From Vicinamibacterales bacterium (GTDB lineage Bacteria; Acidobacteriota; Vicinamibacteria; Vicinamibacterales; UBA8438), in contig OZ253543.1 in assembly GCA_965262555.1 (NCBI GenBank), positions 2,691,218 to 2,755,217 of the forward strand: DNA of 64,000 nucleotides, in the 5' to 3' direction. Positions 1 through 64,000 of this stretch are shown piece after piece (the first letter of the stretch is position 1; every line of letters begins with the position of its first letter). The translations under genes were made by a program, and so were the position numbers. The notes below the pieces were generated by a model that saw nothing but the letters and a program-made list of their open reading frames with translations, did not search any database and was not told the origin of the DNA.

Positions 1-1
1 C

Positions 2-607
2 GGCGGCGCCTGGCCGGGCGATCTTGACAAGAGCACGCTGGGCCACCCCGGCAAGTACACGTTCTGCATTGCCGAGCACGAGGAGGCGAGCCCCTGGGCG
101 CCCTACCACGTTGATCACGGCTACCGCGCCGAGGACAGCACCGTCTTCTGTATTGCCGCCGAAGGGCCGCACAGTGTCACCAACCACGTGGCACACGACC
201 CGGAAGGGATCCTCGACAGCATCGCGTCGGCCATGCGCACCATCGCGCACAACAACGCGGTCAGCGGCGGCTCATGCGCCGTCGTCATCGGCCCCGAACA
301 CGCCGCGACGATCGCGGCCAAGAGCTGGACGAAACGCGACGTTCGCGACTACCTCTGGAACGCCGCCCGCAATCCGTGGGAGGAGCTGACGTTCCACGAC
401 CGTTACGGGAAGATCTACAATCGCAACCTGCCGGCCGAGTATCCGCGTGAACCGGGGGCTCGCACGCCGGTCGTCCCCTCTCCCGACGACATCCACCTCT
501 TTGTCGCCGGCGGCGAATCCGGCCGGTTCTCCGCGTTCCTCCCCGGCTGGGGGCACATGTCGACGCCGGTGCTACGCGCAATCGAGGGGACGTCTCGGCA
601 CAACTGA
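2..607 (+). CDS. hypothetical protein, 5'-truncated by the window edge
   Basis: Frame 2 is open from nt 2 (hand translation GGAWPGDLDKSTLGHPGKYTFCIAEHEE...) through ORF 188..607. Composition is protein-like. Its stop overlaps the next ATG (TGATG at 605-609). Family not recognised. Confidence 0.55.
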   Translation, partial: GGAWPGDLDKSTLGHPGKYTFCIAEHEEASPWAPYHVDHGYRAEDSTVFCIAAEGPHSVTNHVAHDPEGILDSIASAMRTIAHNNAVSGGSCAVVIGPEHAATIAAKSWTKRDVRDYLWNAARNPWEELTFHDRYGKIYNRNLPAEYPREPGARTPVVPSPDDIHLFVAGGESGRFSAFLPGWGHMSTPVLRAIEGTSRHN

Positions 608-1155
608 TGGCCAGTGAGAGGCGCCTGCCGGACGACTGGATCGTCTACGACCCGCGCGGGACGGTCACCGCACAGCCGCGAGCACTGGCGCCGCGGCTGG
701 CGTCGCTCGACGGCATCCGCCTCGGTATCCTCGACAACACGAAGTGGAACGCCTCGAAGCTGCTGCGTGAAACGGTGGCGTGCCTCGGCGCCGAGATCGC
801 GTTCGCCCAGGTACGACGCTACGCGAAGGCGAGCTTCTCGCGTCCCGCCGAAGCGGACCTCCTCGATCGGATTGCGGCCGAGAACGACGCCGTTCTCACG
901 GCGATAGGCGATTGAGGGTCATGCACGTCGTGCAGTGTGCACGACGCGGTCGGCCTGGAAGAGCGGGGCATCCCCGTGGCGGTCATCGTGACCGATGCCT
1001 TCTTGCATGAAGCCGACGTCCAACGTACGGCGCTCGGCGCGGCGCGTCTCGCGCCGGTGGTCATCACTCACCCGCTCAGCACGCTGACGGATCAGGAGAT
1101 CGTCAGGAGAGCAAGGGCGGCAGCGGACGGGACGCAACGGGTCCTTACCGCGTAG
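607..1155 (+). CDS. UGSC-family selenoprotein (selenocysteine at in-frame UGA 913-915)
   Basis: ORFs 607..915 and 937..1155 are in the same frame (330 nt apart). The only stop between them is TGA 913-915. Read-through gives ...LTAIGD-U-GSCTSCSVHDAVGLEERGIPVAV.... U-G-S-C is the signature motif of the UGSC (seleno)protein family. A SECIS-like hairpin lies 10 nt downstream. Confidence 0.75.
926..946 (+). promoter_or_regulatory. putative bacterial SECIS stem-loop (recoding signal)
   Basis: Perfect inverted repeat CGTCGTGCA (926-934) / TGCACGACG (938-946) with loop GTG. It begins after a 10-nt spacer from UGA 913-915, the position expected for a SelB-binding hairpin. Confidence 0.55.
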
Positions 1156-1167
1156 CGTGGTCGAGAC

Positions 1168-1566
1168 CTACGGTCGAAGCTCGACAAAACCGGCGGCCTC
1201 GAAGGCTCCATCGAAAGCGAGCACGCTATGGATGCGGTTGGCCCGCATGAACGCGAAGCTGGTGGCGTCCACGAACGAAAACTCCCGCTCGTCGTGACGG
1301 CGCAGCCATCGGATGGCCGTTCGCTCGATGTCCTGATCGATCCAGGCGACCTGTATCCTGGGGCTCCCATCGAGCATTTCCAGAAACGTTACGGCAGAGC
1401 GATGGCCTGCCTTGCGGCGCAGATAGGTCCAGGTCTCGCCGCGGACCTGACTCGAGGTCACGAGGTTCTGGTTGGCATGCAGGAGATTAAGTTGCTTGGC
1501 CGCGTCGTGATGGACGTCACGGCTGTTGCGGAGGGCGACCCAGAACGAAGTGTCTACGAAGATCAT
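1168..1566 (-). CDS. vapC: type II toxin VapC (PIN-domain ribonuclease)
   Basis: MIFVDTSFWVAL... N-terminus with the acidic PIN residues (D5, E44, D100 region). Internal ATG at 1566 of the 277-aa ORF. The 4-nt ATGA overlaps the upstream antitoxin stop. Confidence 0.85.
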   Translation of the reverse strand: MIFVDTSFWVALRNSRDVHHDAAKQLNLLHANQNLVTSSQVRGETWTYLRRKAGHRSAVTFLEMLDGSPRIQVAWIDQDIERTAIRWLRRHDEREFSFVDATSFAFMRANRIHSVLAFDGAFEAAGFVELRP

Positions 1567-1775
1567 CGATAGACGACATCGTCCACCGGCTCTGGATCGA
1601 AGGCGTCCCCACCGACCCACCGGCCCAGCGGATCGTCTTCCAGCGCCGGCAATGACGCGATATTGCTCCGCACGAATCGGCGGATGAGTGCGGCCTTCGA
1701 GGAGCCCTCCTCGCGGGCCTGACGCTCCAGTGCCTCGTCCAGTTCCTCGTCGATCATGATCTGCAGGCGCTTCAT
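1563..1775 (-). CDS. vapB: ribbon-helix-helix (CopG/VapB-type) antitoxin
   Basis: MKRLQIMIDEELDEALERQAREEG... is a typical RHH N-terminus. It overlaps the vapC start. An alternative start lies at 1790 (MYPSL...). Confidence 0.75.
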   Translation of the reverse strand: MKRLQIMIDEELDEALERQAREEGSSKAALIRRFVRSNIASLPALEDDPLGRWVGGDAFDPEPVDDVVYR

Positions 1776-1818
1776 GAGTGAAGGATACATTACAAGGTCT
1801 ACCTATGTGTAAGCACTG

Positions 1819-3147
1819 GTGGTCCGCGTTGCGATCGACGGTGGCCGCGCCGGAGCTACCCCACGGTATGATGCGGCCGTGAGGGTCGAACTCGCCTACG
1901 GCCGGGGGCGGATGCCGGTCGACTTCCCCGACGGGCGGACGACGGTGATCGAGCCGTCCTACATCAACGGCCTGCCGGACGAGGCTGGCGCCATCCGCCA
2001 CATGCTCCGAATGCCGCTCGGGACGCCGCCCCTCGCCTCGCTCGTCACGCCTGACCAGAAGGTCGCGATCTCGGTCTGTGACATCACGCGCCCGATGCCG
2101 AGCGAGCGGCTGCTGCCGGTGCTGCTGGATGAACTGTCACACGTACCTGACGATCAGATCGTCATTCTGATCGCGGCCGGCACGCACCGCGCCAATACGC
2201 GCGACGAGCTGATCGACATGCTGGGCGAGCCGGTCGTCGACCGCTACCCCATCGTCAACCACAGTGCGTTCGACGACGACATGCTGGTCCACCTGGGCGA
2301 GGTGGAACCGCATGTTCCGGTCTGGCTGAACCGGCACTGGGTGGATGCGGATATCCGGATCACCACCGGCTTCGTCGAGCCGCACTTCTTCGCCGGCTTC
2401 AGCGGCGGGCCGAAACTGGTGGCGCCGGGGCTGGCCGGCTTCCGAACGACGATGCGGCTGCACGACGCCGAAATGATCGCCAGCCCGAATGCGCGCTGGG
2501 GCATCACCGAAGGCAATCCGATCCACGACGCCATTCGCCGGATCGCCGCCAAGGTAGGCGTCCACTTCAGCGTCGATGTCGCGATCAACCGCGACCGGGC
2601 GATCACGTCCGTCGCCGCCGGCGAGATCTTCGCCGTCCACAAGGCGATGACGTCGCGCGTCCGCGAGAGCGCGATGCAGGCGTTCGGCGCGCCGTTCGAC
2701 GTCGTCGTCACCACCAACAGCGGCTACCCCCTGGATCAGAATCTGTACCAGAGCGTCAAGGGGATGTCAGCCGCGGCGCAGGTGGTAAAGAAGGGGGGCG
2801 CCATCGTCTGCGCGGCGGCGTGCGCCGACGGCCTGCCGTCGCACGGCGAGTACAGGTCAATCCTCGAGGCGCGCGACTCCCCCAAGGCACTGCTCACGAT
2901 GATCTGCGCACCGAACCACAACCGGCACGATCAGTGGGAGGTCCAGATCCAGGCGCAGATTCAGCAGCGCGCGCAGGTCTTCCTGAGGGCGGACGGCCTG
3001 ACGGACGACGACATCCGGGCGGCGCACCTGACGCCGATCGACGACGTGGAGGAGACGGCGCGCGAGCAACTCGACCGCGCCGGGCCGGACGCGCGGCTCT
3101 GCGTCCTGCCGGAGGGACCGCAGACGATCCCGTATCTCGCCGGCTGA
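1819..3147 (+). CDS. larA: nickel-dependent lactate racemase family protein (LarA/DUF2088-like)
   Basis: Motifs seen: CDITRP, AAGTHR, GFVEPHFFAGFSGG, NSGYPLDQNLYQ. The start is uncertain (GTG 1819 or in-frame GTG 1879). Confidence 0.75.
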   Translation: MVRVAIDGGRAGATPRYDAAVRVELAYGRGRMPVDFPDGRTTVIEPSYINGLPDEAGAIRHMLRMPLGTPPLASLVTPDQKVAISVCDITRPMPSERLLPVLLDELSHVPDDQIVILIAAGTHRANTRDELIDMLGEPVVDRYPIVNHSAFDDDMLVHLGEVEPHVPVWLNRHWVDADIRITTGFVEPHFFAGFSGGPKLVAPGLAGFRTTMRLHDAEMIASPNARWGITEGNPIHDAIRRIAAKVGVHFSVDVAINRDRAITSVAAGEIFAVHKAMTSRVRESAMQAFGAPFDVVVTTNSGYPLDQNLYQSVKGMSAAAQVVKKGGAIVCAAACADGLPSHGEYRSILEARDSPKALLTMICAPNHNRHDQWEVQIQAQIQQRAQVFLRADGLTDDDIRAAHLTPIDDVEETAREQLDRAGPDARLCVLPEGPQTIPYLAG

Positions 3148-3159
3148 CCGGCACGGTCA
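3145..3159. terminator. short hairpin between convergent genes
   Basis: TGACCG-GCA-CGGTCA (6-7 bp stem) spans the larA stop codon. There is no T-tract, so its function is uncertain. Confidence 0.25.
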
Positions 3160-3181
3160 GGCCGGCGCGACTCCCCGGCGG

Positions 3182-3529
3182 TCAGAACGGGCGAATGATC
3201 GCCATGATGACCGCCACGACAACCGTCGCCGCCGTAACCCAGCGGAGCGTCGCAACGTTCCCCGGCTGACGGAATACCAGCGGCACCATCATCGCAAGGA
3301 CAACCCAGCAGGCGATCTTCACGAACACCCAGCCCTCCCACGGCATCCGCTGCATGCCATGCAGGCCGAACCCGGTGACGAAGATCAGCAGCGCGAAGAT
3401 ACCGGAGCGCATCAGCAGGGGCCGCCGATGCTCCGGCAGCGGCGCGGCCAACGCGGCGTACGACGCCGCCACGAGCAGTATGGCTGCCGCGACATGCACC
3501 ACCAACATCCACTGAATCGCTGTGTACAC
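3182..3529 (-). CDS. small integral membrane protein (about 4 TM, SirB2-like?)
   Basis: 115 aa, almost entirely hydrophobic helices. No competing ORF. Confidence 0.55.
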   Translation of the reverse strand: MYTAIQWMLVVHVAAAILLVAASYAALAAPLPEHRRPLLMRSGIFALLIFVTGFGLHGMQRMPWEGWVFVKIACWVVLAMMVPLVFRQPGNVATLRWVTAATVVVAVIMAIIRPF

Positions 3530-3562
3530 CGCCGACCTCCTCTCTGCTGTCCGGGGGCGGAC

Positions 3563-4348
3563 CTACCGCGATCCGCTCTCCGCGACGGAAAAGCTCAGTT
3601 CCGGGTCGTACCGAAGCACGGTGCGCTCGACCGAGAGCAGCACGCCCGACAGTCGCGCTACCACCTCGTCCGTCCGTTCGCCGAACGTGCGCGCCAGGAT
3701 GGTCGGTTCGTCCAACTCCGCGAAACTGGCATGGTTCTCGACGATCTGCCACGTCGACGGGCCGGGACCGAAGTAGCGCTCGTAGATGCCGAACACCACG
3801 TTCGCGCCCTGGAACTGGGACAGGTTGTCCTGCAGGAACGCTTCCCAGTCCGCCGTGCGGCCCGGCGCCACCTCCACCGTGGTGACGCGCGCGAGCGACA
3901 GTCCGGTTACGTCGTCCGACTCGACGCTCAGCTCCGGGTGGTAGCGCATGGCGTAACTCTGACGGGCGGCGAGGGTGCGCCGCACGGCATCGCGGATCCT
4001 CCCCAGCCGATCCGGATCGAGGGCGCGCGCAAGCGGGCCACCACTGTCGAACTCGCCCATGCTGTCCACCGGCGTGACGAACAACAGTTCGTAGGTATTG
4101 CCGAACTCGGCGGTGCGCCAGGCCGAACGCCAGGGAACGCCGGCGCGCCGGAGCGCCGGGTTCACGTCCTCGAGCTGCAGCTCGATGAACTCGTCGAGTT
4201 CGCGGGGCAGCACCTGCATGACGTCAACCCGCATCCAGGTCAGGTTCTCCTGGGCCCGCAGAGCGGACGGGGTGCCCGTCGCCAGCAACGCCATGGCAAC
4301 AACGGTCACGCTCGCGACAACGATCAGTCGTGTCATCTGCCGTCTCAT
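3563..4348 (-). CDS. secreted hypothetical protein
   Basis: Signal peptide MRRQMTRLIVVASVTVVAMALLATG. Protein-like composition. Two internally similar halves are possible. Start chosen at the internal ATG 4348. Confidence 0.6.
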   Translation of the reverse strand: MRRQMTRLIVVASVTVVAMALLATGTPSALRAQENLTWMRVDVMQVLPRELDEFIELQLEDVNPALRRAGVPWRSAWRTAEFGNTYELLFVTPVDSMGEFDSGGPLARALDPDRLGRIRDAVRRTLAARQSYAMRYHPELSVESDDVTGLSLARVTTVEVAPGRTADWEAFLQDNLSQFQGANVVFGIYERYFGPGPSTWQIVENHASFAELDEPTILARTFGERTDEVVARLSGVLLSVERTVLRYDPELSFSVAESGSR

Positions 4349-4443
4349 GGCAACCTCCTCCGAAGTAGCTCCGGATAGATTCCTCACGCCAACTCTACAC
4401 CCGTATCGGTGCGACCCGGCCGATCCGTCACCCGGTGCTGGTG

Positions 4444-5742
4444 CTACCCGGCGTGCGCGTCGGCGATCGCCTGCCGCTCATCGACGCGCCAGATCAGAAG
4501 GCCGCCCACGACGAAGAAGACGAGCAGGCTGGCGACGCCGACGCGCTGGCTGTAGAGGTCGCTCAGCACGCCGAGCAGCGCCGGTCCCAGGAACGATGTC
4601 GCCTTGCCGGAGAAGGCGAAGAAGCCGAAAAACTCCGACTCGTGCTTCGGCGGCACGAAGCGCGCCATGAGGGACCGGCTGGCCGACTGGTTCGGGCCGG
4701 CGAAGACGCCCACGAGCACTGCCGCTACCCAGAACCAGGTCTCGTTGGGCGCCGCCGCCGCGACGATGGTTGCCACCGCGAGCGCCGCCACGCTCAGCGC
4801 AACCGTCGCGCGGCCGCCAATCAGATCGTCGAGAAAACCGAACGCGAGCGCCCCCAGACCGGCGCCGATGTTGATCACGATACCGAACGTCACCAGTTCC
4901 GCGAACGTGAAACCGAACGTCCCGACCGCGTAGATTCCGCCGAACGCGAAGATGGTGACCAGGCCGTCGTTGTAGAAGAGCCGGGCGAGCAGGAATCGCA
5001 TCACCTGCCGGTAGCGCCGCAGGTGGCGCGCGGTGACCGCCAGGTCGCTGAACGCGCGCCGAATGCTGACGCCGCCCGGGATCCAGTCGTCCTTCAGGAA
5101 GAGGAACGCGGGCACGCTGAACAGCAGGAACCAGCCGGCGACCAGCAGGTTCGTGGCGCGCAGGTTGAAGCCCTCGTCGGTCGGGATGCCGAAGCGCGGC
5201 GTTTCCGGGACGAAGACGACAAGCGCCACCACCAGCGCCAGCAGGCCGCCGGCGTAGCCGAGACCCCATCCGTAGCCGGAGAGGCGCCCAATCCGATCCG
5301 CCGGCGCGATCGACGGCAGGAACGCGTTGTAGAAGACCAGGCCTAGTTCGAACGCGACATTCGCGACGACGAAGATCCCCAGAGCGACCACGACGCTGTT
5401 GGGCATCCCCGGCGTCACGAACGTCAGCGCGGCGGTAGAGACGACGCAGACCAGCGAGCAGAGGATCAGATACTTCCTCCGGTCGCCCCGGTCGGCCAGC
5501 GCGCCCGCGATCGGCGCCAGCGCCGCGATGGCGAGTGCGCTCACCATGATCGCGCGCGACCAGAGCGCGGTTCCCCGGCCCGGGTCGTCGGCGAACGCGG
5601 CCGTGAAGTAGGCGGAATAGATGAAGGTCACCACCAGCGTCGTGAACGCGGAGTTGGCCCAGTCGTAGAAACACCACGACCAGACGGCGGCGCGGCTGCG
5701 ATGCTGACCGGCGGCGGGCGGCGGCAGGGGCGGCGCGGTCAC
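4444..5742 (-). CDS. MFS transporter (UMF1/Atg22-like)
   Basis: About 12 TM segments. N-terminal WCFYDWANSAF and FYNAFLP motifs are typical of the UMF1 family. Confidence 0.8.
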   Translation of the reverse strand: MTAPPLPPPAAGQHRSRAAVWSWCFYDWANSAFTTLVVTFIYSAYFTAAFADDPGRGTALWSRAIMVSALAIAALAPIAGALADRGDRRKYLILCSLVCVVSTAALTFVTPGMPNSVVVALGIFVVANVAFELGLVFYNAFLPSIAPADRIGRLSGYGWGLGYAGGLLALVVALVVFVPETPRFGIPTDEGFNLRATNLLVAGWFLLFSVPAFLFLKDDWIPGGVSIRRAFSDLAVTARHLRRYRQVMRFLLARLFYNDGLVTIFAFGGIYAVGTFGFTFAELVTFGIVINIGAGLGALAFGFLDDLIGGRATVALSVAALAVATIVAAAAPNETWFWVAAVLVGVFAGPNQSASRSLMARFVPPKHESEFFGFFAFSGKATSFLGPALLGVLSDLYSQRVGVASLLVFFVVGGLLIWRVDERQAIADAHAG

Positions 5743-5778
5743 GTTCCCCTACAATACGGCCAACCGGAGGATGACAGC

Positions 5779-6069
5779 ATGCCGCTCTACGTTCTGATCG
5801 CCCACGACCGTCCCGACCTCGAACGGCGCCAGCAGGTCCGGCCCGCCCACCTCGGGCACATGGACGGGCTCGAGTCGGCCGGCCGCCTCCGCTACGGGGG
5901 TCCGCTCCTGAACGAGAACCAGGACATGGTGGGCAGCTTGATCATCCTGGAGGCCGAGAGCCTCGAGGCGGCGAAGGCCACCTACGCGCAGGATCCCTAC
6001 GTCACGCAGGCGGTCTTCGATCACTACGACGTGATCGAGACGAAGCAGATCTACCCGAAGGAGCCGTAG
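5779..6069 (+). CDS. YciI family protein
   Basis: MPLYVLIAHDRPD...RPAHLGHM...GGPL... is the YciI pattern. GGAGG RBS at 5766-5770. Confidence 0.85.
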   Translation: MPLYVLIAHDRPDLERRQQVRPAHLGHMDGLESAGRLRYGGPLLNENQDMVGSLIILEAESLEAAKATYAQDPYVTQAVFDHYDVIETKQIYPKEP

Positions 6070-6089
6070 CGGCGGCGCGGCGGCCGGCG

Positions 6090-7322
6090 TCAGCGCCGGA
6101 CGTCGGGGAACCGCGGGCGGCCCGGCTCGAGCTGGGTGCCGAACGAATTGAGCGCGATCGACACGATCCGGTAGCCGCCCACCGTAATCACCAGGTCGAT
6201 CAGTTCCGGGGTGCCGTAGCGCTCCGCGAGCGCCTGCCAGGTCGCGTCCGAGACCGTACTGTTACGGTGCAGTCCGTCGGTCGCCCGGATGAGCGTTGCC
6301 TCGAACGGGTCCCAGCCGGGAGCGTCGGCCCCGACGGCAATCGCACGGATCTCGTCGTCGGTCATCCCGATGCGGCGCGCGGCGCGGACGTGCTGCGCCC
6401 ACTCGTACTCCGAGCCGCAGAGCCAGCCGATCCGGAGGATCAGGATCTCGCGGGCCCGGTCGGTCAGCGTCGAGCCGAGCCGGATGTAGGCGGACTGCAC
6501 CGAGCGCGGCCGGTAGAAGACCGGGTGACGCGCCAGCGTCGCATACAGGTTGAGTACCGGTCCGCCCTGCCCCTCCGGATCGAGCAGGCCGCGCACCTCG
6601 TCGGTCCACTCGCCGCGGGGGATGGGACCGAGCCGGGGCGCATCGAGCGGGGCCGGCGGCGGCCCCGGCCGTCCGATCGTGCGCCGCACATCGGCCGGGA
6701 AGCGCTCGCCGAACCGGTCATCCGGCGCCACGCCCAGACTGTTGGCCAGCATCGACAGCAGGATGTATTCGGCGCCGGTGAAAACGACGTCCAGCATCTG
6801 CTGCGCACTGAATCGCCCGGCCAGCACACTCCACGTCGCATCGCTCAGGAATGCGTCGCGGTACAGCTCATCGCCTGCGCGCACCAGCCAGACATCCCGG
6901 ACCCCCCAGCCCGCGTCCGGCCCTTCCGCGATCCGCTGCAGGTCGGCGTCCCCCAGGCCGAACCTGCGGGCCTCGGCCGCCAGGTCCGCCCACACCGCCT
7001 CCGAGCGGCAGAGCCACGCGACGCGCAGCCCAATCAGCAGCGCGTCGACCACCGGCACGGTCGATCGCTGCCGCAGGTAGGCGGCAAGCGGCCCCAGCCC
7101 GTGCAGCGCCGGCGGATGCTCCGCGAGCGTCCGGAGCAGCGTGGTCGCCTCTTCCGGCGCGATGCCCCACGTCTCGATGCCGGCGCGCACCTCGTCGGTC
7201 CACGCCGCGTCGTCCGGCGCGACCGGCGGCACGCGAACCTGTCCTGCCGCCGGATCGACCCCGCCAAGGAAGGCAGCGACCGCGATGGCAAGGGCGGCGG
7301 CAGCACGCATGCGCCCGATCAT
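6090..7322 (-). CDS. exported protein with two carboxymuconolactone decarboxylase (AhpD-like) domains
   Basis: Signal peptide, then two repeats each containing an LRxxWLCxSEYEW/AVWA-type CMD helix motif. Confidence 0.7.
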   Translation of the reverse strand: MIGRMRAAAALAIAVAAFLGGVDPAAGQVRVPPVAPDDAAWTDEVRAGIETWGIAPEEATTLLRTLAEHPPALHGLGPLAAYLRQRSTVPVVDALLIGLRVAWLCRSEAVWADLAAEARRFGLGDADLQRIAEGPDAGWGVRDVWLVRAGDELYRDAFLSDATWSVLAGRFSAQQMLDVVFTGAEYILLSMLANSLGVAPDDRFGERFPADVRRTIGRPGPPPAPLDAPRLGPIPRGEWTDEVRGLLDPEGQGGPVLNLYATLARHPVFYRPRSVQSAYIRLGSTLTDRAREILILRIGWLCGSEYEWAQHVRAARRIGMTDDEIRAIAVGADAPGWDPFEATLIRATDGLHRNSTVSDATWQALAERYGTPELIDLVITVGGYRIVSIALNSFGTQLEPGRPRFPDVRR

Positions 7323-7357
7323 AGACGTTCCGGGCGGCTGCTAGAATCAGCGCTCCG

Positions 7358-8188
7358 ATGGCCAAGATGGACATCGCGTCACTCTTCTCGCTCACCGGCA
7401 AGGTGGCGTTGGTCACCGGCGGATCGCGCGGGATCGGCCGGATGATGGCGGAAGGGCTACTGCGGGCGGGCGCCGCCGTCTACATTTCGGCGCGCACGTC
7501 CGGCGCGTGCGAGCGGACGGCGGACGAACTCGCCGCGCTCGGGCGGTGCGTGGCGCTGCCGGCCAACGTCGCGACGGCCGACGGGCGCGCCGCGCTCGTC
7601 GAAGCGATGGGCGCACGCGAGGATCGCCTGCACATCCTCATCAACAACGCAGGCGCGGCGTGGGGCGCGCCGTATGCGGAGTATCCCGAGTCGGCGTGGG
7701 ACAAGTTGCTGGACCTGAACGTGAAGGCGCCGTTCCTCCTGACCCGCGACCTGACGCCGCTGCTCGAGCGGGCCGCGACCGACGACGACCCGGCGCGGGT
7801 CATCATCGTCGGATCGATCGACGGCATCCATGTGCCGCAGTTGCTGGAAGCGGGGACATTCGCCTACGGCGCAAGCAAGGCGGCGGTGCACCACCTGGCG
7901 AAGACGCTCGCGGTCGAACTGGGGCCGCGCCGCATCACCGTCAACGCGGTAGCGCCCGGCTTCTTCGAGAGCCAGATGACCGCCGGCATCCTCTACACAC
8001 ACGGAGCGAACATCGTCGATGCCTGTCCGCTCGGTCGCATCGGCCGTGCGGCGGACATGGCCGGCATCGCCGTCTATCTGGCGTCGCCCGCCGGCGCGTA
8101 CACGAACGGCGCCGTCATCCCGGTCGACGGCGGGACGCACCTCACCCGCCGCGGCGCGCCGGAGGCCGGAAGACCGGACCGCGACTGA
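7358..8188 (+). CDS. SDR family oxidoreductase
   Basis: TGGSRGIG cofactor motif, NNAG, YGASKAAV catalytic Y-x3-K. Confidence 0.9.
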   Translation: MAKMDIASLFSLTGKVALVTGGSRGIGRMMAEGLLRAGAAVYISARTSGACERTADELAALGRCVALPANVATADGRAALVEAMGAREDRLHILINNAGAAWGAPYAEYPESAWDKLLDLNVKAPFLLTRDLTPLLERAATDDDPARVIIVGSIDGIHVPQLLEAGTFAYGASKAAVHHLAKTLAVELGPRRITVNAVAPGFFESQMTAGILYTHGANIVDACPLGRIGRAADMAGIAVYLASPAGAYTNGAVIPVDGGTHLTRRGAPEAGRPDRD

Positions 8189-8216
8189 CGCCGCCGGCGA
8201 GACCGACACGGAGACG

Positions 8217-9782
8217 ATGATGATCCATCGGAGCCCCTTCCCGGACATCGAGATACCGGTCCGGCCGCTGCACGAACGGGTGTTGGAACATGCCGGCCGG
8301 TGGCCCGGGAAGGCCGCCCTCATCGACGGACCGTCCGGGCGGACACTCACCTATGTGCAACTGCAGGACGCGGTGCGCGGCGTCGCCGCCGGCCTCGCGG
8401 CGCGCGGCTTCGCCAAGGGGGATGTCTTCGCCATCTTCAGTCCCAACCTGCCGGAGTACGCCGCGGCGTTCTTCGGTGTCTCGATGGCGGGGGGTGTCGT
8501 CACGACGATGAACCCCCTCTACACCGCCGAGGAGGTGCACCGGCAGCTCGTCGACTCGGGGGCGACATTCCTGGTGACGGTCCCGCCCTTCCTGGAGGCG
8601 GCGGCCGAGGGTGCGCAGGGGACGCAGGTGAAGGAGCTGTTCGTCTTTGGGGAGGCGGAGGGGGCGACGCCGTTCGCGGCACTCATGGCGGCGGGTGATC
8701 CGCCCCCGGTGGCCCTGGACGCGCGCGCGGATCTCGTGGCGCTTCCCTACTCCAGCGGCACGACCGGCATGCCGAAGGGCGTCATGCTGACGCACTTCAA
8801 CATGGTGGCGAACCTCTCGCAGATCGACGCGGTGGAAGGCATCGAAACCGATCATGTCCTGATCGGCATCCTGCCCCTGTACCACATCTACGGCATGACC
8901 GTGATCATGAACGCCGCGCTGTACGCCGGCGCCACCGTCGTCACCATGCCCCGCTTCGATCTGGAACAGTTCCTCGGCCTGATTCAGCAGTACAGGGTGA
9001 CAACCGGCTACCTCGTCCCGCCGATCGTGCTGGCGCTGGCAAAGCATCCGGCGGTCGATCAGTTCGATATCTCGTCCCTCGACAACGTGATGTCGGGCGC
9101 CGCGCCGCTGCCGGAATCGGTCGCCACCGGCGCCGCCGCACGGAACAACATGCTGGTTCGCCAAGGCTACGGTCTGACCGAGTCGAGCCCGGTAACGCAT
9201 ACGAACCCGAAGAGCCGCGAACTGCGCATCACGTCGGTCGGCACATCGCTCCCGAACACCGAGTGGCGGATCGTCGATGCCGAGTCGGGCAACGACGCCG
9301 CCACGGGCAACCTGGGCGAGGTCTGGATTCGGGGCCCGCAGGTGATGAAGGGCTACCTCCACAACGTGGAGGCGACGCGCAACATGATTGACGCCGACGG
9401 CTGGCTCCACACCGGCGACATCGGCAAGGCGGACGCCGACAGTTACCTCTACGTGGTCGACCGCCTCAAGGAGCTGATCAAGTACAAGGGCTTCCCGATC
9501 GCCCCGGCGGAACTGGAAGCGGTCATCCAGTCCCACCCGGCCGTCGCCGACGCCGCGGTCGTTCCGAGTCCCGACGAGGAGGCGGGCGAGGTCCCCAAGG
9601 CGTTCGTCGTTCTCCGGCCCGATGCCCGGGCGACCGCCGAGGAACTGATGGCCCATGTCGCCGAGCACGTCGCGCCCCACAAGAAGGTCCGCCGGTTGGA
9701 GTTCATCGATGCCATTCCCAAGAACCCCTCCGGCAAGATCCTCCGCCGCCAGCTTGTCGAGCGCGAACGCGCCCGCGCCTGA
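8217..9782 (+). CDS. AMP-binding acyl-CoA ligase (4-coumarate-CoA ligase-like)
   Basis: YSSGTTGMPKGV, GYGLTE, TGDIG, PSGKILRR motifs. The ATG at 8217 avoids overlap with the SDR gene. Confidence 0.9.
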   Translation: MMIHRSPFPDIEIPVRPLHERVLEHAGRWPGKAALIDGPSGRTLTYVQLQDAVRGVAAGLAARGFAKGDVFAIFSPNLPEYAAAFFGVSMAGGVVTTMNPLYTAEEVHRQLVDSGATFLVTVPPFLEAAAEGAQGTQVKELFVFGEAEGATPFAALMAAGDPPPVALDARADLVALPYSSGTTGMPKGVMLTHFNMVANLSQIDAVEGIETDHVLIGILPLYHIYGMTVIMNAALYAGATVVTMPRFDLEQFLGLIQQYRVTTGYLVPPIVLALAKHPAVDQFDISSLDNVMSGAAPLPESVATGAAARNNMLVRQGYGLTESSPVTHTNPKSRELRITSVGTSLPNTEWRIVDAESGNDAATGNLGEVWIRGPQVMKGYLHNVEATRNMIDADGWLHTGDIGKADADSYLYVVDRLKELIKYKGFPIAPAELEAVIQSHPAVADAAVVPSPDEEAGEVPKAFVVLRPDARATAEELMAHVAEHVAPHKKVRRLEFIDAIPKNPSGKILRRQLVERERARA

Positions 9783-9817
9783 CGCCTTCCCCCCGCGCGT
9801 GCCAAGGATGATGCGGC

Positions 9818-10888
9818 ATGACTGAGCGAACCACCCGATCGACGACGCATCCGGCCTGCCTGGCCCTCGTGCTCGCCGCCCTCGCCGGCACGGCGGCGGG
9901 TGCTGCGGCGCAATCGCTCCCCAACCCGTATCGCCTCGTCGACGAGTGGCCCCACCTGCCGATGCACATGAACGGCGGACAGTGGGGCGAGACGATTGGC
10001 GTCGACCGCGACGCGGACGGCAACATCTGGGTCTTCCACCGCTGCTTCAACAACCAGCCGCCCGGCGCCGCCACCTGCGTTGGCCGCGACGACGATCCGC
10101 CAGTCGTGACGTTCAGTCCGGACGGTCAGCTCCTCGACAGCTGGGGCGAAGGGGTCTTCGCGGCGCCGCATGGCTTCCACATCGACCCGGCGGGCAATAT
10201 CTGGGCGACCGACTACAACGGGAGCGACACGGTGCTCGGGCTCCCGGCCGGCGGACGGGGACACCAGGTCTTCAAGTTCAGCCCGACCGGGGAGATCCTG
10301 ATGACCATCGGCCGGGCGGGGGTCGCGGGGAACGGGACGGATACGTTCGAGCGGCCGACCGACGTGGCCGTCAACGCCAACGGCGACATCTTCGTCACCG
10401 ACGGCCACGGACCGAACAACCGGGTGGTGAAGTTCGACCGGAACGGCCGCTTCATCCTGACGTGGGGCACACCGGGCGACGGCCCCGGCGAGTTCAACCA
10501 GCCGCACACCATCACTCTGGACAGCCGCGGGCGGGTGTTCGTGGGGGACCGGTCGAACAGCCGGATACAGATCTTCGAGCCGGACGGCACGTTCGTGGCG
10601 GAGTGGACGCAGTTCGGGCGGCCGAGCGGCATGTTCATTGACGAGGACGACGTGTTGTACGTCACCGACTCCACCTCGACCTCCCAGAACAACCCGGGCT
10701 TCAACCGCGGGATCTATATCGGCAGCGCCGTCGACGGCACGGTGCACGCCTCTATCCCGGATCCGGATCTCGATCAGCAGGACGCGCTACGGATATCGGG
10801 AGCGTCGGGAATCACTGCGGACCGCCAGGGCAACATCTATGCTGCCGATGTCGGTCCGCAACGGATCCGCAAGTACGTCAGGCGGTAG
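9818..10888 (+). CDS. exported NHL-repeat beta-propeller protein (peptidyl-alpha-hydroxyglycine lyase-like)
   Basis: Signal peptide. Repeated F..P.g.avd..G.i.V.D motifs. Confidence 0.75.
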   Translation: MTERTTRSTTHPACLALVLAALAGTAAGAAAQSLPNPYRLVDEWPHLPMHMNGGQWGETIGVDRDADGNIWVFHRCFNNQPPGAATCVGRDDDPPVVTFSPDGQLLDSWGEGVFAAPHGFHIDPAGNIWATDYNGSDTVLGLPAGGRGHQVFKFSPTGEILMTIGRAGVAGNGTDTFERPTDVAVNANGDIFVTDGHGPNNRVVKFDRNGRFILTWGTPGDGPGEFNQPHTITLDSRGRVFVGDRSNSRIQIFEPDGTFVAEWTQFGRPSGMFIDEDDVLYVTDSTSTSQNNPGFNRGIYIGSAVDGTVHASIPDPDLDQQDALRISGASGITADRQGNIYAADVGPQRIRKYVRR

Positions 10889-10940
10889 GCCGGTGGCGGG
10901 CGCCGGAGGAACCGCCACGGCGGACCGCGGTCCGGAGGCC

Positions 10941-12020
10941 CTACTCCGGCGCCGGAAGGTAGGCGAGCCGGTCACCACGGAAGGACCCAAGCCACAGCTC
11001 GTCCCCTATCCGGATCGCGGTGGTCGACGCGATGAACCCGTCCATGGCGGGATGCACGAATATCCGCTCAAACTCGAGGGTCTCCGGATCGATGGCCGCG
11101 ACGTTGGTGGTTTCCAGCGTCGGCTCGCGCGGATCGGTGATCGAGTTGCCGTTCCTGTCGGTGTGTCCCGCCGCGTAGATCACCGACCTGTCCATCGTCA
11201 TCCGCAGGTTATCCGGCCGGAAGCCGAGTTGGATAACCTCCTTCTCCATCGGGGTCCGGCCGCGCGACAGCCGGGTCAGCTTCTCCTCCGCCCACCCGGC
11301 GATGTAGAGCACCTCGCCGTCCTCCGACACCTCGATCCCGTTCGCCGCAGTGTCCTCGCTCCCCGGGATCACCTCCCACCCGCTGTCGGCATGCCACTCC
11401 CACACGCCAATGCCTGCGTTCGTCGTAGCGAAGCCGCCCTCGGGCAGGGCAACCACCGAGTTGAGCCTGGCGCCGTCCGGCGCCACCGCGCAGCCGACCC
11501 AGGCGAGGCTCGGCGGGGTATTCCGCGCGTCCACCTCGAACGCCTCGATCGATTCCCTCGAGCCGTGATGGACCACCAGCAGCGTGTGGACGCCGTCCTC
11601 TTCCGGATCGAGATAGAGCCCGTGGTGCCGCGAGCTATCGGGGTTGGCGTCGTCGAGCGGACCGGGACACTCGGGCCAGGTCTCGGCATCCAGCCGCTCC
11701 TCGCTCTCGGGCGTCGGAAAGAGGAGGGTGGAGGTCTTTTCGCTGACGTTCAGCAGGTGGATCCGCCCACCCTCCCGTGCGCCGGACGTGATCGCCCACG
11801 CCTCGCCCGGGAGCACCGCGATGTCCTCCGGGCTCACCATGTCGCAGATGAACTGCACGTCTCCGACCGGGTCGCACGGATGTTCACTCAGAACCGCGGA
11901 CTGCGGCGGTTCCGGCGCCGCGTCGGCGGCAGGTTCCGGCTCGGGCTCCGGAGCCGGCCCCCCGCAGCCAGCCGCGACGATCATGACCAATCCCAGTGCC
12001 GCCAGCTTTGCCGTGCTCAT
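10941..12020 (-). CDS. lipoprotein, probable beta-propeller fold
   Basis: Lipobox VAAGC after MSTAKLAALGLVMI. AGGAGGG RBS upstream of ATG 12020. Family not securely recognised. Confidence 0.6.
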   Translation of the reverse strand: MSTAKLAALGLVMIVAAGCGGPAPEPEPEPAADAAPEPPQSAVLSEHPCDPVGDVQFICDMVSPEDIAVLPGEAWAITSGAREGGRIHLLNVSEKTSTLLFPTPESEERLDAETWPECPGPLDDANPDSSRHHGLYLDPEEDGVHTLLVVHHGSRESIEAFEVDARNTPPSLAWVGCAVAPDGARLNSVVALPEGGFATTNAGIGVWEWHADSGWEVIPGSEDTAANGIEVSEDGEVLYIAGWAEEKLTRLSRGRTPMEKEVIQLGFRPDNLRMTMDRSVIYAAGHTDRNGNSITDPREPTLETTNVAAIDPETLEFERIFVHPAMDGFIASTTAIRIGDELWLGSFRGDRLAYLPAPE

Positions 12021-12100
12021 GACGCCCTCCTTCCGGATCGAGATGGCGACAGAATACCACCGCACGTTGCACCATAGGGGCTTCTCGCTCACGATGACAC

Positions 12101-13540
12101 ATGGGCGGCAAGACATCGAAACGAGGCGGTCGGATCCCACGCGTTGACGCCGCCCGTCTCGCCACGGCGGCCCTCGTTGGATCCCTCTTGTGGCTCGTCC
12201 CGGCGCCGGCCGGCGTGCAGCCGCGCGCGTGGCATCTTCTCGCCATCTTCGTCGCCACGATGGTCGGGATCGTCCTGCGCCCGATGCCGATGGGCGCTTT
12301 GGCCTTCGTGTCGATCGCCTTCGCGGTACTCTCGGGCACGCTGACGATTGCCGAGGCTACCGCCGGGTTCGGCAACACCGTCGTCTGGCTGGTGGTAGCA
12401 GCGTTCTTCATCGCAACCGCTTTCGTCAAGACGGGACTCGGCACGCGCATCGCGTACCAGTGCATGCGCCTCCTCGGAAAACGGAGCCTCGGGCTCGCCT
12501 ACGGCTTTGTCGCGACCGACCTGGTCCTGGCCCCCGCCATCCCCAGCAACACGGCCCGCGCCGGCGGCGTCATCTTTCCGATCCTCAAGTCCCTCTGTGT
12601 TTCCCTCGGGAGCGACGCCGCACTCGGCACCCAACGCCGGATCGCCGGCTTCCTGACGTTCGTTGCCTACCAGAGCGTGGTCATCACCAGCGCGATGTTC
12701 CTCACCGCAATGGCCGCGAACCCGCTCGCGGCCGAGCTCGCGTCGCAGCAGGGAGTGGAAATCTCCTGGACGCTCTGGGCCGTGGCGGGATTCGTTCCGG
12801 GCGTCGTCAGCCTGTTGGTCGTGCCGCTGCTCATCTACCGTCTCTATCCACCGGAGATGACGCACACCCCGGAGGCGCCGGAACTGGCGCGGCAGAGGCT
12901 GCGGGAGATGGGGGCGATGTCGCGCGACGAGTGGGTCCTGCTCACCGTATTCCTCTTCCTCCTGACCCTCTGGATCTTCGGCGGCACGCTCGGCGTCAAC
13001 GCCACGGCAACCGCGCTGGCCGGGGTGGCCGCGATGCTCGCCACCGGCGCGCTCGCGTGGGACGACATCCTCAACGAACGGAACGGCTGGGACACCCTGA
13101 TCTGGTTCGCGGTTCTCGTCATGATGGCAAGCCAACTCGGGGAGCTGGGCCTGCTCGCCTGGTTCACCGAGCGGGTCGCTGGCGTGCTGGGAACGGGGCA
13201 TTGGCTTCCCGCTTTCCTCGGCCTGAGCCTGATCTACTTCTACGTGCACTACTTCTTCGCGTCGAATACAGCCCACGTCAGCGCCATGTACGCCCCGTTC
13301 CTGGCGCTCGCCATCGTCGTCGGCACGCCGCCCGTGTTGGCCGCCCTCGTCCTCGCCTTCTTCAGCAACCTGTTCGCGTCCATCACGCACTATGGCACGG
13401 CGGCGGCTCCGATCCTGTTCGGGTCCGGCAACGTGGACATCGGCGACTGGTGGAAGCTCGGCGCGCTCATCAGCGTGGTGAACATTGCGATCTGGCTGGG
13501 CGTCGGCAGTCTCTGGTGGCGCCTGCTGGGCCTGTGGTGA
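12101..13540 (+). CDS. DASS family anion/dicarboxylate transporter (2-oxoglutarate/malate translocator-like)
   Basis: Polytopic protein with two SNTA/SNTAH hairpin motifs (PSNTARAG and ASNTAHVS). Confidence 0.85.
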   Translation: MGGKTSKRGGRIPRVDAARLATAALVGSLLWLVPAPAGVQPRAWHLLAIFVATMVGIVLRPMPMGALAFVSIAFAVLSGTLTIAEATAGFGNTVVWLVVAAFFIATAFVKTGLGTRIAYQCMRLLGKRSLGLAYGFVATDLVLAPAIPSNTARAGGVIFPILKSLCVSLGSDAALGTQRRIAGFLTFVAYQSVVITSAMFLTAMAANPLAAELASQQGVEISWTLWAVAGFVPGVVSLLVVPLLIYRLYPPEMTHTPEAPELARQRLREMGAMSRDEWVLLTVFLFLLTLWIFGGTLGVNATATALAGVAAMLATGALAWDDILNERNGWDTLIWFAVLVMMASQLGELGLLAWFTERVAGVLGTGHWLPAFLGLSLIYFYVHYFFASNTAHVSAMYAPFLALAIVVGTPPVLAALVLAFFSNLFASITHYGTAAAPILFGSGNVDIGDWWKLGALISVVNIAIWLGVGSLWWRLLGLW

Positions 13541-13753
13541 CCGCTTCCCGCGAATCGGCTACAGCACGCCCGCATCCCTCGTCAGTCAACGCAGCAGCCG
13601 CTCGACGAGTTCCCGCGGGCGCACAACCGTGACGTCGGTACTGACCAGACGCCCCCGCGCAATTGACAACGGCGCGGGGCGGGCTTGCGCCCGGCCGCAT
13701 CCGGCTCCATGATCGGCACACGCGGACTGGGACCGCGTACGAAGGAGGGTGAA

Positions 13754-14758
13754 ATGAGCCGACGGTGTCGCGCGGCGGTATCAATCGTTGTCGCAATCCT
13801 CGTACTGACGCCCGCGTTCGCCACAGGGCAAGAGACCACCGAGACGTCGCTCCGGACAGAATGGGGCGATCCTGCCCTCCACGGCATCTGGGACTTCCGG
13901 TCCATTACGCCGCTCCAGCGGCCCGAGGAGTACGCGGATCGGGAGTTCCTGACGGAAGAAGAGGCGGCGGGCCTGGAGCAGGCAACCACCGACCGCGAGC
14001 TGGAGCTGCTGCTTCGACCGGCCCGGCGAACGCAGGCGGGCGCCAACGTGGACCGGGGCGAGGACGGCGCGCTGGGCGCCTACAACGACTTCTGGCTGGA
14101 CCGGGGAACGACGACCGTCAGTTCGCGACGGACGTCGCTGATTGTGGATCCGCCGAACGGACGCATGCCACCGCTGACCGAGGAGGCGCAGCGGAGGCGG
14201 GACGAGCGGGCCGCGTACCGGCGTGAGCACCCTGCCGATTCCTGGGAAGACCGCGGCCTGAACGATCGGTGCATGTTCACCACCGGCCTGCCGATGGTGC
14301 CGAGCGCCTACAACAACAACGTGCATCTGTTCCAGACGCCGGATCACGTGGTGCTGCTCGTCGAAATGACCCACACCGTGCGCATCGTGCCGCTGGACGG
14401 ACGTCCGCGCCCTGAGCAGCCGATCCGGCAGTTCGTGGGTGATTCGCGCGGGCACTGGGACGGCGACACACTGGTCGTCGAGACGATGCACTTCAACCGC
14501 CTGACGGGCCTGCGGGGCTCGACTTCCGACGCGCGCCTCGTGGAACGATTCACGCGGGTCGGCCCGGACGCTATCCGGTACGAGTTCACCATCGAGGATC
14601 CGGACACCTGGACGATCCCCTGGACGGCCCGAGTGGAGTTGAAGCGGACCGATCAGCCGTTGTACGAGTACGCCTGCCACGAGGGCAACTACTCAATGGA
14701 GGGCATTCTCGCGGGGGCTCGGGCGGAGGAGCGGGAAGCCGCGCAGGAATCTCGATAG
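13754..14758 (+). CDS. conserved secreted protein of unknown function (paralog of 44392..45462)
   Basis: Signal peptide. Motif blocks shared with 44392..45462: RTSL(I/V).(D/T)P(P/D)GR.PP, (V/I)(V/I)P(L/V)DGRP, GDSRG.W.GDTLVVET.HF, YEYACHEGNY. GGAGG RBS at 13744-13748. Confidence 0.75.
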   Translation: MSRRCRAAVSIVVAILVLTPAFATGQETTETSLRTEWGDPALHGIWDFRSITPLQRPEEYADREFLTEEEAAGLEQATTDRELELLLRPARRTQAGANVDRGEDGALGAYNDFWLDRGTTTVSSRRTSLIVDPPNGRMPPLTEEAQRRRDERAAYRREHPADSWEDRGLNDRCMFTTGLPMVPSAYNNNVHLFQTPDHVVLLVEMTHTVRIVPLDGRPRPEQPIRQFVGDSRGHWDGDTLVVETMHFNRLTGLRGSTSDARLVERFTRVGPDAIRYEFTIEDPDTWTIPWTARVELKRTDQPLYEYACHEGNYSMEGILAGARAEEREAAQESR

Positions 14759-14764
14759 CGCCTG

Positions 14765-17149
14765 ATGACACGCGGGGTAGCGCCTGACGTGGGCGCGGAC
14801 GGCGAGACCATCGCCTTCGCCAGGCAGACGGCGCGGTTCGTTGCGGCGCTCGTGCCGTGGCTCCTGCTGCTGGCGGCCGCGCCATGGCTGGCGGCTGCGC
14901 CACAGGAGCCTGCGGGCAGCGCGATCGATGGTCCACCCGCCCCGGTGCCACCGGCCACCATTACCCGCGACGCCAACGGCCGGGCAACGATCCGCGCCGT
15001 CCGTCTCGATCCCCCCCTGCAACTGGACGGCGTGCTCGATGAGCCGATCTACGCCAGCGTTGAGCCGTTTGGCGACTTTATCCAGCAGACACCCGACGAA
15101 GGAGCTCCAGCCACGGAGCCGACGGACACCTGGATCTTCTTCGACGATGAGTCGATCTACGTGGGGGCGCGGGTGTACGAGTCGGTTCCCGAGTCGGAGT
15201 GGGTCGCCAACGAGATGCAGCGCGACTCGTCGCAGCTCATCAACAACGACGGATTCATCGTTGTCTTCGACACCTTCTACGACCGCAGGAACGGCTTCGG
15301 CTTCAGGGTCAATCCCATCGGGGGGTTCAGCGATCGCCAGATCACCGACGAGGGAAACCCGAACTCCGACTGGAATCCCGTCTGGGATGTGCGCACCGGG
15401 CGCTTCGATGGCGGCTGGACCGTTGAAATGGAGATTCCGTTCAAGTCGCTCCGCTTCCCCCGCGGGAGATCGCAGTTGTGGGGAATCCAGGTAGGCCGGG
15501 ATATACGTGCGCACTTTGAAGAGGCGTACCTGACGGCGGTGCCGATTTCGGCCGGGCCGGGACAGTTCCGCCTGTCGGCGGCGGGGACCCTCGTTGGTCT
15601 GGAGGTGCCGGACGGCAACCGAACGTTCGAGATCAAACCCTTTGTGATCGGCTCACTCGCCACCGACCGGACCGTCGTGCCGCCGATCCTGCATGCCGGC
15701 GACGGGGAGGCCGGCGCGGACGTCAAGTACGGACTCACCGAGAATCTCACGGCGGACTTCACCTGGAACACCGATTTCGCGCAGGTCGAGGTGGACGAGC
15801 AGCAGATCAACCTGACGCGGTTCAGCCTGTTCTTCCCGGAGAAGCGCGAGTTCTTCCTGGAGAGCCAGGGCATCTTCGACTTCGGGCAGGTGGCCGGCTT
15901 CGGTGGCCTCGGCGGATCCGGACGCGGGAGTTTCGCCGGGGGGCCCGGCTCCTTCGGGGGCGGAGACGTCCCGACCATCTTCTTCAGTCGGCAGATCGGC
16001 CTGGACCAGCGACGAACCGTCCCGATCCTGGGCGGCGGGCGTCTGACTGGCAAGGTCGGGGACTTCAGCGTCGGGGCCATCAACATTCAGACCGATGACG
16101 CGCCGGCCACCGGCGTCGGCGCAACGAACTTCACCGTGCTCCGCGTCAAGCGCGACATTCTCCGCCGGAGTCGCGTCGGCGCGATCTTCACCAACCGGTC
16201 AGTCTCGCTGAAGGGCGATGGCAGGAACCAGGCGTATGGAATTGACGGGGCATTCTCGTTCTACGACAACGTGAACCTCTACGGCTACTACGCCCGCACC
16301 AACACGCCGGGCCTGGAGGGCGATACGGAGAGCTATCAGGCAGCCTTCTCCTATCAGGGCGACCTCTACGGTTTCATCGTCGATCACCTGCTCGTCGGCG
16401 GGAATTTCAACCCCGAGGTGGGCTTCCTGCGGCGCGAAGACTTTCGACGGACGTACGTCTACGGCCAGTTCAGCCCGCGACCGCGCCGCCTCGAGGCGAT
16501 TCGACAGTTCACCTGGGGCGGTGGCCTCGACTACATCCTGAACGGCGCAGGGCAGCTCGAGACCCGCATCGTGCAGGGACGCTTTCAGATCGAGTTCGAG
16601 AACAGCGACAGGCTGAGCGCAGACGCTCAGCAGGACTACGAGTTCCTGGTCAAGCCCTTCGAGATTACCGACGACGTAACCATCCCGGTCGGTCGCTACG
16701 AGTTTCGGGACTTCCAGGTGTCGTACCGCATGGGACCACAGCGCCGACTGGCGGGCCGCTTCTCGCTCCAGCATGGCGAGTTCTTCGACGGCACCATCAC
16801 CGCCGTCGGCTATTCGCGCGGCCGCATCGAGGTCACGCGACAGTTCGCGGTGGAGCCGAGCATCTCGCTCAATCGGATCACGCTGCCGCAAGAGATGTTC
16901 ACGGTGAGCGTGGCGACGACGCGGCTCACCTACACGTTCACGCCCCGGATGTTCGTCAGCGCGCTGCTGCAGTACAACTCGACCGACCACGTGCTCAGCA
17001 CGAACGTGCGGTTGCGCTGGGAGTATCAGCCGGGGAGCGAGCTGTTCGTCGTGTACAACGATCAGCGGGACACCTGGCTGAACCGCGGCTTCCCGATGCT
17101 CGAGAACCGTGCCTTCGTCGTGAAATTCACCCGGCTGTTCCGCTTCTGA
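14765..17149 (+). CDS. DUF5916/CBM9-like large exported (probable outer-membrane beta-barrel) protein, copy 1
   Basis: N-terminal CBM9-like region (LDG.LDE..W), conserved NTDFAQVEVDEQQINLTRFSLFFPEKREFF block, C-terminal ...F.F ending. Starts 6 nt after the upstream gene. Confidence 0.75.
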   Translation: MTRGVAPDVGADGETIAFARQTARFVAALVPWLLLLAAAPWLAAAPQEPAGSAIDGPPAPVPPATITRDANGRATIRAVRLDPPLQLDGVLDEPIYASVEPFGDFIQQTPDEGAPATEPTDTWIFFDDESIYVGARVYESVPESEWVANEMQRDSSQLINNDGFIVVFDTFYDRRNGFGFRVNPIGGFSDRQITDEGNPNSDWNPVWDVRTGRFDGGWTVEMEIPFKSLRFPRGRSQLWGIQVGRDIRAHFEEAYLTAVPISAGPGQFRLSAAGTLVGLEVPDGNRTFEIKPFVIGSLATDRTVVPPILHAGDGEAGADVKYGLTENLTADFTWNTDFAQVEVDEQQINLTRFSLFFPEKREFFLESQGIFDFGQVAGFGGLGGSGRGSFAGGPGSFGGGDVPTIFFSRQIGLDQRRTVPILGGGRLTGKVGDFSVGAINIQTDDAPATGVGATNFTVLRVKRDILRRSRVGAIFTNRSVSLKGDGRNQAYGIDGAFSFYDNVNLYGYYARTNTPGLEGDTESYQAAFSYQGDLYGFIVDHLLVGGNFNPEVGFLRREDFRRTYVYGQFSPRPRRLEAIRQFTWGGGLDYILNGAGQLETRIVQGRFQIEFENSDRLSADAQQDYEFLVKPFEITDDVTIPVGRYEFRDFQVSYRMGPQRRLAGRFSLQHGEFFDGTITAVGYSRGRIEVTRQFAVEPSISLNRITLPQEMFTVSVATTRLTYTFTPRMFVSALLQYNSTDHVLSTNVRLRWEYQPGSELFVVYNDQRDTWLNRGFPMLENRAFVVKFTRLFRF

Positions 17150-17172
17150 TCCAAGACACCACGGGCTGCTAG

Positions 17173-18213
17173 CTAGAACGTGGCGATCGGGTTGATCGGC
17201 GACCCGGTGCCGCGCGTGGGCAGAGGCGCCGCCGTCAACAGGAACTCGTAGCGGTTCAGCGAGGCGGCCACCTCCGCCACCGCCTCCAGGTCGAGGTTGT
17301 CGAACAGCGGCATCCCCAGGTAGATGAGCGCGAACCGGTGAAGCGGCCGCGGGCCGAGGTCTTCGGGCACCGTCACCGCCGGGTCGGCGTCGGCCGGCGC
17401 CATGTCCTGCGCCGCTTCGCCTCCCAGCAGCGCGATGTCGCGCTGCTTCAGCCACGGAATGACCGACGCGTGCAGGCCGGCCGCCTCGCTGGCGACGTCC
17501 CAGGGGCCGACCTCGGCGCGCCGGGCCCAGCGACCGGTGCGGATGACGACCGCGTCGCCGGAGGACACCGTCATGCCGGTGGCTGCCTCCCAGGCCTCCA
17601 GGTCTTCGATGTAGATCGGCGTTCCGGGCTCCAGGTACGGCACGTTCCGGAACCGTGCCATGTCGATGAGAATCCCGCGCGTCACGATCCCGGACTTCGC
17701 GTTGTGCACGGTGTTCCTGGCGTGGCCGCCCTGCGCCGCGACCACCTCGGGATCCGGCTGGTAGTTGTTGTACGTGATCCCGTCGCCGATGAAGTTGTGG
17801 TTCAGGAAGTCCAGGTGCGTGTGGATGAACCCGTGGTACGCCACGCGAATCTCGTCGGCCGTGATCCCGAGCGGAATGACCTGATACGGGCGCGGACCGT
17901 CGATCGTCGCTTCCGTTTCGGCGTCGTGGGCGAGCGACACGGAGCGGCCCTCCCGCACCAGGTCCGCGGCCTGCCGTCGTTTCTCCGACGTGATCAGGTT
18001 CAGAGTGCCGATCTCGTCGTCGGCTCCCCACCGGCCCCAGTTGGTCAGTTCCCGCTTCCACCGCTCGACGTCCGCCTGCGTCACCTGCCGTTCGTTTGCG
18101 CCTTGCGCCGGCTCCTGCCCGACACCCCGGACGCCCGTGTGTGCAACCAGCACCACGACGACAACGCCCGCCAGTGTGGCGGCGCCGGCCAGACGTCGCA
18201 TGTGTGTCTCCAT
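17173..18213 (-). CDS. exported cyclase family protein (kynurenine formamidase-like)
   Basis: Signal peptide plus the HGFIHTHLD metal-binding motif typical of the putative cyclase family. Confidence 0.75.
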   Translation of the reverse strand: METHMRRLAGAATLAGVVVVVLVAHTGVRGVGQEPAQGANERQVTQADVERWKRELTNWGRWGADDEIGTLNLITSEKRRQAADLVREGRSVSLAHDAETEATIDGPRPYQVIPLGITADEIRVAYHGFIHTHLDFLNHNFIGDGITYNNYQPDPEVVAAQGGHARNTVHNAKSGIVTRGILIDMARFRNVPYLEPGTPIYIEDLEAWEAATGMTVSSGDAVVIRTGRWARRAEVGPWDVASEAAGLHASVIPWLKQRDIALLGGEAAQDMAPADADPAVTVPEDLGPRPLHRFALIYLGMPLFDNLDLEAVAEVAASLNRYEFLLTAAPLPTRGTGSPINPIATF

Positions 18214-18274
18214 CGGTCTTCTCCCAAATGTTCGCGTTCCCGTGTGCCCGCATCGCGAAACGCGGCCCCCGATG

Positions 18275-18637
18275 CTACTCCCGCCGCTCCCCTGCGACGG
18301 GGGCGTCGCCGGTTCTGGCGCTCCTTCCGCGAATTCTCCCCGTGGAGCCGCCAGTGATCACGCGGGCGTACGGCTCGCCGAGCACCCGGCCGTCGCGTTG
18401 CCGCGCCGAGTGGTAGGCTGCGATCCGCGGCTCCGGCTCCGCCGTCGGGCTCAGCGCCAGAAAGAGGCGCCCCGTGAGCGGGCCTTCATGCACGCCGTTC
18501 GCGTAGCTGACCTCGATACGGAACGCCGCGGGCGTCCCGTCCCCGGTTGCCGGATCACGCGGCGCCGGGACGCACGCGGTCAGGCTCAGGAGCGAGGCCA
18601 GAGCGACCTGGCGAGCGACGGGAGAGCGTGTACGCAT
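18275..18637 (-). CDS. hypothetical lipoprotein, possibly a truncated remnant
   Basis: Lipobox LSLTAC. After about 65 aa the sequence becomes Arg/Gly-rich and low in information. Confidence 0.35.
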   Translation of the reverse strand: MRTRSPVARQVALASLLSLTACVPAPRDPATGDGTPAAFRIEVSYANGVHEGPLTGRLFLALSPTAEPEPRIAAYHSARQRDGRVLGEPYARVITGGSTGRIRGRSARTGDAPVAGERRE

Positions 18638-18691
18638 CGGCTTCCCTCCGGCAGCGCCGCGGCCTTGCGGTTCGGGAGCCGCCCGGCGTCG

Positions 18692-19258
18692 TCAGTTCCC
18701 CTTGATCGCGTCGACCGCGTCCTCCAGGTGCGTGAGCAGATCCGACCGTCCGAGGGCTTCTTCCAACTGACCGAGAAGGTCCCGTGCTTCCTCCAGATCC
18801 ACGTCACCACTTGCCAGCAAAGAGCGAAGATCGTCCAGATCCTTGCCGCGACCAGCCAACACCTTCATCACGGCAAGGTCCGTTGCGTGCGCCACGGGCA
18901 CCTCGACGCCATCGATCGCGACACGGCTCGCGCGGGCGAGCGCGATTGCTTCCAGCCCCGATCCTGCAAGCACGAGATCGACCTCCATTCCCGACGGGTG
19001 GACGAACGGAACGACAGCTCCCCGGACGAGCAGGTCTTCCGCGAGATCCGGGTAACGGTGGCGCAACCCTTCTGACTCGAGCGCCTCGACCAGCGCCCGA
19101 AGGCGTGTTCGTTCCACCTGCACGGTGATGTCAATGTCTTGCGTTGCGCGCGGGGCACCGCGTACCGCCACAGCCTGAGCACCAAAGACAAACCACCGCA
19201 GCCCGCGCCCGTCGAGCACGCGGCGGAGCACGTCGAGCACTTCAGCGACGGCCGACAT
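18692..19258 (-). CDS. nucleotidyltransferase-fold protein (minimal NTase, DUF6036/AbiEii-like)
   Basis: FGAQAVAVRGAPRATQDIDI matches the G-x...D-x-D NTase core. It is followed by a helical C-terminal region. Confidence 0.65.
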   Translation of the reverse strand: MSAVAEVLDVLRRVLDGRGLRWFVFGAQAVAVRGAPRATQDIDITVQVERTRLRALVEALESEGLRHRYPDLAEDLLVRGAVVPFVHPSGMEVDLVLAGSGLEAIALARASRVAIDGVEVPVAHATDLAVMKVLAGRGKDLDDLRSLLASGDVDLEEARDLLGQLEEALGRSDLLTHLEDAVDAIKGN

Positions 19259-19493
19259 GGGCGGCGCGATTCAGCAGCGCTCGGACGCGCTCGTGAGTCG
19301 CGAGATCGGCACGGCGAATCTCTTCGGTCGGCCATTCAGGCCGCGTGCGCCGCGCCGCCTCATAGAGGTCGATGGCGAGCCGGATCTTCTGTTCCACCGG
19401 CAGGCTGGCTCGGTGTCTGCGCGCCAGCCGTTCCGGGATTCCCCAATCGCGACGCGCGTAGTCTCGCAGCTCTGCGACGTCAAGCGGTGGCAC
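19242..19493 (-). CDS. small hypothetical protein overlapping the NTase gene
   Basis: In-frame GTG at 19493 is preceded by GGAGG. The 17-nt overlap with the NTase start suggests translational coupling. No domain recognised. Confidence 0.4.
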   Translation of the reverse strand: MPPLDVAELRDYARRDWGIPERLARRHRASLPVEQKIRLAIDLYEAARRTRPEWPTEEIRRADLATHERVRALLNRAAHVGRR

Positions 19494-20790
19494 CGAGAAC
19501 CTCCATCTCGCGCCGCGCCTGCACTGCGGGAAGGGCGGAATCGATAACGACATCGTCCCACCGCACGACCTTGCCCGCGCTGATAGCCCGCTCCAGTGTC
19601 ACACCATGGGCGAGGCCTATCGGCAGCGCGCCGCGGTCGAGCGACGCCCGCGCCGGAAGCAGCTTGCCGTAGACCGTGTAACCGCCCTCGCCGTCGAGAC
19701 TCTCCCCCGCCGCGAGATCGCGCTTCGCGGTCGCCGCCACGTCGCCGACGAAGCCGCGGGTGGCGCCGGTCGGCTGCCCCAGCAGCCCGGCCGAGAGAAT
19801 CGACACGTTCAGCTCCAGCCCGATGAGGTGGAACGGCTTGTACATCGCCGAGTACCGGCCCGTCGCGTCGGTGTTCATGCCGTACTGCCGGAAGCAGGCG
19901 GCGGTGTAGTCGTTGGGCGCCTCGATGACAACGTAGACGCCCCAGCGCAGGTCGTTCGGCACCGGCCGGCCATCGCGCTCGATCGACGACACCACCTCGA
20001 CCTGTCCCTTGTGGTGAAGCTGCCCTCCGGCCTCCGCCGGCCGCAGCACGTGCGCGAGATCGCTCCGCCCGCAGGGCGGGAACCGCAGCCCGTCCGGCGG
20101 CGGCGTCAGGCCGGTGGCGTTGGCGATGGCGGCCATCTCGATGGCGGACTTCGTGCCGTCCAGAAACGAGTTGAACATCCGGCTGTTCATGCCGGCCGCC
20201 GCAGCCTCGGCGGCGGTGAGTCCGTAGTAGTCCCACACCGTGTCCGGCGTCGAGGCGTGGTACGACGGCAGGTACTTGGTCCCCTTCCCCGCCGCCACGA
20301 CGTCGAAGCCGCACGAGCGCGCCCACTCCACCAACTCGCAGGTAAGCGCCGGCTGATCGCCGTAGGCCATCGTGTAGACGACACCCGCCGCGCGCGCCTC
20401 GGCGGCCAGCAGCGGTCCGGCCAGCACGTCCGCCTCGACGTTCACCATCACGATGTGCCGTCCCGCCGCGAACGCGGCGCGGGCATGCGCGATGCCGGCC
20501 GCCGGGTCACCGGTCGCTTCGACGACGACGTCGACGCCATCCTCGCCGATGGCGCTCGCCGCGTCGGCCGTGAACCGCGTCCCTGCGATGCGTTCGTCGC
20601 TCCAGCCGACGGCGCGGCAGGCAGCGCGGGCGCGGTCCGGATCGAGATCCGCGATGACGGACACCTCCACACCCATCGCCGTCGGCACCTGGCTCAGGAA
20701 CATCGAGCCGAACTTGCCCGCGCCGATAAGACCGACCCGCACCGGCCGGCCGGAGCCGGCGCGCTCGCGAAGCGCGTCGTCGAGATACAT
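19480..20790 (-). CDS. NAD(P)-binding oxidoreductase with C-terminal SAF domain (COG4091-like, homoserine dehydrogenase-like)
   Basis: Rossmann motif VGLIGAGKFG. Long C-terminal region ending in a SAF-like segment. Start at internal ATG 20790. Confidence 0.75.
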   Translation of the reverse strand: MYLDDALRERAGSGRPVRVGLIGAGKFGSMFLSQVPTAMGVEVSVIADLDPDRARAACRAVGWSDERIAGTRFTADAASAIGEDGVDVVVEATGDPAAGIAHARAAFAAGRHIVMVNVEADVLAGPLLAAEARAAGVVYTMAYGDQPALTCELVEWARSCGFDVVAAGKGTKYLPSYHASTPDTVWDYYGLTAAEAAAAGMNSRMFNSFLDGTKSAIEMAAIANATGLTPPPDGLRFPPCGRSDLAHVLRPAEAGGQLHHKGQVEVVSSIERDGRPVPNDLRWGVYVVIEAPNDYTAACFRQYGMNTDATGRYSAMYKPFHLIGLELNVSILSAGLLGQPTGATRGFVGDVAATAKRDLAAGESLDGEGGYTVYGKLLPARASLDRGALPIGLAHGVTLERAISAGKVVRWDDVVIDSALPAVQARREMEVLGATA

Positions 20791-20800
20791 CGAGCCCTGC

Positions 20801-21595
20801 TTAGGCCGTCGCGCGAGCCGCCGCGAGCTCGGCGAGGCAGTCGTCCGCCAGCGGTTCGATCGGCGCAAAGTCGCGGTGGGCGATCCACGCCGCCCGCTTG
20901 AACTGGCGGATGTGGTTGTCGACGTGACAGAGCGAGAGGTAGACGATGCTGCGGCCGAACGGGCTGATGTTCGGCGGGCTTGCGTGCACCAGCGTTGACG
21001 CGAAGACGATCAGGCTGCCGGGCGGTCCGGTCGGGGCCACGCATCCGCCCCGCTCCGCGAGCCGCGTCACGGTGGCGCGATCCAGTGTCCAGAGCGGATA
21101 ACTGGTCGTCTCCAGGTCGTGCCCGGCCTCGAACACGCCCTGCTTGTGGCTCCCCGGCAGGAACAGCAGCGGCCCGTTGGCGGCCGTCACCTCGTCGAGG
21201 AAGACCGCGATGTTCATCGCGCGCGGCTCCGGCATCTGGTCGTCCCGATGCCAGGTACCGAAGTCCTGGTGCCACTGCCAGACCTCGCCATCGAACGCGG
21301 CCTTGGCATTCACCTTGTACTGGTGCATGTAGATCGGGCCATCGACGAGCTGCATGACTGGCTCGATCAGGCGCGGGTGGCGTCCGAGACGCCGGAACGC
21401 CTCGTTGTACGTGTGCGCGGCAAACGCCGTGCGGGCGACGCCGGTCGACTCGCGCCACACCTCTTCGCGGTCGAGCGCGTAGACCTCGTCCGCGGCGGCC
21501 CGAAGCATGGCCGCCTCCTCCCTTGAAAAGCGTGACGGGAAGAACAGGTAGCCCTGCTCGTCGAACCGTGCGAGCTCCTCGGCGGTCAGCTTCAT
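20801..21595 (-). CDS. phytanoyl-CoA dioxygenase family Fe(II)/2OG oxygenase (ectoine hydroxylase-like)
   Basis: WHQD facial-triad motif and a distal H (VHAS). N-terminus MKLTAEELARFDEQGYL is typical of PhyH. Start at 21595 inside the longer ORF. Confidence 0.85.
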   Translation of the reverse strand: MKLTAEELARFDEQGYLFFPSRFSREEAAMLRAAADEVYALDREEVWRESTGVARTAFAAHTYNEAFRRLGRHPRLIEPVMQLVDGPIYMHQYKVNAKAAFDGEVWQWHQDFGTWHRDDQMPEPRAMNIAVFLDEVTAANGPLLFLPGSHKQGVFEAGHDLETTSYPLWTLDRATVTRLAERGGCVAPTGPPGSLIVFASTLVHASPPNISPFGRSIVYLSLCHVDNHIRQFKRAAWIAHRDFAPIEPLADDCLAELAAARATA

Positions 21596-21631
21596 GACGG
21601 CTCTCCCTGCCCTGCGCGTACACTGGGCGCC

Positions 21632-22009
21632 ATGCCCAACACAACCACCGTCACGAAGTTTACGTGGAACGAGATGCCCAGGGAGCGGGTGACCAACCGC
21701 ATCGACCGCCGGATCGTCTGCGGCGAACACGCGATGGTGGCGCACGTCTACCTGCAGAAGGGCGCGGTCGTGCCCGAGCACTCGCACCACAACGAGCAGC
21801 TCACCTACATCCTCACGGGCAAGCTCCGGTTCTGGGTCGGCGACGACTTCTCGGAGGTCTTCGACGTCGGCGAAGGCGAGGTGCTGCACCTGCCGTCGAA
21901 CGTGCCGCACAAGGCCGAGGCGATCGAGGAGACACTCGACGTCGACATCTTCAGCCCGCCGCGGCAGGACTGGCTGGACCACACCGACGACTATTTCACG
22001 GATCAGTAG
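21632..22009 (+). CDS. cupin domain protein
   Basis: G.V.PEHSHHNEQ...H.P..VPH two-motif cupin signature. Confidence 0.8.
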   Translation: MPNTTTVTKFTWNEMPRERVTNRIDRRIVCGEHAMVAHVYLQKGAVVPEHSHHNEQLTYILTGKLRFWVGDDFSEVFDVGEGEVLHLPSNVPHKAEAIEETLDVDIFSPPRQDWLDHTDDYFTDQ

Positions 22010-22119
22010 CGCGCGCGGAGACTCCACCGCCACGGGTCGCCCCGCTCTCACTAAAGCCCGGACCCAGTGCAAGGCTTCTTACGCGCCCGGTTACGTGGCG
22101 TAACCCGCGGCGCCGCGAC

Positions 22120-22554
22120 TCACGAGGCCCTGGGGAGCGGTCGCGCCGCGACCCAGATCACGATGGCGGCGGCAGAGACGTGCTGCACCATCAGGGTGAC
22201 TACCGCCGGAATCGTGGCGCCCGGAAACGCCTCGCCACCGCTCTCGGTGAGCAACCAGAAGTCCGGGAGCAGCGAGACCAGCAGGGCGGCGACGGCGATC
22301 CGCCGAAACAGCGGGACCGGACGCTCGGACACTCTATCGACGACGACGGCCACCACCAGCCCGGCCCCGACGCCGACGACCGTCAGGAACATGGTCGGTC
22401 CCGTCACCGCCAACGGCTGAAACTCGACTGGAATATCGAAGGCCCCGAACGCCGCCGCCCGCACCGCGAGGGTGGCCGCCAGCGCTCCGAGAACCGTTCG
22501 AAGCCATAGTCTCCAGGCCCGAGGCCCCGCCACCGCCAATCGATCCGCGCTCAT
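22120..22554 (-). CDS. small membrane protein (DUF6069-like)
   Basis: Four hydrophobic segments. Layout and the MVQH motif recall DUF6069. Confidence 0.5.
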   Translation of the reverse strand: MSADRLAVAGPRAWRLWLRTVLGALAATLAVRAAAFGAFDIPVEFQPLAVTGPTMFLTVVGVGAGLVVAVVVDRVSERPVPLFRRIAVAALLVSLLPDFWLLTESGGEAFPGATIPAVVTLMVQHVSAAAIVIWVAARPLPRAS

Positions 22555-22618
22555 GGGTCATCCTCCTCTTGCGCGGCGCTCCGGCAGGCCGCCGGTTCGC
22601 CAGCCGTTCGTAGCCGTT

Positions 22619-23221
22619 TCAGTGGTGTGCGCGCTCGTGCCGGTGGTCATGGCGGGTCTGGTGGAACACGACGTGTAGCAGAGATCCGCCGACGAACGCC
22701 TGATAGAGCTCGATGCCCTCGCCGTCACCGACGACCTCTGCGCCGAGTGCGTAGCCGACAATCGTCGCGGCGGCGATGAGACCGATGCCGAGCAGGCCCC
22801 CAACGAAGCCATGACGGGGTCTCAGCATCCACCATATGACGAGGCCCACCGGAATCCGGTGCAGAATCACCGGGGCGGTAACGACAGCGCCTTCCGGCGC
22901 GAGCGCCACGCCTTCCAGTAGTGCGTGCAGTCCGAGGCCGGAGAGCCCCGCCAGCAGCGCCACATTGTCGGTATGCGCCGCCAGCGTATGCGAAGCGCGC
23001 TCCATGAGAGCGGGCGTGCCGATCCCGAGGGCAAGGACCACGAGGGTCAGCGCGCCGTGTTCGGCCCAGGCGTGCGGCAGCACCTGCCAGGCCACCAGCG
23101 CCGGGACGACGATGAGCATGAAGCCGTCGACGAAACGGACGGCACGTGCGTTGCCGTGGAGCCATCCGTAGAGGAAAGCGCCGAGGAGTGGGGCGGCAAG
23201 CGCTCCGGCAAGCTGGAGCAT
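22619..23221 (-). CDS. ZIP-like metal permease with His-rich C-terminus
   Basis: Polytopic protein with HALLEG and HRIPVG motifs (ZIP-type HxxxEG). C-terminal HQTRHDHRHERAHH. Confidence 0.5.
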   Translation of the reverse strand: MLQLAGALAAPLLGAFLYGWLHGNARAVRFVDGFMLIVVPALVAWQVLPHAWAEHGALTLVVLALGIGTPALMERASHTLAAHTDNVALLAGLSGLGLHALLEGVALAPEGAVVTAPVILHRIPVGLVIWWMLRPRHGFVGGLLGIGLIAAATIVGYALGAEVVGDGEGIELYQAFVGGSLLHVVFHQTRHDHRHERAHH

Positions 23222-23272
23222 GGTGATGCAAGCGGATGCCGGCGACGGGTAGGCTCGATGCCGGCCCGCGTG

Positions 23273-24304
23273 TCAAGCCAGGGCCGGACGCTCGCGGGCG
23301 TGCGGGGGGTCGACCTGATGGTGCTCGGTGCAGCCCTCCAGCGACTGCTCCACCTGGATGGTGATGTGCTGGATTCCGAAGTCGTCGGAGGCGACCCTCC
23401 GCAAGCGACGCAGCACGGTTTCGAGCTGCTCGGCTGGATGTTCGCGATCGATCAGCACGTGCGCGGCGAGTGCATCGTACCCCTGGGCAATGGTCCAGAC
23501 GTGAACGTCGTGAATCACGACGACGCCCTCCACGTCTTCCATCTTGCTGCAGAGGCGACGCACGTCGATATGCTCGGGTACACCTTCCAGCAGGACGTGG
23601 ACCACCTTGGCGAGCAGGCGCCACGTGCTGAGCAGGATGAGCACGGCGATGACCACGCTGACGATGGGGTCGGCGAGCGTCCACCCGAAGGCCCAGACGA
23701 GAGCACCCGAAATGACGACGCCGACGGAGCCCAGCAAGTCCGCGATCACGTGCTGGAAGGCACCCTCGACATTGAGGCTATGCCCGGCCGAGCGGTGGAG
23801 GATCCAGGCCGCCAGGACGTTGACGAAGAGGCCGATGGTGCCGACGGACAGCATCAGCACGCCTTGGACTTCAGGCGCCTCCTGAATTCGATGGAAGGCC
23901 TCGACCACCACCCAGCCAGCAATGAGCCAAAGCGTGAGCGCGTTCACCAGGGCCGCCAGAATCTCCAGGCGGTGAAAGCCGAAGGTGCGCTCCGCGGAAG
24001 CTTTTCTAACGGCGAAATGCATGGCGACCAGCGCGAGACCGATGGACGCCGCGTCGGTCAGCATGTGCCCGGCGTCGGCGAGAAGCGCCAGGCTGCCGGA
24101 CAGGATGCCGCCGATGACCTCGGCGAACATGTAGCCGGTAATCAGGACGATCGCGAACGTCAGGTTCCGCTTGCTTGCGTGGCGCAGTTCGGCCGAATGG
24201 TCGTGCCCTCCAAAGCCGTGACGGTGATGATGATGGGCGTGATCGTGCCCGTCGTCATCGGCGTGGGCGTGCGCTTCCTCGCCGTGCCGGTGGTCGGAAC
24301 TCAT
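23273..24304 (-). CDS. czcD: cation diffusion facilitator family Zn/Co/Cd efflux transporter
   Basis: His-rich N-terminus. LLADAGHMLTD and HVIADLLGS metal-site motifs. C-terminal cytoplasmic domain. Confidence 0.9.
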   Translation of the reverse strand: MSSDHRHGEEAHAHADDDGHDHAHHHHRHGFGGHDHSAELRHASKRNLTFAIVLITGYMFAEVIGGILSGSLALLADAGHMLTDAASIGLALVAMHFAVRKASAERTFGFHRLEILAALVNALTLWLIAGWVVVEAFHRIQEAPEVQGVLMLSVGTIGLFVNVLAAWILHRSAGHSLNVEGAFQHVIADLLGSVGVVISGALVWAFGWTLADPIVSVVIAVLILLSTWRLLAKVVHVLLEGVPEHIDVRRLCSKMEDVEGVVVIHDVHVWTIAQGYDALAAHVLIDREHPAEQLETVLRRLRRVASDDFGIQHITIQVEQSLEGCTEHHQVDPPHARERPALA

Positions 24305-24475
24305 GTCGCCAAGCCGCCCCTCTTGCGCGCTGGTCGATAGGCCGCCAGTGTATTTCGGATTGTGGTCGGCCGCCACCCGCACGCCAATCGCTTGCGGGAA
24401 CCTACTCTGAGCCCGTCAGCATGGCGGTCGCCGTGACGATCCCTCCGCAAACGCGACGTACGGTGCACCCGGCCG

Positions 24476-25006
24476 TTACTCGAACACGTTGATCAGGGCA
24501 TAGGTGATCGAGCCGCCCTCGGGGACGACCACCTGGTGCCACGACCGCGCGGGCACGTGAAGGATGTCCCCCTCGGTGGCCTCGAACGCCTGTGCGCCTT
24601 CGAGGTGCGGTCGCTGGCCTTCGGGAGGCTGTCCCTCGATCCAGTTCACCCGCTCGCCACCCATCAGCACGGTGCCGGCACCCTGCAGGATGACGTAGAC
24701 GTCCCACTTCGTGGTGTGGATCTCCGGCTGCGTGTAGCCGGCGCGGTGAATGATCTGCACGCTGTGCGGCCTGTGGTCGGCTCGGGGCAGCGCGGTCACG
24801 ACCGTGAACGGCGTGTCCCAGATGCCCTCGCCGTTGCGGAGGGCTTCATCGAGCTCACCCTGAAAGCCGGAGACGGCCTCGCCGTCCCAGTGGATGAACT
24901 CGTCGGGGCGAGGCTCGTTCGGGACCTCCCCGAACGGGTCCTGCGCCGCCGCGGCCGCGGGCAGCGCGAGACACGCGAGTAGGGTGAGAAGGCCTGCACG
25001 CCGCAT
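24476..25006 (-). CDS. exported cupin domain protein
   Basis: Signal peptide ending AAAAQ. Cupin beta-barrel motifs (DVYVILQG...GDILHVPA..WH). Confidence 0.7.
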   Translation of the reverse strand: MRRAGLLTLLACLALPAAAAAQDPFGEVPNEPRPDEFIHWDGEAVSGFQGELDEALRNGEGIWDTPFTVVTALPRADHRPHSVQIIHRAGYTQPEIHTTKWDVYVILQGAGTVLMGGERVNWIEGQPPEGQRPHLEGAQAFEATEGDILHVPARSWHQVVVPEGGSITYALINVFE

Positions 25007-25039
25007 GTGTCACCTCCGGTAGCGAGAGTGATGGTTCGA

Positions 25040-25540
25040 TCAGGGCACGGTGTCGAAGCGGATGTTGAACCAGGTGATGCCAGTCGTCTCGCGGATGCCG
25101 TGCGGCACCCCCGCGGGGATGAAGATCAGGTCGCCCGCACCGATGACCCGTTCCTCGCCCCCCTGGATCGCAGCGCCCCGCTCCCCATCGACGGGCTCCC
25201 CGTCCTCGTCAACGATCTGTCCGCCGGTGACGAGCGTCCCCGAACCCTCCCGGATCACGTACACGTCGATCGTGCGGGGGTGCATCAGCGCCGTCTCGCC
25301 GCCCCGGATACGCCGGATGTTGACGTTGTAGCTCCCACCCTCCAGCAGCCGGACGGTGGTGCGCTGATCGGCATCCATCTCCTGCACGATCGCCTCGAGT
25401 TCAGCCAGCGGGAAGTCAGCCGCGCGGTCCGTTGGGGCCTGCTGGCGAACCAGCCGCTGGGCTCCGACTGCGATACCGCTTCCGACCGCGACCAGAAGGA
25501 CGACGCCGACCACCAGGAACCGTCGGATGCTCATGACCAC
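25040..25540 (-). CDS. exported/membrane-anchored cupin domain protein
   Basis: N-terminal hydrophobic segment. DVYVIREGSGTL...GDLIFIPAGVPHG cupin motifs. Confidence 0.7.
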   Translation of the reverse strand: MVMSIRRFLVVGVVLLVAVGSGIAVGAQRLVRQQAPTDRAADFPLAELEAIVQEMDADQRTTVRLLEGGSYNVNIRRIRGGETALMHPRTIDVYVIREGSGTLVTGGQIVDEDGEPVDGERGAAIQGGEERVIGAGDLIFIPAGVPHGIRETTGITWFNIRFDTVP

Positions 25541-25698
25541 GCTCCTCTGACAGGGACGTGACGCGCGTCGAGAGGAAGCGCCCCGCCGCCCAGTCGGTTC
25601 CGGACGTTAACACGAACATCGACGGGCGACCTCCCGATCAAGGGTGCCCCCACCCGGTCGTGCGATGTAGAGTCCTGACCTCATGAGAGGACTCGATC

Positions 25699-26706
25699 AT
25701 GGATGAAGGCTACAACTGGCTGGAGAGCATCGCCGATCGCATGAAGCGAGACGTGGCGAAGGGCGCGGCGCCCCGGGCGGAGCGCCTGACTGTCCGAGAG
25801 CTGCTCGAGAAGTTCGGTTTCCAGCGCCGGAGCGATCGGATCAACAACCACATCCGAAACGAGCTGGATAGGCTCGATCTCCGCACTGATCTGGACATCA
25901 GGGTCGTGTGGCTCGACTCGTCGATCACGATCGAGCTCGACTCCGAAGCCTCGGGCGCGTCCGAGACGCCCCGGACATCCGATCCCACGTACCGGGTCTC
26001 GATGATCCCGGCCGCGAACCGCAAACCCGCCAGCGTCAAGCCCGAGAACTCCCTGGAGGAAGCGACCACCGTCATGCAGATGAACGGCTATTCCCGGCTG
26101 CCCGTCATGAAGAACGAGCGGGACGTCGCCGGAATAGTCACATGGGAGTCAATCGGCACTCGCCTGGCGCTCGGGCGCGACTGTACCTACGTGCGCCAGT
26201 GCATGGAGCCGGCCGAAGTGATTCCCGGCACGACGAGGCTGTTCGACGCCATCGGGATCGTTACGAAGCACGGATACGTGCTGGTGCGCGGCGTGGACCG
26301 GACCATCACTGGCATCGTGACGGTGACTGACCTGACCGACCAGCTTGGCCAGTTCGCCGCGCCGTTCCTGTTCGTCGGCGAGATCGAAGGACATCTGCGG
26401 AATCTCATCCACGGCAAGTTCACTCTCGATCAGTTGAACGCGGCTTCCCTTCAGCAGGAGCCCGTCGAGGGCTCATCCGACCTGACGTTCGGCGGGTTCT
26501 GCCGGCTATTGGAGAACACCGCAAACTGGGAACGGCTTGATCTCGCCATCGACCGGACGGAGTTCATCAAGCACCTCAATTCCGTCAGGGAAATGCGGAA
26601 TGACGTGGTGCATTTCAATCCTGACGGGATTGGCGACGACCGGCGCAAGACCCTCCGCAGCGTTGCCCGTTTCTTCGATAAGCTCGCGCGCACGATGGCC
26701 GCGTAG
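25699..26706 (+). CDS. CBS-pair protein with C-terminal Swt1-like HEPN domain (predicted ligand-gated RNase)
   Basis: About 100 aa of unassigned N-terminal domain. Tandem CBS motifs at about aa 103-215. The C-terminal helical domain carries the canonical HEPN motif R-N-x3-H (RNDVVH, aa 300-305, nt 26596-26613). G+C is lower than the flanks. Confidence 0.8.
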   Translation: MDEGYNWLESIADRMKRDVAKGAAPRAERLTVRELLEKFGFQRRSDRINNHIRNELDRLDLRTDLDIRVVWLDSSITIELDSEASGASETPRTSDPTYRVSMIPAANRKPASVKPENSLEEATTVMQMNGYSRLPVMKNERDVAGIVTWESIGTRLALGRDCTYVRQCMEPAEVIPGTTRLFDAIGIVTKHGYVLVRGVDRTITGIVTVTDLTDQLGQFAAPFLFVGEIEGHLRNLIHGKFTLDQLNAASLQQEPVEGSSDLTFGGFCRLLENTANWERLDLAIDRTEFIKHLNSVREMRNDVVHFNPDGIGDDRRKTLRSVARFFDKLARTMAA

Positions 26707-26777
26707 CGCACGGCGCGAGCACGCAATGTCCTTAGTCCGTCGCGCCCGTCCCAGGATGCGAAAGGAGCTGCAGACCG

Positions 26778-27575
26778 ATGAAGGTGATTACTTGGAACGT
26801 CAACAAGGCCAGCCTCTCCCGCGGCGGCGTATGGACGATGCTGGAACAAGAAGATGCGGACATCGTGCTGCTGCAGGAAGTGACCAGGATTCCTGACGAG
26901 ATTCTGAGACGCTACAACTGCCATGCGCGGTTTCCGAAGTTCTTTGGCGGTCACAACGCACGATTCCAGACGGCAGTTCTCTCCAGGTGGAGGATGAACA
27001 CAACGCCGTTCCTGGCTTCCGAACTCGAGTGGGTCAACAAGATACAGAACACGCGCTACGGATGGATCCACGAGTGCGAGGTTGTCGACCGCGCAGGAAC
27101 AAGATGCCGCGTCGTTTCAGTCCACTCGCCCGCTTTTGCCGTTCCCCGGAAGGAGATCGGCGACGCTGATTTCCAGGCCATCAAGCTGAAGAACAATCCG
27201 AAGCTATGGTTTACCGAGATTCTCTGGTCGTTCTTGCGGAACGCGAACCTTGGCGACGGTACGAACTGGATCGTGGGCGGCGACTTCAACAGCTCGGTCA
27301 GATTCGACAGGCCGCGAAATCGGGGCAACCAGGAGATAATCGCCAGGTTGAACGCCCTCGGATTAACGGATTGCCTCTCGCACCACAACAAGGAACAGCC
27401 CGTGCCGACGTTTCAGCACACGAGCAAGAAGGTGCAAGACCAGCTCGACTACCTCTACGTGAACGCGCCGCTGCTCGGACGCCTGAAGAATGCGCGCGTG
27501 CCGGGCCGCGAGGAAGTGTTCGACGTGAGTCCGCGAGTGAGCGATCACCTTCCGATTGTGTGCGAATTCCACTGA
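26778..27575 (+). CDS. endonuclease/exonuclease/phosphatase (EEP, DNase I-like) family protein
   Basis: All EEP catalytic blocks are present: WNVN, LLQE, GGDFN, DYLY, SDHLPI. Hand-counted 60-nt lines give 47-55% G+C. Confidence 0.85.
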   Translation: MKVITWNVNKASLSRGGVWTMLEQEDADIVLLQEVTRIPDEILRRYNCHARFPKFFGGHNARFQTAVLSRWRMNTTPFLASELEWVNKIQNTRYGWIHECEVVDRAGTRCRVVSVHSPAFAVPRKEIGDADFQAIKLKNNPKLWFTEILWSFLRNANLGDGTNWIVGGDFNSSVRFDRPRNRGNQEIIARLNALGLTDCLSHHNKEQPVPTFQHTSKKVQDQLDYLYVNAPLLGRLKNARVPGREEVFDVSPRVSDHLPIVCEFH

Positions 27576-27661
27576 GGCCGGGCGGGATAGGCTTACATCG
27601 GCTTGAAGACGGACGGGGTCAATGGTCAATCGAGGCGGTTCGCCGGCAACGCGTCAACTCG

Positions 27662-28045
27662 CTACGCCGCCATCGTACGGATGCCGTAGAGTCGTATCCG
27701 GGCATCCCGGGTGACGAGAACGAGTCCTTCGATCTGCGCCTGAGCGATCAAGAACCGATCGAATGGATCACGATGGTGCGGCGGAAGGTTACCCGCCTGC
27801 TCCGCGTGGTGGAAGTTCAGGGGTAGATGAGTGAACCCTCTGTTCTCGATGACCTCCGAGAGGTTGTCCGGGGCGGTGATGCGCCCCTTTGCCCGCTTGA
27901 CCGAAACCTCCCACGCGGTGACGGCGCTTACAAAAACGTCGTTGTGGGCGTCTTCCAGCGCGTTGCGGGCGCGGGTGCTTAGCTTCTGCGGTTCAGCGAG
28001 CGACCACAGGAGCACGTGAGTATCCAGCAGGAGGCGCGCCACCAC
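27662..28045 (-). CDS. vapC: type II toxin VapC (PIN domain)
   Basis: LLLDTHVLLW...AWEV...DPFDRFLIAQA... is the classic PIN signature. Confidence 0.9.
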   Translation of the reverse strand: MVARLLLDTHVLLWSLAEPQKLSTRARNALEDAHNDVFVSAVTAWEVSVKRAKGRITAPDNLSEVIENRGFTHLPLNFHHAEQAGNLPPHHRDPFDRFLIAQAQIEGLVLVTRDARIRLYGIRTMAA

Positions 28046-28047
28046 TA

Positions 28048-28296
28048 CTAGTCGTCCGGAAAGATCCGCGACTGCTCGATCAGATCCATCAACTCTTCGT
28101 CCGGCTCGTCGAAGTCCGGAGCAATCCAGATCTGGCCTTCCAGCCCCCCGAGCTTGCGCTTGGCCTTCCGTTCGCGGTACGGCACCAGCCGCAGATATGG
28201 CTCGCCGGCCCTGGCGATTACAACATCCTCGCCTTCCCAGGCCGCCTTGGCGAGCCGCGAGAGCTGCGACTTGGCTTCGTGCATGTTCACCTTCAT
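28048..28296 (-). CDS. Phd/YefM family antitoxin
   Basis: MKVNMHEAKSQLSRL...VVIARAGEP is the Phd/YefM N-terminus. It ends 2 nt before vapC. GGAGG RBS at 28304-28308 (minus strand). Confidence 0.85.
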   Translation of the reverse strand: MKVNMHEAKSQLSRLAKAAWEGEDVVIARAGEPYLRLVPYRERKAKRKLGGLEGQIWIAPDFDEPDEELMDLIEQSRIFPDD

Positions 28297-28319
28297 CGAT
28301 CGGCCTCCAAGGTGTATAG

Positions 28320-28336
28320 CTAAGTCGGACTAAGTC
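28320..28336 (-). promoter_or_regulatory. direct repeat, possible antitoxin operator
   Basis: CTAAGTC-GGA-CTAAGTC lies about 25-40 nt upstream of the phd start. The central AGTCgGACT is near-palindromic. Confidence 0.25.
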
Positions 28337-28449
28337 TCTCTCGCTCGCCGCGTCCTGTCAACTCTCCGGCACTCCTACAACCTCCGGCGCCTGCGCCTTC
28401 CGATAGACTGCCCCTTCCTCGTGTTCCACCTCAGGTATCCGGTAGATCC

Positions 28450-28722
28450 ATGCAAGTGACGCGCGGCGCAGTCTCCATTCCCATGCTGGCGCTGGTGTGG
28501 GCCGGTGTGCTCGCCCCGTGCGCCGGCGTGGACGAAGATCCGGTCACCGGATCCACGCACTGCTGCCTGGGACCCTACTGGCAGCGAAAGCTCGGCCGGG
28601 ACGCATTCACGGCGTGGCAGGCGTCGGCGCGCGGCGGACTGATTCAGGTGGCCGTCCACGGAGACCGCGTCACGCTGTCAGGCCAGGCGGTCACGGTGCT
28701 GCGCGGCGAGCTGCTGGCCTGA
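28450..28722 (+). pseudogene. 3'-terminal remnant of a PhzF/PBLD-family isomerase gene
   Basis: ...LAPCAGVDEDPVTGSTHCCLGPYWQRKLGRDAFTAWQASARGGLIQVAVHGDRVTLSGQAVTVLRGELL matches only the last 70-75 aa of roughly 290-aa PhzF/PBLD proteins. No N-terminal part is present anywhere upstream. Confidence 0.6.
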
Positions 28723-28772
28723 GACACCGGGAACAGCGGATCGGTCGAGCGCCAGGGTCGTAGAATGAGGCC

Positions 28773-29450
28773 ATGTCTGACCTGCGCCTTCGTCCGGGGC
28801 TCGCCGAGCTGACTTCTCCCCTGCTCGCGATGCCGACTGGTCTCTTGCTGGCAGTGCTGACCGGTCTCTTGCTCACCGCGCCGATCGCGGCCCAGGACAC
28901 GACGCAACCGCGCCCGAAGGTCGCCCCCAGCGGGCGCGTGACGACGAGCGTGACGTTCGACGGGCGGGTGCTGCGCAACGGTGGCTGGTTCACCTTCACG
29001 CCGTCGCATTCGGGCCCCTCGCGGATCACCATCGACTACGGCCAGCCGCATGCGCGCGGCCGCACGATCTTCGGGGGACTGGTGCCCTACGGCGAGGTCT
29101 GGCGCCTGGGAGCGAACTGGGCAACGCGGCTGACGGTCGACTTCGACGTCCGCTTCGGCGATCTGGACGTGCCGCGAGGGGAGTACACACTCTTCATGCT
29201 CCCCCGCGACGATGGCGCCGAGCTGATCGTCAGCCGTCAGACCCGGCAGTGGGGCACCGACTACGACCCGTCCTACGACTTCGGCACGGCCCCGCTGGAA
29301 CGGCGGACGTTGGCGGAAAAGACCGAAAGCCTCGCCGTCACGCTGGAGCCGGACCTGCCGGCGGAACAGGGAGCCATCCCGTCCGGGAAGCTCCGCATCG
29401 CCTGGGGTGAAGCGGAGTACTTCACCGACTGGCGGATGCTCTGGCCCTGA
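28773..29450 (+). CDS. DUF2911-like exported protein
   Basis: Signal/anchor segment. Block GRTIFGGLVPYGEVWRLGANWAT...G.Y.LF.LP is typical of DUF2911. Confidence 0.7.
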   Translation: MSDLRLRPGLAELTSPLLAMPTGLLLAVLTGLLLTAPIAAQDTTQPRPKVAPSGRVTTSVTFDGRVLRNGGWFTFTPSHSGPSRITIDYGQPHARGRTIFGGLVPYGEVWRLGANWATRLTVDFDVRFGDLDVPRGEYTLFMLPRDDGAELIVSRQTRQWGTDYDPSYDFGTAPLERRTLAEKTESLAVTLEPDLPAEQGAIPSGKLRIAWGEAEYFTDWRMLWP

Positions 29451-30397
29451 TGCGCATCCGACTGCGGACGATCTGGCGCCGACACCGCCTCGTCGTCGTC
29501 CTGTCAGTCCTTGCGGTAGCCCTGATCGCGTACGTCGGCATTGCCCTGGCAGCCGCCGAGACGCTGACGAAGCCGCGCCGACGGTCGCTGGTCTCATCAC
29601 CTGCGGTCTTCGATCTGGTGTACGAGGAGGTGACGTTCGACAGCCGCGGCGACGGCATTCCATTGCGCGGCTGGTTCCTCCCCGCCCCGGGGAGCGACCG
29701 CGTGGTCGTCATTACCCACGGCCGCAACTCGACCCGCACCGGTGACGACGGCGAGTTGGTGCCGCACGCCGCGGCACTCGTCGCCGCCGGCTTCAACGCG
29801 CTGCTGTTCGACTTCCGCGCCCATGGAGAGTCGGACGGCGTGCGCTACACCCTGGGGTGGGCCGAGCAGCGCGACCTGCTCGCTGCCGTCGACGCCCTCA
29901 AGGGGCGGGGATTCAGACCGGACCGGATGGGATTCTGGGCGCACTCGATGGGCGCCGCCGCCGTGCTGCTGGCGTCCGCGACTTCGCCTGACGTGCGCAC
30001 GATCGTGGCCGACAGCAGCTTCGCCCGCCTCGACGATCTGCTCGCCCGGCAACTGCCCATGGCGAGCGGACTGCCCGGTTTCTTCAACCCGCCGATCCTG
30101 TTCTTCGCGCGGACGGTGTTCGATGCGGATACGTCCGTCGTCAACCCGGTGGAGGTCGTCGCGCGACTGCCTCCCGACTCGCTGTTCATCATCCACGCGG
30201 AGGCGGATCGGCTCATCCCGGTCGACCATGCCCGGCGCATCGCCGCCGCGGCCGGACCCGCCGTCTACGACCTCTGGATCTTCCCGGGCTCATCCCACGA
30301 CCGGGTGTCGGTCGACGCTCCGGACGAGTACCGGAAGCGCGCGTTGGCGTTCTTCGACGAGAAGCTGGCACCGATGCCGCCCCGGCATCAGGAGTGA
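29450..30397 (+). CDS. alpha/beta hydrolase, membrane-anchored
   Basis: N-terminal TM segment. HG oxyanion motif (ITHGRN). Nucleophile elbow AHSMG. Late D and H residues. The start overlaps the upstream stop (TGATG). Confidence 0.85.
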   Translation: MRIRLRTIWRRHRLVVVLSVLAVALIAYVGIALAAAETLTKPRRRSLVSSPAVFDLVYEEVTFDSRGDGIPLRGWFLPAPGSDRVVVITHGRNSTRTGDDGELVPHAAALVAAGFNALLFDFRAHGESDGVRYTLGWAEQRDLLAAVDALKGRGFRPDRMGFWAHSMGAAAVLLASATSPDVRTIVADSSFARLDDLLARQLPMASGLPGFFNPPILFFARTVFDADTSVVNPVEVVARLPPDSLFIIHAEADRLIPVDHARRIAAAAGPAVYDLWIFPGSSHDRVSVDAPDEYRKRALAFFDEKLAPMPPRHQE

Positions 30398-30509
30398 CCG
30401 CCCGGCCACACACCGTATGATCCCCATGTTGCTGCATCGGTTGCACCGACGGCGTTGGCGGGGCATCGACGTGCACCTGCGATTGCGCATGCGATCGGGA
30501 GGAAGAGAG

Positions 30510-31235
30510 ATGAGCAGAACGTCGAGACGGCCCAGTATGATGGTTGCGGCCTGCCTTGCCGGGGCAGTTCTCCTGACCGGTCCTGGCCTGGTCGAGGCCC
30601 AGCAACCACCCCACGAGCAGCATCGGGCGCAGGGGCATGACGCCCAGTCGCGGCACATGGAACATCGGTTCGACGACCCGGAGCGCTACGCGCAGACGTT
30701 CGACGACCCGGAGCGCGATGCGTGGCAGATGCCGGAGCGGGTCATCGACGCGCTGGACCTTGCGGCAGGTGAGCGCGTGGCCGACATCGGTGCTGGCACC
30801 GGCTACTTCACGGTGCGCCTCGCCCGGCAGACCGAGGCGCGGACCGTCTTCGCCGTCGACATCGAGCCCACGATGGTCGACTACGTGCGGGAGCGCGCCG
30901 CCGAGGCCGGCCTGGACCAGGTGGTCGGGGTCGTCGCGCAGGGCGACTCGCCGAATCTCCCCGAGGCGGTGGATGTGGTCCTGATCGTCAACACGTGGCA
31001 CCACATCCCCGACCGCGTCGCCTACTTCAGCGCCCTGCAGGATCGGCTGACGCCGGGTGCACGCCTTGCGATCGTCGACTTCCGGAAGGGCGCCCCGGGC
31101 GGAGGTCCGCCCGACGAGTTCCGCTTCACCCCCGACGAGATCAGCGACGAGCTCGCCCGCGCCGGCTTCGACCTGCGGTCGCGACACGACTTCCTCCCCC
31201 GCCAGAACTTCCTCATCTACGGCGTGAGGGAGTAG
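30510..31235 (+). CDS. class I SAM-dependent methyltransferase with N-terminal signal peptide and His-rich linker
   Basis: VADIGAGTGYFT motif I. Signal-like MSRTSRRPSMMVAACLAGAVLLTGPGLVEAQ. GGGAGGAAG RBS. This is only the 3' part of the 497-aa ORF. Confidence 0.85.
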   Translation: MSRTSRRPSMMVAACLAGAVLLTGPGLVEAQQPPHEQHRAQGHDAQSRHMEHRFDDPERYAQTFDDPERDAWQMPERVIDALDLAAGERVADIGAGTGYFTVRLARQTEARTVFAVDIEPTMVDYVRERAAEAGLDQVVGVVAQGDSPNLPEAVDVVLIVNTWHHIPDRVAYFSALQDRLTPGARLAIVDFRKGAPGGGPPDEFRFTPDEISDELARAGFDLRSRHDFLPRQNFLIYGVRE

Positions 31236-31263
31236 ACCGCGCGGTTCCGATCAGCCGGCGGCG

Positions 31264-31770
31264 CTACTGATCGGCGAGCGGAAGGAAGACCGAGATTCGG
31301 TCCTCGTTGCCGACGGCGCGGGAGATGTGGCCCTGGCCCGTGGTGTCTTCGGCCAGGAGGATGTGGCCGGGGTGGAGGCGGATTACCGAGCCATCGCCCA
31401 TTTCGACCTCGCTCTCGCCCTGGAGCGTGATGACGTACTGGCGGCGGGGTGCGGTGTGCCAGTCGATGAAGTAGTCGGGTGACGTGCGGCGGAACTGCAC
31501 GCTGGTCACATCCACCGGATCGGACAGTTCGGTGGCGCCGCGCTGCGTGGTGAGCGGGACGTCGTACTCCTCGGCGTGCGTCTTGCCGTCGTCCCCGGTG
31601 TAGATGCGGGTGACGCGGATCGGGGTGCGCTCCTGCGCCTGCGCGGCATCAGCAGCAAACCAGCCGACGTCGGCGACGACACCGATACCGAACGCGACGC
31701 CGCCAGCGAAACAGAGCGCCGGCAGCCAGGCAACGGCGAACGCGCGGTGCAACACCTGTCTCAGCATCAT
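31264..31770 (-). CDS. membrane-anchored cupin-like protein
   Basis: AGGAG RBS before ATG 31770. TM segment followed by a beta-rich domain (WHTAPRRQYVITL.G...GD). Confidence 0.6.
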   Translation of the reverse strand: MMLRQVLHRAFAVAWLPALCFAGGVAFGIGVVADVGWFAADAAQAQERTPIRVTRIYTGDDGKTHAEEYDVPLTTQRGATELSDPVDVTSVQFRRTSPDYFIDWHTAPRRQYVITLQGESEVEMGDGSVIRLHPGHILLAEDTTGQGHISRAVGNEDRISVFLPLADQ

Positions 31771-31930
31771 CTCTTCTCCTGCGCAGCGTCCATGGCGCGG
31801 AGCCGCGGATACCGTCCCGAAACCGGACGTGACGGCCGGCGAGGCGTCGGAAGCCACGGCAACGCCGGCCGTCGGGTCGTCAGTGTGTGCAACGGCGGAG
31901 CGGCACCGATGCCTTCCGCGCCCTGCCGCA

Positions 31931-33241
31931 TTACCGAAGTGGCCGGAAGAAGGCGCGGAGATCCTCCGTCAGTAGCTCCGGCACCTCCAGGGCCGCGAAG
32001 TGCCCTCCTTCGGAAAACTCCGACCAGTGCGTGACGTTGTAGGCCGCCTCGACCCAGGCCCGGGGCGGGATGGTGATCTCGTGAGGAAAGATGGCGGCGC
32101 CCGTCGGGTTCTCGACGTAGCGTGCCTCAATCCCCGGCGGCGTATTGCGCGACTCGTAGTAGAGGCGCGCCGACGACGTGCTCGTCTGGGTCACCCAATA
32201 GATGGTGATGTTGGTGAGCAGTTCGTCCTTCGTGAAACGGGCCTCTGGGTCGCCGTCGCAGTCGCACCAGGTCCTGAACTTCTCCACGATCCAGCCGGCG
32301 ACACCCGCCGGTGAATCGTTGAGGCCGTAGCCGAGCGTCTGAGGCTTCGTTCCCTGAATGTGGCTGTAGCCGCGCTCGCCATCGCCGAAGAATTCCCGGC
32401 GTTCGCGCATCCGCGCCAGCTCCTCCGGCGGGACGCCCGCTTCCGGATCCTCGACGCCCGCGGGCGGTTGCCCGAACACCATGTTCACGTGGAGACCGAT
32501 GACCTGCTCAGGAAACCGCTGCGGCACCCACCGGCCGATGATGGCGCCCCAGTCGCCCCCCTGGACACCATAGCGGTCGTAGCCGAGCCGTTCCATCAAC
32601 AGGCCCATGAGCTCCGCCATCTTGTCCGGGTTGTAGCCGCGGGCGGTCGGCTTGTCGGAGAAGCCGTAACCCGGGATCGACGGCGCAACGACGTGGAACG
32701 CGTCGGCCGCGTCGCCGCCGTAGGCCGTCGGATCGGTCAGCGGTCCGATCATCTTGTGGAACTCCATGATCGATCCGGGCCAGCCATGGATGATGATCAG
32801 CGGCACGGCGTCCTCGTGCGGCGACCGCTGATGGATGAAGTGCATGTCGAGCCCGTCGATCGTCGTGCGGTACTGATCGAACTCGTTCAGCATCGCTTCC
32901 TGCGCGCGCCAGTCGAAGTCGTTGCGCCAGTAGTCGAGGAGTTCCTCCAGGTAGGTCCGTTCCGTGCCGTAGTCCCATCCCGTGCCGGGGATTTGATCCG
33001 GCAGGCGCGCCCCATCGAGCCGTGCGTGCAGGTCATCGAGGACAGCGTCCGGCACGTCGATCGTGAACGGCCGGATCGCCTCCGGGTCGCCGGTCGTGTT
33101 CGCCGGCAATTCCATGACCGGCGGCGGCCCTGCCGCCGCGCCCTCATCGGCATCGGACATGTCAGACGCGCAGCCGGCGGCCGCCAGGGCCACCAGCAGC
33201 AGGAACGGGAACGAGTGCGACGCTATCTGTCGTTTCATCAC
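31931..33241 (-). CDS. epoxide hydrolase (microsomal EH-like, EHN N-terminal domain), lipoprotein
   Basis: Lipobox AAAGC. The EHN block (F.I.V.D..L.DL..RL...R.P) is followed by HGWPGS and GGDWG alpha/beta-hydrolase motifs. Confidence 0.85.
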   Translation of the reverse strand: MMKRQIASHSFPFLLLVALAAAGCASDMSDADEGAAAGPPPVMELPANTTGDPEAIRPFTIDVPDAVLDDLHARLDGARLPDQIPGTGWDYGTERTYLEELLDYWRNDFDWRAQEAMLNEFDQYRTTIDGLDMHFIHQRSPHEDAVPLIIIHGWPGSIMEFHKMIGPLTDPTAYGGDAADAFHVVAPSIPGYGFSDKPTARGYNPDKMAELMGLLMERLGYDRYGVQGGDWGAIIGRWVPQRFPEQVIGLHVNMVFGQPPAGVEDPEAGVPPEELARMRERREFFGDGERGYSHIQGTKPQTLGYGLNDSPAGVAGWIVEKFRTWCDCDGDPEARFTKDELLTNITIYWVTQTSTSSARLYYESRNTPPGIEARYVENPTGAAIFPHEITIPPRAWVEAAYNVTHWSEFSEGGHFAALEVPELLTEDLRAFFRPLR

Positions 33242-33276
33242 TGGCCTCCAATCTGTTCGTCTGTCTGATGCCGGCG

Positions 33277-34344
33277 CTACGGCCCCGGCAGCACGCCCTC
33301 GGTGGAGAGGGCGATGCGGTAGATCCCCGTGCGGCCGGCCATGTACAGCGTGCGGCCGTCGTCGCCCCAGCCGACGTTCGCCGGCGCCTCGTTCGGCATG
33401 ATGGTGCCGAGGTGGGTGCCGTCAGGGGCAATGACCCAGACGCCACCCGGCCCGGTTGAGAAGACGTGACCGGCGCGGTCCACCTTTAAGCCGTCAGGCG
33501 CTCCCTCGGCGGTCTCGTCGGTAAAGTCGTAGAAGATTCGGCCGTTCGACGCCCCGTTCTCGTCAAGGTCATAGGCGTACAGGACCGAGTGCCCCTGTTG
33601 GGGGTTGGCGACATACAGGACCGAGTCGTCGGGCGAAATCGCGATACCGTTCGGACGGGGTTGGTCGCGTACCAGCAGCTCGAGCTCGCCGTCCGGGTGC
33701 AGGCGATAGACGCCGTTGAAGTCGAGCTCGCGCAGCGGTGATTCCTCCTGGCCCTCCAGCGCGTAGGAGGGATCGGTGAAGTAGAGCGATCCGTCCAAGC
33801 CGTACGTCAGGTCATTCGGAGTGTTGAGGCGGCGCCCCTCGTAGTTGTCCACGAGCGTCGTCCGGGTGCCGTCCGCCTCCAGCCGCGAGACGCGCCGGTT
33901 GCCATGCTCGCACATGACGAGCCGTCCCTCGGCATCGAGCGTCAGACCATTCGACGAGATCATGACGAGACCCTCCCGATCCCCTTCGAACACGGGTTCG
34001 AGAAACGTACTGGCGCCCTCCGCCTCCGTCCACTGATAGATGGCGTTGCCCCGGACATCGGAGAAGAGGAGACGCGACTCGCCCCGGATCCAGACCGGTC
34101 CCTCTGTGAAGACGAATCCGTCGGCCAGATGCTCGATCTGCGCACCGGTCGGCACCAGCGCATCGAGGCGCGCGTCAACACGCAGGATGCTGCCCGCGCC
34201 CGCCGCCTCGGTCACCGGACCCGCGTCGGCCGGCTCCTCCATCGGGGGCGCCGGTTCACCGCCGCCGCAGGCCGCCGCGCCCGCCGCCACGGCCAGCGCC
34301 ACCAGCCCCGTCCTCAGCATGGTCATTATTGTGTCGTATCGCAT
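33277..34344 (-). CDS. SMP-30/gluconolactonase/LRE family lipoprotein
   Basis: Lipobox GAAAC. FTEGPVW, NDL..d..G.lYFTD and PNGIA blocks. Confidence 0.85.
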   Translation of the reverse strand: MRYDTIMTMLRTGLVALAVAAGAAACGGGEPAPPMEEPADAGPVTEAAGAGSILRVDARLDALVPTGAQIEHLADGFVFTEGPVWIRGESRLLFSDVRGNAIYQWTEAEGASTFLEPVFEGDREGLVMISSNGLTLDAEGRLVMCEHGNRRVSRLEADGTRTTLVDNYEGRRLNTPNDLTYGLDGSLYFTDPSYALEGQEESPLRELDFNGVYRLHPDGELELLVRDQPRPNGIAISPDDSVLYVANPQQGHSVLYAYDLDENGASNGRIFYDFTDETAEGAPDGLKVDRAGHVFSTGPGGVWVIAPDGTHLGTIMPNEAPANVGWGDDGRTLYMAGRTGIYRIALSTEGVLPGP

Positions 34345-34451
34345 GTCGTGCTCCATCTCAGAACATGGCACTCGGGTTAACGGGCGAACCGTTGCCATGA
34401 TGCGCATCCTATTCCACTGCTCGCTCGCGTCCAGTGCTGGCTCGCGGTCTG

Positions 34452-35516
34452 TCACTCGTTCGCCGTCGCGGCGCGCCGGATGGCCGGCACCAACTGCTGC
34501 TCGAGCAGCATGTCCAGATCGCGCCGGTGTGGCCGCCGCCCGTCGCCCGGGTTGGGGGACGACGTGGCGACGATCACCGCGTCCAGCTCCGGAATGACGA
34601 AGATGAACTGCCCGCCGTAGCCCCAGGCGTAGTACGTCGGGTGTCCCGCCAGCATCCGCATCCACCACCCGTAGCCGTACTGGCGTCGGCTATAGCGCGA
34701 CGCGGTTCGCGGCGTGAACGACTCGCGTACCCATTCCCGCGAGACCACCTCGAACCCGTCAATCGATCCGCCGCGCCGGTACAGGTCGCCCACCGCCAGC
34801 ATCGCGCGCGGCGTCAGCGTCATCTCGTTGCCGCCGAAGTAGATCCCCTGCGGGTCGCGCAGCCAGGCCGGAAGCGTGAGGCCGAGCGGCCGTGCGAGGT
34901 GGAGCCGCCCGTACTCCAGCGCGCTCGTGCCGGTGGCGCGCGCGATGATTGCCGACAGCAGATGCGTACTCCCGGTGCTGTAAATCATCCGGCCGCCGGG
35001 GCGGTCCACCATCGGCCGCGTCAGGACATGCCGCACCCAGTTCCGGCTCTGCACCCACCGGCCGTAGTTCCGGTTCGATGTCGTCTCGAGGCCGGACCGC
35101 ATGGTGAGCAGATCCTCGACCGTGATCGAGCGCCGCAGCTCGTCTGCGTCGGCCAGCTCGTCCGGGAAGAAGTCCGCAATCGGCTGATCGACGCTCGCAA
35201 TCTCACCCCGGTTGATCGCGACGCCCACCAGGATCGAGATGATTGTCTTCGACGCCGACTTCAGGTTGGCGACGCTCCGCTCGGTCGCACCGTTGAAGTA
35301 GTGCTCCTCGATGAGCTCACCGCCGACCGAAACGAGCAGGCTTCGTAGGCGGGGCAACGCCCCCGCGCGATCGACGATGGCATCTCGCGTCTCCGCCGGG
35401 AGGGCCGGCGGCGCAGCGGCCGGCCGGGTTCCGACTGCCGAAACCACCAGCCCACCAACGGCGACAGCGGCCAGCAGTGCAGCCGCACGGAACGCGGAGC
35501 CTTGTGCCATGGGCAT
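34452..35516 (-). CDS. serine hydrolase (beta-lactamase/class C-like family)
   Basis: S-x-x-K motif (SASK) and YSTGSTHLL block. Signal peptide after ATG 35516. Confidence 0.85.
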   Translation of the reverse strand: MPMAQGSAFRAAALLAAVAVGGLVVSAVGTRPAAAPPALPAETRDAIVDRAGALPRLRSLLVSVGGELIEEHYFNGATERSVANLKSASKTIISILVGVAINRGEIASVDQPIADFFPDELADADELRRSITVEDLLTMRSGLETTSNRNYGRWVQSRNWVRHVLTRPMVDRPGGRMIYSTGSTHLLSAIIARATGTSALEYGRLHLARPLGLTLPAWLRDPQGIYFGGNEMTLTPRAMLAVGDLYRRGGSIDGFEVVSREWVRESFTPRTASRYSRRQYGYGWWMRMLAGHPTYYAWGYGGQFIFVIPELDAVIVATSSPNPGDGRRPHRRDLDMLLEQQLVPAIRRAATANE

Positions 35517-35560
35517 AGAACGAGAAGGGCCGATTATATCCCCGCCCGGGTTCATCCCGG

Positions 35561-36262
35561 CTACCGCGGACGGCCGCCCAGAACCAGGAAGTGATAGAGC
35601 AGGCCGCCCGCGAGCCCGCCAATCGCGGGGCCGGTCCAGTAGATCCAGTGGACGGACCAAACGCCGCCGACGAGCGCCGGGCCGAATGAACGTGCGGGGT
35701 TCATGGACGCGCCGGAGATCGGCCCCGCCAGCAGGATCAGGGCGGCGACGGTCAATCCGATCGCGAATCCGGCGAAGCCGGCCGGCGCGCGCGCATCGAC
35801 CGCGGCGCCGAAGATGACGAAGACCAGGACGAAGGTGATCACGGCCTCGGTCGCCAGCGCCGCGCCAGCCGGCACGCCCGCGCCCGGCGCCGTCGCGCCG
35901 AGTCCCGCGGCGGACACCGCCTCGGCGCCCCCCGGCACGCTGGAGAAGATGGCGGCAATGATCGCGGCGGCAGCGGTCGCGCCGAGTAACTGCACCGCGA
36001 TATAGGCGGCGGCGCGCGGCACGGCGATCCGGCCCGTCGTCAACAGCACCAGCGTCACCACCGGGTTGAGATGCGCGCCGGAAACATTGATGCTCGCCGT
36101 GATCGCCGCAGACAGCGCCAGCCCGGTCGCGAGCGCGATGACCGGCAAGCCGCCAATGTCGACCGCCGCGTCGGTCACGATCGTGCCTGCCGCCACCAGG
36201 CAGAAGATGAAGGTGGCCGCTCCCTCGGCGACGCAGACGGCCGGCACGCCAGGTTGCGCCAT
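35561..36262 (-). CDS. aquaporin/MIP family channel
   Basis: Six TM segments. SGAHLNPV (first box reads NPV rather than NPA) and SGASMNPARS (second NPA box). Confidence 0.85.
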   Translation of the reverse strand: MAQPGVPAVCVAEGAATFIFCLVAAGTIVTDAAVDIGGLPVIALATGLALSAAITASINVSGAHLNPVVTLVLLTTGRIAVPRAAAYIAVQLLGATAAAAIIAAIFSSVPGGAEAVSAAGLGATAPGAGVPAGAALATEAVITFVLVFVIFGAAVDARAPAGFAGFAIGLTVAALILLAGPISGASMNPARSFGPALVGGVWSVHWIYWTGPAIGGLAGGLLYHFLVLGGRPR

Positions 36263-36270
36263 CGTCCGGA

Positions 36271-37587
36271 CTATGCGGGCGCGGCTGTTGGGCGACCGGC
36301 GAGCCGCTGGTACACGTCCAGGGCGCGGCGGGCCATCATCTCGGCCGTGTAGTGCTCGCGCGTGGCGGCCGCGCCGCGCGCGGCAAGCTCGCGGCGGGCA
36401 TCGCCGTCGTCGTGGAGACGCTGCAGCGCCGCCGTCAGGGCGTCGTGGTCGTCGGGTGGGATCAGCACGCCGCCGCCGGTCCGTTCGATCAGCTCGATGT
36501 AGGTGCCGCGGCGGGCGGCGATAACCGGGGTGCCGCATGCCATCGCTTCGATCAGCGACAGGCCCTTGGGGTCGTCGTAGGTCGCGGGCACGGCGAACAG
36601 GTCGAGGCCGCGGAGGAACGCGACCTTGTCCTCGAGCTCGAGGACGCCGCGGTAGTGCACCGCGTCGTCAAGGCCGCGCTCGCGCGCCGTAGCAAGGATC
36701 CGGTCGAGATACCCACGGTGTTCCGGGCCGACCCAGCCGGCCAGTTCGAGGCGGCTTCCCTCCAGCCGCCCGCCGGCGCGCAGGTGGTGGTAGGCGTCGG
36801 CGAGTAGATGCACCCCCTTCTCCGGCGCGATACGACCCAGATAGCCGATGGTGAAGGGCCGGTTCTCCCCGTCGCCCCGATCCGGCGGCGTGTAGGTGTC
36901 GGCCGTGATACCGAGCGGGACCACATCGATCTTCGCGCCGGGAATCTGCAGGTACCGCGCCATATGCCCGGCGTAATAGTCACTCACCGCGATGAACCGG
37001 TCGACCGCCTGCGCATGCTCGCGGACCAGCGCCAGCGCGCGGCTGCGGTACGGCTCGACCAGGTGGTCGAGAAAGATGTCCTCCCCCTGGAGCGTGCAGC
37101 AGATCGGACAGCCGAGCGCCGCGCGCAGCTCCGGCGCCAGCGAGATCAGCAACGAATAGGAGATGTCGATGACGTCCGGGCGCGGCTCGCGACGCAGCCA
37201 GTGGAGCAGCTTGTCGAATTCCTTTCGCTGGTGCCCGTGGCGCCCCTCGAGCATCGAAACAGTCAGCGCCCCCAACTCCTCCGGCTGTGTCGGCATGCCC
37301 AGCTTCGACACCAGGCGAAGCAGCCAGCGCGACTCCCACAATCGGTCAACCAGCCAGGGGGTGCCGCGGAAGAACCCGAGCTTCTGCTCCAGGAAGACGC
37401 TGACGCCGCCGAAGAAGATACGGCGCCCGCGCGCGGCGCTCGGCTCATCGGTGCGGGGCGGGGTGTAGAGCGGCACCATGATCGCCTCGTGGCCCAGTCG
37501 GGCAATCGCGCGCGCCAGCGTGTTGTCGCGGATGCAACTGCCGCAATACATCCCGCCGGCGCCCGCGGTGATCGAGACGATCCGCAT
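36271..37587 (-). CDS. glycosyltransferase family 4 (GT-B)
   Basis: C-terminal E-x7-E region (GLSLIEAMACGTPVIA). N-terminal MRIVSI.... Start at internal ATG 37587. Confidence 0.85.
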   Translation of the reverse strand: MRIVSITAGAGGMYCGSCIRDNTLARAIARLGHEAIMVPLYTPPRTDEPSAARGRRIFFGGVSVFLEQKLGFFRGTPWLVDRLWESRWLLRLVSKLGMPTQPEELGALTVSMLEGRHGHQRKEFDKLLHWLRREPRPDVIDISYSLLISLAPELRAALGCPICCTLQGEDIFLDHLVEPYRSRALALVREHAQAVDRFIAVSDYYAGHMARYLQIPGAKIDVVPLGITADTYTPPDRGDGENRPFTIGYLGRIAPEKGVHLLADAYHHLRAGGRLEGSRLELAGWVGPEHRGYLDRILATARERGLDDAVHYRGVLELEDKVAFLRGLDLFAVPATYDDPKGLSLIEAMACGTPVIAARRGTYIELIERTGGGVLIPPDDHDALTAALQRLHDDGDARRELAARGAAATREHYTAEMMARRALDVYQRLAGRPTAAPA

Positions 37588-37594
37588 GGGCGGT

Positions 37595-38923
37595 CTAGCC
37601 GGCGGCGATGCAGTAGAGGTACTGCTGGCTCCGCACGTAGATCTCGTCGCCGACGATCGCCGCCGAGGCGTCGATCGGGTCGTCCAGCCGGTTGGTCGCG
37701 AGCACCAGCAGCTCCGGGCCAGTGGCGAGCACCACCGTCGTGCCGTCGCGGCCGGTGATATAGAGCCGGTCGTTCGCCACCACGGGCGAGGCGTAGATCT
37801 CGCGAATGCCCGGCAGGCGCTCCGGACCGTAGAGCCGACGCCCGGTCGCGGCGTCATGGGCAGAGAGGATGCCGGAGTTGCTCTTCGTGAAGTAGAGGAT
37901 GCCGTCGTGCAGCACTGGCGACGGGACGTACGGCGTGTCGCGGTCGTGCGACCAGACGATGGCGTCGCTGCCGCTGATATCGCCCCGGGCGCGCGCGACA
38001 TCGACGGCGTAGAGGCGGTTCCCGCGGTAGCCGCTCATCAGATAGACGATCCCATCGCCCGCGACGGGCGACGGGATGGCGTTCTCCGTGACGCCCTCCC
38101 CTTCCCAGAGGAGTGCACCGGTCTCGGCCGAATAGCTCCGGATCCGGTCGGTCGCGCTCGTCACCACCTGCGCCTGCCCGTCGTGTTCGACGACGAGCGG
38201 CGTCGTCCAGGCGGTCTCTTCGTCGCGGTCGACGCGCCACCGCTCGACGCCGGTCCGCTTGTCGAGCGCCGTAATGAACGACGGTCCCTGATGATCCCAG
38301 ATCACGATGATGGCATCGCCGTACAGCACCGGCGACGCTCCCTCGCCGAATCCGAGGCGGATCCGCATGTCACCGAAGTCGCGCTCCCAGAGCGGCTGCC
38401 CGCCCATGTCGTAGCAGTAGAGGCCGTGCGATCCGAAGAAGGCGCAGACCACCTCGCCATCGGTCACCGCGGAGGCGGACGCCCAACTGTTGGTATTGTG
38501 CCGCCCCTCGTGCGGCTGATCGATCACGGCCGTCCGCTCCCAGTCGACGGCTCCGCTCTGCCGATCGATCGCCAGGATGGTGTACGCGAACAGGTCGCCC
38601 GTCCCAGTCGTTCCCACGATCCGGTTGCGGAGGCGGGCGAACAAGCCCGGCCCACCCTCCCCCTCGCCGGCCGGGACGGCGCTCAGGACGAAGACCCGGT
38701 CTCCCCAGACGACCGGCGAGGCCGATCCGTTGCCCGGGATTGGCACCTTCCAGCGGACGTTGTCGGTCTCGCTCCAGGTGAGCGGGGGATCGGCCGCCGG
38801 GGCGACGCCGGTGGCGAGCGGACCCCGCCACTGCGGCCAGTCGTCTCCCTCACGCGTCTGGGCAGAGACGGCCACCAGACCCAGAACCGCCACCGTCCCC
38901 AGAGTCATCGCACCTCGCTGCAT
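37595..38923 (-). CDS. exported PQQ-like (BamB-like) beta-propeller repeat protein
   Basis: Signal peptide. WPQWRG opening. Repeated ...G.l.a.D..tG...W blades. Confidence 0.8.
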   Translation of the reverse strand: MQRGAMTLGTVAVLGLVAVSAQTREGDDWPQWRGPLATGVAPAADPPLTWSETDNVRWKVPIPGNGSASPVVWGDRVFVLSAVPAGEGEGGPGLFARLRNRIVGTTGTGDLFAYTILAIDRQSGAVDWERTAVIDQPHEGRHNTNSWASASAVTDGEVVCAFFGSHGLYCYDMGGQPLWERDFGDMRIRLGFGEGASPVLYGDAIIVIWDHQGPSFITALDKRTGVERWRVDRDEETAWTTPLVVEHDGQAQVVTSATDRIRSYSAETGALLWEGEGVTENAIPSPVAGDGIVYLMSGYRGNRLYAVDVARARGDISGSDAIVWSHDRDTPYVPSPVLHDGILYFTKSNSGILSAHDAATGRRLYGPERLPGIREIYASPVVANDRLYITGRDGTTVVLATGPELLVLATNRLDDPIDASAAIVGDEIYVRSQQYLYCIAAG

Positions 38924-39021
38924 CGCCCATCCCCCCGCCGGACCGGCCGGCGCGCCCGACGATCATAGCTGCATCAGGCGGCTCCCCGGCGCGCGTGGTA
39001 CGTGGTATACGATACGCAGCC

Positions 39022-39477
39022 ATGACTATCAGCACCCTGCACCTGTCGTCGTTCGCGCTGGCGCTTGCCGCGCTCCTCGTCCTCGGCATGGCGGCCGCCG
39101 CCGCGCAGGACGCGATTCCGCCGCCGCCGGATGTCGCCGAGCCTCCCGCCGACGCCGAAGTCACGCGGTCGGGCCTCGCGTCGAAGGTGATCGAACCGGG
39201 CGACGGTACCCGGAACCCGCGGGCCAACTCCACGGTCACCGTGCACTACACCGGGTGGCACACCACCGGCGAAATGTTCGACAGCTCGATCGCCCGCGGC
39301 GCGCCGGCGTCGTTCCCGCTGAACCGGGTGATCCAGGGTTGGACCGAAGGGCTGCAACTCATGGTGGCGGGGGAGAAGCGCCGCTTCTGGATCCCGGAGG
39401 GCCTCGCCTACGGCGGGCGCCGCGGCCTCCCGGCCGGCACGCTGGTATTCGACATCGAGTTGATCTCCTTCCGGTAG
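39022..39477 (+). CDS. FKBP-type peptidyl-prolyl cis-trans isomerase, exported
   Basis: V.VHYTGW...G..FDSS....P..F.L..VI.GW.EG...M..GEKR...IP..LAYG. Confidence 0.85.
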   Translation: MTISTLHLSSFALALAALLVLGMAAAAAQDAIPPPPDVAEPPADAEVTRSGLASKVIEPGDGTRNPRANSTVTVHYTGWHTTGEMFDSSIARGAPASFPLNRVIQGWTEGLQLMVAGEKRRFWIPEGLAYGGRRGLPAGTLVFDIELISFR

Positions 39478-39541
39478 CCCACCCGAACTGGTTGAGACGG
39501 CTCCGGTCCGTTTCGTTCGGTCCGCTCGGCGACGGTATACT

Positions 39542-40969
39542 GTGAAGCTGTCTCCGGCGCGCACCCGGCGCGACTCGGGCGGGACAGCGGATCAGAGAAC
39601 GGTGCCAGACCGATTCCGACACCGCCCCGGATTCGGGCTTGTCGCGGCAGCCGTCACCGTCCTGGTGCTGGCGTCGCCTGCCGCGCCCGAGGCCCACGAC
39701 ATCCCGACCGACGTCACCGTCCGGGCATTCATCAAGCCCGAGGGGGAGCGGCTGCGCATGCTGATCCGTCTCCCCCTCGAGGCGATGCTCGACGTCAACT
39801 TCCCGCTGCACGGCCCCGGATACCTCGACATGGAGCCGGCCGAGCGCCTGCTCCCCAACGCCGCCAGGCTCTGGCTCGCCCAGGAGATCGAGATCTATGA
39901 GGACGGCACGCGCCTGGCCGAGCCGACGCTCGCCGCCGTCCGGCTGTCGCTGCCGTCAGACCGGTCGTTCGACCGTTACGAGACGGCACTGGCGCACGTG
40001 ACGACCGGCGCCCGACTCCCCCCGACGACGGAGATCATCTGGCGGCAGGCGATGCTCGACGTTCTGCTCGACTACGACACGGTGTCGGATCAGTCCAGCT
40101 TCGCCATCCGTCCTGGGGTCGAACGGCTCGGCCTGCGGGTGATCTCGGTCATCCGGTTCATCACCCCGGCGGGGGCGGAGCGGGCGTTCGAACTGCGGGG
40201 CGACCCGGGCATCGTCACCCTCGACCCCCGGTGGCACCAGGCCGCCTGGCGCTTCGTCGTGTCCGGCTTCGATCACATCCTGGACGGCACCGACCACCTG
40301 CTGTTCCTCCTCTGCCTGGTGGTGCCGTTCCGCCGCCTCCGGGCGCTGGTGCCAATCGTCACGGGCTTCACAGTGGCGCACTCGGTGACGCTGATCGCCT
40401 CGGCCTACGACATGGCCCCCAACACGCTCTGGTTCCCGCCCGCGGTCGAAACGCTCATCGCGCTCTCCATCCTCTATATGGCGTTCGAGAACATCGTCGC
40501 CGCGGACGCGGGCCAGGTGGGGCGGATCCGGCGGCGGTGGGTGGTGGCGTTCGGCTTCGGCCTGATCCACGGCTTCGGCTTCTCGTTCGCCCTGCGCGAG
40601 ACGCTGCAGTTCGCCGGCTCGCACCTGCTGACGTCGCTCCTGTCATTCAACCTCGGCGTCGAGCTCGGTCAGTTGCTGGTGATCGCGCTTGCGGTGCCGG
40701 CGCTGGAGCTGTTGTTCCGATTCGTCGTCGCCGAACGGATGGGGACGATCCTCATTTCGGTCCTCGTGGCACACACGAGCTGGCACTGGATGGCGGAGCG
40801 GTACGACACGCTGAGCCAGTATCCGCTCACCTTGGCGGCGGTCCTGAGCGCGCTGGCAGTTGGCATCATCCCCTGGTTGATCGCGATGATGCTGGCGGCC
40901 GCGGTCGCCTGGTACGGCCTCCGGTATGTCCGCCGCCAGCGGCCGGCGGGTGAAGCGGTGATCGAGTAG
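39542..40969 (+). CDS. HupE/UreJ-family membrane protein with an N-terminal periplasmic domain of about 220 aa
   Basis: C-terminal half has GFDHIL.G.DHLLFLL...H..T and GFGLIHGFGF motifs, shared with 50991..51704. Confidence 0.7.
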   Translation: MKLSPARTRRDSGGTADQRTVPDRFRHRPGFGLVAAAVTVLVLASPAAPEAHDIPTDVTVRAFIKPEGERLRMLIRLPLEAMLDVNFPLHGPGYLDMEPAERLLPNAARLWLAQEIEIYEDGTRLAEPTLAAVRLSLPSDRSFDRYETALAHVTTGARLPPTTEIIWRQAMLDVLLDYDTVSDQSSFAIRPGVERLGLRVISVIRFITPAGAERAFELRGDPGIVTLDPRWHQAAWRFVVSGFDHILDGTDHLLFLLCLVVPFRRLRALVPIVTGFTVAHSVTLIASAYDMAPNTLWFPPAVETLIALSILYMAFENIVAADAGQVGRIRRRWVVAFGFGLIHGFGFSFALRETLQFAGSHLLTSLLSFNLGVELGQLLVIALAVPALELLFRFVVAERMGTILISVLVAHTSWHWMAERYDTLSQYPLTLAAVLSALAVGIIPWLIAMMLAAAVAWYGLRYVRRQRPAGEAVIE

Positions 40970-40986
40970 GCGTCGTCACAGCGTCC

Positions 40987-43398
40987 GTGGAGGACGAGGA
41001 GTACAGGCTGGATATCGTCGTTCGCCGTGTTGCCGTCACCCTGGTGGCCGCCCTGGCGGTTGCCGGAGCCGCCGCGCCGCAGACCAGGGTCGAATCGGCC
41101 GCCGAACAGGACCCCGCCGCGCAGGATCCCGCCGGCGGGCAGGCGCCGCTCGTCCTCGAGGGCACCGACACCGGCGCCGAGTTGCCGCCGGGCGAGCGCT
41201 ACCGGGTGGAGCCGGTCCGTACGACGCAGAGTCCACGCATCGACGGGCGGCTCGACGAGGAGGCGTGGCTGCGCGCGGCGGTCATCGACGACTTCACGCA
41301 GCAGGAACCGTCTGAAGGGGATCCCGCCACGGAACGGACCGTCGTCCGGCTGATGTACGACGCCGCCATGCTGTACGTCGGCGTCGAGGCGTACGATAGC
41401 GATCCCGACGGGCTGATCGCCACCGAGAAGCGGCGCGATTCAATGCGGCTGCTCGACGAAGACAACTTCCAGATCATCATCGATACCTTCCGCGATCAGC
41501 GCTCCGGCTACATGTTCGTGACGAACCCGCTCGGGGCGAAGCTGGAGCAGCAGGTGGCCCAGGAGGGCGAGGGTGGCTTCCGCGGCAACAGCTCCAACAT
41601 CAACCTGAACTGGGACGGCGTCTGGGACGTCGCCACCCGGCGGACGCCGGAGGGCTGGGTGGCGGAGATCGGCATCCCGATGGTGACGCTCCGCTTTCCC
41701 CGCGCCGAACGGCAGGTCTGGGGCGTCAACTTCATGCGCAACATCCGGCGCAAGAACGAGCAGGTGTTGTGGGCGCCGATCCCGAAGGCGTACACCCTGA
41801 CGCGCGTCAGCCTGGCGGGAACGATGCACGGCATCGCCGGCGTCAATCGCGGCCTCGATCTGCGCGTAACGCCGTACGTCCTGGCGTCCGGACGCCAGGA
41901 CCGCGCCGTGGCGGGCGCAAGCCTGAACGGTTCCGGCATCGGCAACGCCGGCGTCGACGTCAAGTACGGCATCGCCTCCGGGCTGAACCTCGACCTGACC
42001 GTCAACACCGACTTCGCGCAGGTGGAGGTGGACGAACAGCAGGTGAACCTGACGCGGTTCCCGCTGTTCTTTCCGGAGAAGCGCGACTTCTTCCTCGAAA
42101 ACGCCGGCATGTTCAGCTTCCGCACGCAGGGCTTCAACCGCGCCGCCGACCTCTTCTTCACCCGGCGGATCGGGCGGTCGAGCACCGGCCAGGTGATTCC
42201 GATCGTGGGTGGGGCCCGGCTGACCGGCAAGGTGGACCGCCACAACGTCGCGGTGCTCAACATCACCACCCAGGCGTCCGGCTCGCGGGAACGCGGGACA
42301 CGGCAGCCGGGCCACAACTTCTTCGTCGGCCGCTACAGCCGCGACATCCTGGCGCGGTCGAGGGTGGGAGGCATCGTCATCAGCAAGCAGGCGGTCGGCA
42401 GCCTGAGCGGCTTCGGCGGGACGCACTACAACCGGACGTTCGCCGTCGACACGACGCTTGCCCCCCATCCCAACATGTCGATATCGGCGTTTCTCGCCAA
42501 GACGGAAACGCCCGAGAAAACGCCCGAGATGGCCGGCAACGACATGGCGGGCTACTTCACCGCGGTCTGGCTCAGCCCGTCGTGGCGCATCTACGGTGAG
42601 TACACGGATATTCAGGACAACTTCAACGCCGAGGTGGGCTTCGTCCCCAGGCTCGGCATCCGGACATCGAAGTTTCACGGCGAGTGGGATCCGCGGCCAG
42701 GCCGGTGGGGCATCCGGCAGTTCGACCCGATGTGGAACATCGAGTACACAACCGATCAGCACAACCGGCTGCTGACGCGACGCATGCACAACATGGTCGG
42801 CACCTATTTCGAGGACGGATCGTCGGTCACCATCATCTACAACGACCACTTCGAGCAGCTCGACATGCCGTTCCCCATCTACCGGGACCGGCGGAACCCG
42901 GAGAACAACGTCACGGTCGCGCCCGGCGCCTACAGCTTCGGCCAGTGGATGTTCCGCTACCGGAGCGACCCGTCGCGCCGCGTCTATACGCAGCTTCGCT
43001 ATGCGCCGCAGACCTTCTTCGACGGCACACGGACCGACACGAGCGCCACCGTCGGCATCCGGTTCACGCAGTCGCTCGCCGCCGAGGTGATCGTCAATCG
43101 GAACGACGTCGACCTGGCGGGCGGGGCGTTCATCGCAGATCTGGCGTCCGTCCGGTTCGACTGGGCCGTCTCCCCCACCATCACGCTCCGCACGCTGTCG
43201 CAGTACAACTCGACCACCGACGAGTTGAGCAACAGCGTCCGCTTCAACTGGATCTACAGCCCGGGCAGCGATATCTACATCGCCTACGACGAACTGCGCC
43301 TCGACTTCGAGCCGCAGGTGGCAGGCATCCGCCGCTATTCGCCCTGGGTCCGCAACCGTCAGCTCGCCATCAAGATGACCTACCTGCTGTCGCGGTAG
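40987..43398 (+). CDS. DUF5916/CBM9-like large exported protein, copy 2
   Basis: Same architecture and conserved block (NTDFAQVEVDEQQVNLTRFPLFFPEKRDFF) as copy 1. GTG start 17 nt after the HupE gene. Confidence 0.75.
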   Translation: MEDEEYRLDIVVRRVAVTLVAALAVAGAAAPQTRVESAAEQDPAAQDPAGGQAPLVLEGTDTGAELPPGERYRVEPVRTTQSPRIDGRLDEEAWLRAAVIDDFTQQEPSEGDPATERTVVRLMYDAAMLYVGVEAYDSDPDGLIATEKRRDSMRLLDEDNFQIIIDTFRDQRSGYMFVTNPLGAKLEQQVAQEGEGGFRGNSSNINLNWDGVWDVATRRTPEGWVAEIGIPMVTLRFPRAERQVWGVNFMRNIRRKNEQVLWAPIPKAYTLTRVSLAGTMHGIAGVNRGLDLRVTPYVLASGRQDRAVAGASLNGSGIGNAGVDVKYGIASGLNLDLTVNTDFAQVEVDEQQVNLTRFPLFFPEKRDFFLENAGMFSFRTQGFNRAADLFFTRRIGRSSTGQVIPIVGGARLTGKVDRHNVAVLNITTQASGSRERGTRQPGHNFFVGRYSRDILARSRVGGIVISKQAVGSLSGFGGTHYNRTFAVDTTLAPHPNMSISAFLAKTETPEKTPEMAGNDMAGYFTAVWLSPSWRIYGEYTDIQDNFNAEVGFVPRLGIRTSKFHGEWDPRPGRWGIRQFDPMWNIEYTTDQHNRLLTRRMHNMVGTYFEDGSSVTIIYNDHFEQLDMPFPIYRDRRNPENNVTVAPGAYSFGQWMFRYRSDPSRRVYTQLRYAPQTFFDGTRTDTSATVGIRFTQSLAAEVIVNRNDVDLAGGAFIADLASVRFDWAVSPTITLRTLSQYNSTTDELSNSVRFNWIYSPGSDIYIAYDELRLDFEPQVAGIRRYSPWVRNRQLAIKMTYLLSR

Positions 43399-43437
43399 CG
43401 GCGGGACGGTGGGGTATAGTGGCGGCGGAGGTGGCCG

Positions 43438-44289
43438 ATGGCTGACGTGACCCGGCGCGCGGCAATGGGGATGGTCGGAGCAGCAGCCGTCGGTGCGGCA
43501 GTGAGCCGCGCGTTGCCGGCGCAGGCCGCCACCGTCACGTTTCGGCAATCGGCCTGCCGCTCCTGCTTCGGCGACCTGCCGCTGCGCGACGTCCTCCAGG
43601 CGGTGCGCGCGGCCGGCCTCGACGCGGTCGACCTGCTCCACGCGGACGAATGGGACACGGCGCGCCGGGAGGGCCTTGTCTGCTCGGCCGGCTACGGCGG
43701 CGCCGGCACGGTGACCGACGGGTTGAACGACCCGGCCAACCATGCTGCAATCGTCCGCCACCTGGAGCGGAGCCTGCCGGCCGCGGCGCGCGCCGGCGTG
43801 CCGAACGTCATCGCGTTCGTCGGCAGCCGGCGCGGCCGCAGCAACGCCGAGGGGCTTGACCACTGCGCGGCGGTCCTCCGGCGGGTGGCGCCGGTGGCGG
43901 AGCAGGAAGGCGTCACCCTCGTGGTGGAGCTGCTCAACAGCCGGGTGGACTACCCCGACTATCAGGGGGACCGGCTGGCGTTCGGCGCCGAACTGATCGA
44001 CCGGGTTGACTCACCCCGCGTCCGGCTGCTGTACGACCTCTATCACATGCAGGTGATGGAGGGGAACGTCATCCAGACGATCCGCGACCACCACCACCGG
44101 ATCGCCCACTATCACGCCGCCGGCGTGCCGGGCCGCCGGGAACTGGACCTGCACCAGGAACTCCATTGGCCAGCCATCGCCCGCGCCATCGCCGAGACCG
44201 GCTTTGCCGGTTACGTCGCACACGAGTTCATGGCGACCGGCGACCCGATCGCCGCCCTCCGCCGCACGGTCGCCCGCGCCGACGCGTAG
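43438..44289 (+). CDS. xylose-isomerase-like TIM-barrel protein (hydroxypyruvate isomerase-like) with Tat-type signal
   Basis: TRRAAMG twin-arginine N-terminus. VELLN...D.YH..... and HYH/HEF metal-ligand blocks. Confidence 0.75.
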   Translation: MADVTRRAAMGMVGAAAVGAAVSRALPAQAATVTFRQSACRSCFGDLPLRDVLQAVRAAGLDAVDLLHADEWDTARREGLVCSAGYGGAGTVTDGLNDPANHAAIVRHLERSLPAAARAGVPNVIAFVGSRRGRSNAEGLDHCAAVLRRVAPVAEQEGVTLVVELLNSRVDYPDYQGDRLAFGAELIDRVDSPRVRLLYDLYHMQVMEGNVIQTIRDHHHRIAHYHAAGVPGRRELDLHQELHWPAIARAIAETGFAGYVAHEFMATGDPIAALRRTVARADA

Positions 44290-44391
44290 CGGCAGCCGGC
44301 GCGAGGCGGGCGCACGGCTGTTGCCAAACGGCCGGCGCATGGGCGATCATGACGGGGATCGGTTGTCGCTTGACGCACGTGGCGCGGGAGG

Positions 44392-45462
44392 ATGCAGATG
44401 ACCTACCGACATCCCGTGGCGCTGGTTGCCATCCTGGCGATGGGCCTACTGGCCCAGGCGCCGCCCGCGGCCGGACAGGCGCAGGACCCGGAGACTCCGG
44501 CCGAATCGGACGCGTACGAGCCGCCGCGCATGCCCGACGGGCGGCCTGACCTGCAAGGGTTCTGGACCACGCAGACCTTCACCCCCATGGAGCGGCCCGA
44601 GCATCTGGTCGACAAGGCGTTCTACACGGCGGAGGAGGTGGCATCGCTCAACGCGCAGTTGACGGCCGACGGGGTTGACCCACTCGCGCGCCACGCCATC
44701 GCCATCGAGGATCCGGAAGAGCGGGACCAGGCGCTGTATCAGACCAACCGCGATGAGGACTACCTCCACTACGACAACGAACTCTGGCTACGTACGCCGG
44801 TGCCGAAGGGGCTGTCGACGCGGCGCACGTCGCTCGTGACGACCCCCGACGGCCGAATCCCCCCGGGCAACGCCCAGGCGGAGCAGCGTGCGGCCGTTCG
44901 CGCGGCGGCGCGTGAGGGTCGCGGCGCATTCGACGGCTACGAGCTGCGGCCGCTCCAGGAGCGGTGCATCGCCTGGACGCATAACGGGCCTCCAATGCTG
45001 CCGCCCGCCTACAACGATGTCCACCAGATCTTCCAGACGGAGGACTACGTCGTCGTCTTCACGGAGTTGAGCAACCACATGCCGCGGATCATTCCGGTCG
45101 ACGGACGCCCGCACGTCTCCGAGCGGATCCGGCAGCTCCCGGGTGATTCGCGCGGTCGCTGGGAAGGCGACACGCTGGTGGTCGAGACGACGCACTTCAC
45201 CGACAAGACGCGGTTCGAAGGATCGAGCGAGAACCTGCACGTCATCGAGCGGTTCGCTCGCATCTCCGACACGGAGATCCGCTACGAGTGGACGGTGTCC
45301 GACCCGTCGACGTGGGACCAGCCGTGGGGCGCCGAGATCCCGATGATCGCCACCGAGGGCCCGATGTACGAGTACGCCTGCCATGAGGGGAACTACGACA
45401 TCCGGCACATCCTGGAGATCTACCGGAACATTGAAGCGCAGGAAGCAGCGGGCGAGCGCTAG
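44392..45462 (+). CDS. conserved secreted protein of unknown function (paralog of 13754..14758)
   Basis: Signal peptide. Motif blocks shared with 13754..14758 include GDSRGRWEGDTLVVETTHF and YEYACHEGNY. GGGAGG RBS. Confidence 0.75.
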   Translation: MQMTYRHPVALVAILAMGLLAQAPPAAGQAQDPETPAESDAYEPPRMPDGRPDLQGFWTTQTFTPMERPEHLVDKAFYTAEEVASLNAQLTADGVDPLARHAIAIEDPEERDQALYQTNRDEDYLHYDNELWLRTPVPKGLSTRRTSLVTTPDGRIPPGNAQAEQRAAVRAAAREGRGAFDGYELRPLQERCIAWTHNGPPMLPPAYNDVHQIFQTEDYVVVFTELSNHMPRIIPVDGRPHVSERIRQLPGDSRGRWEGDTLVVETTHFTDKTRFEGSSENLHVIERFARISDTEIRYEWTVSDPSTWDQPWGAEIPMIATEGPMYEYACHEGNYDIRHILEIYRNIEAQEAAGER

Positions 45463-45498
45463 CAGGCGTGCGCCGGCGACGAAAGGCCGGGAGGCCAG

Positions 45499-47070
45499 TT
45501 ATTGCTTGCCGATGGCGGAGCGGCCCTGGCGCAGGACGTACTTCTGGATCTTGCCGGTCGCGGTCTTCGGCAACTGATCGACAAACGACACGTGGCGCGG
45601 CACCTTGAAGTGCGCCATCATGTCGCGCGCCCAGGCGATCAGCGCCTCCGCCGTGACTGACCCACCGTCAGCCGTGACCACGAAGGCGTGCGGCGTCTCC
45701 CCCCATTGCTCGTCGGGCACGCCGACGACCGCCACCTCCAGCACCGCCGGGTGGCGCATCAGCACCCCTTCCACCTCGACCGAGGAGATGTTCTCACCGC
45801 CGCTGATGATGACGTCCTTGAACCGGTCGCGGATCTCGACGTAGCCGTCCGGGTGCACCACTGCGGCATCGCCGCTGTGGAACCAGCCGTCGCGCATCGC
45901 GTTGGCGGTCGCCTGCGGGTCGTTGTAGTAGCCCGCCATGACGACGTTGCCGCGGACGATGATTTCGCCCAGCGTCGCGGTATCGCGCGGGACGTCGTTG
46001 CCATCCTCGTCCACCACGCGCAGTTCGCCAGAGGTGATGAGCTCCACGCCCTGGCGCGCCTTGATCGTGGCGAGTTCCTCGAGCGCCAACCCGACATGTT
46101 CGGGGCGAGGCTCACAGACCGTGATGAGCGGCGCCGTCTCGGTCAACCCGTAGACATGCTGCAGCTCCCATCCCAGATCTCCCTCGATCCGCTGAATCGT
46201 TGCCGCGGCGGGAGGCGCGCCTGCGGTCAGGACGCGGATCCCCGCGGGCGCCGTCGCGCGCGCGTCGGCCGGCGCGTTCGCCAGCATGATCAGCACGGTC
46301 GGCGCGGCGCACAGGTGCGTCACCGACTCGTCGCGCATCAGCCCGAATGCCCTCACCGGATCGACCGCGCGGAGGCACACGTGCGTACCGCCGGCGGCGG
46401 TGACGATCCAGGTGAACGTCCAGCCATTGGCATGGAACATCGGCAACGTCCAGAGGTACCGGGCCCCCACGCGCATCGGCCAGTGAAGAAGCGTGCCGAC
46501 CGCGTTCATGTACACGTTGCGGTGCGTGATCATCACCCCCTTGGGACGCGATGTCGTGCCGCTGGTGTAGTTGATGGTCAGCAGGTCGCGCTCGTCGATC
46601 GCGGGCGCGTCAAAGCGGGGCTCCTCGGCGCCGAGGAGCGCCTCGTAGTCGTGCCACCCGTCGCCGGCTCCCTCAAGGGCGACGCACTGCTCCACGGCCG
46701 GGCAGTCGCCGCGGATGCCGTCGATCGCCTCGAGATAGTCGGCTGCGGCGCACACCACCGTCGCGCCACTGTGACCGATGATGTAGGCGATCTCCTCCGG
46801 CGTCAGGCGGTAGTTGATCGGCACCACCACCCCGCCGATCTGCGGCACGCTGTAGAACGACTCCAGTTGTGCGTGCGTGTTCGGCGAGATGTAGGCGACC
46901 CGGTCGCCTTTCGCGACGCCCAGGCGCTGCAACGCGGCGGACCACCGGTCGCACCGGTCGAAGAACGCCTCGTAGGTGAGCCGCAGCGGTCCATCAACGA
47001 CCGCCTCCCGATCCGCGTACAGACTGCGGGCGCGGCGCTGAAACTCCAGCGGCGTCAGGGGCGTTTCCAC
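45499..47070 (-). CDS. AMP-binding acyl-CoA synthetase (medium-chain type)
   Basis: YTSGTTSRPKGV, YGLTET, SGDAA, TATGKIQK motifs. Confidence 0.9.
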   Translation of the reverse strand: METPLTPLEFQRRARSLYADREAVVDGPLRLTYEAFFDRCDRWSAALQRLGVAKGDRVAYISPNTHAQLESFYSVPQIGGVVVPINYRLTPEEIAYIIGHSGATVVCAAADYLEAIDGIRGDCPAVEQCVALEGAGDGWHDYEALLGAEEPRFDAPAIDERDLLTINYTSGTTSRPKGVMITHRNVYMNAVGTLLHWPMRVGARYLWTLPMFHANGWTFTWIVTAAGGTHVCLRAVDPVRAFGLMRDESVTHLCAAPTVLIMLANAPADARATAPAGIRVLTAGAPPAAATIQRIEGDLGWELQHVYGLTETAPLITVCEPRPEHVGLALEELATIKARQGVELITSGELRVVDEDGNDVPRDTATLGEIIVRGNVVMAGYYNDPQATANAMRDGWFHSGDAAVVHPDGYVEIRDRFKDVIISGGENISSVEVEGVLMRHPAVLEVAVVGVPDEQWGETPHAFVVTADGGSVTAEALIAWARDMMAHFKVPRHVSFVDQLPKTATGKIQKYVLRQGRSAIGKQ

Positions 47071-47113
47071 GGATAATCGGCGGAAGCAGGCCGCGCCGAC
47101 GGGCGCCGCGCGC

Positions 47114-47590
47114 TTACTTCAGGTGCGAGTAGTCGGTCGTGCTCATGTAGGAGACGACTGGCCGCTGAATCGGCACGTTGTACTTTGCGAGCAGCGCGTC
47201 CCAATCCGGGTCCTCGCGGAACTTGGACCACACCTCCTGGCGGTGCTCCCAGTCGCGGTACGCCAGCATCCAGACCAGCGTGTCCGGCTTCTGGAGGTCC
47301 TGCCAGACAGCGACCACTTCGGCACCATGCTTCTCGAAAATCGCGACTTCCTGCTCGCGGAACCGCTGGTGGAGCATGTTGATGTCCCCCTTGAAGTCGC
47401 CCTGGCCGACGCGCGACTGGTCCACGGTGTACATCCGCAGCTCGAAGCAGCGGGCTTCGTTGCCGACGTTGTGGGAGAGTTCCGACGGCAACTGGCCCTT
47501 CGGACCGCACGGGCCCTCGAAGCCCTGGGCGCTGGCCACGCCGACGAGACTCAGGCTGATGATGACGGCAAGCATGACGGTACGGATCAC
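47114..47590 (-). CDS. NIPSNAP family protein with signal peptide
   Basis: ELR.Y... ferredoxin-like NIPSNAP pattern preceded by MIRTVMLAVIISLSLVGVASAQG. Confidence 0.7.
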   Translation of the reverse strand: MIRTVMLAVIISLSLVGVASAQGFEGPCGPKGQLPSELSHNVGNEARCFELRMYTVDQSRVGQGDFKGDINMLHQRFREQEVAIFEKHGAEVVAVWQDLQKPDTLVWMLAYRDWEHRQEVWSKFREDPDWDALLAKYNVPIQRPVVSYMSTTDYSHLK

Positions 47591-47677
47591 TGGTCCTCCT
47601 TGGTCGCTGCGTCGCCTCGTCGCGACGCGTCACGGTGCGCCGGGTGAGCGCATTGTATGACAGCCCGCGGGCAGATC

Positions 47678-48733
47678 CTAGTTGGTGCCAGCGGCGGGAT
47701 CGAGGGTGCTGAGCCGGTTCCAGAACACCGACGTCTGGCCCTCGCGCCCCTCGGCATCGGTCGACACCGGTGGCTGCAGGACGAGCTGCCCGTCGCGGAA
47801 CTGGAAGCGGCGGTGTGCGTCGGTGCCCACCTGCTCCGGGTCGAGGTGACCGGCGCGGTGATGCACGACCACCGCGTCGTCCGCCTGCAGGCTGAACGAA
47901 CCGAAGTAGCTGAGATAGCTTCGGAACGCCGCGTCCGCCTCCGGCGCAGTCGGCCGTACGCCCTCGTAGGGCTGCCGGTCGGCGCGCATCAACTGCACCG
48001 CCATCTGGCCCGACGGCATGTACGCCAGGTAGCCGTCGGCGTACTGCGCCACCGGGATCGCCGCGCCCTCCGGCGTGTGCCGCTCGAACCGGTCGAGTGC
48101 CCAGAATCCGTAGAAGCGACCAGCGTCGGAGTCCGTCTGGTTGACGGGCGGCACCCGCTCCCACACATACCGCAACTGCACGCCGGTGGTGCCGTACGAG
48201 CAGCCGGAGTCGGTGACGTAGGAATCGGGACACTGCAGGGCCGGCGTCAGGATCAACTGATCACCGGAGAACTCGTAGAACAGTTCAGGCGCCTCGCCGG
48301 TGCGCCGCGGATTGAGACTGCCCGCCAGCCGGTGCGTGACGTCTCCCTGCGCCTCGTTCACGTCGTAGGTCCCGAAGGATGCCATGTACCCCTCGACGGC
48401 GGCACGGACGTCGTCCGACGAACGCCCTGCCTCCTGCATGATCATGCTCACCCGCTCGCCGTCGTACATCAGGTAGCCGAGCACCTCGGCGAGGCCGACT
48501 GTCGGATGCATCAGGTGAGAGAGCGGCTCGCCCCGCTGATCGTAGCGGTCGGTGCGCGCCAGCCGCCACGTGCCAATGAACAGTGCGTCCGGATCGACCG
48601 GCCCGGCGCCTGCCCCGGCATCCGCCGTGGTCGCGTCCGAGTCCGCCGCCCGGCAGCCAGCCGCCAGCAACGCGGGCACACCCAGCAGGATCAGGCACCA
48701 GACGACGGGCCGCGCGCGGCGCCAAGGGAGCAT
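47678..48733 (-). CDS. lipoprotein with two lipocalin-like repeats
   Basis: Lipobox LAAGC. Two GTW.L / GFWAL-initiated repeats resemble the lipocalin-like domain family. Start at ATG 48733. Confidence 0.55.
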   Translation of the reverse strand: MLPWRRARPVVWCLILLGVPALLAAGCRAADSDATTADAGAGAGPVDPDALFIGTWRLARTDRYDQRGEPLSHLMHPTVGLAEVLGYLMYDGERVSMIMQEAGRSSDDVRAAVEGYMASFGTYDVNEAQGDVTHRLAGSLNPRRTGEAPELFYEFSGDQLILTPALQCPDSYVTDSGCSYGTTGVQLRYVWERVPPVNQTDSDAGRFYGFWALDRFERHTPEGAAIPVAQYADGYLAYMPSGQMAVQLMRADRQPYEGVRPTAPEADAAFRSYLSYFGSFSLQADDAVVVHHRAGHLDPEQVGTDAHRRFQFRDGQLVLQPPVSTDAEGREGQTSVFWNRLSTLDPAAGTN

Positions 48734-48852
48734 GCGGAAGTATGGCACACCGGCGCCAGCGCCCCCCCAGACCGCTCGGTGCCGGGCCGACGCGGATGTT
48801 ACGATGCAGGATTGACGATCGCCTCGACTGATCACCGGGAGAAGACACTGCC

Positions 48853-50328
48853 ATGACCTTCGTTTCGAGCCTGGAACCGACCCCCGTCTGGACGCAGTTC
48901 GACGCCATCCTCACCATCCCGCGCGCCTCGAAGGACGAGGAGCGGATGCGGCAGCATGTGATCGCGGTCGCCGCGCGCCTCGGTCTGACCCACGCGGTCG
49001 ACGCCGCCGGTAATATCGTCGTCCGGAAACCGGGCACTGCTGGGCACGAGGGCGCGGACGTGACGATCCTGCAGTCGCACCTCGACATGGTGCAGGAGAA
49101 GAACCGCAACATCGCGTTCGACTTCGCGACCGACGCGATAGTCCCCCAGCGGTCGGGCGACTACGTCACCGCGACTGGCACGACGCTCGGCTCGGACAAC
49201 GGCATCGGCGTCGCCGCGATGCTCGCCGTCATGGAGGCGACCGATCTCGTCCACGGCCCGCTCGAGTGTCTCTTCACGATCGACGAAGAAACCGGCCTGA
49301 CCGGCGCCGCCCGGTTGGACGGGTCGCTGCTTGTGGGACGCCGCCTGCTCAACCTCGACTCCGAGGAAGAGGGGATCGTCTACGTCGGCTGCGCCGGCGG
49401 CGGCGACACGCACCTGACGCTCGCCACCGAGACCGCGCCAACCGCGGCCAACGCCCGGCGCGCCGCGCTCGCGCTGACCGGCCTCAAGGGCGGGCATTCC
49501 GGCTGCGACATCCACCTGCAGCGGGGGAACGCGATCGGCCTGTTGGCGCGCGCGCTCTGGGCGGCGTACCAGGAGACGCCGTTCCACCTGGCTGGCCTTC
49601 GGGGCGGCAGCGCGCACAACGCGATTCCGCGCGAGGCGTTCGCGACAGTCGTCGCCGAGGGCGACGCGCTCGACCGGCTGCTTGCCCTGGTCCGTGCCGA
49701 AGCGGAGGAAATCCGGAAGGAATACCGGCCCGCCGATCCAGGCATCGCACTCTCGGTCGACGACTCCGCGGATGCTACCGGGGACGGCCATCCATGGGAC
49801 GCGGCAACCACCGCGTCGGTGCTTCGTCTGCTCACCAGCCTGCCGCACGGCGTCGAAGCGATGAGCTACGACATTCCCGACCTGGTGGAGACGAGCACCA
49901 ACCTCGCAACGGTCGCCGCCGCGAATGGATCGATCGTGATCACGACCAGCACCCGATCATCGATCGACGCCGCGCTCGATGCGCTCCGCCGCCGCATCCG
50001 CGCCACCGGCGAACTGGCGGGCGCGCACGTGGAAGAACGGGCCGCGTACCCCGGCTGGAAGCCGAACCTGGCGTCGCCCCTGCTCAAGACGGTGAAGCGG
50101 GTGCATGCCGACGTGCTAGGCACCGAGCCGGACGTGAAGGCGATTCACGCCGGACTGGAGTGCGGCATCATCGGCAAGAAGACGCCCGGCATCGACATGA
50201 TCTCGTTCGGCCCGACCATCGAGTTCCCCCACTCCCCCGACGAACGGGTCCACGTCGACTCGGTCGGCCGCTTCTACCGGCTGCTGACCGCGATGCTCGC
50301 GGCCCTTGCGGAGGGAGACCGGACGTAG
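48853..50328 (+). CDS. pepD: aminoacyl-histidine dipeptidase (M20C, PepD)
   Basis: LQSHLDMV, GSDNGIG, FTIDEETG, GGHSG, IHAGLECG blocks. Confidence 0.9.
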   Translation: MTFVSSLEPTPVWTQFDAILTIPRASKDEERMRQHVIAVAARLGLTHAVDAAGNIVVRKPGTAGHEGADVTILQSHLDMVQEKNRNIAFDFATDAIVPQRSGDYVTATGTTLGSDNGIGVAAMLAVMEATDLVHGPLECLFTIDEETGLTGAARLDGSLLVGRRLLNLDSEEEGIVYVGCAGGGDTHLTLATETAPTAANARRAALALTGLKGGHSGCDIHLQRGNAIGLLARALWAAYQETPFHLAGLRGGSAHNAIPREAFATVVAEGDALDRLLALVRAEAEEIRKEYRPADPGIALSVDDSADATGDGHPWDAATTASVLRLLTSLPHGVEAMSYDIPDLVETSTNLATVAAANGSIVITTSTRSSIDAALDALRRRIRATGELAGAHVEERAAYPGWKPNLASPLLKTVKRVHADVLGTEPDVKAIHAGLECGIIGKKTPGIDMISFGPTIEFPHSPDERVHVDSVGRFYRLLTAMLAALAEGDRT

Positions 50329-50393
50329 GGACGCGTCCGGCGCCTGACGTCTCCGTCGCCCCAGCGAGCAGCCCGTGGTGAAACCGCGGGCTG

Positions 50394-50966
50394 CTAGTCC
50401 ACGGGGTTGCCGCGCACATCCGTCAGCGTGCGGTAGCCGTCCGCCCGGTCGCGGGCCACGTGGGCGTCGCGGTAGAAACCGGCGGTGTGGACGGTGATCG
50501 TCACTTCCGACGTGCCTGGATTCTCCCAGTACCAGCCGTGGATCCCGGCGAATGGCGCGATGTAGCTGCCGTCCGCCGCATCGCTCTCGCGCGCATCGAA
50601 GCTCTCGGCGTAGCCGGGCGGGGCGCCGTCCGGCGCGCTGTGGAAGTTGTATTCGACCGGGCCAGTGGCGCGCCACGTGTAGAGCATCGCGGCGCCCTCC
50701 TCGAGGCGGTAGGTGTACTCCACCCAAGCACCTGGCGGGAGCGGCAGTTCCACCGTGTCGAGCCGGTACTCGTCCTCCTCCGCCGTGATCGCGGCCACCT
50801 GCGCAAGCGCGAGCAGGCCGAATAGCTCGCCGGTGCCGAGCGGATCGACGCCGTACTCTGCCGGGAGGACCGCTCCGGCGAAGACCAGGGCAGCGATCAG
50901 CAGCGACGCCAGCGCGGCGAGGCCGAGCCGTCGGATCGACACGGGCGGCGGCGCGATGTCAGGCAT
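50394..50966 (-). CDS. membrane-anchored hypothetical protein
   Basis: One N-terminal TM segment then a beta-rich domain. Lies 24 nt downstream of the HupE-like gene. No family recognised. Confidence 0.55.
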   Translation of the reverse strand: MPDIAPPPVSIRRLGLAALASLLIAALVFAGAVLPAEYGVDPLGTGELFGLLALAQVAAITAEEDEYRLDTVELPLPPGAWVEYTYRLEEGAAMLYTWRATGPVEYNFHSAPDGAPPGYAESFDARESDAADGSYIAPFAGIHGWYWENPGTSEVTITVHTAGFYRDAHVARDRADGYRTLTDVRGNPVD

Positions 50967-50990
50967 TATCGGAGACGCACCGGGCCGGCA

Positions 50991-51704
50991 TCAGGGATAG
51001 CAGACGTAGCCGAACACCTGCTGCGCCGTCAGAACAAAGCCGCCACCCATCAGGACGGCGTTCGTCACGAACGCGTGCCGGACGAAGCTGGGGCGCATCC
51101 GCCAGGCGGTGATGCCCACGAGCACGGCGGTGAGCGCCAGGACCTGGCCGATCTCGACGCCGAGGTTGAAGCTCAGAATGTTTGCCACGAGCCCGTTGTC
51201 CGTCACCGTGAACTCCTGCAGCTTCGTTGCCAGCCCCAGGCCATGGAACAGGCCGAATACGAGCACGGCGACCCGCGCGTTCGGCCGGACACCCAGCACC
51301 CGCTCGAAACCTCCCATGTTCTCGAACGCTTTGTAGCAGACCGACAACCCGATACTGGCGTCGATGACATAGGCGTTCACCTCCAGTCCGCCCAGCACGC
51401 CGAGCAGCAGCGTGATGCTGTGCCCCAGCGTGAAGAGGCTGACGTAGAGGACGACGTCGCGCAGGCGGTACAGGAAAAAGATGACCCCTACCAGAAAAAG
51501 CAGGTGGTCGTACCCCGTCACCATGTGCTTGGCGCCGAGGTACATGAACGGCGCCGGCGCCGGTCCGTCCACCCCCTGGACGAACGCGGCGTTCTGCGTG
51601 TCCATGGGGTGCGCCGCGGCGGCGGCGGGGAGCAGCAGCCCCAGCGCTGCAGCCAGCAGGACGGCGGCGGCCTGAGCCCGGAACGGGACGATCGGGTGTC
51701 GCAC
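50991..51704 (-). CDS. HupE/UreJ family membrane protein
   Basis: AAAHPMD after the signal. TGYDHLLFL, TLGHSIT, LVFGLFHGLG motifs. Start (GTG 51704) is uncertain. Confidence 0.7.
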   Translation of the reverse strand: MRHPIVPFRAQAAAVLLAAALGLLLPAAAAAHPMDTQNAAFVQGVDGPAPAPFMYLGAKHMVTGYDHLLFLVGVIFFLYRLRDVVLYVSLFTLGHSITLLLGVLGGLEVNAYVIDASIGLSVCYKAFENMGGFERVLGVRPNARVAVLVFGLFHGLGLATKLQEFTVTDNGLVANILSFNLGVEIGQVLALTAVLVGITAWRMRPSFVRHAFVTNAVLMGGGFVLTAQQVFGYVCYP

Positions 51705-51771
51705 GGCGGCTAGTCGCCGCCTGTCGGAGGGGCGGCGGTCGGATCCTCGGTGCCGTAGAAGCCGATCATCG

Positions 51772-52629
51772 TTATTCCTCGTTGGTTGGGCGCGCACCCT
51801 TCTGGCCGATCGTGTTCCGCAGCACGCCGACATGTTCCAGCTCGATCTCGACCACGTCGCCCGGCTGCATCGCCGTCGTGGCGCCCGGCGTGCCGGTGAA
51901 GATCATGTCGCCCGGCTCGAGCGTGACGTACCGGCTGATGTAGCTCACCAGGAACTCCGGACTGAAGAGCAGATCGCTGGTCCGCTGCGACTGCTTCACC
52001 TCGCCATTGACGCGGGTCTGCAGCAGCAAGTCGTTGTAGTTCACGCCGTGCGCCATCACCGGCCCGACCGGTCCGAACGTGTCCGCGCCCTTGGCGCGGA
52101 ACCACTGCAGGTCGTTGCCCTGCCATTGCCGCTCGCTGATGTCGTTGCCCGGCGCAACGGCGAAGATGTAGTCAGCCGCCTCCTCGACCGGTACGTTGCG
52201 CGCCGTCCGCCCGATGATCAGCACCAGCTCCCCCTCGAAGTGGAGATCGGTGGCGTCCTCGTAGTAGGCGACGGTCGCCTCGTGTCCGATGAGCGACGTC
52301 GCGTGCTTGTCGAACAGGCCCGGCTCGACCGGCGGCGTGCGCCCGTCGAGGTGACTGCGGTAGTTGAAGCCGGCCGCCACCACCTTCCGCGGCTCGGTCG
52401 GGGGGAGGAGCGTGACGTCGCCAAGCGTTACGGTGACGCCGGTGCGCGACGGCGACTCGAACACGCTGCCCTCGATCTGATGGATCGTCTCGCCTTCCAG
52501 CTCGCCGTACGAGACGACGCCGCGGTGCTCGTAGCGAAGGTACTTCGTTCCCTCCTGGGCGGCGACCGGCGTCCCCGTCGCCAGCAGAATCGCCGCCACC
52601 AACGTCGCGACGACACTAATGCGTCTCAT
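51772..52629 (-). CDS. fumarylacetoacetate hydrolase (FAH) family protein with signal-like N-terminus
   Basis: G.NY..H, EGEL..iIG, D.S.R and GD.i.TGTP blocks. N-terminal MRRISVVATLVAAILLATGTPVAAQ. Confidence 0.85.
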   Translation of the reverse strand: MRRISVVATLVAAILLATGTPVAAQEGTKYLRYEHRGVVSYGELEGETIHQIEGSVFESPSRTGVTVTLGDVTLLPPTEPRKVVAAGFNYRSHLDGRTPPVEPGLFDKHATSLIGHEATVAYYEDATDLHFEGELVLIIGRTARNVPVEEAADYIFAVAPGNDISERQWQGNDLQWFRAKGADTFGPVGPVMAHGVNYNDLLLQTRVNGEVKQSQRTSDLLFSPEFLVSYISRYVTLEPGDMIFTGTPGATTAMQPGDVVEIELEHVGVLRNTIGQKGARPTNEE

Positions 52630-52778
52630 GGTTACTCCTCCTCGCCAGGCGGCTGCACTGACACGAACTGCCGGAGAAGCGTAGCATGCAGCATGCTATT
52701 CTGCCTGTTGGGGCAGGCGCGCAGGCCGGGCGGCACGGCGTTGCGCCACGGGGCGCAGCCGGCACGCCAGCACCGCCG

Positions 52779-54116
52779 ATGACCACGACCGCCAGCTTCC
52801 TGCCGCGCGATCAAGCCCATCTGATCCATCCGCTGCACGACCCGTCGCTCCACCGCGAGGCACTGGTCTGGGCCAGGGGCGAGGGTGCCATCCTGACCGA
52901 CGCCGACGGCCGCGAGTACATCGACGGCCTCGCCGGTCTCTGGAACGTCACCGCCGGCCACGGCCGGACGGAGCTGGCCGAGGCCATGCGCTCGCAGGCG
53001 ACGGAGCTCGCCTACGTCTCCGGGTACGCCGGCAGCTCCAACCCGCGCGCCATCGAACTCGCCGAGCGCCTGTCCGCGCTCTGCTACCCATCCATCAATC
53101 ACTTCTTCTTCACGAGCGGCGGAGGCGAAGCAACGGAGAGCAGCATCAAGATGGCGCGCGCCGTCTGGAAGCTGCGCGGCCGGCCGTCGAAGACCAAGGT
53201 GATTTCGCGCGTCGACGCCTATCACGGCGTGACCCTGGCGGCGATGAGCGCCACCGGCATCAGCCGCTACTGGCCGCTGTTCGAGCCGCGCGTCCCGGGG
53301 TTCGTCCACATCGCGGCGCCGGATCCGTACCGCTACGCGGCGCCGGCAGGCGCGAGCGTCGGTGTCGCCGCCGCCAACGAGCTCGAACGGGCAATCGAGC
53401 GGGAGGGCGCCGACACGGTGGCGCTGTTCATCGCCGAGCCGGTGCAGGGGGCGGGCGGCGTGATCGTCCCGCCGAACGACTACTTCCCCCGCATCCGCGA
53501 GATCTGCGACCGGCACGACGTGCTCTTCGCCGCCGACGAGGTGATCACCGGCTTCGGCCGGACCGGCCGCCTCTTCGCACTCGACCATTGGGGAATCGAG
53601 CCGGACATCGTCCAGTTCGCCAAGGGGATCACCTCGGGCTACTTCCCCTTCGGCGGCATCGGCATCAGCGACGACCTGGCAGCAACGATCGACGGAGCGG
53701 GCGAGCCGTGGATGCATGCCTACACCTACAGCGCGCATCCGGTCGGCTGTGCCGTGGCGCTCCGCACGCTCCGGATCATCGAGGAGGAACGCTTTCCGGA
53801 ACAGGCCGCGGCCAAGGGACGCGCGCTGCTGGACAGCCTGCATGCCGCGCTGGACGACCATCCCCACGTCGGCAACATCCGGGGCAAGGGCCTGATGTGC
53901 GCCGTCGAGCTAGTGGAGGACCGCGCCACGAAACGGCCGTTCCCGGCCGACCGCAGCATCGGCGCCGCGCTGCTTCGCGAGACAATCTCCCGCGGCCTGG
54001 TGAGCCGGACCAAGGGCGACACGTACCTGCTCGCCCCCCCGATCGTCACCACCGACGATCACCTGGTTCGCATCGTGGAGATCCTCGCCGACTCCGTCCG
54101 CGCCGTCCTGGGATGA
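52779..54116 (+). CDS. class III (omega) aminotransferase
   Basis: SGGEATE, DEVITGFGRTG and FAKGITSGY (PLP lysine) blocks. Confidence 0.9.
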   Translation: MTTTASFLPRDQAHLIHPLHDPSLHREALVWARGEGAILTDADGREYIDGLAGLWNVTAGHGRTELAEAMRSQATELAYVSGYAGSSNPRAIELAERLSALCYPSINHFFFTSGGGEATESSIKMARAVWKLRGRPSKTKVISRVDAYHGVTLAAMSATGISRYWPLFEPRVPGFVHIAAPDPYRYAAPAGASVGVAAANELERAIEREGADTVALFIAEPVQGAGGVIVPPNDYFPRIREICDRHDVLFAADEVITGFGRTGRLFALDHWGIEPDIVQFAKGITSGYFPFGGIGISDDLAATIDGAGEPWMHAYTYSAHPVGCAVALRTLRIIEEERFPEQAAAKGRALLDSLHAALDDHPHVGNIRGKGLMCAVELVEDRATKRPFPADRSIGAALLRETISRGLVSRTKGDTYLLAPPIVTTDDHLVRIVEILADSVRAVLG

Positions 54117-54163
54117 GCCGCCGTCCCCTGGCTCACGGCCGGATGGTAGAGTGAAAGTCTTCC

Positions 54164-56488
54164 GTGCAATCCACAAGCGCCGCCGCCTGCCTTGTCCTTT
54201 TGCTCTCCGCCGCGCCGTCCGGGGCGCAGCCGTCGAACGGGCGCGCCACTGGAGGCGCCGAGCAGAAGCCGGAGGAGGTCGGCAACGGTCGACTGATCGT
54301 GGGCGATCCCGCGGCGACGCCCGCCCAGACGCGGCCGGGCGGGCGCCAGCCCGGGGGCGGGTTTTCCATACGCGGCGGCCCGACCGTGGCGGCGCAACGG
54401 ACGCCCGATCCCCCGGTCGTGGACGGGCGCCTGGACGACCTGGTCTGGCGCGACGCGGCGCTGGTCACGGAGTTCGTCCAGACCAACCCGGTCGAGGGCG
54501 CCGCACCGACCGAGGCGACCGAAGTGCGAATCGCGTACGACGCCGACTATCTGTATATCGCCTTTTATGCGCACTACGAGGATCCGTCCCAGATGCGGGC
54601 GAACCGCGTGGACCGCGACTCGGCGCGGCGCGACGACTGGATGGCGGTCATTGTCGACACGTTCCACGATCAGCAGCGCGCGTACCGGTTCTCGGTCAAC
54701 CCGTACGGCGTGCAGGGCGACGCGATCCTGAGCGCCGGCCGGCGCCGCCGCGGACCGCCCGGCGGTGGTGGCGACTCGAGTTGGGACACGCTCTTCCAAT
54801 CGGGCGGCGTGATCGTCGCCGACGGCTGGACGGCGGAGATGGCGATCCCCTTCAAGAGCCTCCGCTACCCCTCCCGGGGCGAAGGGGCGCACCGCTGGGG
54901 GTTCCAGATTGTCCGAACGATGCAGACGAAGGACGAAACGATCGTCTGGTCGCCGGTAAGCCGCAACATCGCCGGCGAGCTGACGCAGATGGGCGTCCTC
55001 GAGGGCCTGCGCGGCTTGTCGGTCAGCCGCAACCTGGAGATCCTGCCGACCTCAACCGCCATTCAGCTCGGAAAACGGGGCGATTCCGGTTACGTCGAGG
55101 ATCGGGTCCGGCCGGACAGTGGAATAAACGTCAAGTACGGCATCACGTCCGACCTGACGGCCGACTTCACGTTCAATCCCGACTTCTCGCAGATCGAGTC
55201 GGACCGTCCCCAGATTGAGGTCAATCAACGCTTCCCGCTGTTCTTCCCCGAATTGCGTCCGTTCTTTCTTGAGGGACAGGAGATCTTCCGCGTGCCGGGC
55301 CGCAATCGGCTGGTTCACACCCGAACCATTGTCGACCCGCAGTTCGGCGCCAAGCTGACCGGCAAGGCGGGTCGAGCGACCCTCGGCGCCCTCGTGGTGA
55401 ACGACGCGGCGCCCGGCAAGCTGGATGACTCGGCCGAGGCAGGCTACGGACAGACCGCGCAGTTCATGGTCGGACGAGCGCGGTACGACCTGTACGCCGA
55501 GTCGTACGTCGGGGCCATCGTCACCGACCGCGAGTTTCTCAACTCATACAGCCGGGTGGGCGGCGTGGATGGCCGGTTCAGGATTGGCCAGAGCCACAGC
55601 GCGTCGTTCCTGGCAGTCGCCTCCTCGAACCGCGATCTGGACGGCACGGAACGCGACGGCCCGTTGATCGACCTTCAGTTCAGGCGCGACAGCCGCCAGC
55701 TCAACTATCAGGTCCAGTACAACCGGATCGACCCCGACTTCCGCACCGCTGCGGGCTTCCTCCGCCGCTGGGACATTCGGCGGCTCGAGAGCCAGATCCG
55801 GTACGACTGGTGGCCGGAGCACTGGCTCATCAGTTGGGGACCGCAGGTCTCGTACATGCGGATCGTGGATTATGCCGGCGTGCTGCAGGATCAGGACGTC
55901 CGCGCCAACGTGAACTTTCGCTTCACGCGCAACATCTTCTTCCGCGTCAACGCACGGCGCGAGATGGAGCGCTTCGAGGGCGTCGACTTCCACAAGACCC
56001 GTTTCTCGATCAACAACGGGATCAATTCGAGCCGGCGGGTGTCGCTGTTCTACAGCATCAACTGGGGCGATCAGATTCGCTTCATCGACAACCCCTACCT
56101 GGGCCGGTCGTTCGAGTACAACATCAACGTCACGCTGCGCCCGACCTCCCGGCTGAACACCCAGCTCCGCCTCGACGCCAGCCGCCTCACGAACCCGGTC
56201 ACCGGCCAACCGGCGTTCGACGTGAAGATCCTGCGCGCCTTCACTACCTACCAGTTCACCGACCGGCTGCTCATCCGGAACATCCTGGAGCGGAACACCG
56301 GCGACGGCAAGGTGGGCATCAACGTGCTGCTCACCTATCGCGTCAACTCCGGGACGGTCTTTTTTGCCGGGTTCGACGACCGGCTGCAAGAGGGGATCTT
56401 CCTCGACAAGGAAGAGTTCTACACGCGTGACCTGGAGCGGTATCGGCGGGCGTTCTTCCTGAAGTTCCAGTACCTCTTCCGCTACTGA
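54164..56488 (+). CDS. DUF5916/CBM9-like large exported protein, copy 3
   Basis: Signal peptide. VDGRLDD..W CBM9-like start. NPDFSQIESDRPQIEVNQRFPLFFPELRPFF block. C-terminal FQYLFRY. Confidence 0.75.
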   Translation: MQSTSAAACLVLLLSAAPSGAQPSNGRATGGAEQKPEEVGNGRLIVGDPAATPAQTRPGGRQPGGGFSIRGGPTVAAQRTPDPPVVDGRLDDLVWRDAALVTEFVQTNPVEGAAPTEATEVRIAYDADYLYIAFYAHYEDPSQMRANRVDRDSARRDDWMAVIVDTFHDQQRAYRFSVNPYGVQGDAILSAGRRRRGPPGGGGDSSWDTLFQSGGVIVADGWTAEMAIPFKSLRYPSRGEGAHRWGFQIVRTMQTKDETIVWSPVSRNIAGELTQMGVLEGLRGLSVSRNLEILPTSTAIQLGKRGDSGYVEDRVRPDSGINVKYGITSDLTADFTFNPDFSQIESDRPQIEVNQRFPLFFPELRPFFLEGQEIFRVPGRNRLVHTRTIVDPQFGAKLTGKAGRATLGALVVNDAAPGKLDDSAEAGYGQTAQFMVGRARYDLYAESYVGAIVTDREFLNSYSRVGGVDGRFRIGQSHSASFLAVASSNRDLDGTERDGPLIDLQFRRDSRQLNYQVQYNRIDPDFRTAAGFLRRWDIRRLESQIRYDWWPEHWLISWGPQVSYMRIVDYAGVLQDQDVRANVNFRFTRNIFFRVNARREMERFEGVDFHKTRFSINNGINSSRRVSLFYSINWGDQIRFIDNPYLGRSFEYNINVTLRPTSRLNTQLRLDASRLTNPVTGQPAFDVKILRAFTTYQFTDRLLIRNILERNTGDGKVGINVLLTYRVNSGTVFFAGFDDRLQEGIFLDKEEFYTRDLERYRRAFFLKFQYLFRY

Positions 56489-56500
56489 CCGCATGGTACG

Positions 56501-57705
56501 ATGCGGTCGATGACGACTATCGCCGGGCGACTGTCGCTCAGCGACACGCTCGCGGCGCGTCTGGCCGAGCGGGAGGCGCGCGCGATCCGCCGGCGCCTGC
56601 GGCCGCTCTCGCGCACGACCGGTCCCTACGTCGAGTGTGATGGGCGCCGCGTCCTGCAGTGCTGCTCGAACGACTACCTCGGCCTGGCGTCGCACCCGGC
56701 GGTGACACGGGCCGCGGCCGAGGCGGCCGCGACGTACGGCGCGGGGGCCGGATCGGCCCGGCTCGTTGCCGGCACGTCGACGCTGCACGCCGCGCTGGAG
56801 GACGACCTCGCCCGGCTGAAGGGGACCGAGGCAGCGCTTGTCTTCTCGTCCGGGTACCACGTGAACGCCGGGATCCTGCCCGTCGTGGCGGGCGATGGCG
56901 ACGTGATCCTGAGCGATGCGTTGAACCACGCCAGTCTGATCGACGGCTGCCGGCTGTCGCGCGCGGCGGTGCAGGTGTACCGCCACAACGACGCACGGCA
57001 CCTCGAGGCGCTGCTGCGCGCCGCTGGCCGGTTCCGCCACCGGATCATTGTCACCGAGTCGGTCTTCGCGATGGACGGCGATCTGGCGCCGCTCGCCGAC
57101 ATCGCGGCGGCGGCCCGGCAACACGACGCCTGGCTGGTGGTCGACGAAGCGCACGCAACCGGGGTGTTCGGCCCGACCGGCGGCGGCCTGGTCGAACAGC
57201 TCGACCTGACCGGCGACGTCGAGGTGCAGATTGGCACCCTCAGCAAGGCACTTGGCTCGCTCGGCGGCTTCGTTGCCGGATCGCGCGCGCTGATCGACTG
57301 GGTGCTGAATGCGGCGCGGACATTCGTGTATACGACGGCGCTCCCGCCCCCGGTCGTGGCCGCGGCGCGGGCGGCGATCGCCGTGATGCAGGCCGAGCCG
57401 GAACGGCGGGCGCGGCTCTGGTCGAACGCCGCGACGCTCCGCGCATCCCTCGAGGGCGCCGGCTTCACGCTCGCCGACAGCGCCTCTCCGATCCTGCCGG
57501 TGCTGGTGGGCGATGCGGACGCCGCCGTGCGTCTGGCCGACGCGCTGCTGAACCGGGGCGTGCTCGTTCCCGCCATCCGCCCCCCCACCGTGCCGGAGGG
57601 CACGGCGCGCCTGCGGGTGACGCCGATGGCGACGCACACCGACGAGGATCTGGCCACGGCGGCTGCCGCGTTCGTCGACGCGGGCTACGCAACTGGAGTG
57701 ATCGC

Positions 57706-57709
<4 letters not shown>
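56501..57709 (+). CDS. bioF: 8-amino-7-oxononanoate synthase
   Basis: NDYLGL, DEAHATG and GTLSKALG (PLP lysine) blocks. Confidence 0.9.
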
Positions 57710-60791
<3,082 letters not shown>

Positions 60792-60845
60792 TGGCGGGAG
60801 GCTGACCAATTATAGAGGGCCTCCCCCCTATAATGGACGGTCATC

Positions 60846-62144
60846 ATGTTCGACGGATTGACGCCTGAGACCCTTGCCGCGCGGGAGCGCGAACTGACCG
60901 TGCGGTTCGACGCGCTGTGCCGCACCGGCCTGAACCTCGATCTGACACGCGGCAAGCCGGGCCCCGATCAGGTGGCCCTCTCGGATCAACTCGACCTCAC
61001 GCTCGGCGGCGACTACCGGCTGAAGGACGGCACCGATGCCCGGAACTACGGCGGCCTGACCGGCATTCCGGAGGCGCGCCGGCTCGGCGCCGAGATGCTC
61101 GGGGTCGACCCGGAGCTGGTGATCGCGGGTGGCAACTCCAGCCTGCAACTGATGTACCAGTACGTCCTGCACGCCTGGCTCCACGGGCCGCTCGGTCCAG
61201 GCACGGCGTGGCGGGACGAGCCGGGGCCGCTCCGCTTCCTCTGCGTCGTGCCGGGCTACGACCGCCACTTCACGATCAGCCAGACCCTCGGCTTCGAACT
61301 CGTATCGGTCCCGATCGGCGAGGACGGCCCCGATATGAACATGGTCGAGGCGCTGGTGGCGGACGACCCGGGGATCAAGGGCATCTGGTGCGTGCCGAAG
61401 TACTCCAATCCGACCGGGTGCGTCTACTCGGACGCCGCAGTCGACCGTCTCGCGCAGCTTGCGCGCACTGCCGGTCCCAACTTCCGGATCCTGTGGGACA
61501 ACGCGTACGCCGTGCACGACTTCGACGACGACCCGCCGGTGCTGGCCAACCTGATGGAACGCGCGCAGGAGGCAGGCACCGACGACAGCGTCGTGCTGTT
61601 CACCTCCACGTCGAAGATCACCCGCCCCGGCGCTGGCATCTCATTCGTTGCGATGTCGTCCTCCAATCTCGCGCCGTTCACCGCGACACTCGGCGCACAG
61701 ACGATCGGACCCGACAAGGTGAATCAGTTGCGGCACGTCCGGTACCTGCAGAACCTCGACGGCATCCGGGCTCTGATGCGGCGGCACGCCGCCATCGTCC
61801 GGCCGAAGTTCGACCTGGTGCTGAAGCACCTCGACGAGGGCCTGCGCGCGGACGGTATCGGAACCTGGAGCCGGCCCCGCGGCGGGTACTTCCTCTCGTA
61901 TGACGGGCCGCCCGGCACTGCCGCCACGGCGGTCGCGCTGGCCCGGCAGGCGGGCGTGAAGCTGACGCCCGCCGGCGCCACCTTCCCCTACGGGCGCGAC
62001 CCCGACGACACGAACATCCGGCTCGCGCCCACGTACCCGTCGCTGGATGCACTCGATCGGGCCATGCCCGTCTTCGTCACTGCGGTGGCGCTCGCCGCCG
62101 CCCGCGAGCAGCTTCGGGCGGGCGTCGCTCCGGCCAGCCGCTGA
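60846..62144 (+). CDS. PLP-dependent aminotransferase, class I/II fold
   Basis: PKYSNPTG and FTSTSK (PLP lysine) blocks. Confidence 0.8.
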   Translation: MFDGLTPETLAARERELTVRFDALCRTGLNLDLTRGKPGPDQVALSDQLDLTLGGDYRLKDGTDARNYGGLTGIPEARRLGAEMLGVDPELVIAGGNSSLQLMYQYVLHAWLHGPLGPGTAWRDEPGPLRFLCVVPGYDRHFTISQTLGFELVSVPIGEDGPDMNMVEALVADDPGIKGIWCVPKYSNPTGCVYSDAAVDRLAQLARTAGPNFRILWDNAYAVHDFDDDPPVLANLMERAQEAGTDDSVVLFTSTSKITRPGAGISFVAMSSSNLAPFTATLGAQTIGPDKVNQLRHVRYLQNLDGIRALMRRHAAIVRPKFDLVLKHLDEGLRADGIGTWSRPRGGYFLSYDGPPGTAATAVALARQAGVKLTPAGATFPYGRDPDDTNIRLAPTYPSLDALDRAMPVFVTAVALAAAREQLRAGVAPASR

Positions 62145-62155
62145 CCACCGCCGCG

Positions 62156-62431
62156 TCAGCGGTAGAGCGGGTTCGGGTGATCGAAACGGCAACCGGCGTC
62201 CGCCTGCGGCGGGATGACGTAGCCGAGGTGCTGCAGCGAATAGTCGACTGGCCGTACCAGGTCCGTCGCAACGCCGTTCTTCTCCATGATGGCGCGCGAG
62301 ATCCGAATCAGGCCTTCCGTGTGCGAGAGCTCCGGGCTCGGTTTCAGCGTGCAGTTAAGGAAGATGGCCCGCAGGTCCGAGAAGTCCCACCGACTCTCGG
62401 AGCAGAGTTGCTCCTGACGTTCATCCAGCAT
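62156..62431 (-). CDS. flavodoxin-like/NADPH-dependent FMN reductase family fragment (possibly truncated)
   Basis: AAGGAG RBS. LNCTLKPSPE.S.TE is the N-terminal signature of roughly 190-aa flavodoxin-family reductases, but the ORF stops after 91 aa and similarity is lost after about aa 65. Confidence 0.4.
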   Translation of the reverse strand: MLDERQEQLCSESRWDFSDLRAIFLNCTLKPSPELSHTEGLIRISRAIMEKNGVATDLVRPVDYSLQHLGYVIPPQADAGCRFDHPNPLYR

Positions 62432-62469
62432 CGAAGCTCCTTCAGCACGCCGGCCGAGCCGCAACCCCG

Positions 62470-62970
62470 TCACGGCCTGTGCTCGAATACATGCTCGACT
62501 TCTACAGCCCGCATGCCCGCCCGCTCGGTGACGTTGTCGCCCGCAAGCCGTTCGCCGAACTCGCCGTACCGCGCCATTACCTCGTCCGGCTGCGGCGGCA
62601 GCGGAAACTGCACGACGATGCGCACCTCGCCGCGCGGCCAGCGGAACGTGTTGATCCGGGTCCAGAACGTATTGTCCTGCACCGCGGCGCGCCCCGATGC
62701 CATCAGGTTGTCCGCCGGCCACTCCTCCACCGGCAGCGTCCGGCTCGCCTCGTGCGTCACCCGATAATTCACGTACGCTCCGTCCGGCAGGTCCGTCGCC
62801 CCTTCGATCCAGAGCTGCCGCCACTCCGATCGGTGCGCCACCTCGAGTTGCACCGTCGCGGCCCCATCCGCGGGACCGGCGCCGTCCCCACCGATCCCGC
62901 CCGCCGGACCGCATGCAGCGGCCAGCAGCAGCAGGACCATCGGCCCGACGCGCCACGGCATCGTCAGCAT
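62470..62970 (-). CDS. hypothetical lipoprotein
   Basis: Lipobox LAAAC after MLTMPWRVGPMVLLLL. No family recognised. Confidence 0.55.
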   Translation of the reverse strand: MLTMPWRVGPMVLLLLAAACGPAGGIGGDGAGPADGAATVQLEVAHRSEWRQLWIEGATDLPDGAYVNYRVTHEASRTLPVEEWPADNLMASGRAAVQDNTFWTRINTFRWPRGEVRIVVQFPLPPQPDEVMARYGEFGERLAGDNVTERAGMRAVEVEHVFEHRP

Positions 62971-63035
62971 GCTCCCGATTATATGGAGCACCGGATAGAA
63001 TGCAGCGAGGTGAATCACAGTGAGGTGCTTGCCAC

Positions 63036-63803
63036 ATGAATGAAACAGCAACCGGTCAGACAACCAAGACGACGCGCGGCTGGTTCCCCGCCGTCACCTG
63101 GAGCGCGGCCGCGGTGCTCGTCGGCGCCGCCCTCGTCCTGAGCGCGGCCCTCGGCTACCGCAGCGGCGCCCTGCAACTGATCGACTCCTTCAGCGTCCTG
63201 CGCTGGGGCGCCCGCATCTCCGCCGGCGCGGGCGCCATCGCCCTGATTGCCGCTCTCTGGTCGGCGTTCCGCCGCCTGCATTGGCAGAACGTCCTGGCCG
63301 GCCTGCTCGCAGCCGCGCTCGGCTTCATCTGCTACAACATCCCGGCGCAGCAGCAGGCGATCGCGCGATCGGTGCCGCCGATCCACGACATCACGACCGA
63401 CACGGCCGACCCACCCGAGTTCGTCGCCATCCTCCCCCTCCGAGCCGATGCGCCGAACCCGCCCGAGTACGACCCGGAAGTGGCCGCGCAGCAACAGGAG
63501 GGGTACCCGGATCTCAGCAGCATCACGCTCGACGTTCCGCCCTACGCGGCATTCGAGCAAGCGCTTGCCGCAGCCGAGAGCATGGGCTGGGACATGGTCG
63601 TCGATGATGCCATCAACGGCCGCATCGAAGCGACCGACACCACGTTCTGGTACGGCTTCAAGGACGACGTGGTGATCCGCATCCGCCCCGACGGCAGCGG
63701 TAGCCGCATCGATGTCCGCTCCAAGTCGCGGGTCGGCGGTAGCGACGTCGGTGCGAACGCCCAACGCATCCGCAAGTACACCTCGCGCCTGCTGGGCAAC
63801 TGA
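63036..63803 (+). CDS. DUF1499-like membrane protein
   Basis: TM segments followed by PPIHDITTD..DPPEF, YPDL and DDVVIRI...VRS.SRVG.SD.G.N..RI blocks. Confidence 0.7.
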   Translation: MNETATGQTTKTTRGWFPAVTWSAAAVLVGAALVLSAALGYRSGALQLIDSFSVLRWGARISAGAGAIALIAALWSAFRRLHWQNVLAGLLAAALGFICYNIPAQQQAIARSVPPIHDITTDTADPPEFVAILPLRADAPNPPEYDPEVAAQQQEGYPDLSSITLDVPPYAAFEQALAAAESMGWDMVVDDAINGRIEATDTTFWYGFKDDVVIRIRPDGSGSRIDVRSKSRVGGSDVGANAQRIRKYTSRLLGN

Positions 63804-63831
63804 CGCGCGTGTGGTACGCTTGATCCACTGA

Positions 63832-63908
63832 CGGGGCGTGGCGCAGCCTGGTAGCGCGCCTGCTTTGGGAGCAGGAGGTCCCGAGTTCGAACCTCGGCGC
63901 CCCGACCA
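63832..63908 (+). tRNA. tRNA-Pro (anticodon TGG)
   Basis: Hand-folded cloverleaf. Acceptor CGGGGCG/CGCCCCG, D-arm GCGC-AGCCTGGTA-GCGC, anticodon arm CCTGC-TTTGGGA-GCAGG, T-arm CCGAG-TTCGAAC-CTCGG, encoded CCA. Confidence 0.9.
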
Positions 63909-64000
63909 AGATTCTGTGCAGCCCGGACGCCGGCGGCGCAGGGCAGCGGCCGCAATCAGAAGAAGGCGCGCGCGTGCCACGAGTCGGCGGCCGGCACTTC

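Follow-up and report, generated by a model that had tools for sequence, protein, structure and literature searches.

Positions 607 to 1155 of the DNA stretch analyzed here, which plain ORF calling divides into 607-915 and 937-1155, are one gene encoding a UGSC-family selenoprotein. Comparative data indicate that its internal UGA (913-915) is almost certainly decoded as selenocysteine (Sec), and the product very probably acts together with that of the gene overlapping it upstream, the two appearing as obligate partners in the genomic contexts compared. The stretch, referred to as the window, comprises 64,000 nucleotides from a Vicinamibacterales bacterium (Acidobacteriota). The gene is thus a further member, from Vicinamibacterales, of a known selenoprotein family, and the kind of feature is itself not new. 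The following features, all on the forward strand, are relevant:

607..1155, + strand: UGSC-family selenoprotein gene, 182 aa including Sec103, stop codon TAG at 1153-1155
913..915, + strand: in-frame UGA, putative Sec residue 103 (TGA at the aligned codon, Cys in homologues, coding continues 3')
913..933, + strand: codons of the U-G-S-C-T-S-C center (Sec103, Cys106, Cys109), motif invariant in 86 loci
926..946, + strand: candidate bacterial SECIS hairpin, 9-bp stem 926-934/938-946, apical loop GUG 935-937
2..607, + strand: partner gene, 3' part, 201 codons, stop codon TGA at 605-607 (from translation, synteny and fusions)
1819..3147, + strand: LarA-type nickel-pincer 2-hydroxyacid racemase gene (NF033504, 517 bits with a cut-off of 460, plus Lar_N and LarA_C)

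The UGSC frame runs ...AIGD, TGA (913-915), GSCTSCSVHDAVGLEE..., and then TAG (1153-1155), the UGA at codon 103 being the sole interruption in its 182 codons. Its start codon ATG (607-609) shares one base with the stop codon TGA (605-607) of the partner gene (cTGATGg). The original prediction had described this read-through frame with a U-G-S-C-x-x-C motif, a 9-bp stem with a GUG loop 10 nt behind the UGA, and a TGATG overlap with the upstream gene. All coordinates of the frame proved correct, with the motif reading U103-G-S-C-T-S-C, the hairpin matched exactly when recomputed, and the overlap was found as a single shared nucleotide. Nearly the same locus sequence recurs in four independent assemblies with 99.5-99.7% identity, which argues against an ordinary stop, a nonsense mutation or a sequencing error at the UGA.

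Aligned to the family HMMs, the read-through protein covers profile positions 2-146 of 147 in NF041046 ("UGSC family (seleno)protein") with a score of 147.2 bits, the cut-off being 125, and profile positions 2-171 of 172 in Pfam PF24696 with 192.4 bits, the cut-off there being 25. Both scores exceed the curated cut-offs of the claimed family. Full-length homologues carry Cys in the UGA column, as had been expected for residue 103: the window reads AIGD-U-GSCTSC, and AIGD-C-GSC is found in Paralcaligenes, Achromobacter, Cupriavidus, Amycolatopsis, Saccharopolyspora and others. The C/U, G, S and C of the motif are invariant in both homologue alignments. As elsewhere in the family, in which Sec and Cys forms both occur, a SECIS hairpin candidate lies directly 3' of the UGA, and apart from its host lineage the window gene shows no essential difference from other members. 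Close relatives are stored in databases as fragments of 102-104 aa that end in ...AIGD, so gene callers evidently end them at the UGA. In 80 genomes, tblastn alignments cross the UGA and cover residues 1 to ~180. The expectation that gene callers would split or miss the gene was borne out for plain ORF callers only, since the family is catalogued and the NCBI PGAP pipeline already names it. Zhang and Gladyshev were reportedly the first to note the "UGSC-containing protein", in 2007-2008. Two Sec-UGSC paralogues, ~3.5 kb apart, are present in the genome.

All 86 loci, which belong to Acidobacteriota, Alphaproteobacteria, Nitrospinota, Chloroflexota, Methylomirabilales and Entotheonella, have TGA at the aligned position, and the motif is UGSCTSC throughout. 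Beyond the UGA the frame stays stop-free for 79-94 codons, with differences at codon positions 1, 2 and 3 of 11.8, 7.6 and 26.0; purifying selection, as judged from the sequences, persists in frame 3' of the UGA. Among the retrieved loci, 119 of 119 Sec-type UGSC genes (87 of the window paralogue and 32 of the second paralogue) retain the UGA, the open frame after it and the hairpin, whereas the hairpin accompanies none of five Cys-type genes.

Insertion of Sec in bacteria depends on a hairpin 3' of the UGA, to which SelB binds together with Sec-tRNA(Sec). In the window, CGTCGTGCA (926-934) pairs with TGCACGACG (938-946) around the loop GTG (935-937), with 10 nt between the UGA and the stem and 19 nt between the UGA and the loop. 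The fold energy is -13.3 kcal/mol for the hairpin alone and -31.8 kcal/mol for a 71-nt region (z = -2.3). The consensus for bacterial SECIS elements comprises a loop of 3-9 nt with a G in its first two positions, an upper stem of 4-16 bp, a UGA-to-loop distance of 16-37 nt and an MFE of -7.5 kcal/mol or lower (PMC13188914). With its GUG loop, 9 bp, 19 nt and -13.3 kcal/mol, the hairpin fits the published consensus on all four counts, in agreement with the predicted SECIS-like element. In common with the SECIS of the E. coli fdhF type, it is a stable stem-loop directly 3' of the UGA and within the coding region, in which G-U opens the apical loop 19 nt from the UGA. It differs from fdhF in its 3-nt loop (5 nt in some clades) and its perfect 9-bp stem without a bulged U; the sequence is unrelated, and codons for the active-site peptide itself form the stem.

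Taken by itself, the hairpin is no proof, since perfect hairpins of at least 9 bp are as common as chance in the window (six seen versus ~6.8 expected at 68% G+C). For the ~20-nt SECIS window after a given UGA, ~0.002 such hairpins are expected by chance. In the alignment, 91.5% of the cells pair in the stem, compared with 8-48% when the partner column is slid, although constraints on protein and RNA are not fully separable here because the stem consists of codons of the conserved peptide T-S-C-S-x-H-D. One G-C pair is replaced by A-U in two sequences, a compensatory change, and G-U occurs in ten; five of the nine stem pairs are invariant, both-sided change occurs in only two cells, and covariation measures did not exceed shuffled controls. 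As covariation is not significant, we rely on the contrast between Sec-type and Cys-type genes instead. An Rfam scan of positions 500-1400 returned sub-threshold chance matches only, and Rfam contains no bacterial SECIS family. We propose that the hairpin at 926-946 recruits SelB carrying Sec-tRNA(Sec) to the ribosome, whereby the UGA at 913-915 would be read as Sec.

It is scarcely credible that the UGA is an ordinary stop separating two small genes, or a nonsense mutation or sequencing error: gene callers do give such fragments (102 aa and 59-74 aa), the upstream gene also terminates with TGA and the Sec machinery is absent from the window, but the same TGA codon across phyla, the open frame with divergence dominated by third codon positions, the Cys of contiguous homologues, the end-to-end match of the whole read-through to one HMM and the Sec-specific hairpin all speak against it.

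No tRNA-Sec, selA, selB or selD was found within the 64-kb window, and when SelA, SelB and SelD were used as tblastn queries on the window and every locus, only self matches resulted. In other genomes, a tRNA-Sec gene immediately precedes the partner gene in two loci (L048 and L080) and is located ~1.7 kb upstream of it in a third (L082). The latter also contains selA (598 bits) and selB (454 bits) near the UGSC module, and in L048 a gene for an oxidoreductase-SelD fusion follows UGSC immediately. Scanning the window for further genes with in-frame UGA yielded no convincing candidate in a weak scan, the thresholds of which missed the UGSC gene too. A split CMD gene in locus L001 was considered as a Sec gene and ruled out as a frameshift.

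The original prediction had also suggested that the upstream gene encodes a functional partner, and this is strongly supported by synteny and by fusions in both orders. In near-identical contigs the full-length partner gene has 364 codons (locus L002, 8907-10001). It belongs to an unnamed family of 5,513 clusters, and searches against Pfam, NCBIfam and PDB sequences gave no match. Checking the conservation of this neighbor, we found that in ~70 of 80 species loci the gene just before Sec-UGSC encodes the partner, with 68-89% amino-acid identity; it is better conserved than UGSC itself (57-82%). The partner also adjoins UGSC in six of six cultured Cys-type bacteria, with Cys-type versions found in cultured Cupriavidus, Achromobacter, Saccharopolyspora, Amycolatopsis and Roseovarius. 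Hosts of this type include Cupriavidus pauculus, Achromobacter anxifer, Saccharopolyspora spinosa and, on plasmid pTHAF8_b, Roseovarius sp. THAF8. It does not adjoin UGSC in a few loci (L029, L070 and L085). The best 148 representative clusters of the partner family include 27 UGSC-then-partner fusions and 5 partner-then-UGSC fusions, the latter all terminating in ...GD at the UGA. One further candidate for a partner-UGSC fusion, P0235, was ruled out as a frameshifted read-through, genuine fusions having been found in others. Figure S1A of Zhang and Gladyshev 2008 names a "UGSC/Unknown_1 fusion", and this "Unknown_1" is likely the partner described here; a motif search of the dataset of that study gave no matches.

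A C-x-x-G-x-C arm is present at the C-terminus of the partner in most lineages. In the window lineage this two-cysteine tail is lost and the partner gene overlaps the UGSC start codon. An AF2 model of the partner reached a pTM of 0.85, and no convincing PDB neighbor was found for it (TM of at most 0.31). Foldseek hits to class I fumarate hydratase and cyanuric acid hydrolase had low TM and were not used for function.

Several genes around the module belong to disulfide reductase systems. In Saccharopolyspora, in Amycolatopsis and on a Roseovarius plasmid, trxB is the next gene after UGSC; in Cupriavidus it is located two genes farther downstream, and the UGSC operon there also includes a thioredoxin gene. 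The two trxB genes tested, those of Saccharopolyspora and Cupriavidus, scored 373-378 bits against TIGR01292 (cut-off 343). Fusions add to this picture: in P0298 the partner is fused to a TrxR-like domain, P0353 combines UGSC, partner and the catalytic domain of ferredoxin:thioredoxin reductase, and a partner paralogue located beside the second Sec-UGSC paralogue is fused to a CxxC (ResA-like) thiol-disulfide oxidoreductase domain. CoA-transferase III neighbors UGSC in five of six Cys-type loci and in the Nitrospinota-type operon, and frequent neighbors overall are genes for CoA-transferase III, FadB-like proteins, acyl-CoA dehydrogenase, LysR and carboxylate transporters. In the window lineage, no trxB, thioredoxin or CoA-transferase gene was found adjacent to the module. 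The LarA gene comes after UGSC in the majority of ~60 Vicinamibacterales/Acidobacteria loci and is missing from this place in every locus of other phyla; it is a conserved downstream neighbor within Vicinamibacterales, by association only.

We propose that the UGSC selenoprotein and its partner probably form a two-component thiol/selenol-dependent reductase, a functional assignment drawn from gene context. UGSC would be a small domain, predicted to be flavodoxin-like, with Sec103-x-x-Cys106(-x-x-Cys109) at an N-terminal helix end, and would act with the ~360-aa product of the overlapping upstream gene. This placement follows the AF2 model of a Cys homologue (P0002, pLDDT 88.4), which has a beta-alpha-beta, flavodoxin-like topology with the motif at a helix N-terminus after a beta-strand; its best PDB neighbors were a TIR domain, flavodoxin, azoreductase and lumazine synthase. 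For the UxxC motif we infer a redox role: the Sec/Cys pair would alternate between selenol/thiol and selenenylsulfide, would be re-reduced by NAD(P)H via thioredoxin reductase and possibly thioredoxin, and would either hand reducing equivalents to the partner or perform chemistry there. We lean slightly towards a thioredoxin-linked relay of this kind. The CoA-transferase III, FadB-like, acyl-CoA dehydrogenase, LysR and transporter neighbors point to a CoA-activated carboxylic acid, and a CoA-ester or carboxylate is tentatively suggested as the substrate.

As a variant of the reductase explanation rather than an alternative to it, UGSC could be a catalytic selenium subunit comparable to PrdB/GrdB, with the partner binding the substrate like PrdA/GrdE and the Sec attacking a substrate carbon; we consider this unlikely. 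Glycine reductase operons contain thioredoxin-system genes, and UGSC operons of several hosts do so too. Weak similarity (E = 4e-4 and 1e-3) links the Sec region of UGSC to selenoprotein B of the glycine and sarcosine reductases, residues 88-158 aligning to GrdB positions 332-396, and also to GrdF. A UxxC Sec center is likewise present in PrdB family proteins (Table 2 of PMC2398784), and a second, larger subunit is common to both systems. However, the HMM scores are far under the family cut-offs (TIGR01917, 19.3 bits versus 602.2, over residues 88-158 only; NF040794, 17.5 versus 800), and PF07355 gave no match to the read-through protein, and UGSC was rejected as a member of the GrdB/GrdF/PrdB families of glycine, sarcosine, betaine and D-proline reductases, the likeness being one of resemblance. 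The partner showed no similarity to the GrdE and PrdA families at an E of 1 or less, and a GrdA-like gene is absent nearby. UGSC is also shorter (~180 aa versus 240-436 aa), and its hosts are mostly aerobic soil and marine lineages, as opposed to the amino-acid-fermenting anaerobes that use GrdB and PrdB.

Somewhat less probable again is that Sec/Cys-x-x-Cys-x-x-Cys provides ligands for a metal, a metalloid or an Fe-S cluster in an electron-transfer or metal-handling subunit. At least three Cys/Sec residues lying close together do not vary (C/U, +3, and +6 or +7), CxxCxxC resembles cluster-binding motifs, and the ferredoxin:thioredoxin reductase domain of one fusion contains a 4Fe-4S cluster. 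Against this, the neighbors and fusions are disulfide reductases (TrxR, thioredoxin and the ResA-like domain), recurrent metal-transport or cluster-assembly genes are missing nearby, and by sequence UGSC comes closest to the Sec region of selenoprotein B, a region not known to be a metal site.

We regard it as improbable that UGSC works alone as a thioredoxin-like antioxidant or thiol oxidoreductase, the upstream gene being a mere neighbor. The UxxC motif is typical of thiol oxidoreductases, a Trx-like fold was suggested for UGSC by Zhang and Gladyshev 2008, and the partner does not adjoin UGSC in the few loci named above. UGSC also shares with thioredoxin-fold selenoproteins (Trx-, Prx- and DsbA-like) the U/CxxC at the helix start, the interchange of Sec and Cys and, probably, reduction by the thioredoxin system. 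But the adjacency in Sec and Cys loci alike, the higher conservation of the partner and the fusions in both orders argue against independence. The predicted fold, a flavodoxin-like three-layer alpha/beta/alpha sandwich, differs from that of thioredoxin, there are no thioredoxins among the best PDB neighbors, and UGSC has a dedicated, often fused partner. Searches of the read-through protein for a Trx-family Pfam domain, and of PDB sequences with UGSC, gave no match.

The selenocysteine assignment itself matters mainly for annotation: ORF callers split the UGSC gene in nearly every metagenome assembly examined, so that counts for the selenoproteomes of Acidobacteriota and other soil lineages come out too low. 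The gene context is of broader value. Since 2007 the UGSC family has carried the label "function unknown", although surveys of oceans and freshwater place it among their most abundant selenoproteins. Its near-constant pairing and fusion with one uncharacterized protein makes its function experimentally approachable, and the recruitment of thioredoxin reductase, thioredoxin and CoA-transferase genes, together with the cultured Cys-type hosts, likewise opens the way to experiments. More speculatively, the module could represent a widespread, so far unrecognized thioredoxin-driven two-component (seleno)reductase acting on a CoA-activated carboxylic acid, with a partner fold without a solved relative, as an aerobic or environmental counterpart of the glycine and D-proline reductases. 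[quoted passage not shown]

The ORF at 607-915 and its same-frame continuation to the TAG at 1153-1155, which the original prediction had joined into one selenoprotein gene, were confirmed in the sequence. The frame reads MASERRLPDDW...LTAIGD, then TGA (913-915), then GSCTSCSVHDAVGLEERGIP..., and comprises 182 codons when read through, with the UGA as codon 103. The proposed overlap with the upstream gene is also present, the A of the UGSC start codon (ATG 607) being the last base of the upstream-frame stop TGA (605-607).

Scored with Cys substituted for the stop, the read-through protein matched NCBIfam NF041046, "UGSC family (seleno)protein", with 147.2 bits (cut-off 125) and Pfam PF24696 with 192.4 bits, the latter profile being covered end to end, which bears out the assignment to the UGSC family. 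Homology searches returned contiguous relatives of 180-205 aa carrying AIGD-C-GSC (including Paralcaligenes, Achromobacter, Cupriavidus, Ottowia, Amycolatopsis and Saccharopolyspora), several of which already bear the NCBI name "UGSC family (seleno)protein". The same searches yielded numerous 102-104-aa fragments (75-99% identity), every one ending in ...AIGD; these are Sec forms that gene callers have cut at the UGA. The expectation that gene callers split or miss the gene thus holds for plain ORF callers, but not for NCBI's pipeline, which names the family.

A scan of species-representative genomes identified 80 UGSC loci, the majority in Vicinamibacterales (Acidobacteriota) and the remainder in Alphaproteobacteria, Nitrospinota, Chloroflexota, Methylomirabilales and Entotheonella. 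The aligned codon is TGA, followed by GSCTSC, in 86/86 fetched loci; taken with the Cys of the contiguous relatives, this position holds Cys or Sec as anticipated. In the fetched loci the reading frame continues for 79-94 codons past the UGA, and differences from the window over 60 codons are concentrated at third positions (11.8/7.6/26.0 for codon positions 1/2/3). This open frame and third-position divergence argue that the two halves form one gene under purifying selection. We conclude that the window carries a true UGSC-family selenoprotein gene. This family entered the literature in 2007-2008, and the selenoprotein call is correct, yet no surprise to a specialist. UGSC-family genes were also observed on haloarchaeal megaplasmids of Natrinema, Haloterrigena, Halalkalicoccus and Halorientalis (NZ_CP084884.1, NZ_CP100446.1, NC_013744.1, NC_014299.1, NZ_CP095483.1), and the family is therefore not confined to bacteria.

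The predicted 9-bp stem was recovered at 926-946 as a perfect inverted repeat (926-934, CGTCGTGCA; 938-946, TGCACGACG) enclosing the loop GTG. The hairpin alone folds with -13.3 kcal/mol and its 71-nt surroundings with -31.8 kcal/mol (z = -2.3). Such hairpins are not rare in the window (68% G+C), with 6 seen versus about 6.8 expected, so the argument rests on position and conservation and not on mere existence. A 2026 review of prokaryotic selenoproteomes (PMC13188914) describes bacterial SECIS elements by an apical loop of 3-9 nt with G in its first two positions, an upper stem of 4-16 bp, a UGA-to-loop distance of 16-37 nt and an MFE of at most -7.5 kcal/mol; with its GUG loop, 9-bp stem, 19-nt spacing and -13.3 kcal/mol, the window hairpin lies within every one of these limits. 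The same hairpin occurs in 119/119 Sec-type UGSC genes of the fetched loci, both paralogues included, where the 42 nt 3' of the UGA have a median MFE of -19.9 kcal/mol. In contrast, none of the five Cys-type genes has an equivalent stem (-8 to -13 kcal/mol), and in their peptide TSCS-x-HD is also replaced by variants such as CSAC-x-RD. The SECIS-like nature proposed for the hairpin is upheld by this distribution. Covariation is weak, with 5/9 pairs invariant and one pair changing from G-C to A-U in 2 sequences and to G-U in 10; because the stem consists of codons for the active-site peptide, the constraints on RNA and on protein are hard to tell apart. Rfam holds no family for the hairpin.

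Within the 64-kb window, tRNA-Pro is the only tRNA and no SelA, SelB or SelD homologue was found. Sec machinery lies beside the partner-UGSC pair in three alphaproteobacterial MAGs:

L048:6719-6813, tRNA-Sec directly upstream of the partner gene; an oxidoreductase-SelD fusion (TIGR00476, 269 bits) right after UGSC
L080:45-140, tRNA-Sec directly upstream of the partner gene
L082:518-5147, tRNA-Sec about 1.7 kb upstream, with selA (TIGR00474, 598 bits) and selB (TIGR00475, 454 bits)

In these three genomes the pair may be a main client of the Sec machinery.

Searches of Pfam, NCBIfam and PDB sequences gave no match for the protein of the overlapping upstream gene, here called the partner, and its named homologues are all "hypothetical protein". 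About 70 of the 80 species loci have the partner gene immediately 5' of Sec-UGSC; the partner also adjoins UGSC in 6/6 Cys-type operons of cultured bacteria, and is more conserved across loci than UGSC itself (68-89% versus 57-82% amino-acid identity). Searching 1.84 billion representative proteins with a partner profile recovered 5,513 clusters (50% identity) at E <= 1e-3 and 3,812 at E <= 1e-10. Among the best 148 clusters, 27 are fusions with UGSC ahead of the partner (Cys forms running uninterrupted for ~530-570 aa, and forms of ~405-455 aa starting just past the UGA), 5 are fusions in the reverse order that stop with ...GD at the UGA, and some are tandem partners; one representative (P0298) has a C-terminal TrxR-like domain and another (P0353) joins UGSC and partner to a ferredoxin:thioredoxin reductase catalytic domain. 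That fusions exist in either order argues strongly that the two proteins act as one unit and, together with the adjacency, supports the suggestion of a functional partner upstream. The "UGSC/Unknown_1" fusion reported by Zhang and Gladyshev (2008) probably involves this family. The partner terminates in C-x-x-G-x-C-x-L in nearly every lineage, and also in Cys-type operons; by analogy, this tail could serve as a mobile redox arm. The window lineage lacks the two cysteines: its partner ends AIEGTSRHN* (560-607) after a 1-nt insertion (frameshift) and a deletion, with the stop moved onto the UGSC ATG.

Four ENA metagenome contigs, one of 3.74 Mb, are 99.5-99.7% identical to the window over 10.9 kb, and from them we read the gene order just upstream: a CxxC-domain/partner-paralogue fusion, a second Sec-UGSC gene, a FadB-like gene (enoyl-CoA hydratase/3-hydroxyacyl-CoA dehydrogenase), and last the 364-aa partner followed by UGSC itself. 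The features flanking the pair (L002 being one such contig) are:

L002:3400-5061, CxxC fusion protein, 553 aa; N-terminal thiol-disulfide oxidoreductase domain with C-A-A-C (AhpC-TSA, ResA-like) plus a partner paralogue
L002:6178-6711, second Sec-UGSC paralogue, ALAD-U-GSCTSCSVHD, 176 aa; NF041046 151.7 bits
1168-1566 (-), PIN-domain toxin, between UGSC and the LarA-like gene
1563-1790 (-), RHH antitoxin, between UGSC and the LarA-like gene
1819-3147, LarA-type nickel-pincer racemase; NF033504 517 bits (lactate racemase cut-off 460)

The fused partner paralogue shares 42-45% identity with the partner, and several Vicinamibacterales have the 553-aa fusion close to the second UGSC paralogue. This second paralogue, located ~3.4 kb before the window begins, has the same SECIS hairpin and was found in 32 of the fetched loci. 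The LarA-type gene is a conserved downstream neighbour within Vicinamibacterales only; in many relatives it directly follows UGSC without the PIN/RHH pair. Separately, FAA-hydrolase family and class III aminotransferase genes lie adjacent at 51772-54116, ~50 kb from the UGSC gene; both families also flank the module in Nitrospinota-type operons, an echo that is probably coincidence. A split CMD-family gene in contig L001 (15484-16715) was ruled out as a UGA case, being a frameshift; the gene is intact at 410 aa in the window (6090-7322) and in L002, and the split is likely an assembly error or strain variant.

P0002, a Cys homologue sharing 64% identity with the window protein, is modelled by AF2 (pLDDT 88) as a flavodoxin-like beta-alpha-beta domain with the C/U-G-S-C motif at a helix N-terminus. 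Its PDB neighbours are generic (TM 0.4-0.5: TIR domain, flavodoxin, azoreductase, lumazine synthase) and are not thioredoxins; by its predicted fold, UGSC would not be a thioredoxin-fold protein. For the partner model (pLDDT 81, pTM 0.85), no solved structure came out as a convincing relative (TM at most 0.31).

The recurring neighbours and fusion partners of the UGSC-partner module are disulfide reductases. A trxB gene right after UGSC was found in Saccharopolyspora, Amycolatopsis and a Roseovarius plasmid, and in Cupriavidus it lies in the same operon, which also contains a thioredoxin gene; both trxB genes tested (Saccharopolyspora and Cupriavidus) score above the TIGR01292 cut-off. CoA-transferase family III follows in 5/6 Cys-type loci and in the Nitrospinota-type operon, joined by acyl-CoA dehydrogenase, FadB-like, FAA-hydrolase, aminotransferase, LysR and carboxylate transporter genes. 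Next to UGSC in the window lineage there is neither a trxB nor a thioredoxin nor a CoA-transferase gene. The Sec region is weakly similar to selenoprotein B of glycine and sarcosine reductases (E = 4e-4 and 1e-3), and UxxC also occurs in PrdB-family proteins (PMC2398784); UGSC resembles both GrdB and PrdB, but scores as a member of neither. Taken together with the partner tail, the disulfide-reductase and CoA-type neighbours and the selenoprotein B similarity lead us to favour a relay whose chemistry is inferred from the gene associations shown here. Electrons would pass from NAD(P)H to TrxR, possibly via Trx, to UGSC, which would cycle between selenol/thiol and selenenylsulfide, and from there through the partner to a substrate, possibly a CoA-activated carboxylate. 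In its association with the partner and its link to thioredoxin, the UGSC family thereby offers a testable route to its function.

Follow-up and report, generated by a model that had tools for sequence, protein, structure and literature searches.

The closest described system to the locus presented here is DS-11, a one-protein defence composed of CBS and HEPN domains which was validated in E. coli in the DefensePredictor study (Science 2026, PMC13092281). The C-terminal domain of the E. coli protein is annotated as HEPN and its catalytic mutants are defence-negative: alanine mutants of R330 and H335 lose the defence, and the same holds for the mutant Y157A (PMC13092281). The residue Y157 contacts the adenine ligand, a homodimer with an ATP-like ligand at the CBS pair has been predicted with AF3, and the DS-11 model posits an adenine derivative, yet to be discovered, as the ligand (PMC13092281).

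A small helical domain with the Rx4H motif also occurs in the Swt1-like HEPN family (PF18731) and in the HEPN toxins of the HepT–MntA systems, the latter being partnered by an MNT antitoxin. By analogy, RNase L (ankyrin/2-5A, KEN/HEPN) and Csm6/Csx1 (CARF-HEPN) may be compared with DS-11, as there too a ligand-sensing domain and a dimeric HEPN RNase are combined in one protein. In both cases the ligand is removed by a phosphodiesterase distinct from the RNase: RNase L, which is of the HEPN type, is silenced when the EEP enzyme PDE12 degrades 2-5A, and Csm6/Csx1 are silenced by ring nucleases. The EEP enzymes include nucleotide and oligonucleotide phosphodiesterases.

The locus analysed here lies in a stretch of 64,000 nucleotides from a Vicinamibacterales bacterium (the window). 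According to the ORF calls it consists of two genes on the forward strand, gene 1 at positions 25699–26706 (335 aa) and gene 2 at positions 26778–27575 (265 aa). They are separated by a spacer of 71 nt (26707–26777, forward strand) which contains the Shine–Dalgarno sequence GAAAGGAG at 26760–26767 before gene 2. The region 25699–28296 has a G+C content of 61.1% compared to a window mean of 68.2% (standard deviation 1.9%, 2.6-kb windows). It ranks third from the bottom among 614 such windows, the global minimum beginning at 25801, and gene 2 is the gene with the lowest G+C content within the island (57.6%). Downstream of the pair and on the opposite strand a type II toxin–antitoxin module is found in Pfam searches. 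It comprises a VapC gene with a PIN domain (27662–28045; 69.6 bits, cutoff 23.6, E 4.6e-19) and, 2 nt apart from it, a small putative Phd/YefM-like antitoxin gene (28048–28296; 24.6 bits and thus under the cutoff of 29.8). The ORFs and the G+C scan agree with the sequence-only reading, which had described two co-directional genes 71 nt apart in a low-G+C island, and the VapBC module that it had placed next to the pair is present as well.

The right edge of the island is formed by the remnant of a PhzF-family gene (28450–28722, forward strand). In locus L168 a PhzF gene of 264 aa occupies this position, and the remnant shares 86% identity with the C-terminal 71 aa of its product. The insert of DS-11, EEP, and VapBC genes is a low-G+C islet between a cupin gene and this truncated PhzF gene. 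At the same site the number of PIN/TA genes varies among related genomes; thus, the VapC/Phd module belongs to the variable cargo of the island and is separate from the gene pair.

Gene 1 matches the NCBIfam equivalog NF053863 (DS11_antiphage) at profile positions 1–305 of 305 with 328.9 bits (cutoff 260, E 2.5e-98); the E. coli prototype reaches 404.9 bits and homologs of other phyla 323–377 bits. The E. coli protein WP_000257686.1 is located in the E. coli locus L174, and its accession matches the DS-11 clone in the DefensePredictor supplement. Gene 1 shares 39% identity with it (E 4e-75, aa 30–326), and both proteins have the same order of N-terminal domain, CBS pair, and C-terminal HEPN domain. 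In the alignment to WP_000257686.1 the residues that are essential for DS-11 are all kept, Y157 corresponding to Y131, R330 to R300, and H335 to H305. Among 20 aligned homologs Y131 is conserved to at least 90%, and R300, N301, and H305 are invariant. Judged by these matches, gene 1 represents the known DS-11 family in the Acidobacteriota (Vicinamibacterales type). The homology to a validated protein supports the defence function that had been proposed for this gene from the sequence. On the contrary, the accompanying statement that no named defence system has such a composition is outdated for gene 1, as the combination of CBS and HEPN domains is that of DS-11 (NF053863; PMC13092281).

Some differences to the prototype are apparent. 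The E. coli protein is 30 aa longer, gene 1 being shorter because fewer residues link the N-terminal domain to the CBS pair. The E. coli gene is likewise found in a small mobile or variable islet, with an integrase fragment in place of the VapBC module and the truncated PhzF gene seen here. Gene 1 is known here by its sequence, and the prototype with which it shares 39% of its residues comes from a different phylum; the present host belongs to the Acidobacteriota and has a G+C content of about 68%.

DS-11 homologs were found in Chloroflexota, Planctomycetota, Verrucomicrobiota, and Proteobacteria, together with distant haloarchaeal relatives on plasmids, and the three essential residues are conserved across this range of phyla. 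In 50,697 phage records tblastn found no match to gene 1. PADLOC-DB v2.0.0 yielded zero matches for gene 1, gene 2, VapC, and Phd. As the validated E. coli DS-11 goes undetected by this library as well, its negative result is no evidence against a role in defence.

The N-terminal domain of gene 1 (aa 1–82, 25699–25944, forward strand) is conserved throughout the family including E. coli DS-11, where it aligns to aa 25–73. The AF2 model predicts the succession helix–strand–helix–helix–strand–strand with a pLDDT of ∼80–90, followed by a low-confidence linker (aa 83–95). In Pfam this domain gives weak GntR/wHTH matches in two of 15 family members (best E 0.0035), and a profile search of PDB sequences returned nothing meaningful for it, the single match being a designed repeat protein. 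The CBS pair or Bateman module (approximately aa 103–215, 26005–26343, forward strand) includes Y131 (26089–26091). It is recognized by Pfam in two stretches (50.5 bits, cutoff 24, E 2.7e-13) and by Foldseek with a probability of 1.00 and target TM scores of 0.7–0.86 to CBS pairs bound to AMP, ATP, c-di-AMP, or SAM; when the whole gene 1 model was used, CBS pairs were the only Foldseek matches.

The remaining part of gene 1 (approximately aa 216–335, 26344–26703, forward strand) is wholly helical in the model (pLDDT 83.5) and carries the Rx4H motif RNDVVH (R300–H305, 26596–26613). Searching with the whole of gene 1, no Pfam HEPN model scores above threshold. For the isolated C-terminal domain HEPN_Swt1 (PF18731) is the top match, with 14.2 bits below the gathering threshold of 27.5 (E 0.055), and this model is matched by 12 of the 17 family members (best E 3.1e-05). 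Foldseek of the C-terminal domain against the PDB gave no match at E ≤ 0.001, HepT (6m6u, 7bxo) and Csx1 (8y7f) appearing with E > 2 and TM scores of ∼0.35, and the profile search of PDB sequences again returned nothing meaningful. The domains that had been read from the sequence alone are therefore recovered: Pfam and Foldseek agree on the CBS pair, and the motif, the helical model, and the top though sub-threshold HEPN_Swt1 match point to a Swt1-like HEPN domain.

Gene 2 matches PF03372 (Exo_endo_phos) over the profile positions 1–225 of 225 with 64.2 bits (cutoff 24.5, E 1.8e-17). Every catalytic block of the EEP superfamily that had been noticed at first sight is indeed retained, namely WNVN (aa 6–9), LQE (32–34), GGDFN (167–171), DYLY (224–227), and SDHLP (255–259), and the residues N7, E34, D169, N171, D224, D256, and H257 are invariant among 18 homologs. 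The nearest solved relatives are the AP endonucleases Mth212, NExo, and ExoIII (PDB 3w2y, 3fzi, 2jc4, 6fk4; E 1e-6 to 1e-5), with which gene 2 has the EEP fold signature and every catalytic block in common. Nevertheless, this similarity is weak and confined to the N- and C-terminal blocks, and gene 2 failed both Xth equivalogs (36.2 compared to 182.55 bits for TIGR00195 and 32.8 compared to 99.05 bits for TIGR00633). Going by its catalytic blocks, gene 2 is an intact EEP phosphodiesterase or nuclease which is remotely ExoIII/Xth-like.

CBS and ExoIII-like proteins are common housekeeping parts, and many loci of DS-11 homologs are situated amid metabolic genes. That gene 1 encodes a CBS-regulated metabolic protein and gene 2 an Xth-type DNA-repair exonuclease is nevertheless scarcely credible, as gene 1 scores above the cutoff of an equivalog based on a defence protein that has been validated, and gene 2 scores 36 bits where the Xth cutoff is 182 bits. 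In addition, the islet in which the genes lie is low in G+C, contains TA modules, and shows decay driven by IS elements, and their distribution across genomes is patchy.

Among 80 reference-genome loci with DS-11, an EEP gene adjoins in four, and in the other 76 it is missing by tblastn or HMM searches. Conversely, none of 80 metagenome loci of the EEP family has a gene 1 relative, 42 of these loci being informative in that they have room upstream. An EEP gene is lacking from the E. coli DS-11 locus, and most other members of the family likewise have no counterpart of the co-directional EEP gene found 71 nt downstream here. Clustering of neighbours across the DS-11 loci revealed no gene common to the whole family. 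EEPs with 58–64% identity to gene 2 occur in unrelated contexts, and one EEP of 80% identity has no gene 1 remnant upstream. The pairing is a property of neither family. The adjacency which the sequence-only reading expected to be conserved across genomes is kept by one monophyletic group, the pair-bearing loci forming a single terminal, Vicinamibacterales-type clade of the gene 1 tree.

Within this clade the order and orientation of the genes, a gap of 71–75 nt, and the Shine–Dalgarno sequence are kept in at least nine loci, down to ∼60–66% identity of gene 1. The divergence of gene 1 is correlated with that of gene 2 (r = 0.76), and the pair occurs in two chromosomal surroundings, one being cupin/DUF6069...PhzF and the other beta-lactamase...epimerase-HNH. 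The spacers of seven pair-bearing loci (71–75 nt) were aligned to look for conservation of an RNA or a regulatory element; the Shine–Dalgarno block and the start codon were the only parts that could be aligned. In L004 the EEP gene is interrupted and gene 1 is intact, in L167 gene 1 is split and the EEP gene is intact, and in L002/L003, which are nested in the pair-bearing clade, the EEP gene is absent; several cases of apparent decay come from MAG or long-read assemblies, in which frameshifts could be errors (L162, L164). We rejected a toxin–antitoxin relation between gene 1 and gene 2, since intact copies of either gene occur alone.

The arrangement in these loci could mean that DS-11 exists here as a genuine two-gene variant, in which the EEP would be a second effector (DNase or phosphodiesterase) beside the RNase, co-transcribed with it and selected as a unit. 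We consider this unlikely. The constancy of order, orientation, gap, and Shine–Dalgarno sequence, the two flanking contexts, and the co-divergence are consistent with such a unit, as are the invariant catalytic residues of the EEP and the result of a promoter and terminator scan of positions 25400–28500, which gave no promoter-like or terminator-like site and hence no predicted terminator between the genes. However, the linkage is of single evolutionary origin, so that the association is not independently replicated, and as the flanking synteny is conserved as well among the pair-bearing genomes, adjacency alone is weak evidence. In addition, loci in which one of the genes is disrupted or missing retain the other in intact form (L004, L167, L002/L003, L166), and the E. 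coli prototype defends without a partner (PMC13092281). With an adjacency that is conserved only inside one terminal clade, the two-gene cassette would be no more than a variant peculiar to this lineage, and its working as a single system is hypothetical. The absence of a conserved adjacency in other genomes, which the sequence-only reading had named as a refutation of its proposal, is largely what is observed at the level of the families.

On the other hand, the constant gap, the Shine–Dalgarno sequence, and the two contexts exceed what would be expected from a pure passenger, which makes a functional link possible, and the EEP is a possible lineage-specific accessory gene. A clade-specific two-component DS-11, with the EEP coupled to the CBS-HEPN RNase as a DNA-targeting effector or as a ligand hydrolase, seems to us rather doubtful. 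A literature search for EEP components in anti-phage systems or for a system of CBS-HEPN and EEP proteins found nothing relevant.

In analogy to PDE12 and the ring nucleases, the EEP might serve as an off-switch: by degrading the adenine-containing ligand to which the CBS pair responds, it would limit self-damage. The EEP superfamily holds nucleotide and oligonucleotide phosphodiesterases, and the pair is co-inherited. An adenine-derivative ligand is also what the DS-11 model posits (PMC13092281). Nevertheless, we regard this role as very improbable. Gene 2 is closest by sequence to the ExoIII-type DNA enzymes and farther from the CCR4/PDE12 clade, and intact gene 1 occurs without a working EEP in L004 and L002/L003 and without the EEP in 76 of 80 genomes. 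The comparison with RNase L and Csm6/Csx1 is also limited, as these sense their ligands by ankyrin or CARF domains, whereas gene 1 has a CBS pair and no cyclase or synthetase partner nearby. Similarly, and in contrast to HepT–MntA, no MNT antitoxin lies beside gene 1.

The genomic surroundings of the EEP relatives suggest another reading, namely that gene 2 has no relation to DS-11 and VapBC apart from a shared hot spot and acts on its own as a toxin-like or defence-island gene. Stand-alone relatives are recurrently found beside antitoxin-type genes (BrnA 42 nt upstream in five loci, HicB-like in eight loci), and the relative in L173 has a FitA-like RHH gene 34 nt upstream and lies beside an integrase and a portal gene. 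At the site itself PIN/TA genes and IS elements are gained and lost in related genomes, and the EEP gene is the lowest in G+C content. Other relatives, however, are found in ordinary metabolic contexts, no PADLOC model matches gene 2, and gene 1 lies upstream of nearly all close EEPs. We hold this reading to be tentative, with a limited chance of being correct.

In our opinion it is likely that gene 1 is a stand-alone member of DS-11, that a single event in the ancestor of a terminal clade linked the EEP to it, that the two have been co-inherited since, and that the EEP is dispensable to DS-11 generally. Following the published DS-11 model, which is partly shown in E. coli, the CBS pair would bind an adenine-containing ligand, and ligand binding would control the dimerization or activation of the C-terminal HEPN RNase. 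Cleavage of RNA at the Rx4H site would then block phage propagation, probably by abortive infection. The EEP may act as an optional accessory to this protein or may be independent cargo of a small TA/defence hot spot.

The locus extends DS-11, which was validated only recently, to the Acidobacteriota. DS-11 mostly explains the finding, and the clade-specific EEP partner is possibly the sole element that is new. Should the EEP act on the ligand of the CBS pair, its substrate would offer an experimental way to find out what the DS-11 signal is. Otherwise, the locus would be an ordinary case of a chromosomal hot spot that accumulates defence and TA genes.

The first gene of the pair, gene 1 (25699..26706, forward strand, 335 aa), belongs to a defence family which already has a name. 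It matches the NCBIfam model NF053863 ("DS11_antiphage, CBS domain-containing anti-phage protein") with 328.9 bits over the whole profile; this is an equivalog model with a curated cutoff of 260 bits, and we regard the match as decisive. Homologs from Acidobacteriota, Dehalococcoidia and Burkholderia all score above the same cutoff. DS-11 stems from the DefensePredictor study (bioRxiv 10.1101/2025.01.08.631726; Science 2026, PMC13092281), which showed that the E. coli protein alone protects against phage, that the HEPN Rx4H residues and one CBS tyrosine are needed and that each of the mutants R330A, H335A and Y157A has lost defence (PMC13092281). We located this validated protein in an E. coli chromosome (locus L174, strain KE47). 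Gene 1 is 39% identical to it (E 4e-75, aa 30-326), and Y157, R330 and H335 of E. coli DS-11 correspond to Y131, R300 and H305. Gene 1 is thus of the same family and architecture as DS-11 and keeps the essential residues. The sequence-only reading was right in inferring a defence function for gene 1, but its statement that no named system has this composition does not hold, as the core is the named and validated DS-11. A PADLOC v2 search with gene 1, gene 2, VapC and Phd gave no match, which is a mere sign of the age of the library because the E. coli prototype is missed as well.

In the AF2 model of gene 1 (mean pLDDT 84) a small N-terminal α/β domain is followed by a disordered linker (aa 83-95), the CBS pair and a helical C-terminal domain. 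For the CBS pair, Foldseek returns CBS pairs solved in complex with AMP, ATP, c-di-AMP and SAM at a probability of 1.00. The C-terminal domain carries the motif RNDVVH (Rx4H, R300-H305; nt 26596-26613, forward strand), read directly from the sequence; its R300, N301 and H305 do not vary among 20 aligned homologs with 52-94% identity. When this domain is searched in isolation, HEPN_Swt1 is the top Pfam family, with matches in 12 of 17 homologs, the best of them at E 3.1e-05; Foldseek found no clear HEPN structural match for it. Of the domains proposed beforehand, the tandem CBS signal (Pfam, E 2.7e-13) and the Exo_endo_phos domain of gene 2 (E 1.8e-17, full length) are confirmed by HMM, whereas HEPN_Swt1 stays below threshold for gene 1. 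Our own support for HEPN is just moderate, and the assignment therefore draws chiefly on the invariance of the Rx4H motif and the published mutant phenotypes.

The N-terminal domain (aa 1-82, window 25699-25944, forward strand) is strongly conserved throughout the DS-11 family including E. coli, and no family was matched in Pfam or in a profile search of PDB sequences. Its predicted topology (helix-strand-helix-helix-strand-strand) and weak GntR matches give a hint of a winged-helix-like module. DS-11 has been described as a two-domain protein, the role of this domain being left undiscussed (PMC13092281). Plasmid records (H4-H12) come from Haloarcula, Halorubrum, Halomicrobium, Natronococcus and Halobaculum and from Streptomyces; on those of haloarchaea, megaplasmids among them, CBS proteins align with gene 1 at ∼24–28% identity over aa ∼96–333, covering the CBS pair plus the C-terminal domain but leaving out the N-terminal one. 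Judged by sequence, they could be remote relatives of DS-11 in archaea.

Gene 2 (26778..27575, forward strand, 265 aa) starts 71 nt behind gene 1; positions, spacing and motifs are as first noted. It is a divergent EEP enzyme: among solved structures it comes closest to Mth212, NExo and ExoIII, AP endonucleases of the ExoIII type, at only E 1e-6 to 1e-5, and it falls far under the cutoffs of the Xth equivalogs. The catalytic blocks are intact as claimed, with N7, E34, D169, N171, D224, D256 and H257 invariant in 18 homologs, and gene 2 is predicted to be catalytically active. Stand-alone relatives with 38-61% identity often adjoin antitoxin-type and mobile-element genes: a BrnA gene precedes the EEP by 42 nt in five loci (L092, L094, L096, L097, L140), a HicB-like gene downstream on the opposite strand in eight (L093 and others), and a FitA-like RHH gene 34 nt upstream in L173 (4730-4966), beside an integrase and a phage portal gene. 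Further relatives sit in ordinary metabolic neighbourhoods. The antitoxin and mobile neighbours, like the VapBC module here, suggest that such genes gather in toxin–antitoxin or defence hot spots. That the EEP here works on its own, as a toxin or as defence-type cargo, is a reading which appears rather doubtful to us.

The low-G+C island around the gene pair is real, as had been proposed: 25699-28296 has 61.1% G+C compared to a window mean of 68.2%, the third lowest of 614 sliding windows, and no single gene is lower than gene 2 (57.6%). The insert extends from ∼25541 to ∼28450 with DS-11, the EEP and VapBC as cargo. Downstream of gene 2 on the opposite strand lie a PIN-domain VapC (Pfam E 4.6e-19) and a Phd/YefM-like antitoxin scoring below the Pfam threshold. 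At the end stands a PhzF-family C-terminal remnant (28450-28722, forward strand), 86% identical to the end of the L168 gene at the same site; only the final 71 aa are kept of what is a 264-aa gene in L168, marking a deletion at the islet edge. Directly upstream are two tandem paralogous cupin-domain genes (24476-25540, reverse strand) with predicted signal-like N-termini; the gene at 25040..25540 is conserved as the left border of the insertion site in L001, L004, L008 and L168. The same site in related genomes has further PIN/TA genes, IS elements or copies that have decayed, and the genes flanking the islet on both sides are metabolic. VapBC does adjoin the pair; the islet is a small variable hot spot and not a large defence island.

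Within one clade the pairing is regular. On long contigs, EEP relatives of at least ∼68% identity nearly always have a CBS-HEPN gene 71-75 nt upstream (L161, L162, L163, L164/L165, L167, L168); the exception is L166 (80% identical), with no gene-1 remnant within the 272 nt of upstream sequence available. The sole conserved part of the spacer is the Shine-Dalgarno of gene 2. Two flank contexts occur, PhyH-cupin-DUF6069...[pair]...PIN/TA...PhzF (window, L001, L004, L008, L161, L164/L165, L168) and beta-lactamase...[pair]...epimerase-HNH/DUF222 (L006, L162, L163, L167). Every pair-bearing locus falls within one terminal clade of the gene-1 tree, and the pairwise identities of both genes correlate (r = 0.76). 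From the single clade, the correlated divergence and the two contexts we infer a single origin of the linkage, later co-inheritance and at least one move of both genes together. Nested in this clade are the EEP-less, IS-flanked Terriglobia loci L002 and L003. Just upstream of their DS-11 homologs lies an NYN-like ORF of 178-182 aa (L002:3821-4357, L003:5301-5849; Pfam NYN E 4.5e-4, below threshold), and in L002 gene 1 lies between transposase ORFs, IS21-type and others.

In several genomes the cassette is decayed, each time independently. A ∼1.8 kb insertion with two ORFs splits gene 1 of L167 (2130-4925) and leaves the EEP intact, in L004 (7082-8285) the EEP is interrupted next to transposase-like ORFs and gene 1 is intact, and in L008 (6001-7727) both are degenerate. 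As each gene survives alone (L004, L167, L002/L003), an obligate toxin-antidote relationship is disfavoured; the pattern is compatible with the EEP as an optional accessory of gene 1. That the EEP is functionally coupled to gene 1, either as a second effector or as a ligand hydrolase, appears rather doubtful to us.

Outside this clade the proposed two-gene unit fails the test of adjacency across genomes that the sequence-only reading had itself set. Scanning one genome per species gave 80 DS-11-family loci from many phyla, of which just four carry a relative of gene 2 (tblastn, EEP HMM): two intact (L001, L006) and the interrupted and decayed copies of L004 and L008. No neighbour of any kind is common to these 80 loci, and most neighbours are housekeeping genes. 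The E. coli gene stands alone next to an integrase fragment; a 340-aa hypothetical protein converging on it (L174:7919-8941, reverse strand) has no match in Pfam or NCBIfam. Conversely, none of 80 EEP-anchored metagenome loci has a gene-1 relative, although the sequence upstream exceeds 1.1 kb in 42 of them, and EEPs of 58-64% identity to gene 2 lie in unrelated contexts. Thus, the EEP is no part of the DS-11 system at the family level. For the EEP of the window, the largest share of probability falls to a neutral co-inherited neighbour or another role. In a Thermoanaerobaculia/Holophagales clade (L037, L039, L042, L045, L055, L057; ∼7030–9530 each) a gene on the same strand, 27-85 nt behind the DS-11 homolog, encodes a ∼815-aa protein with an AAA_5 (McrB/dynein-like) ATPase domain. 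This protein also matches PADLOC REase_II-type models and could be another partner specific to its lineage or the product of an adjoining defence gene.

In the boldest reading, which appears rather doubtful to us, the pair-bearing clade would have a lineage-specific two-component variant of DS-11. For gene 1 itself we suggest that an adenine-containing ligand would bind to the CBS pair and that the HEPN dimer would thereby become activated and cleave RNA, which would lead to aborted infection or growth arrest.
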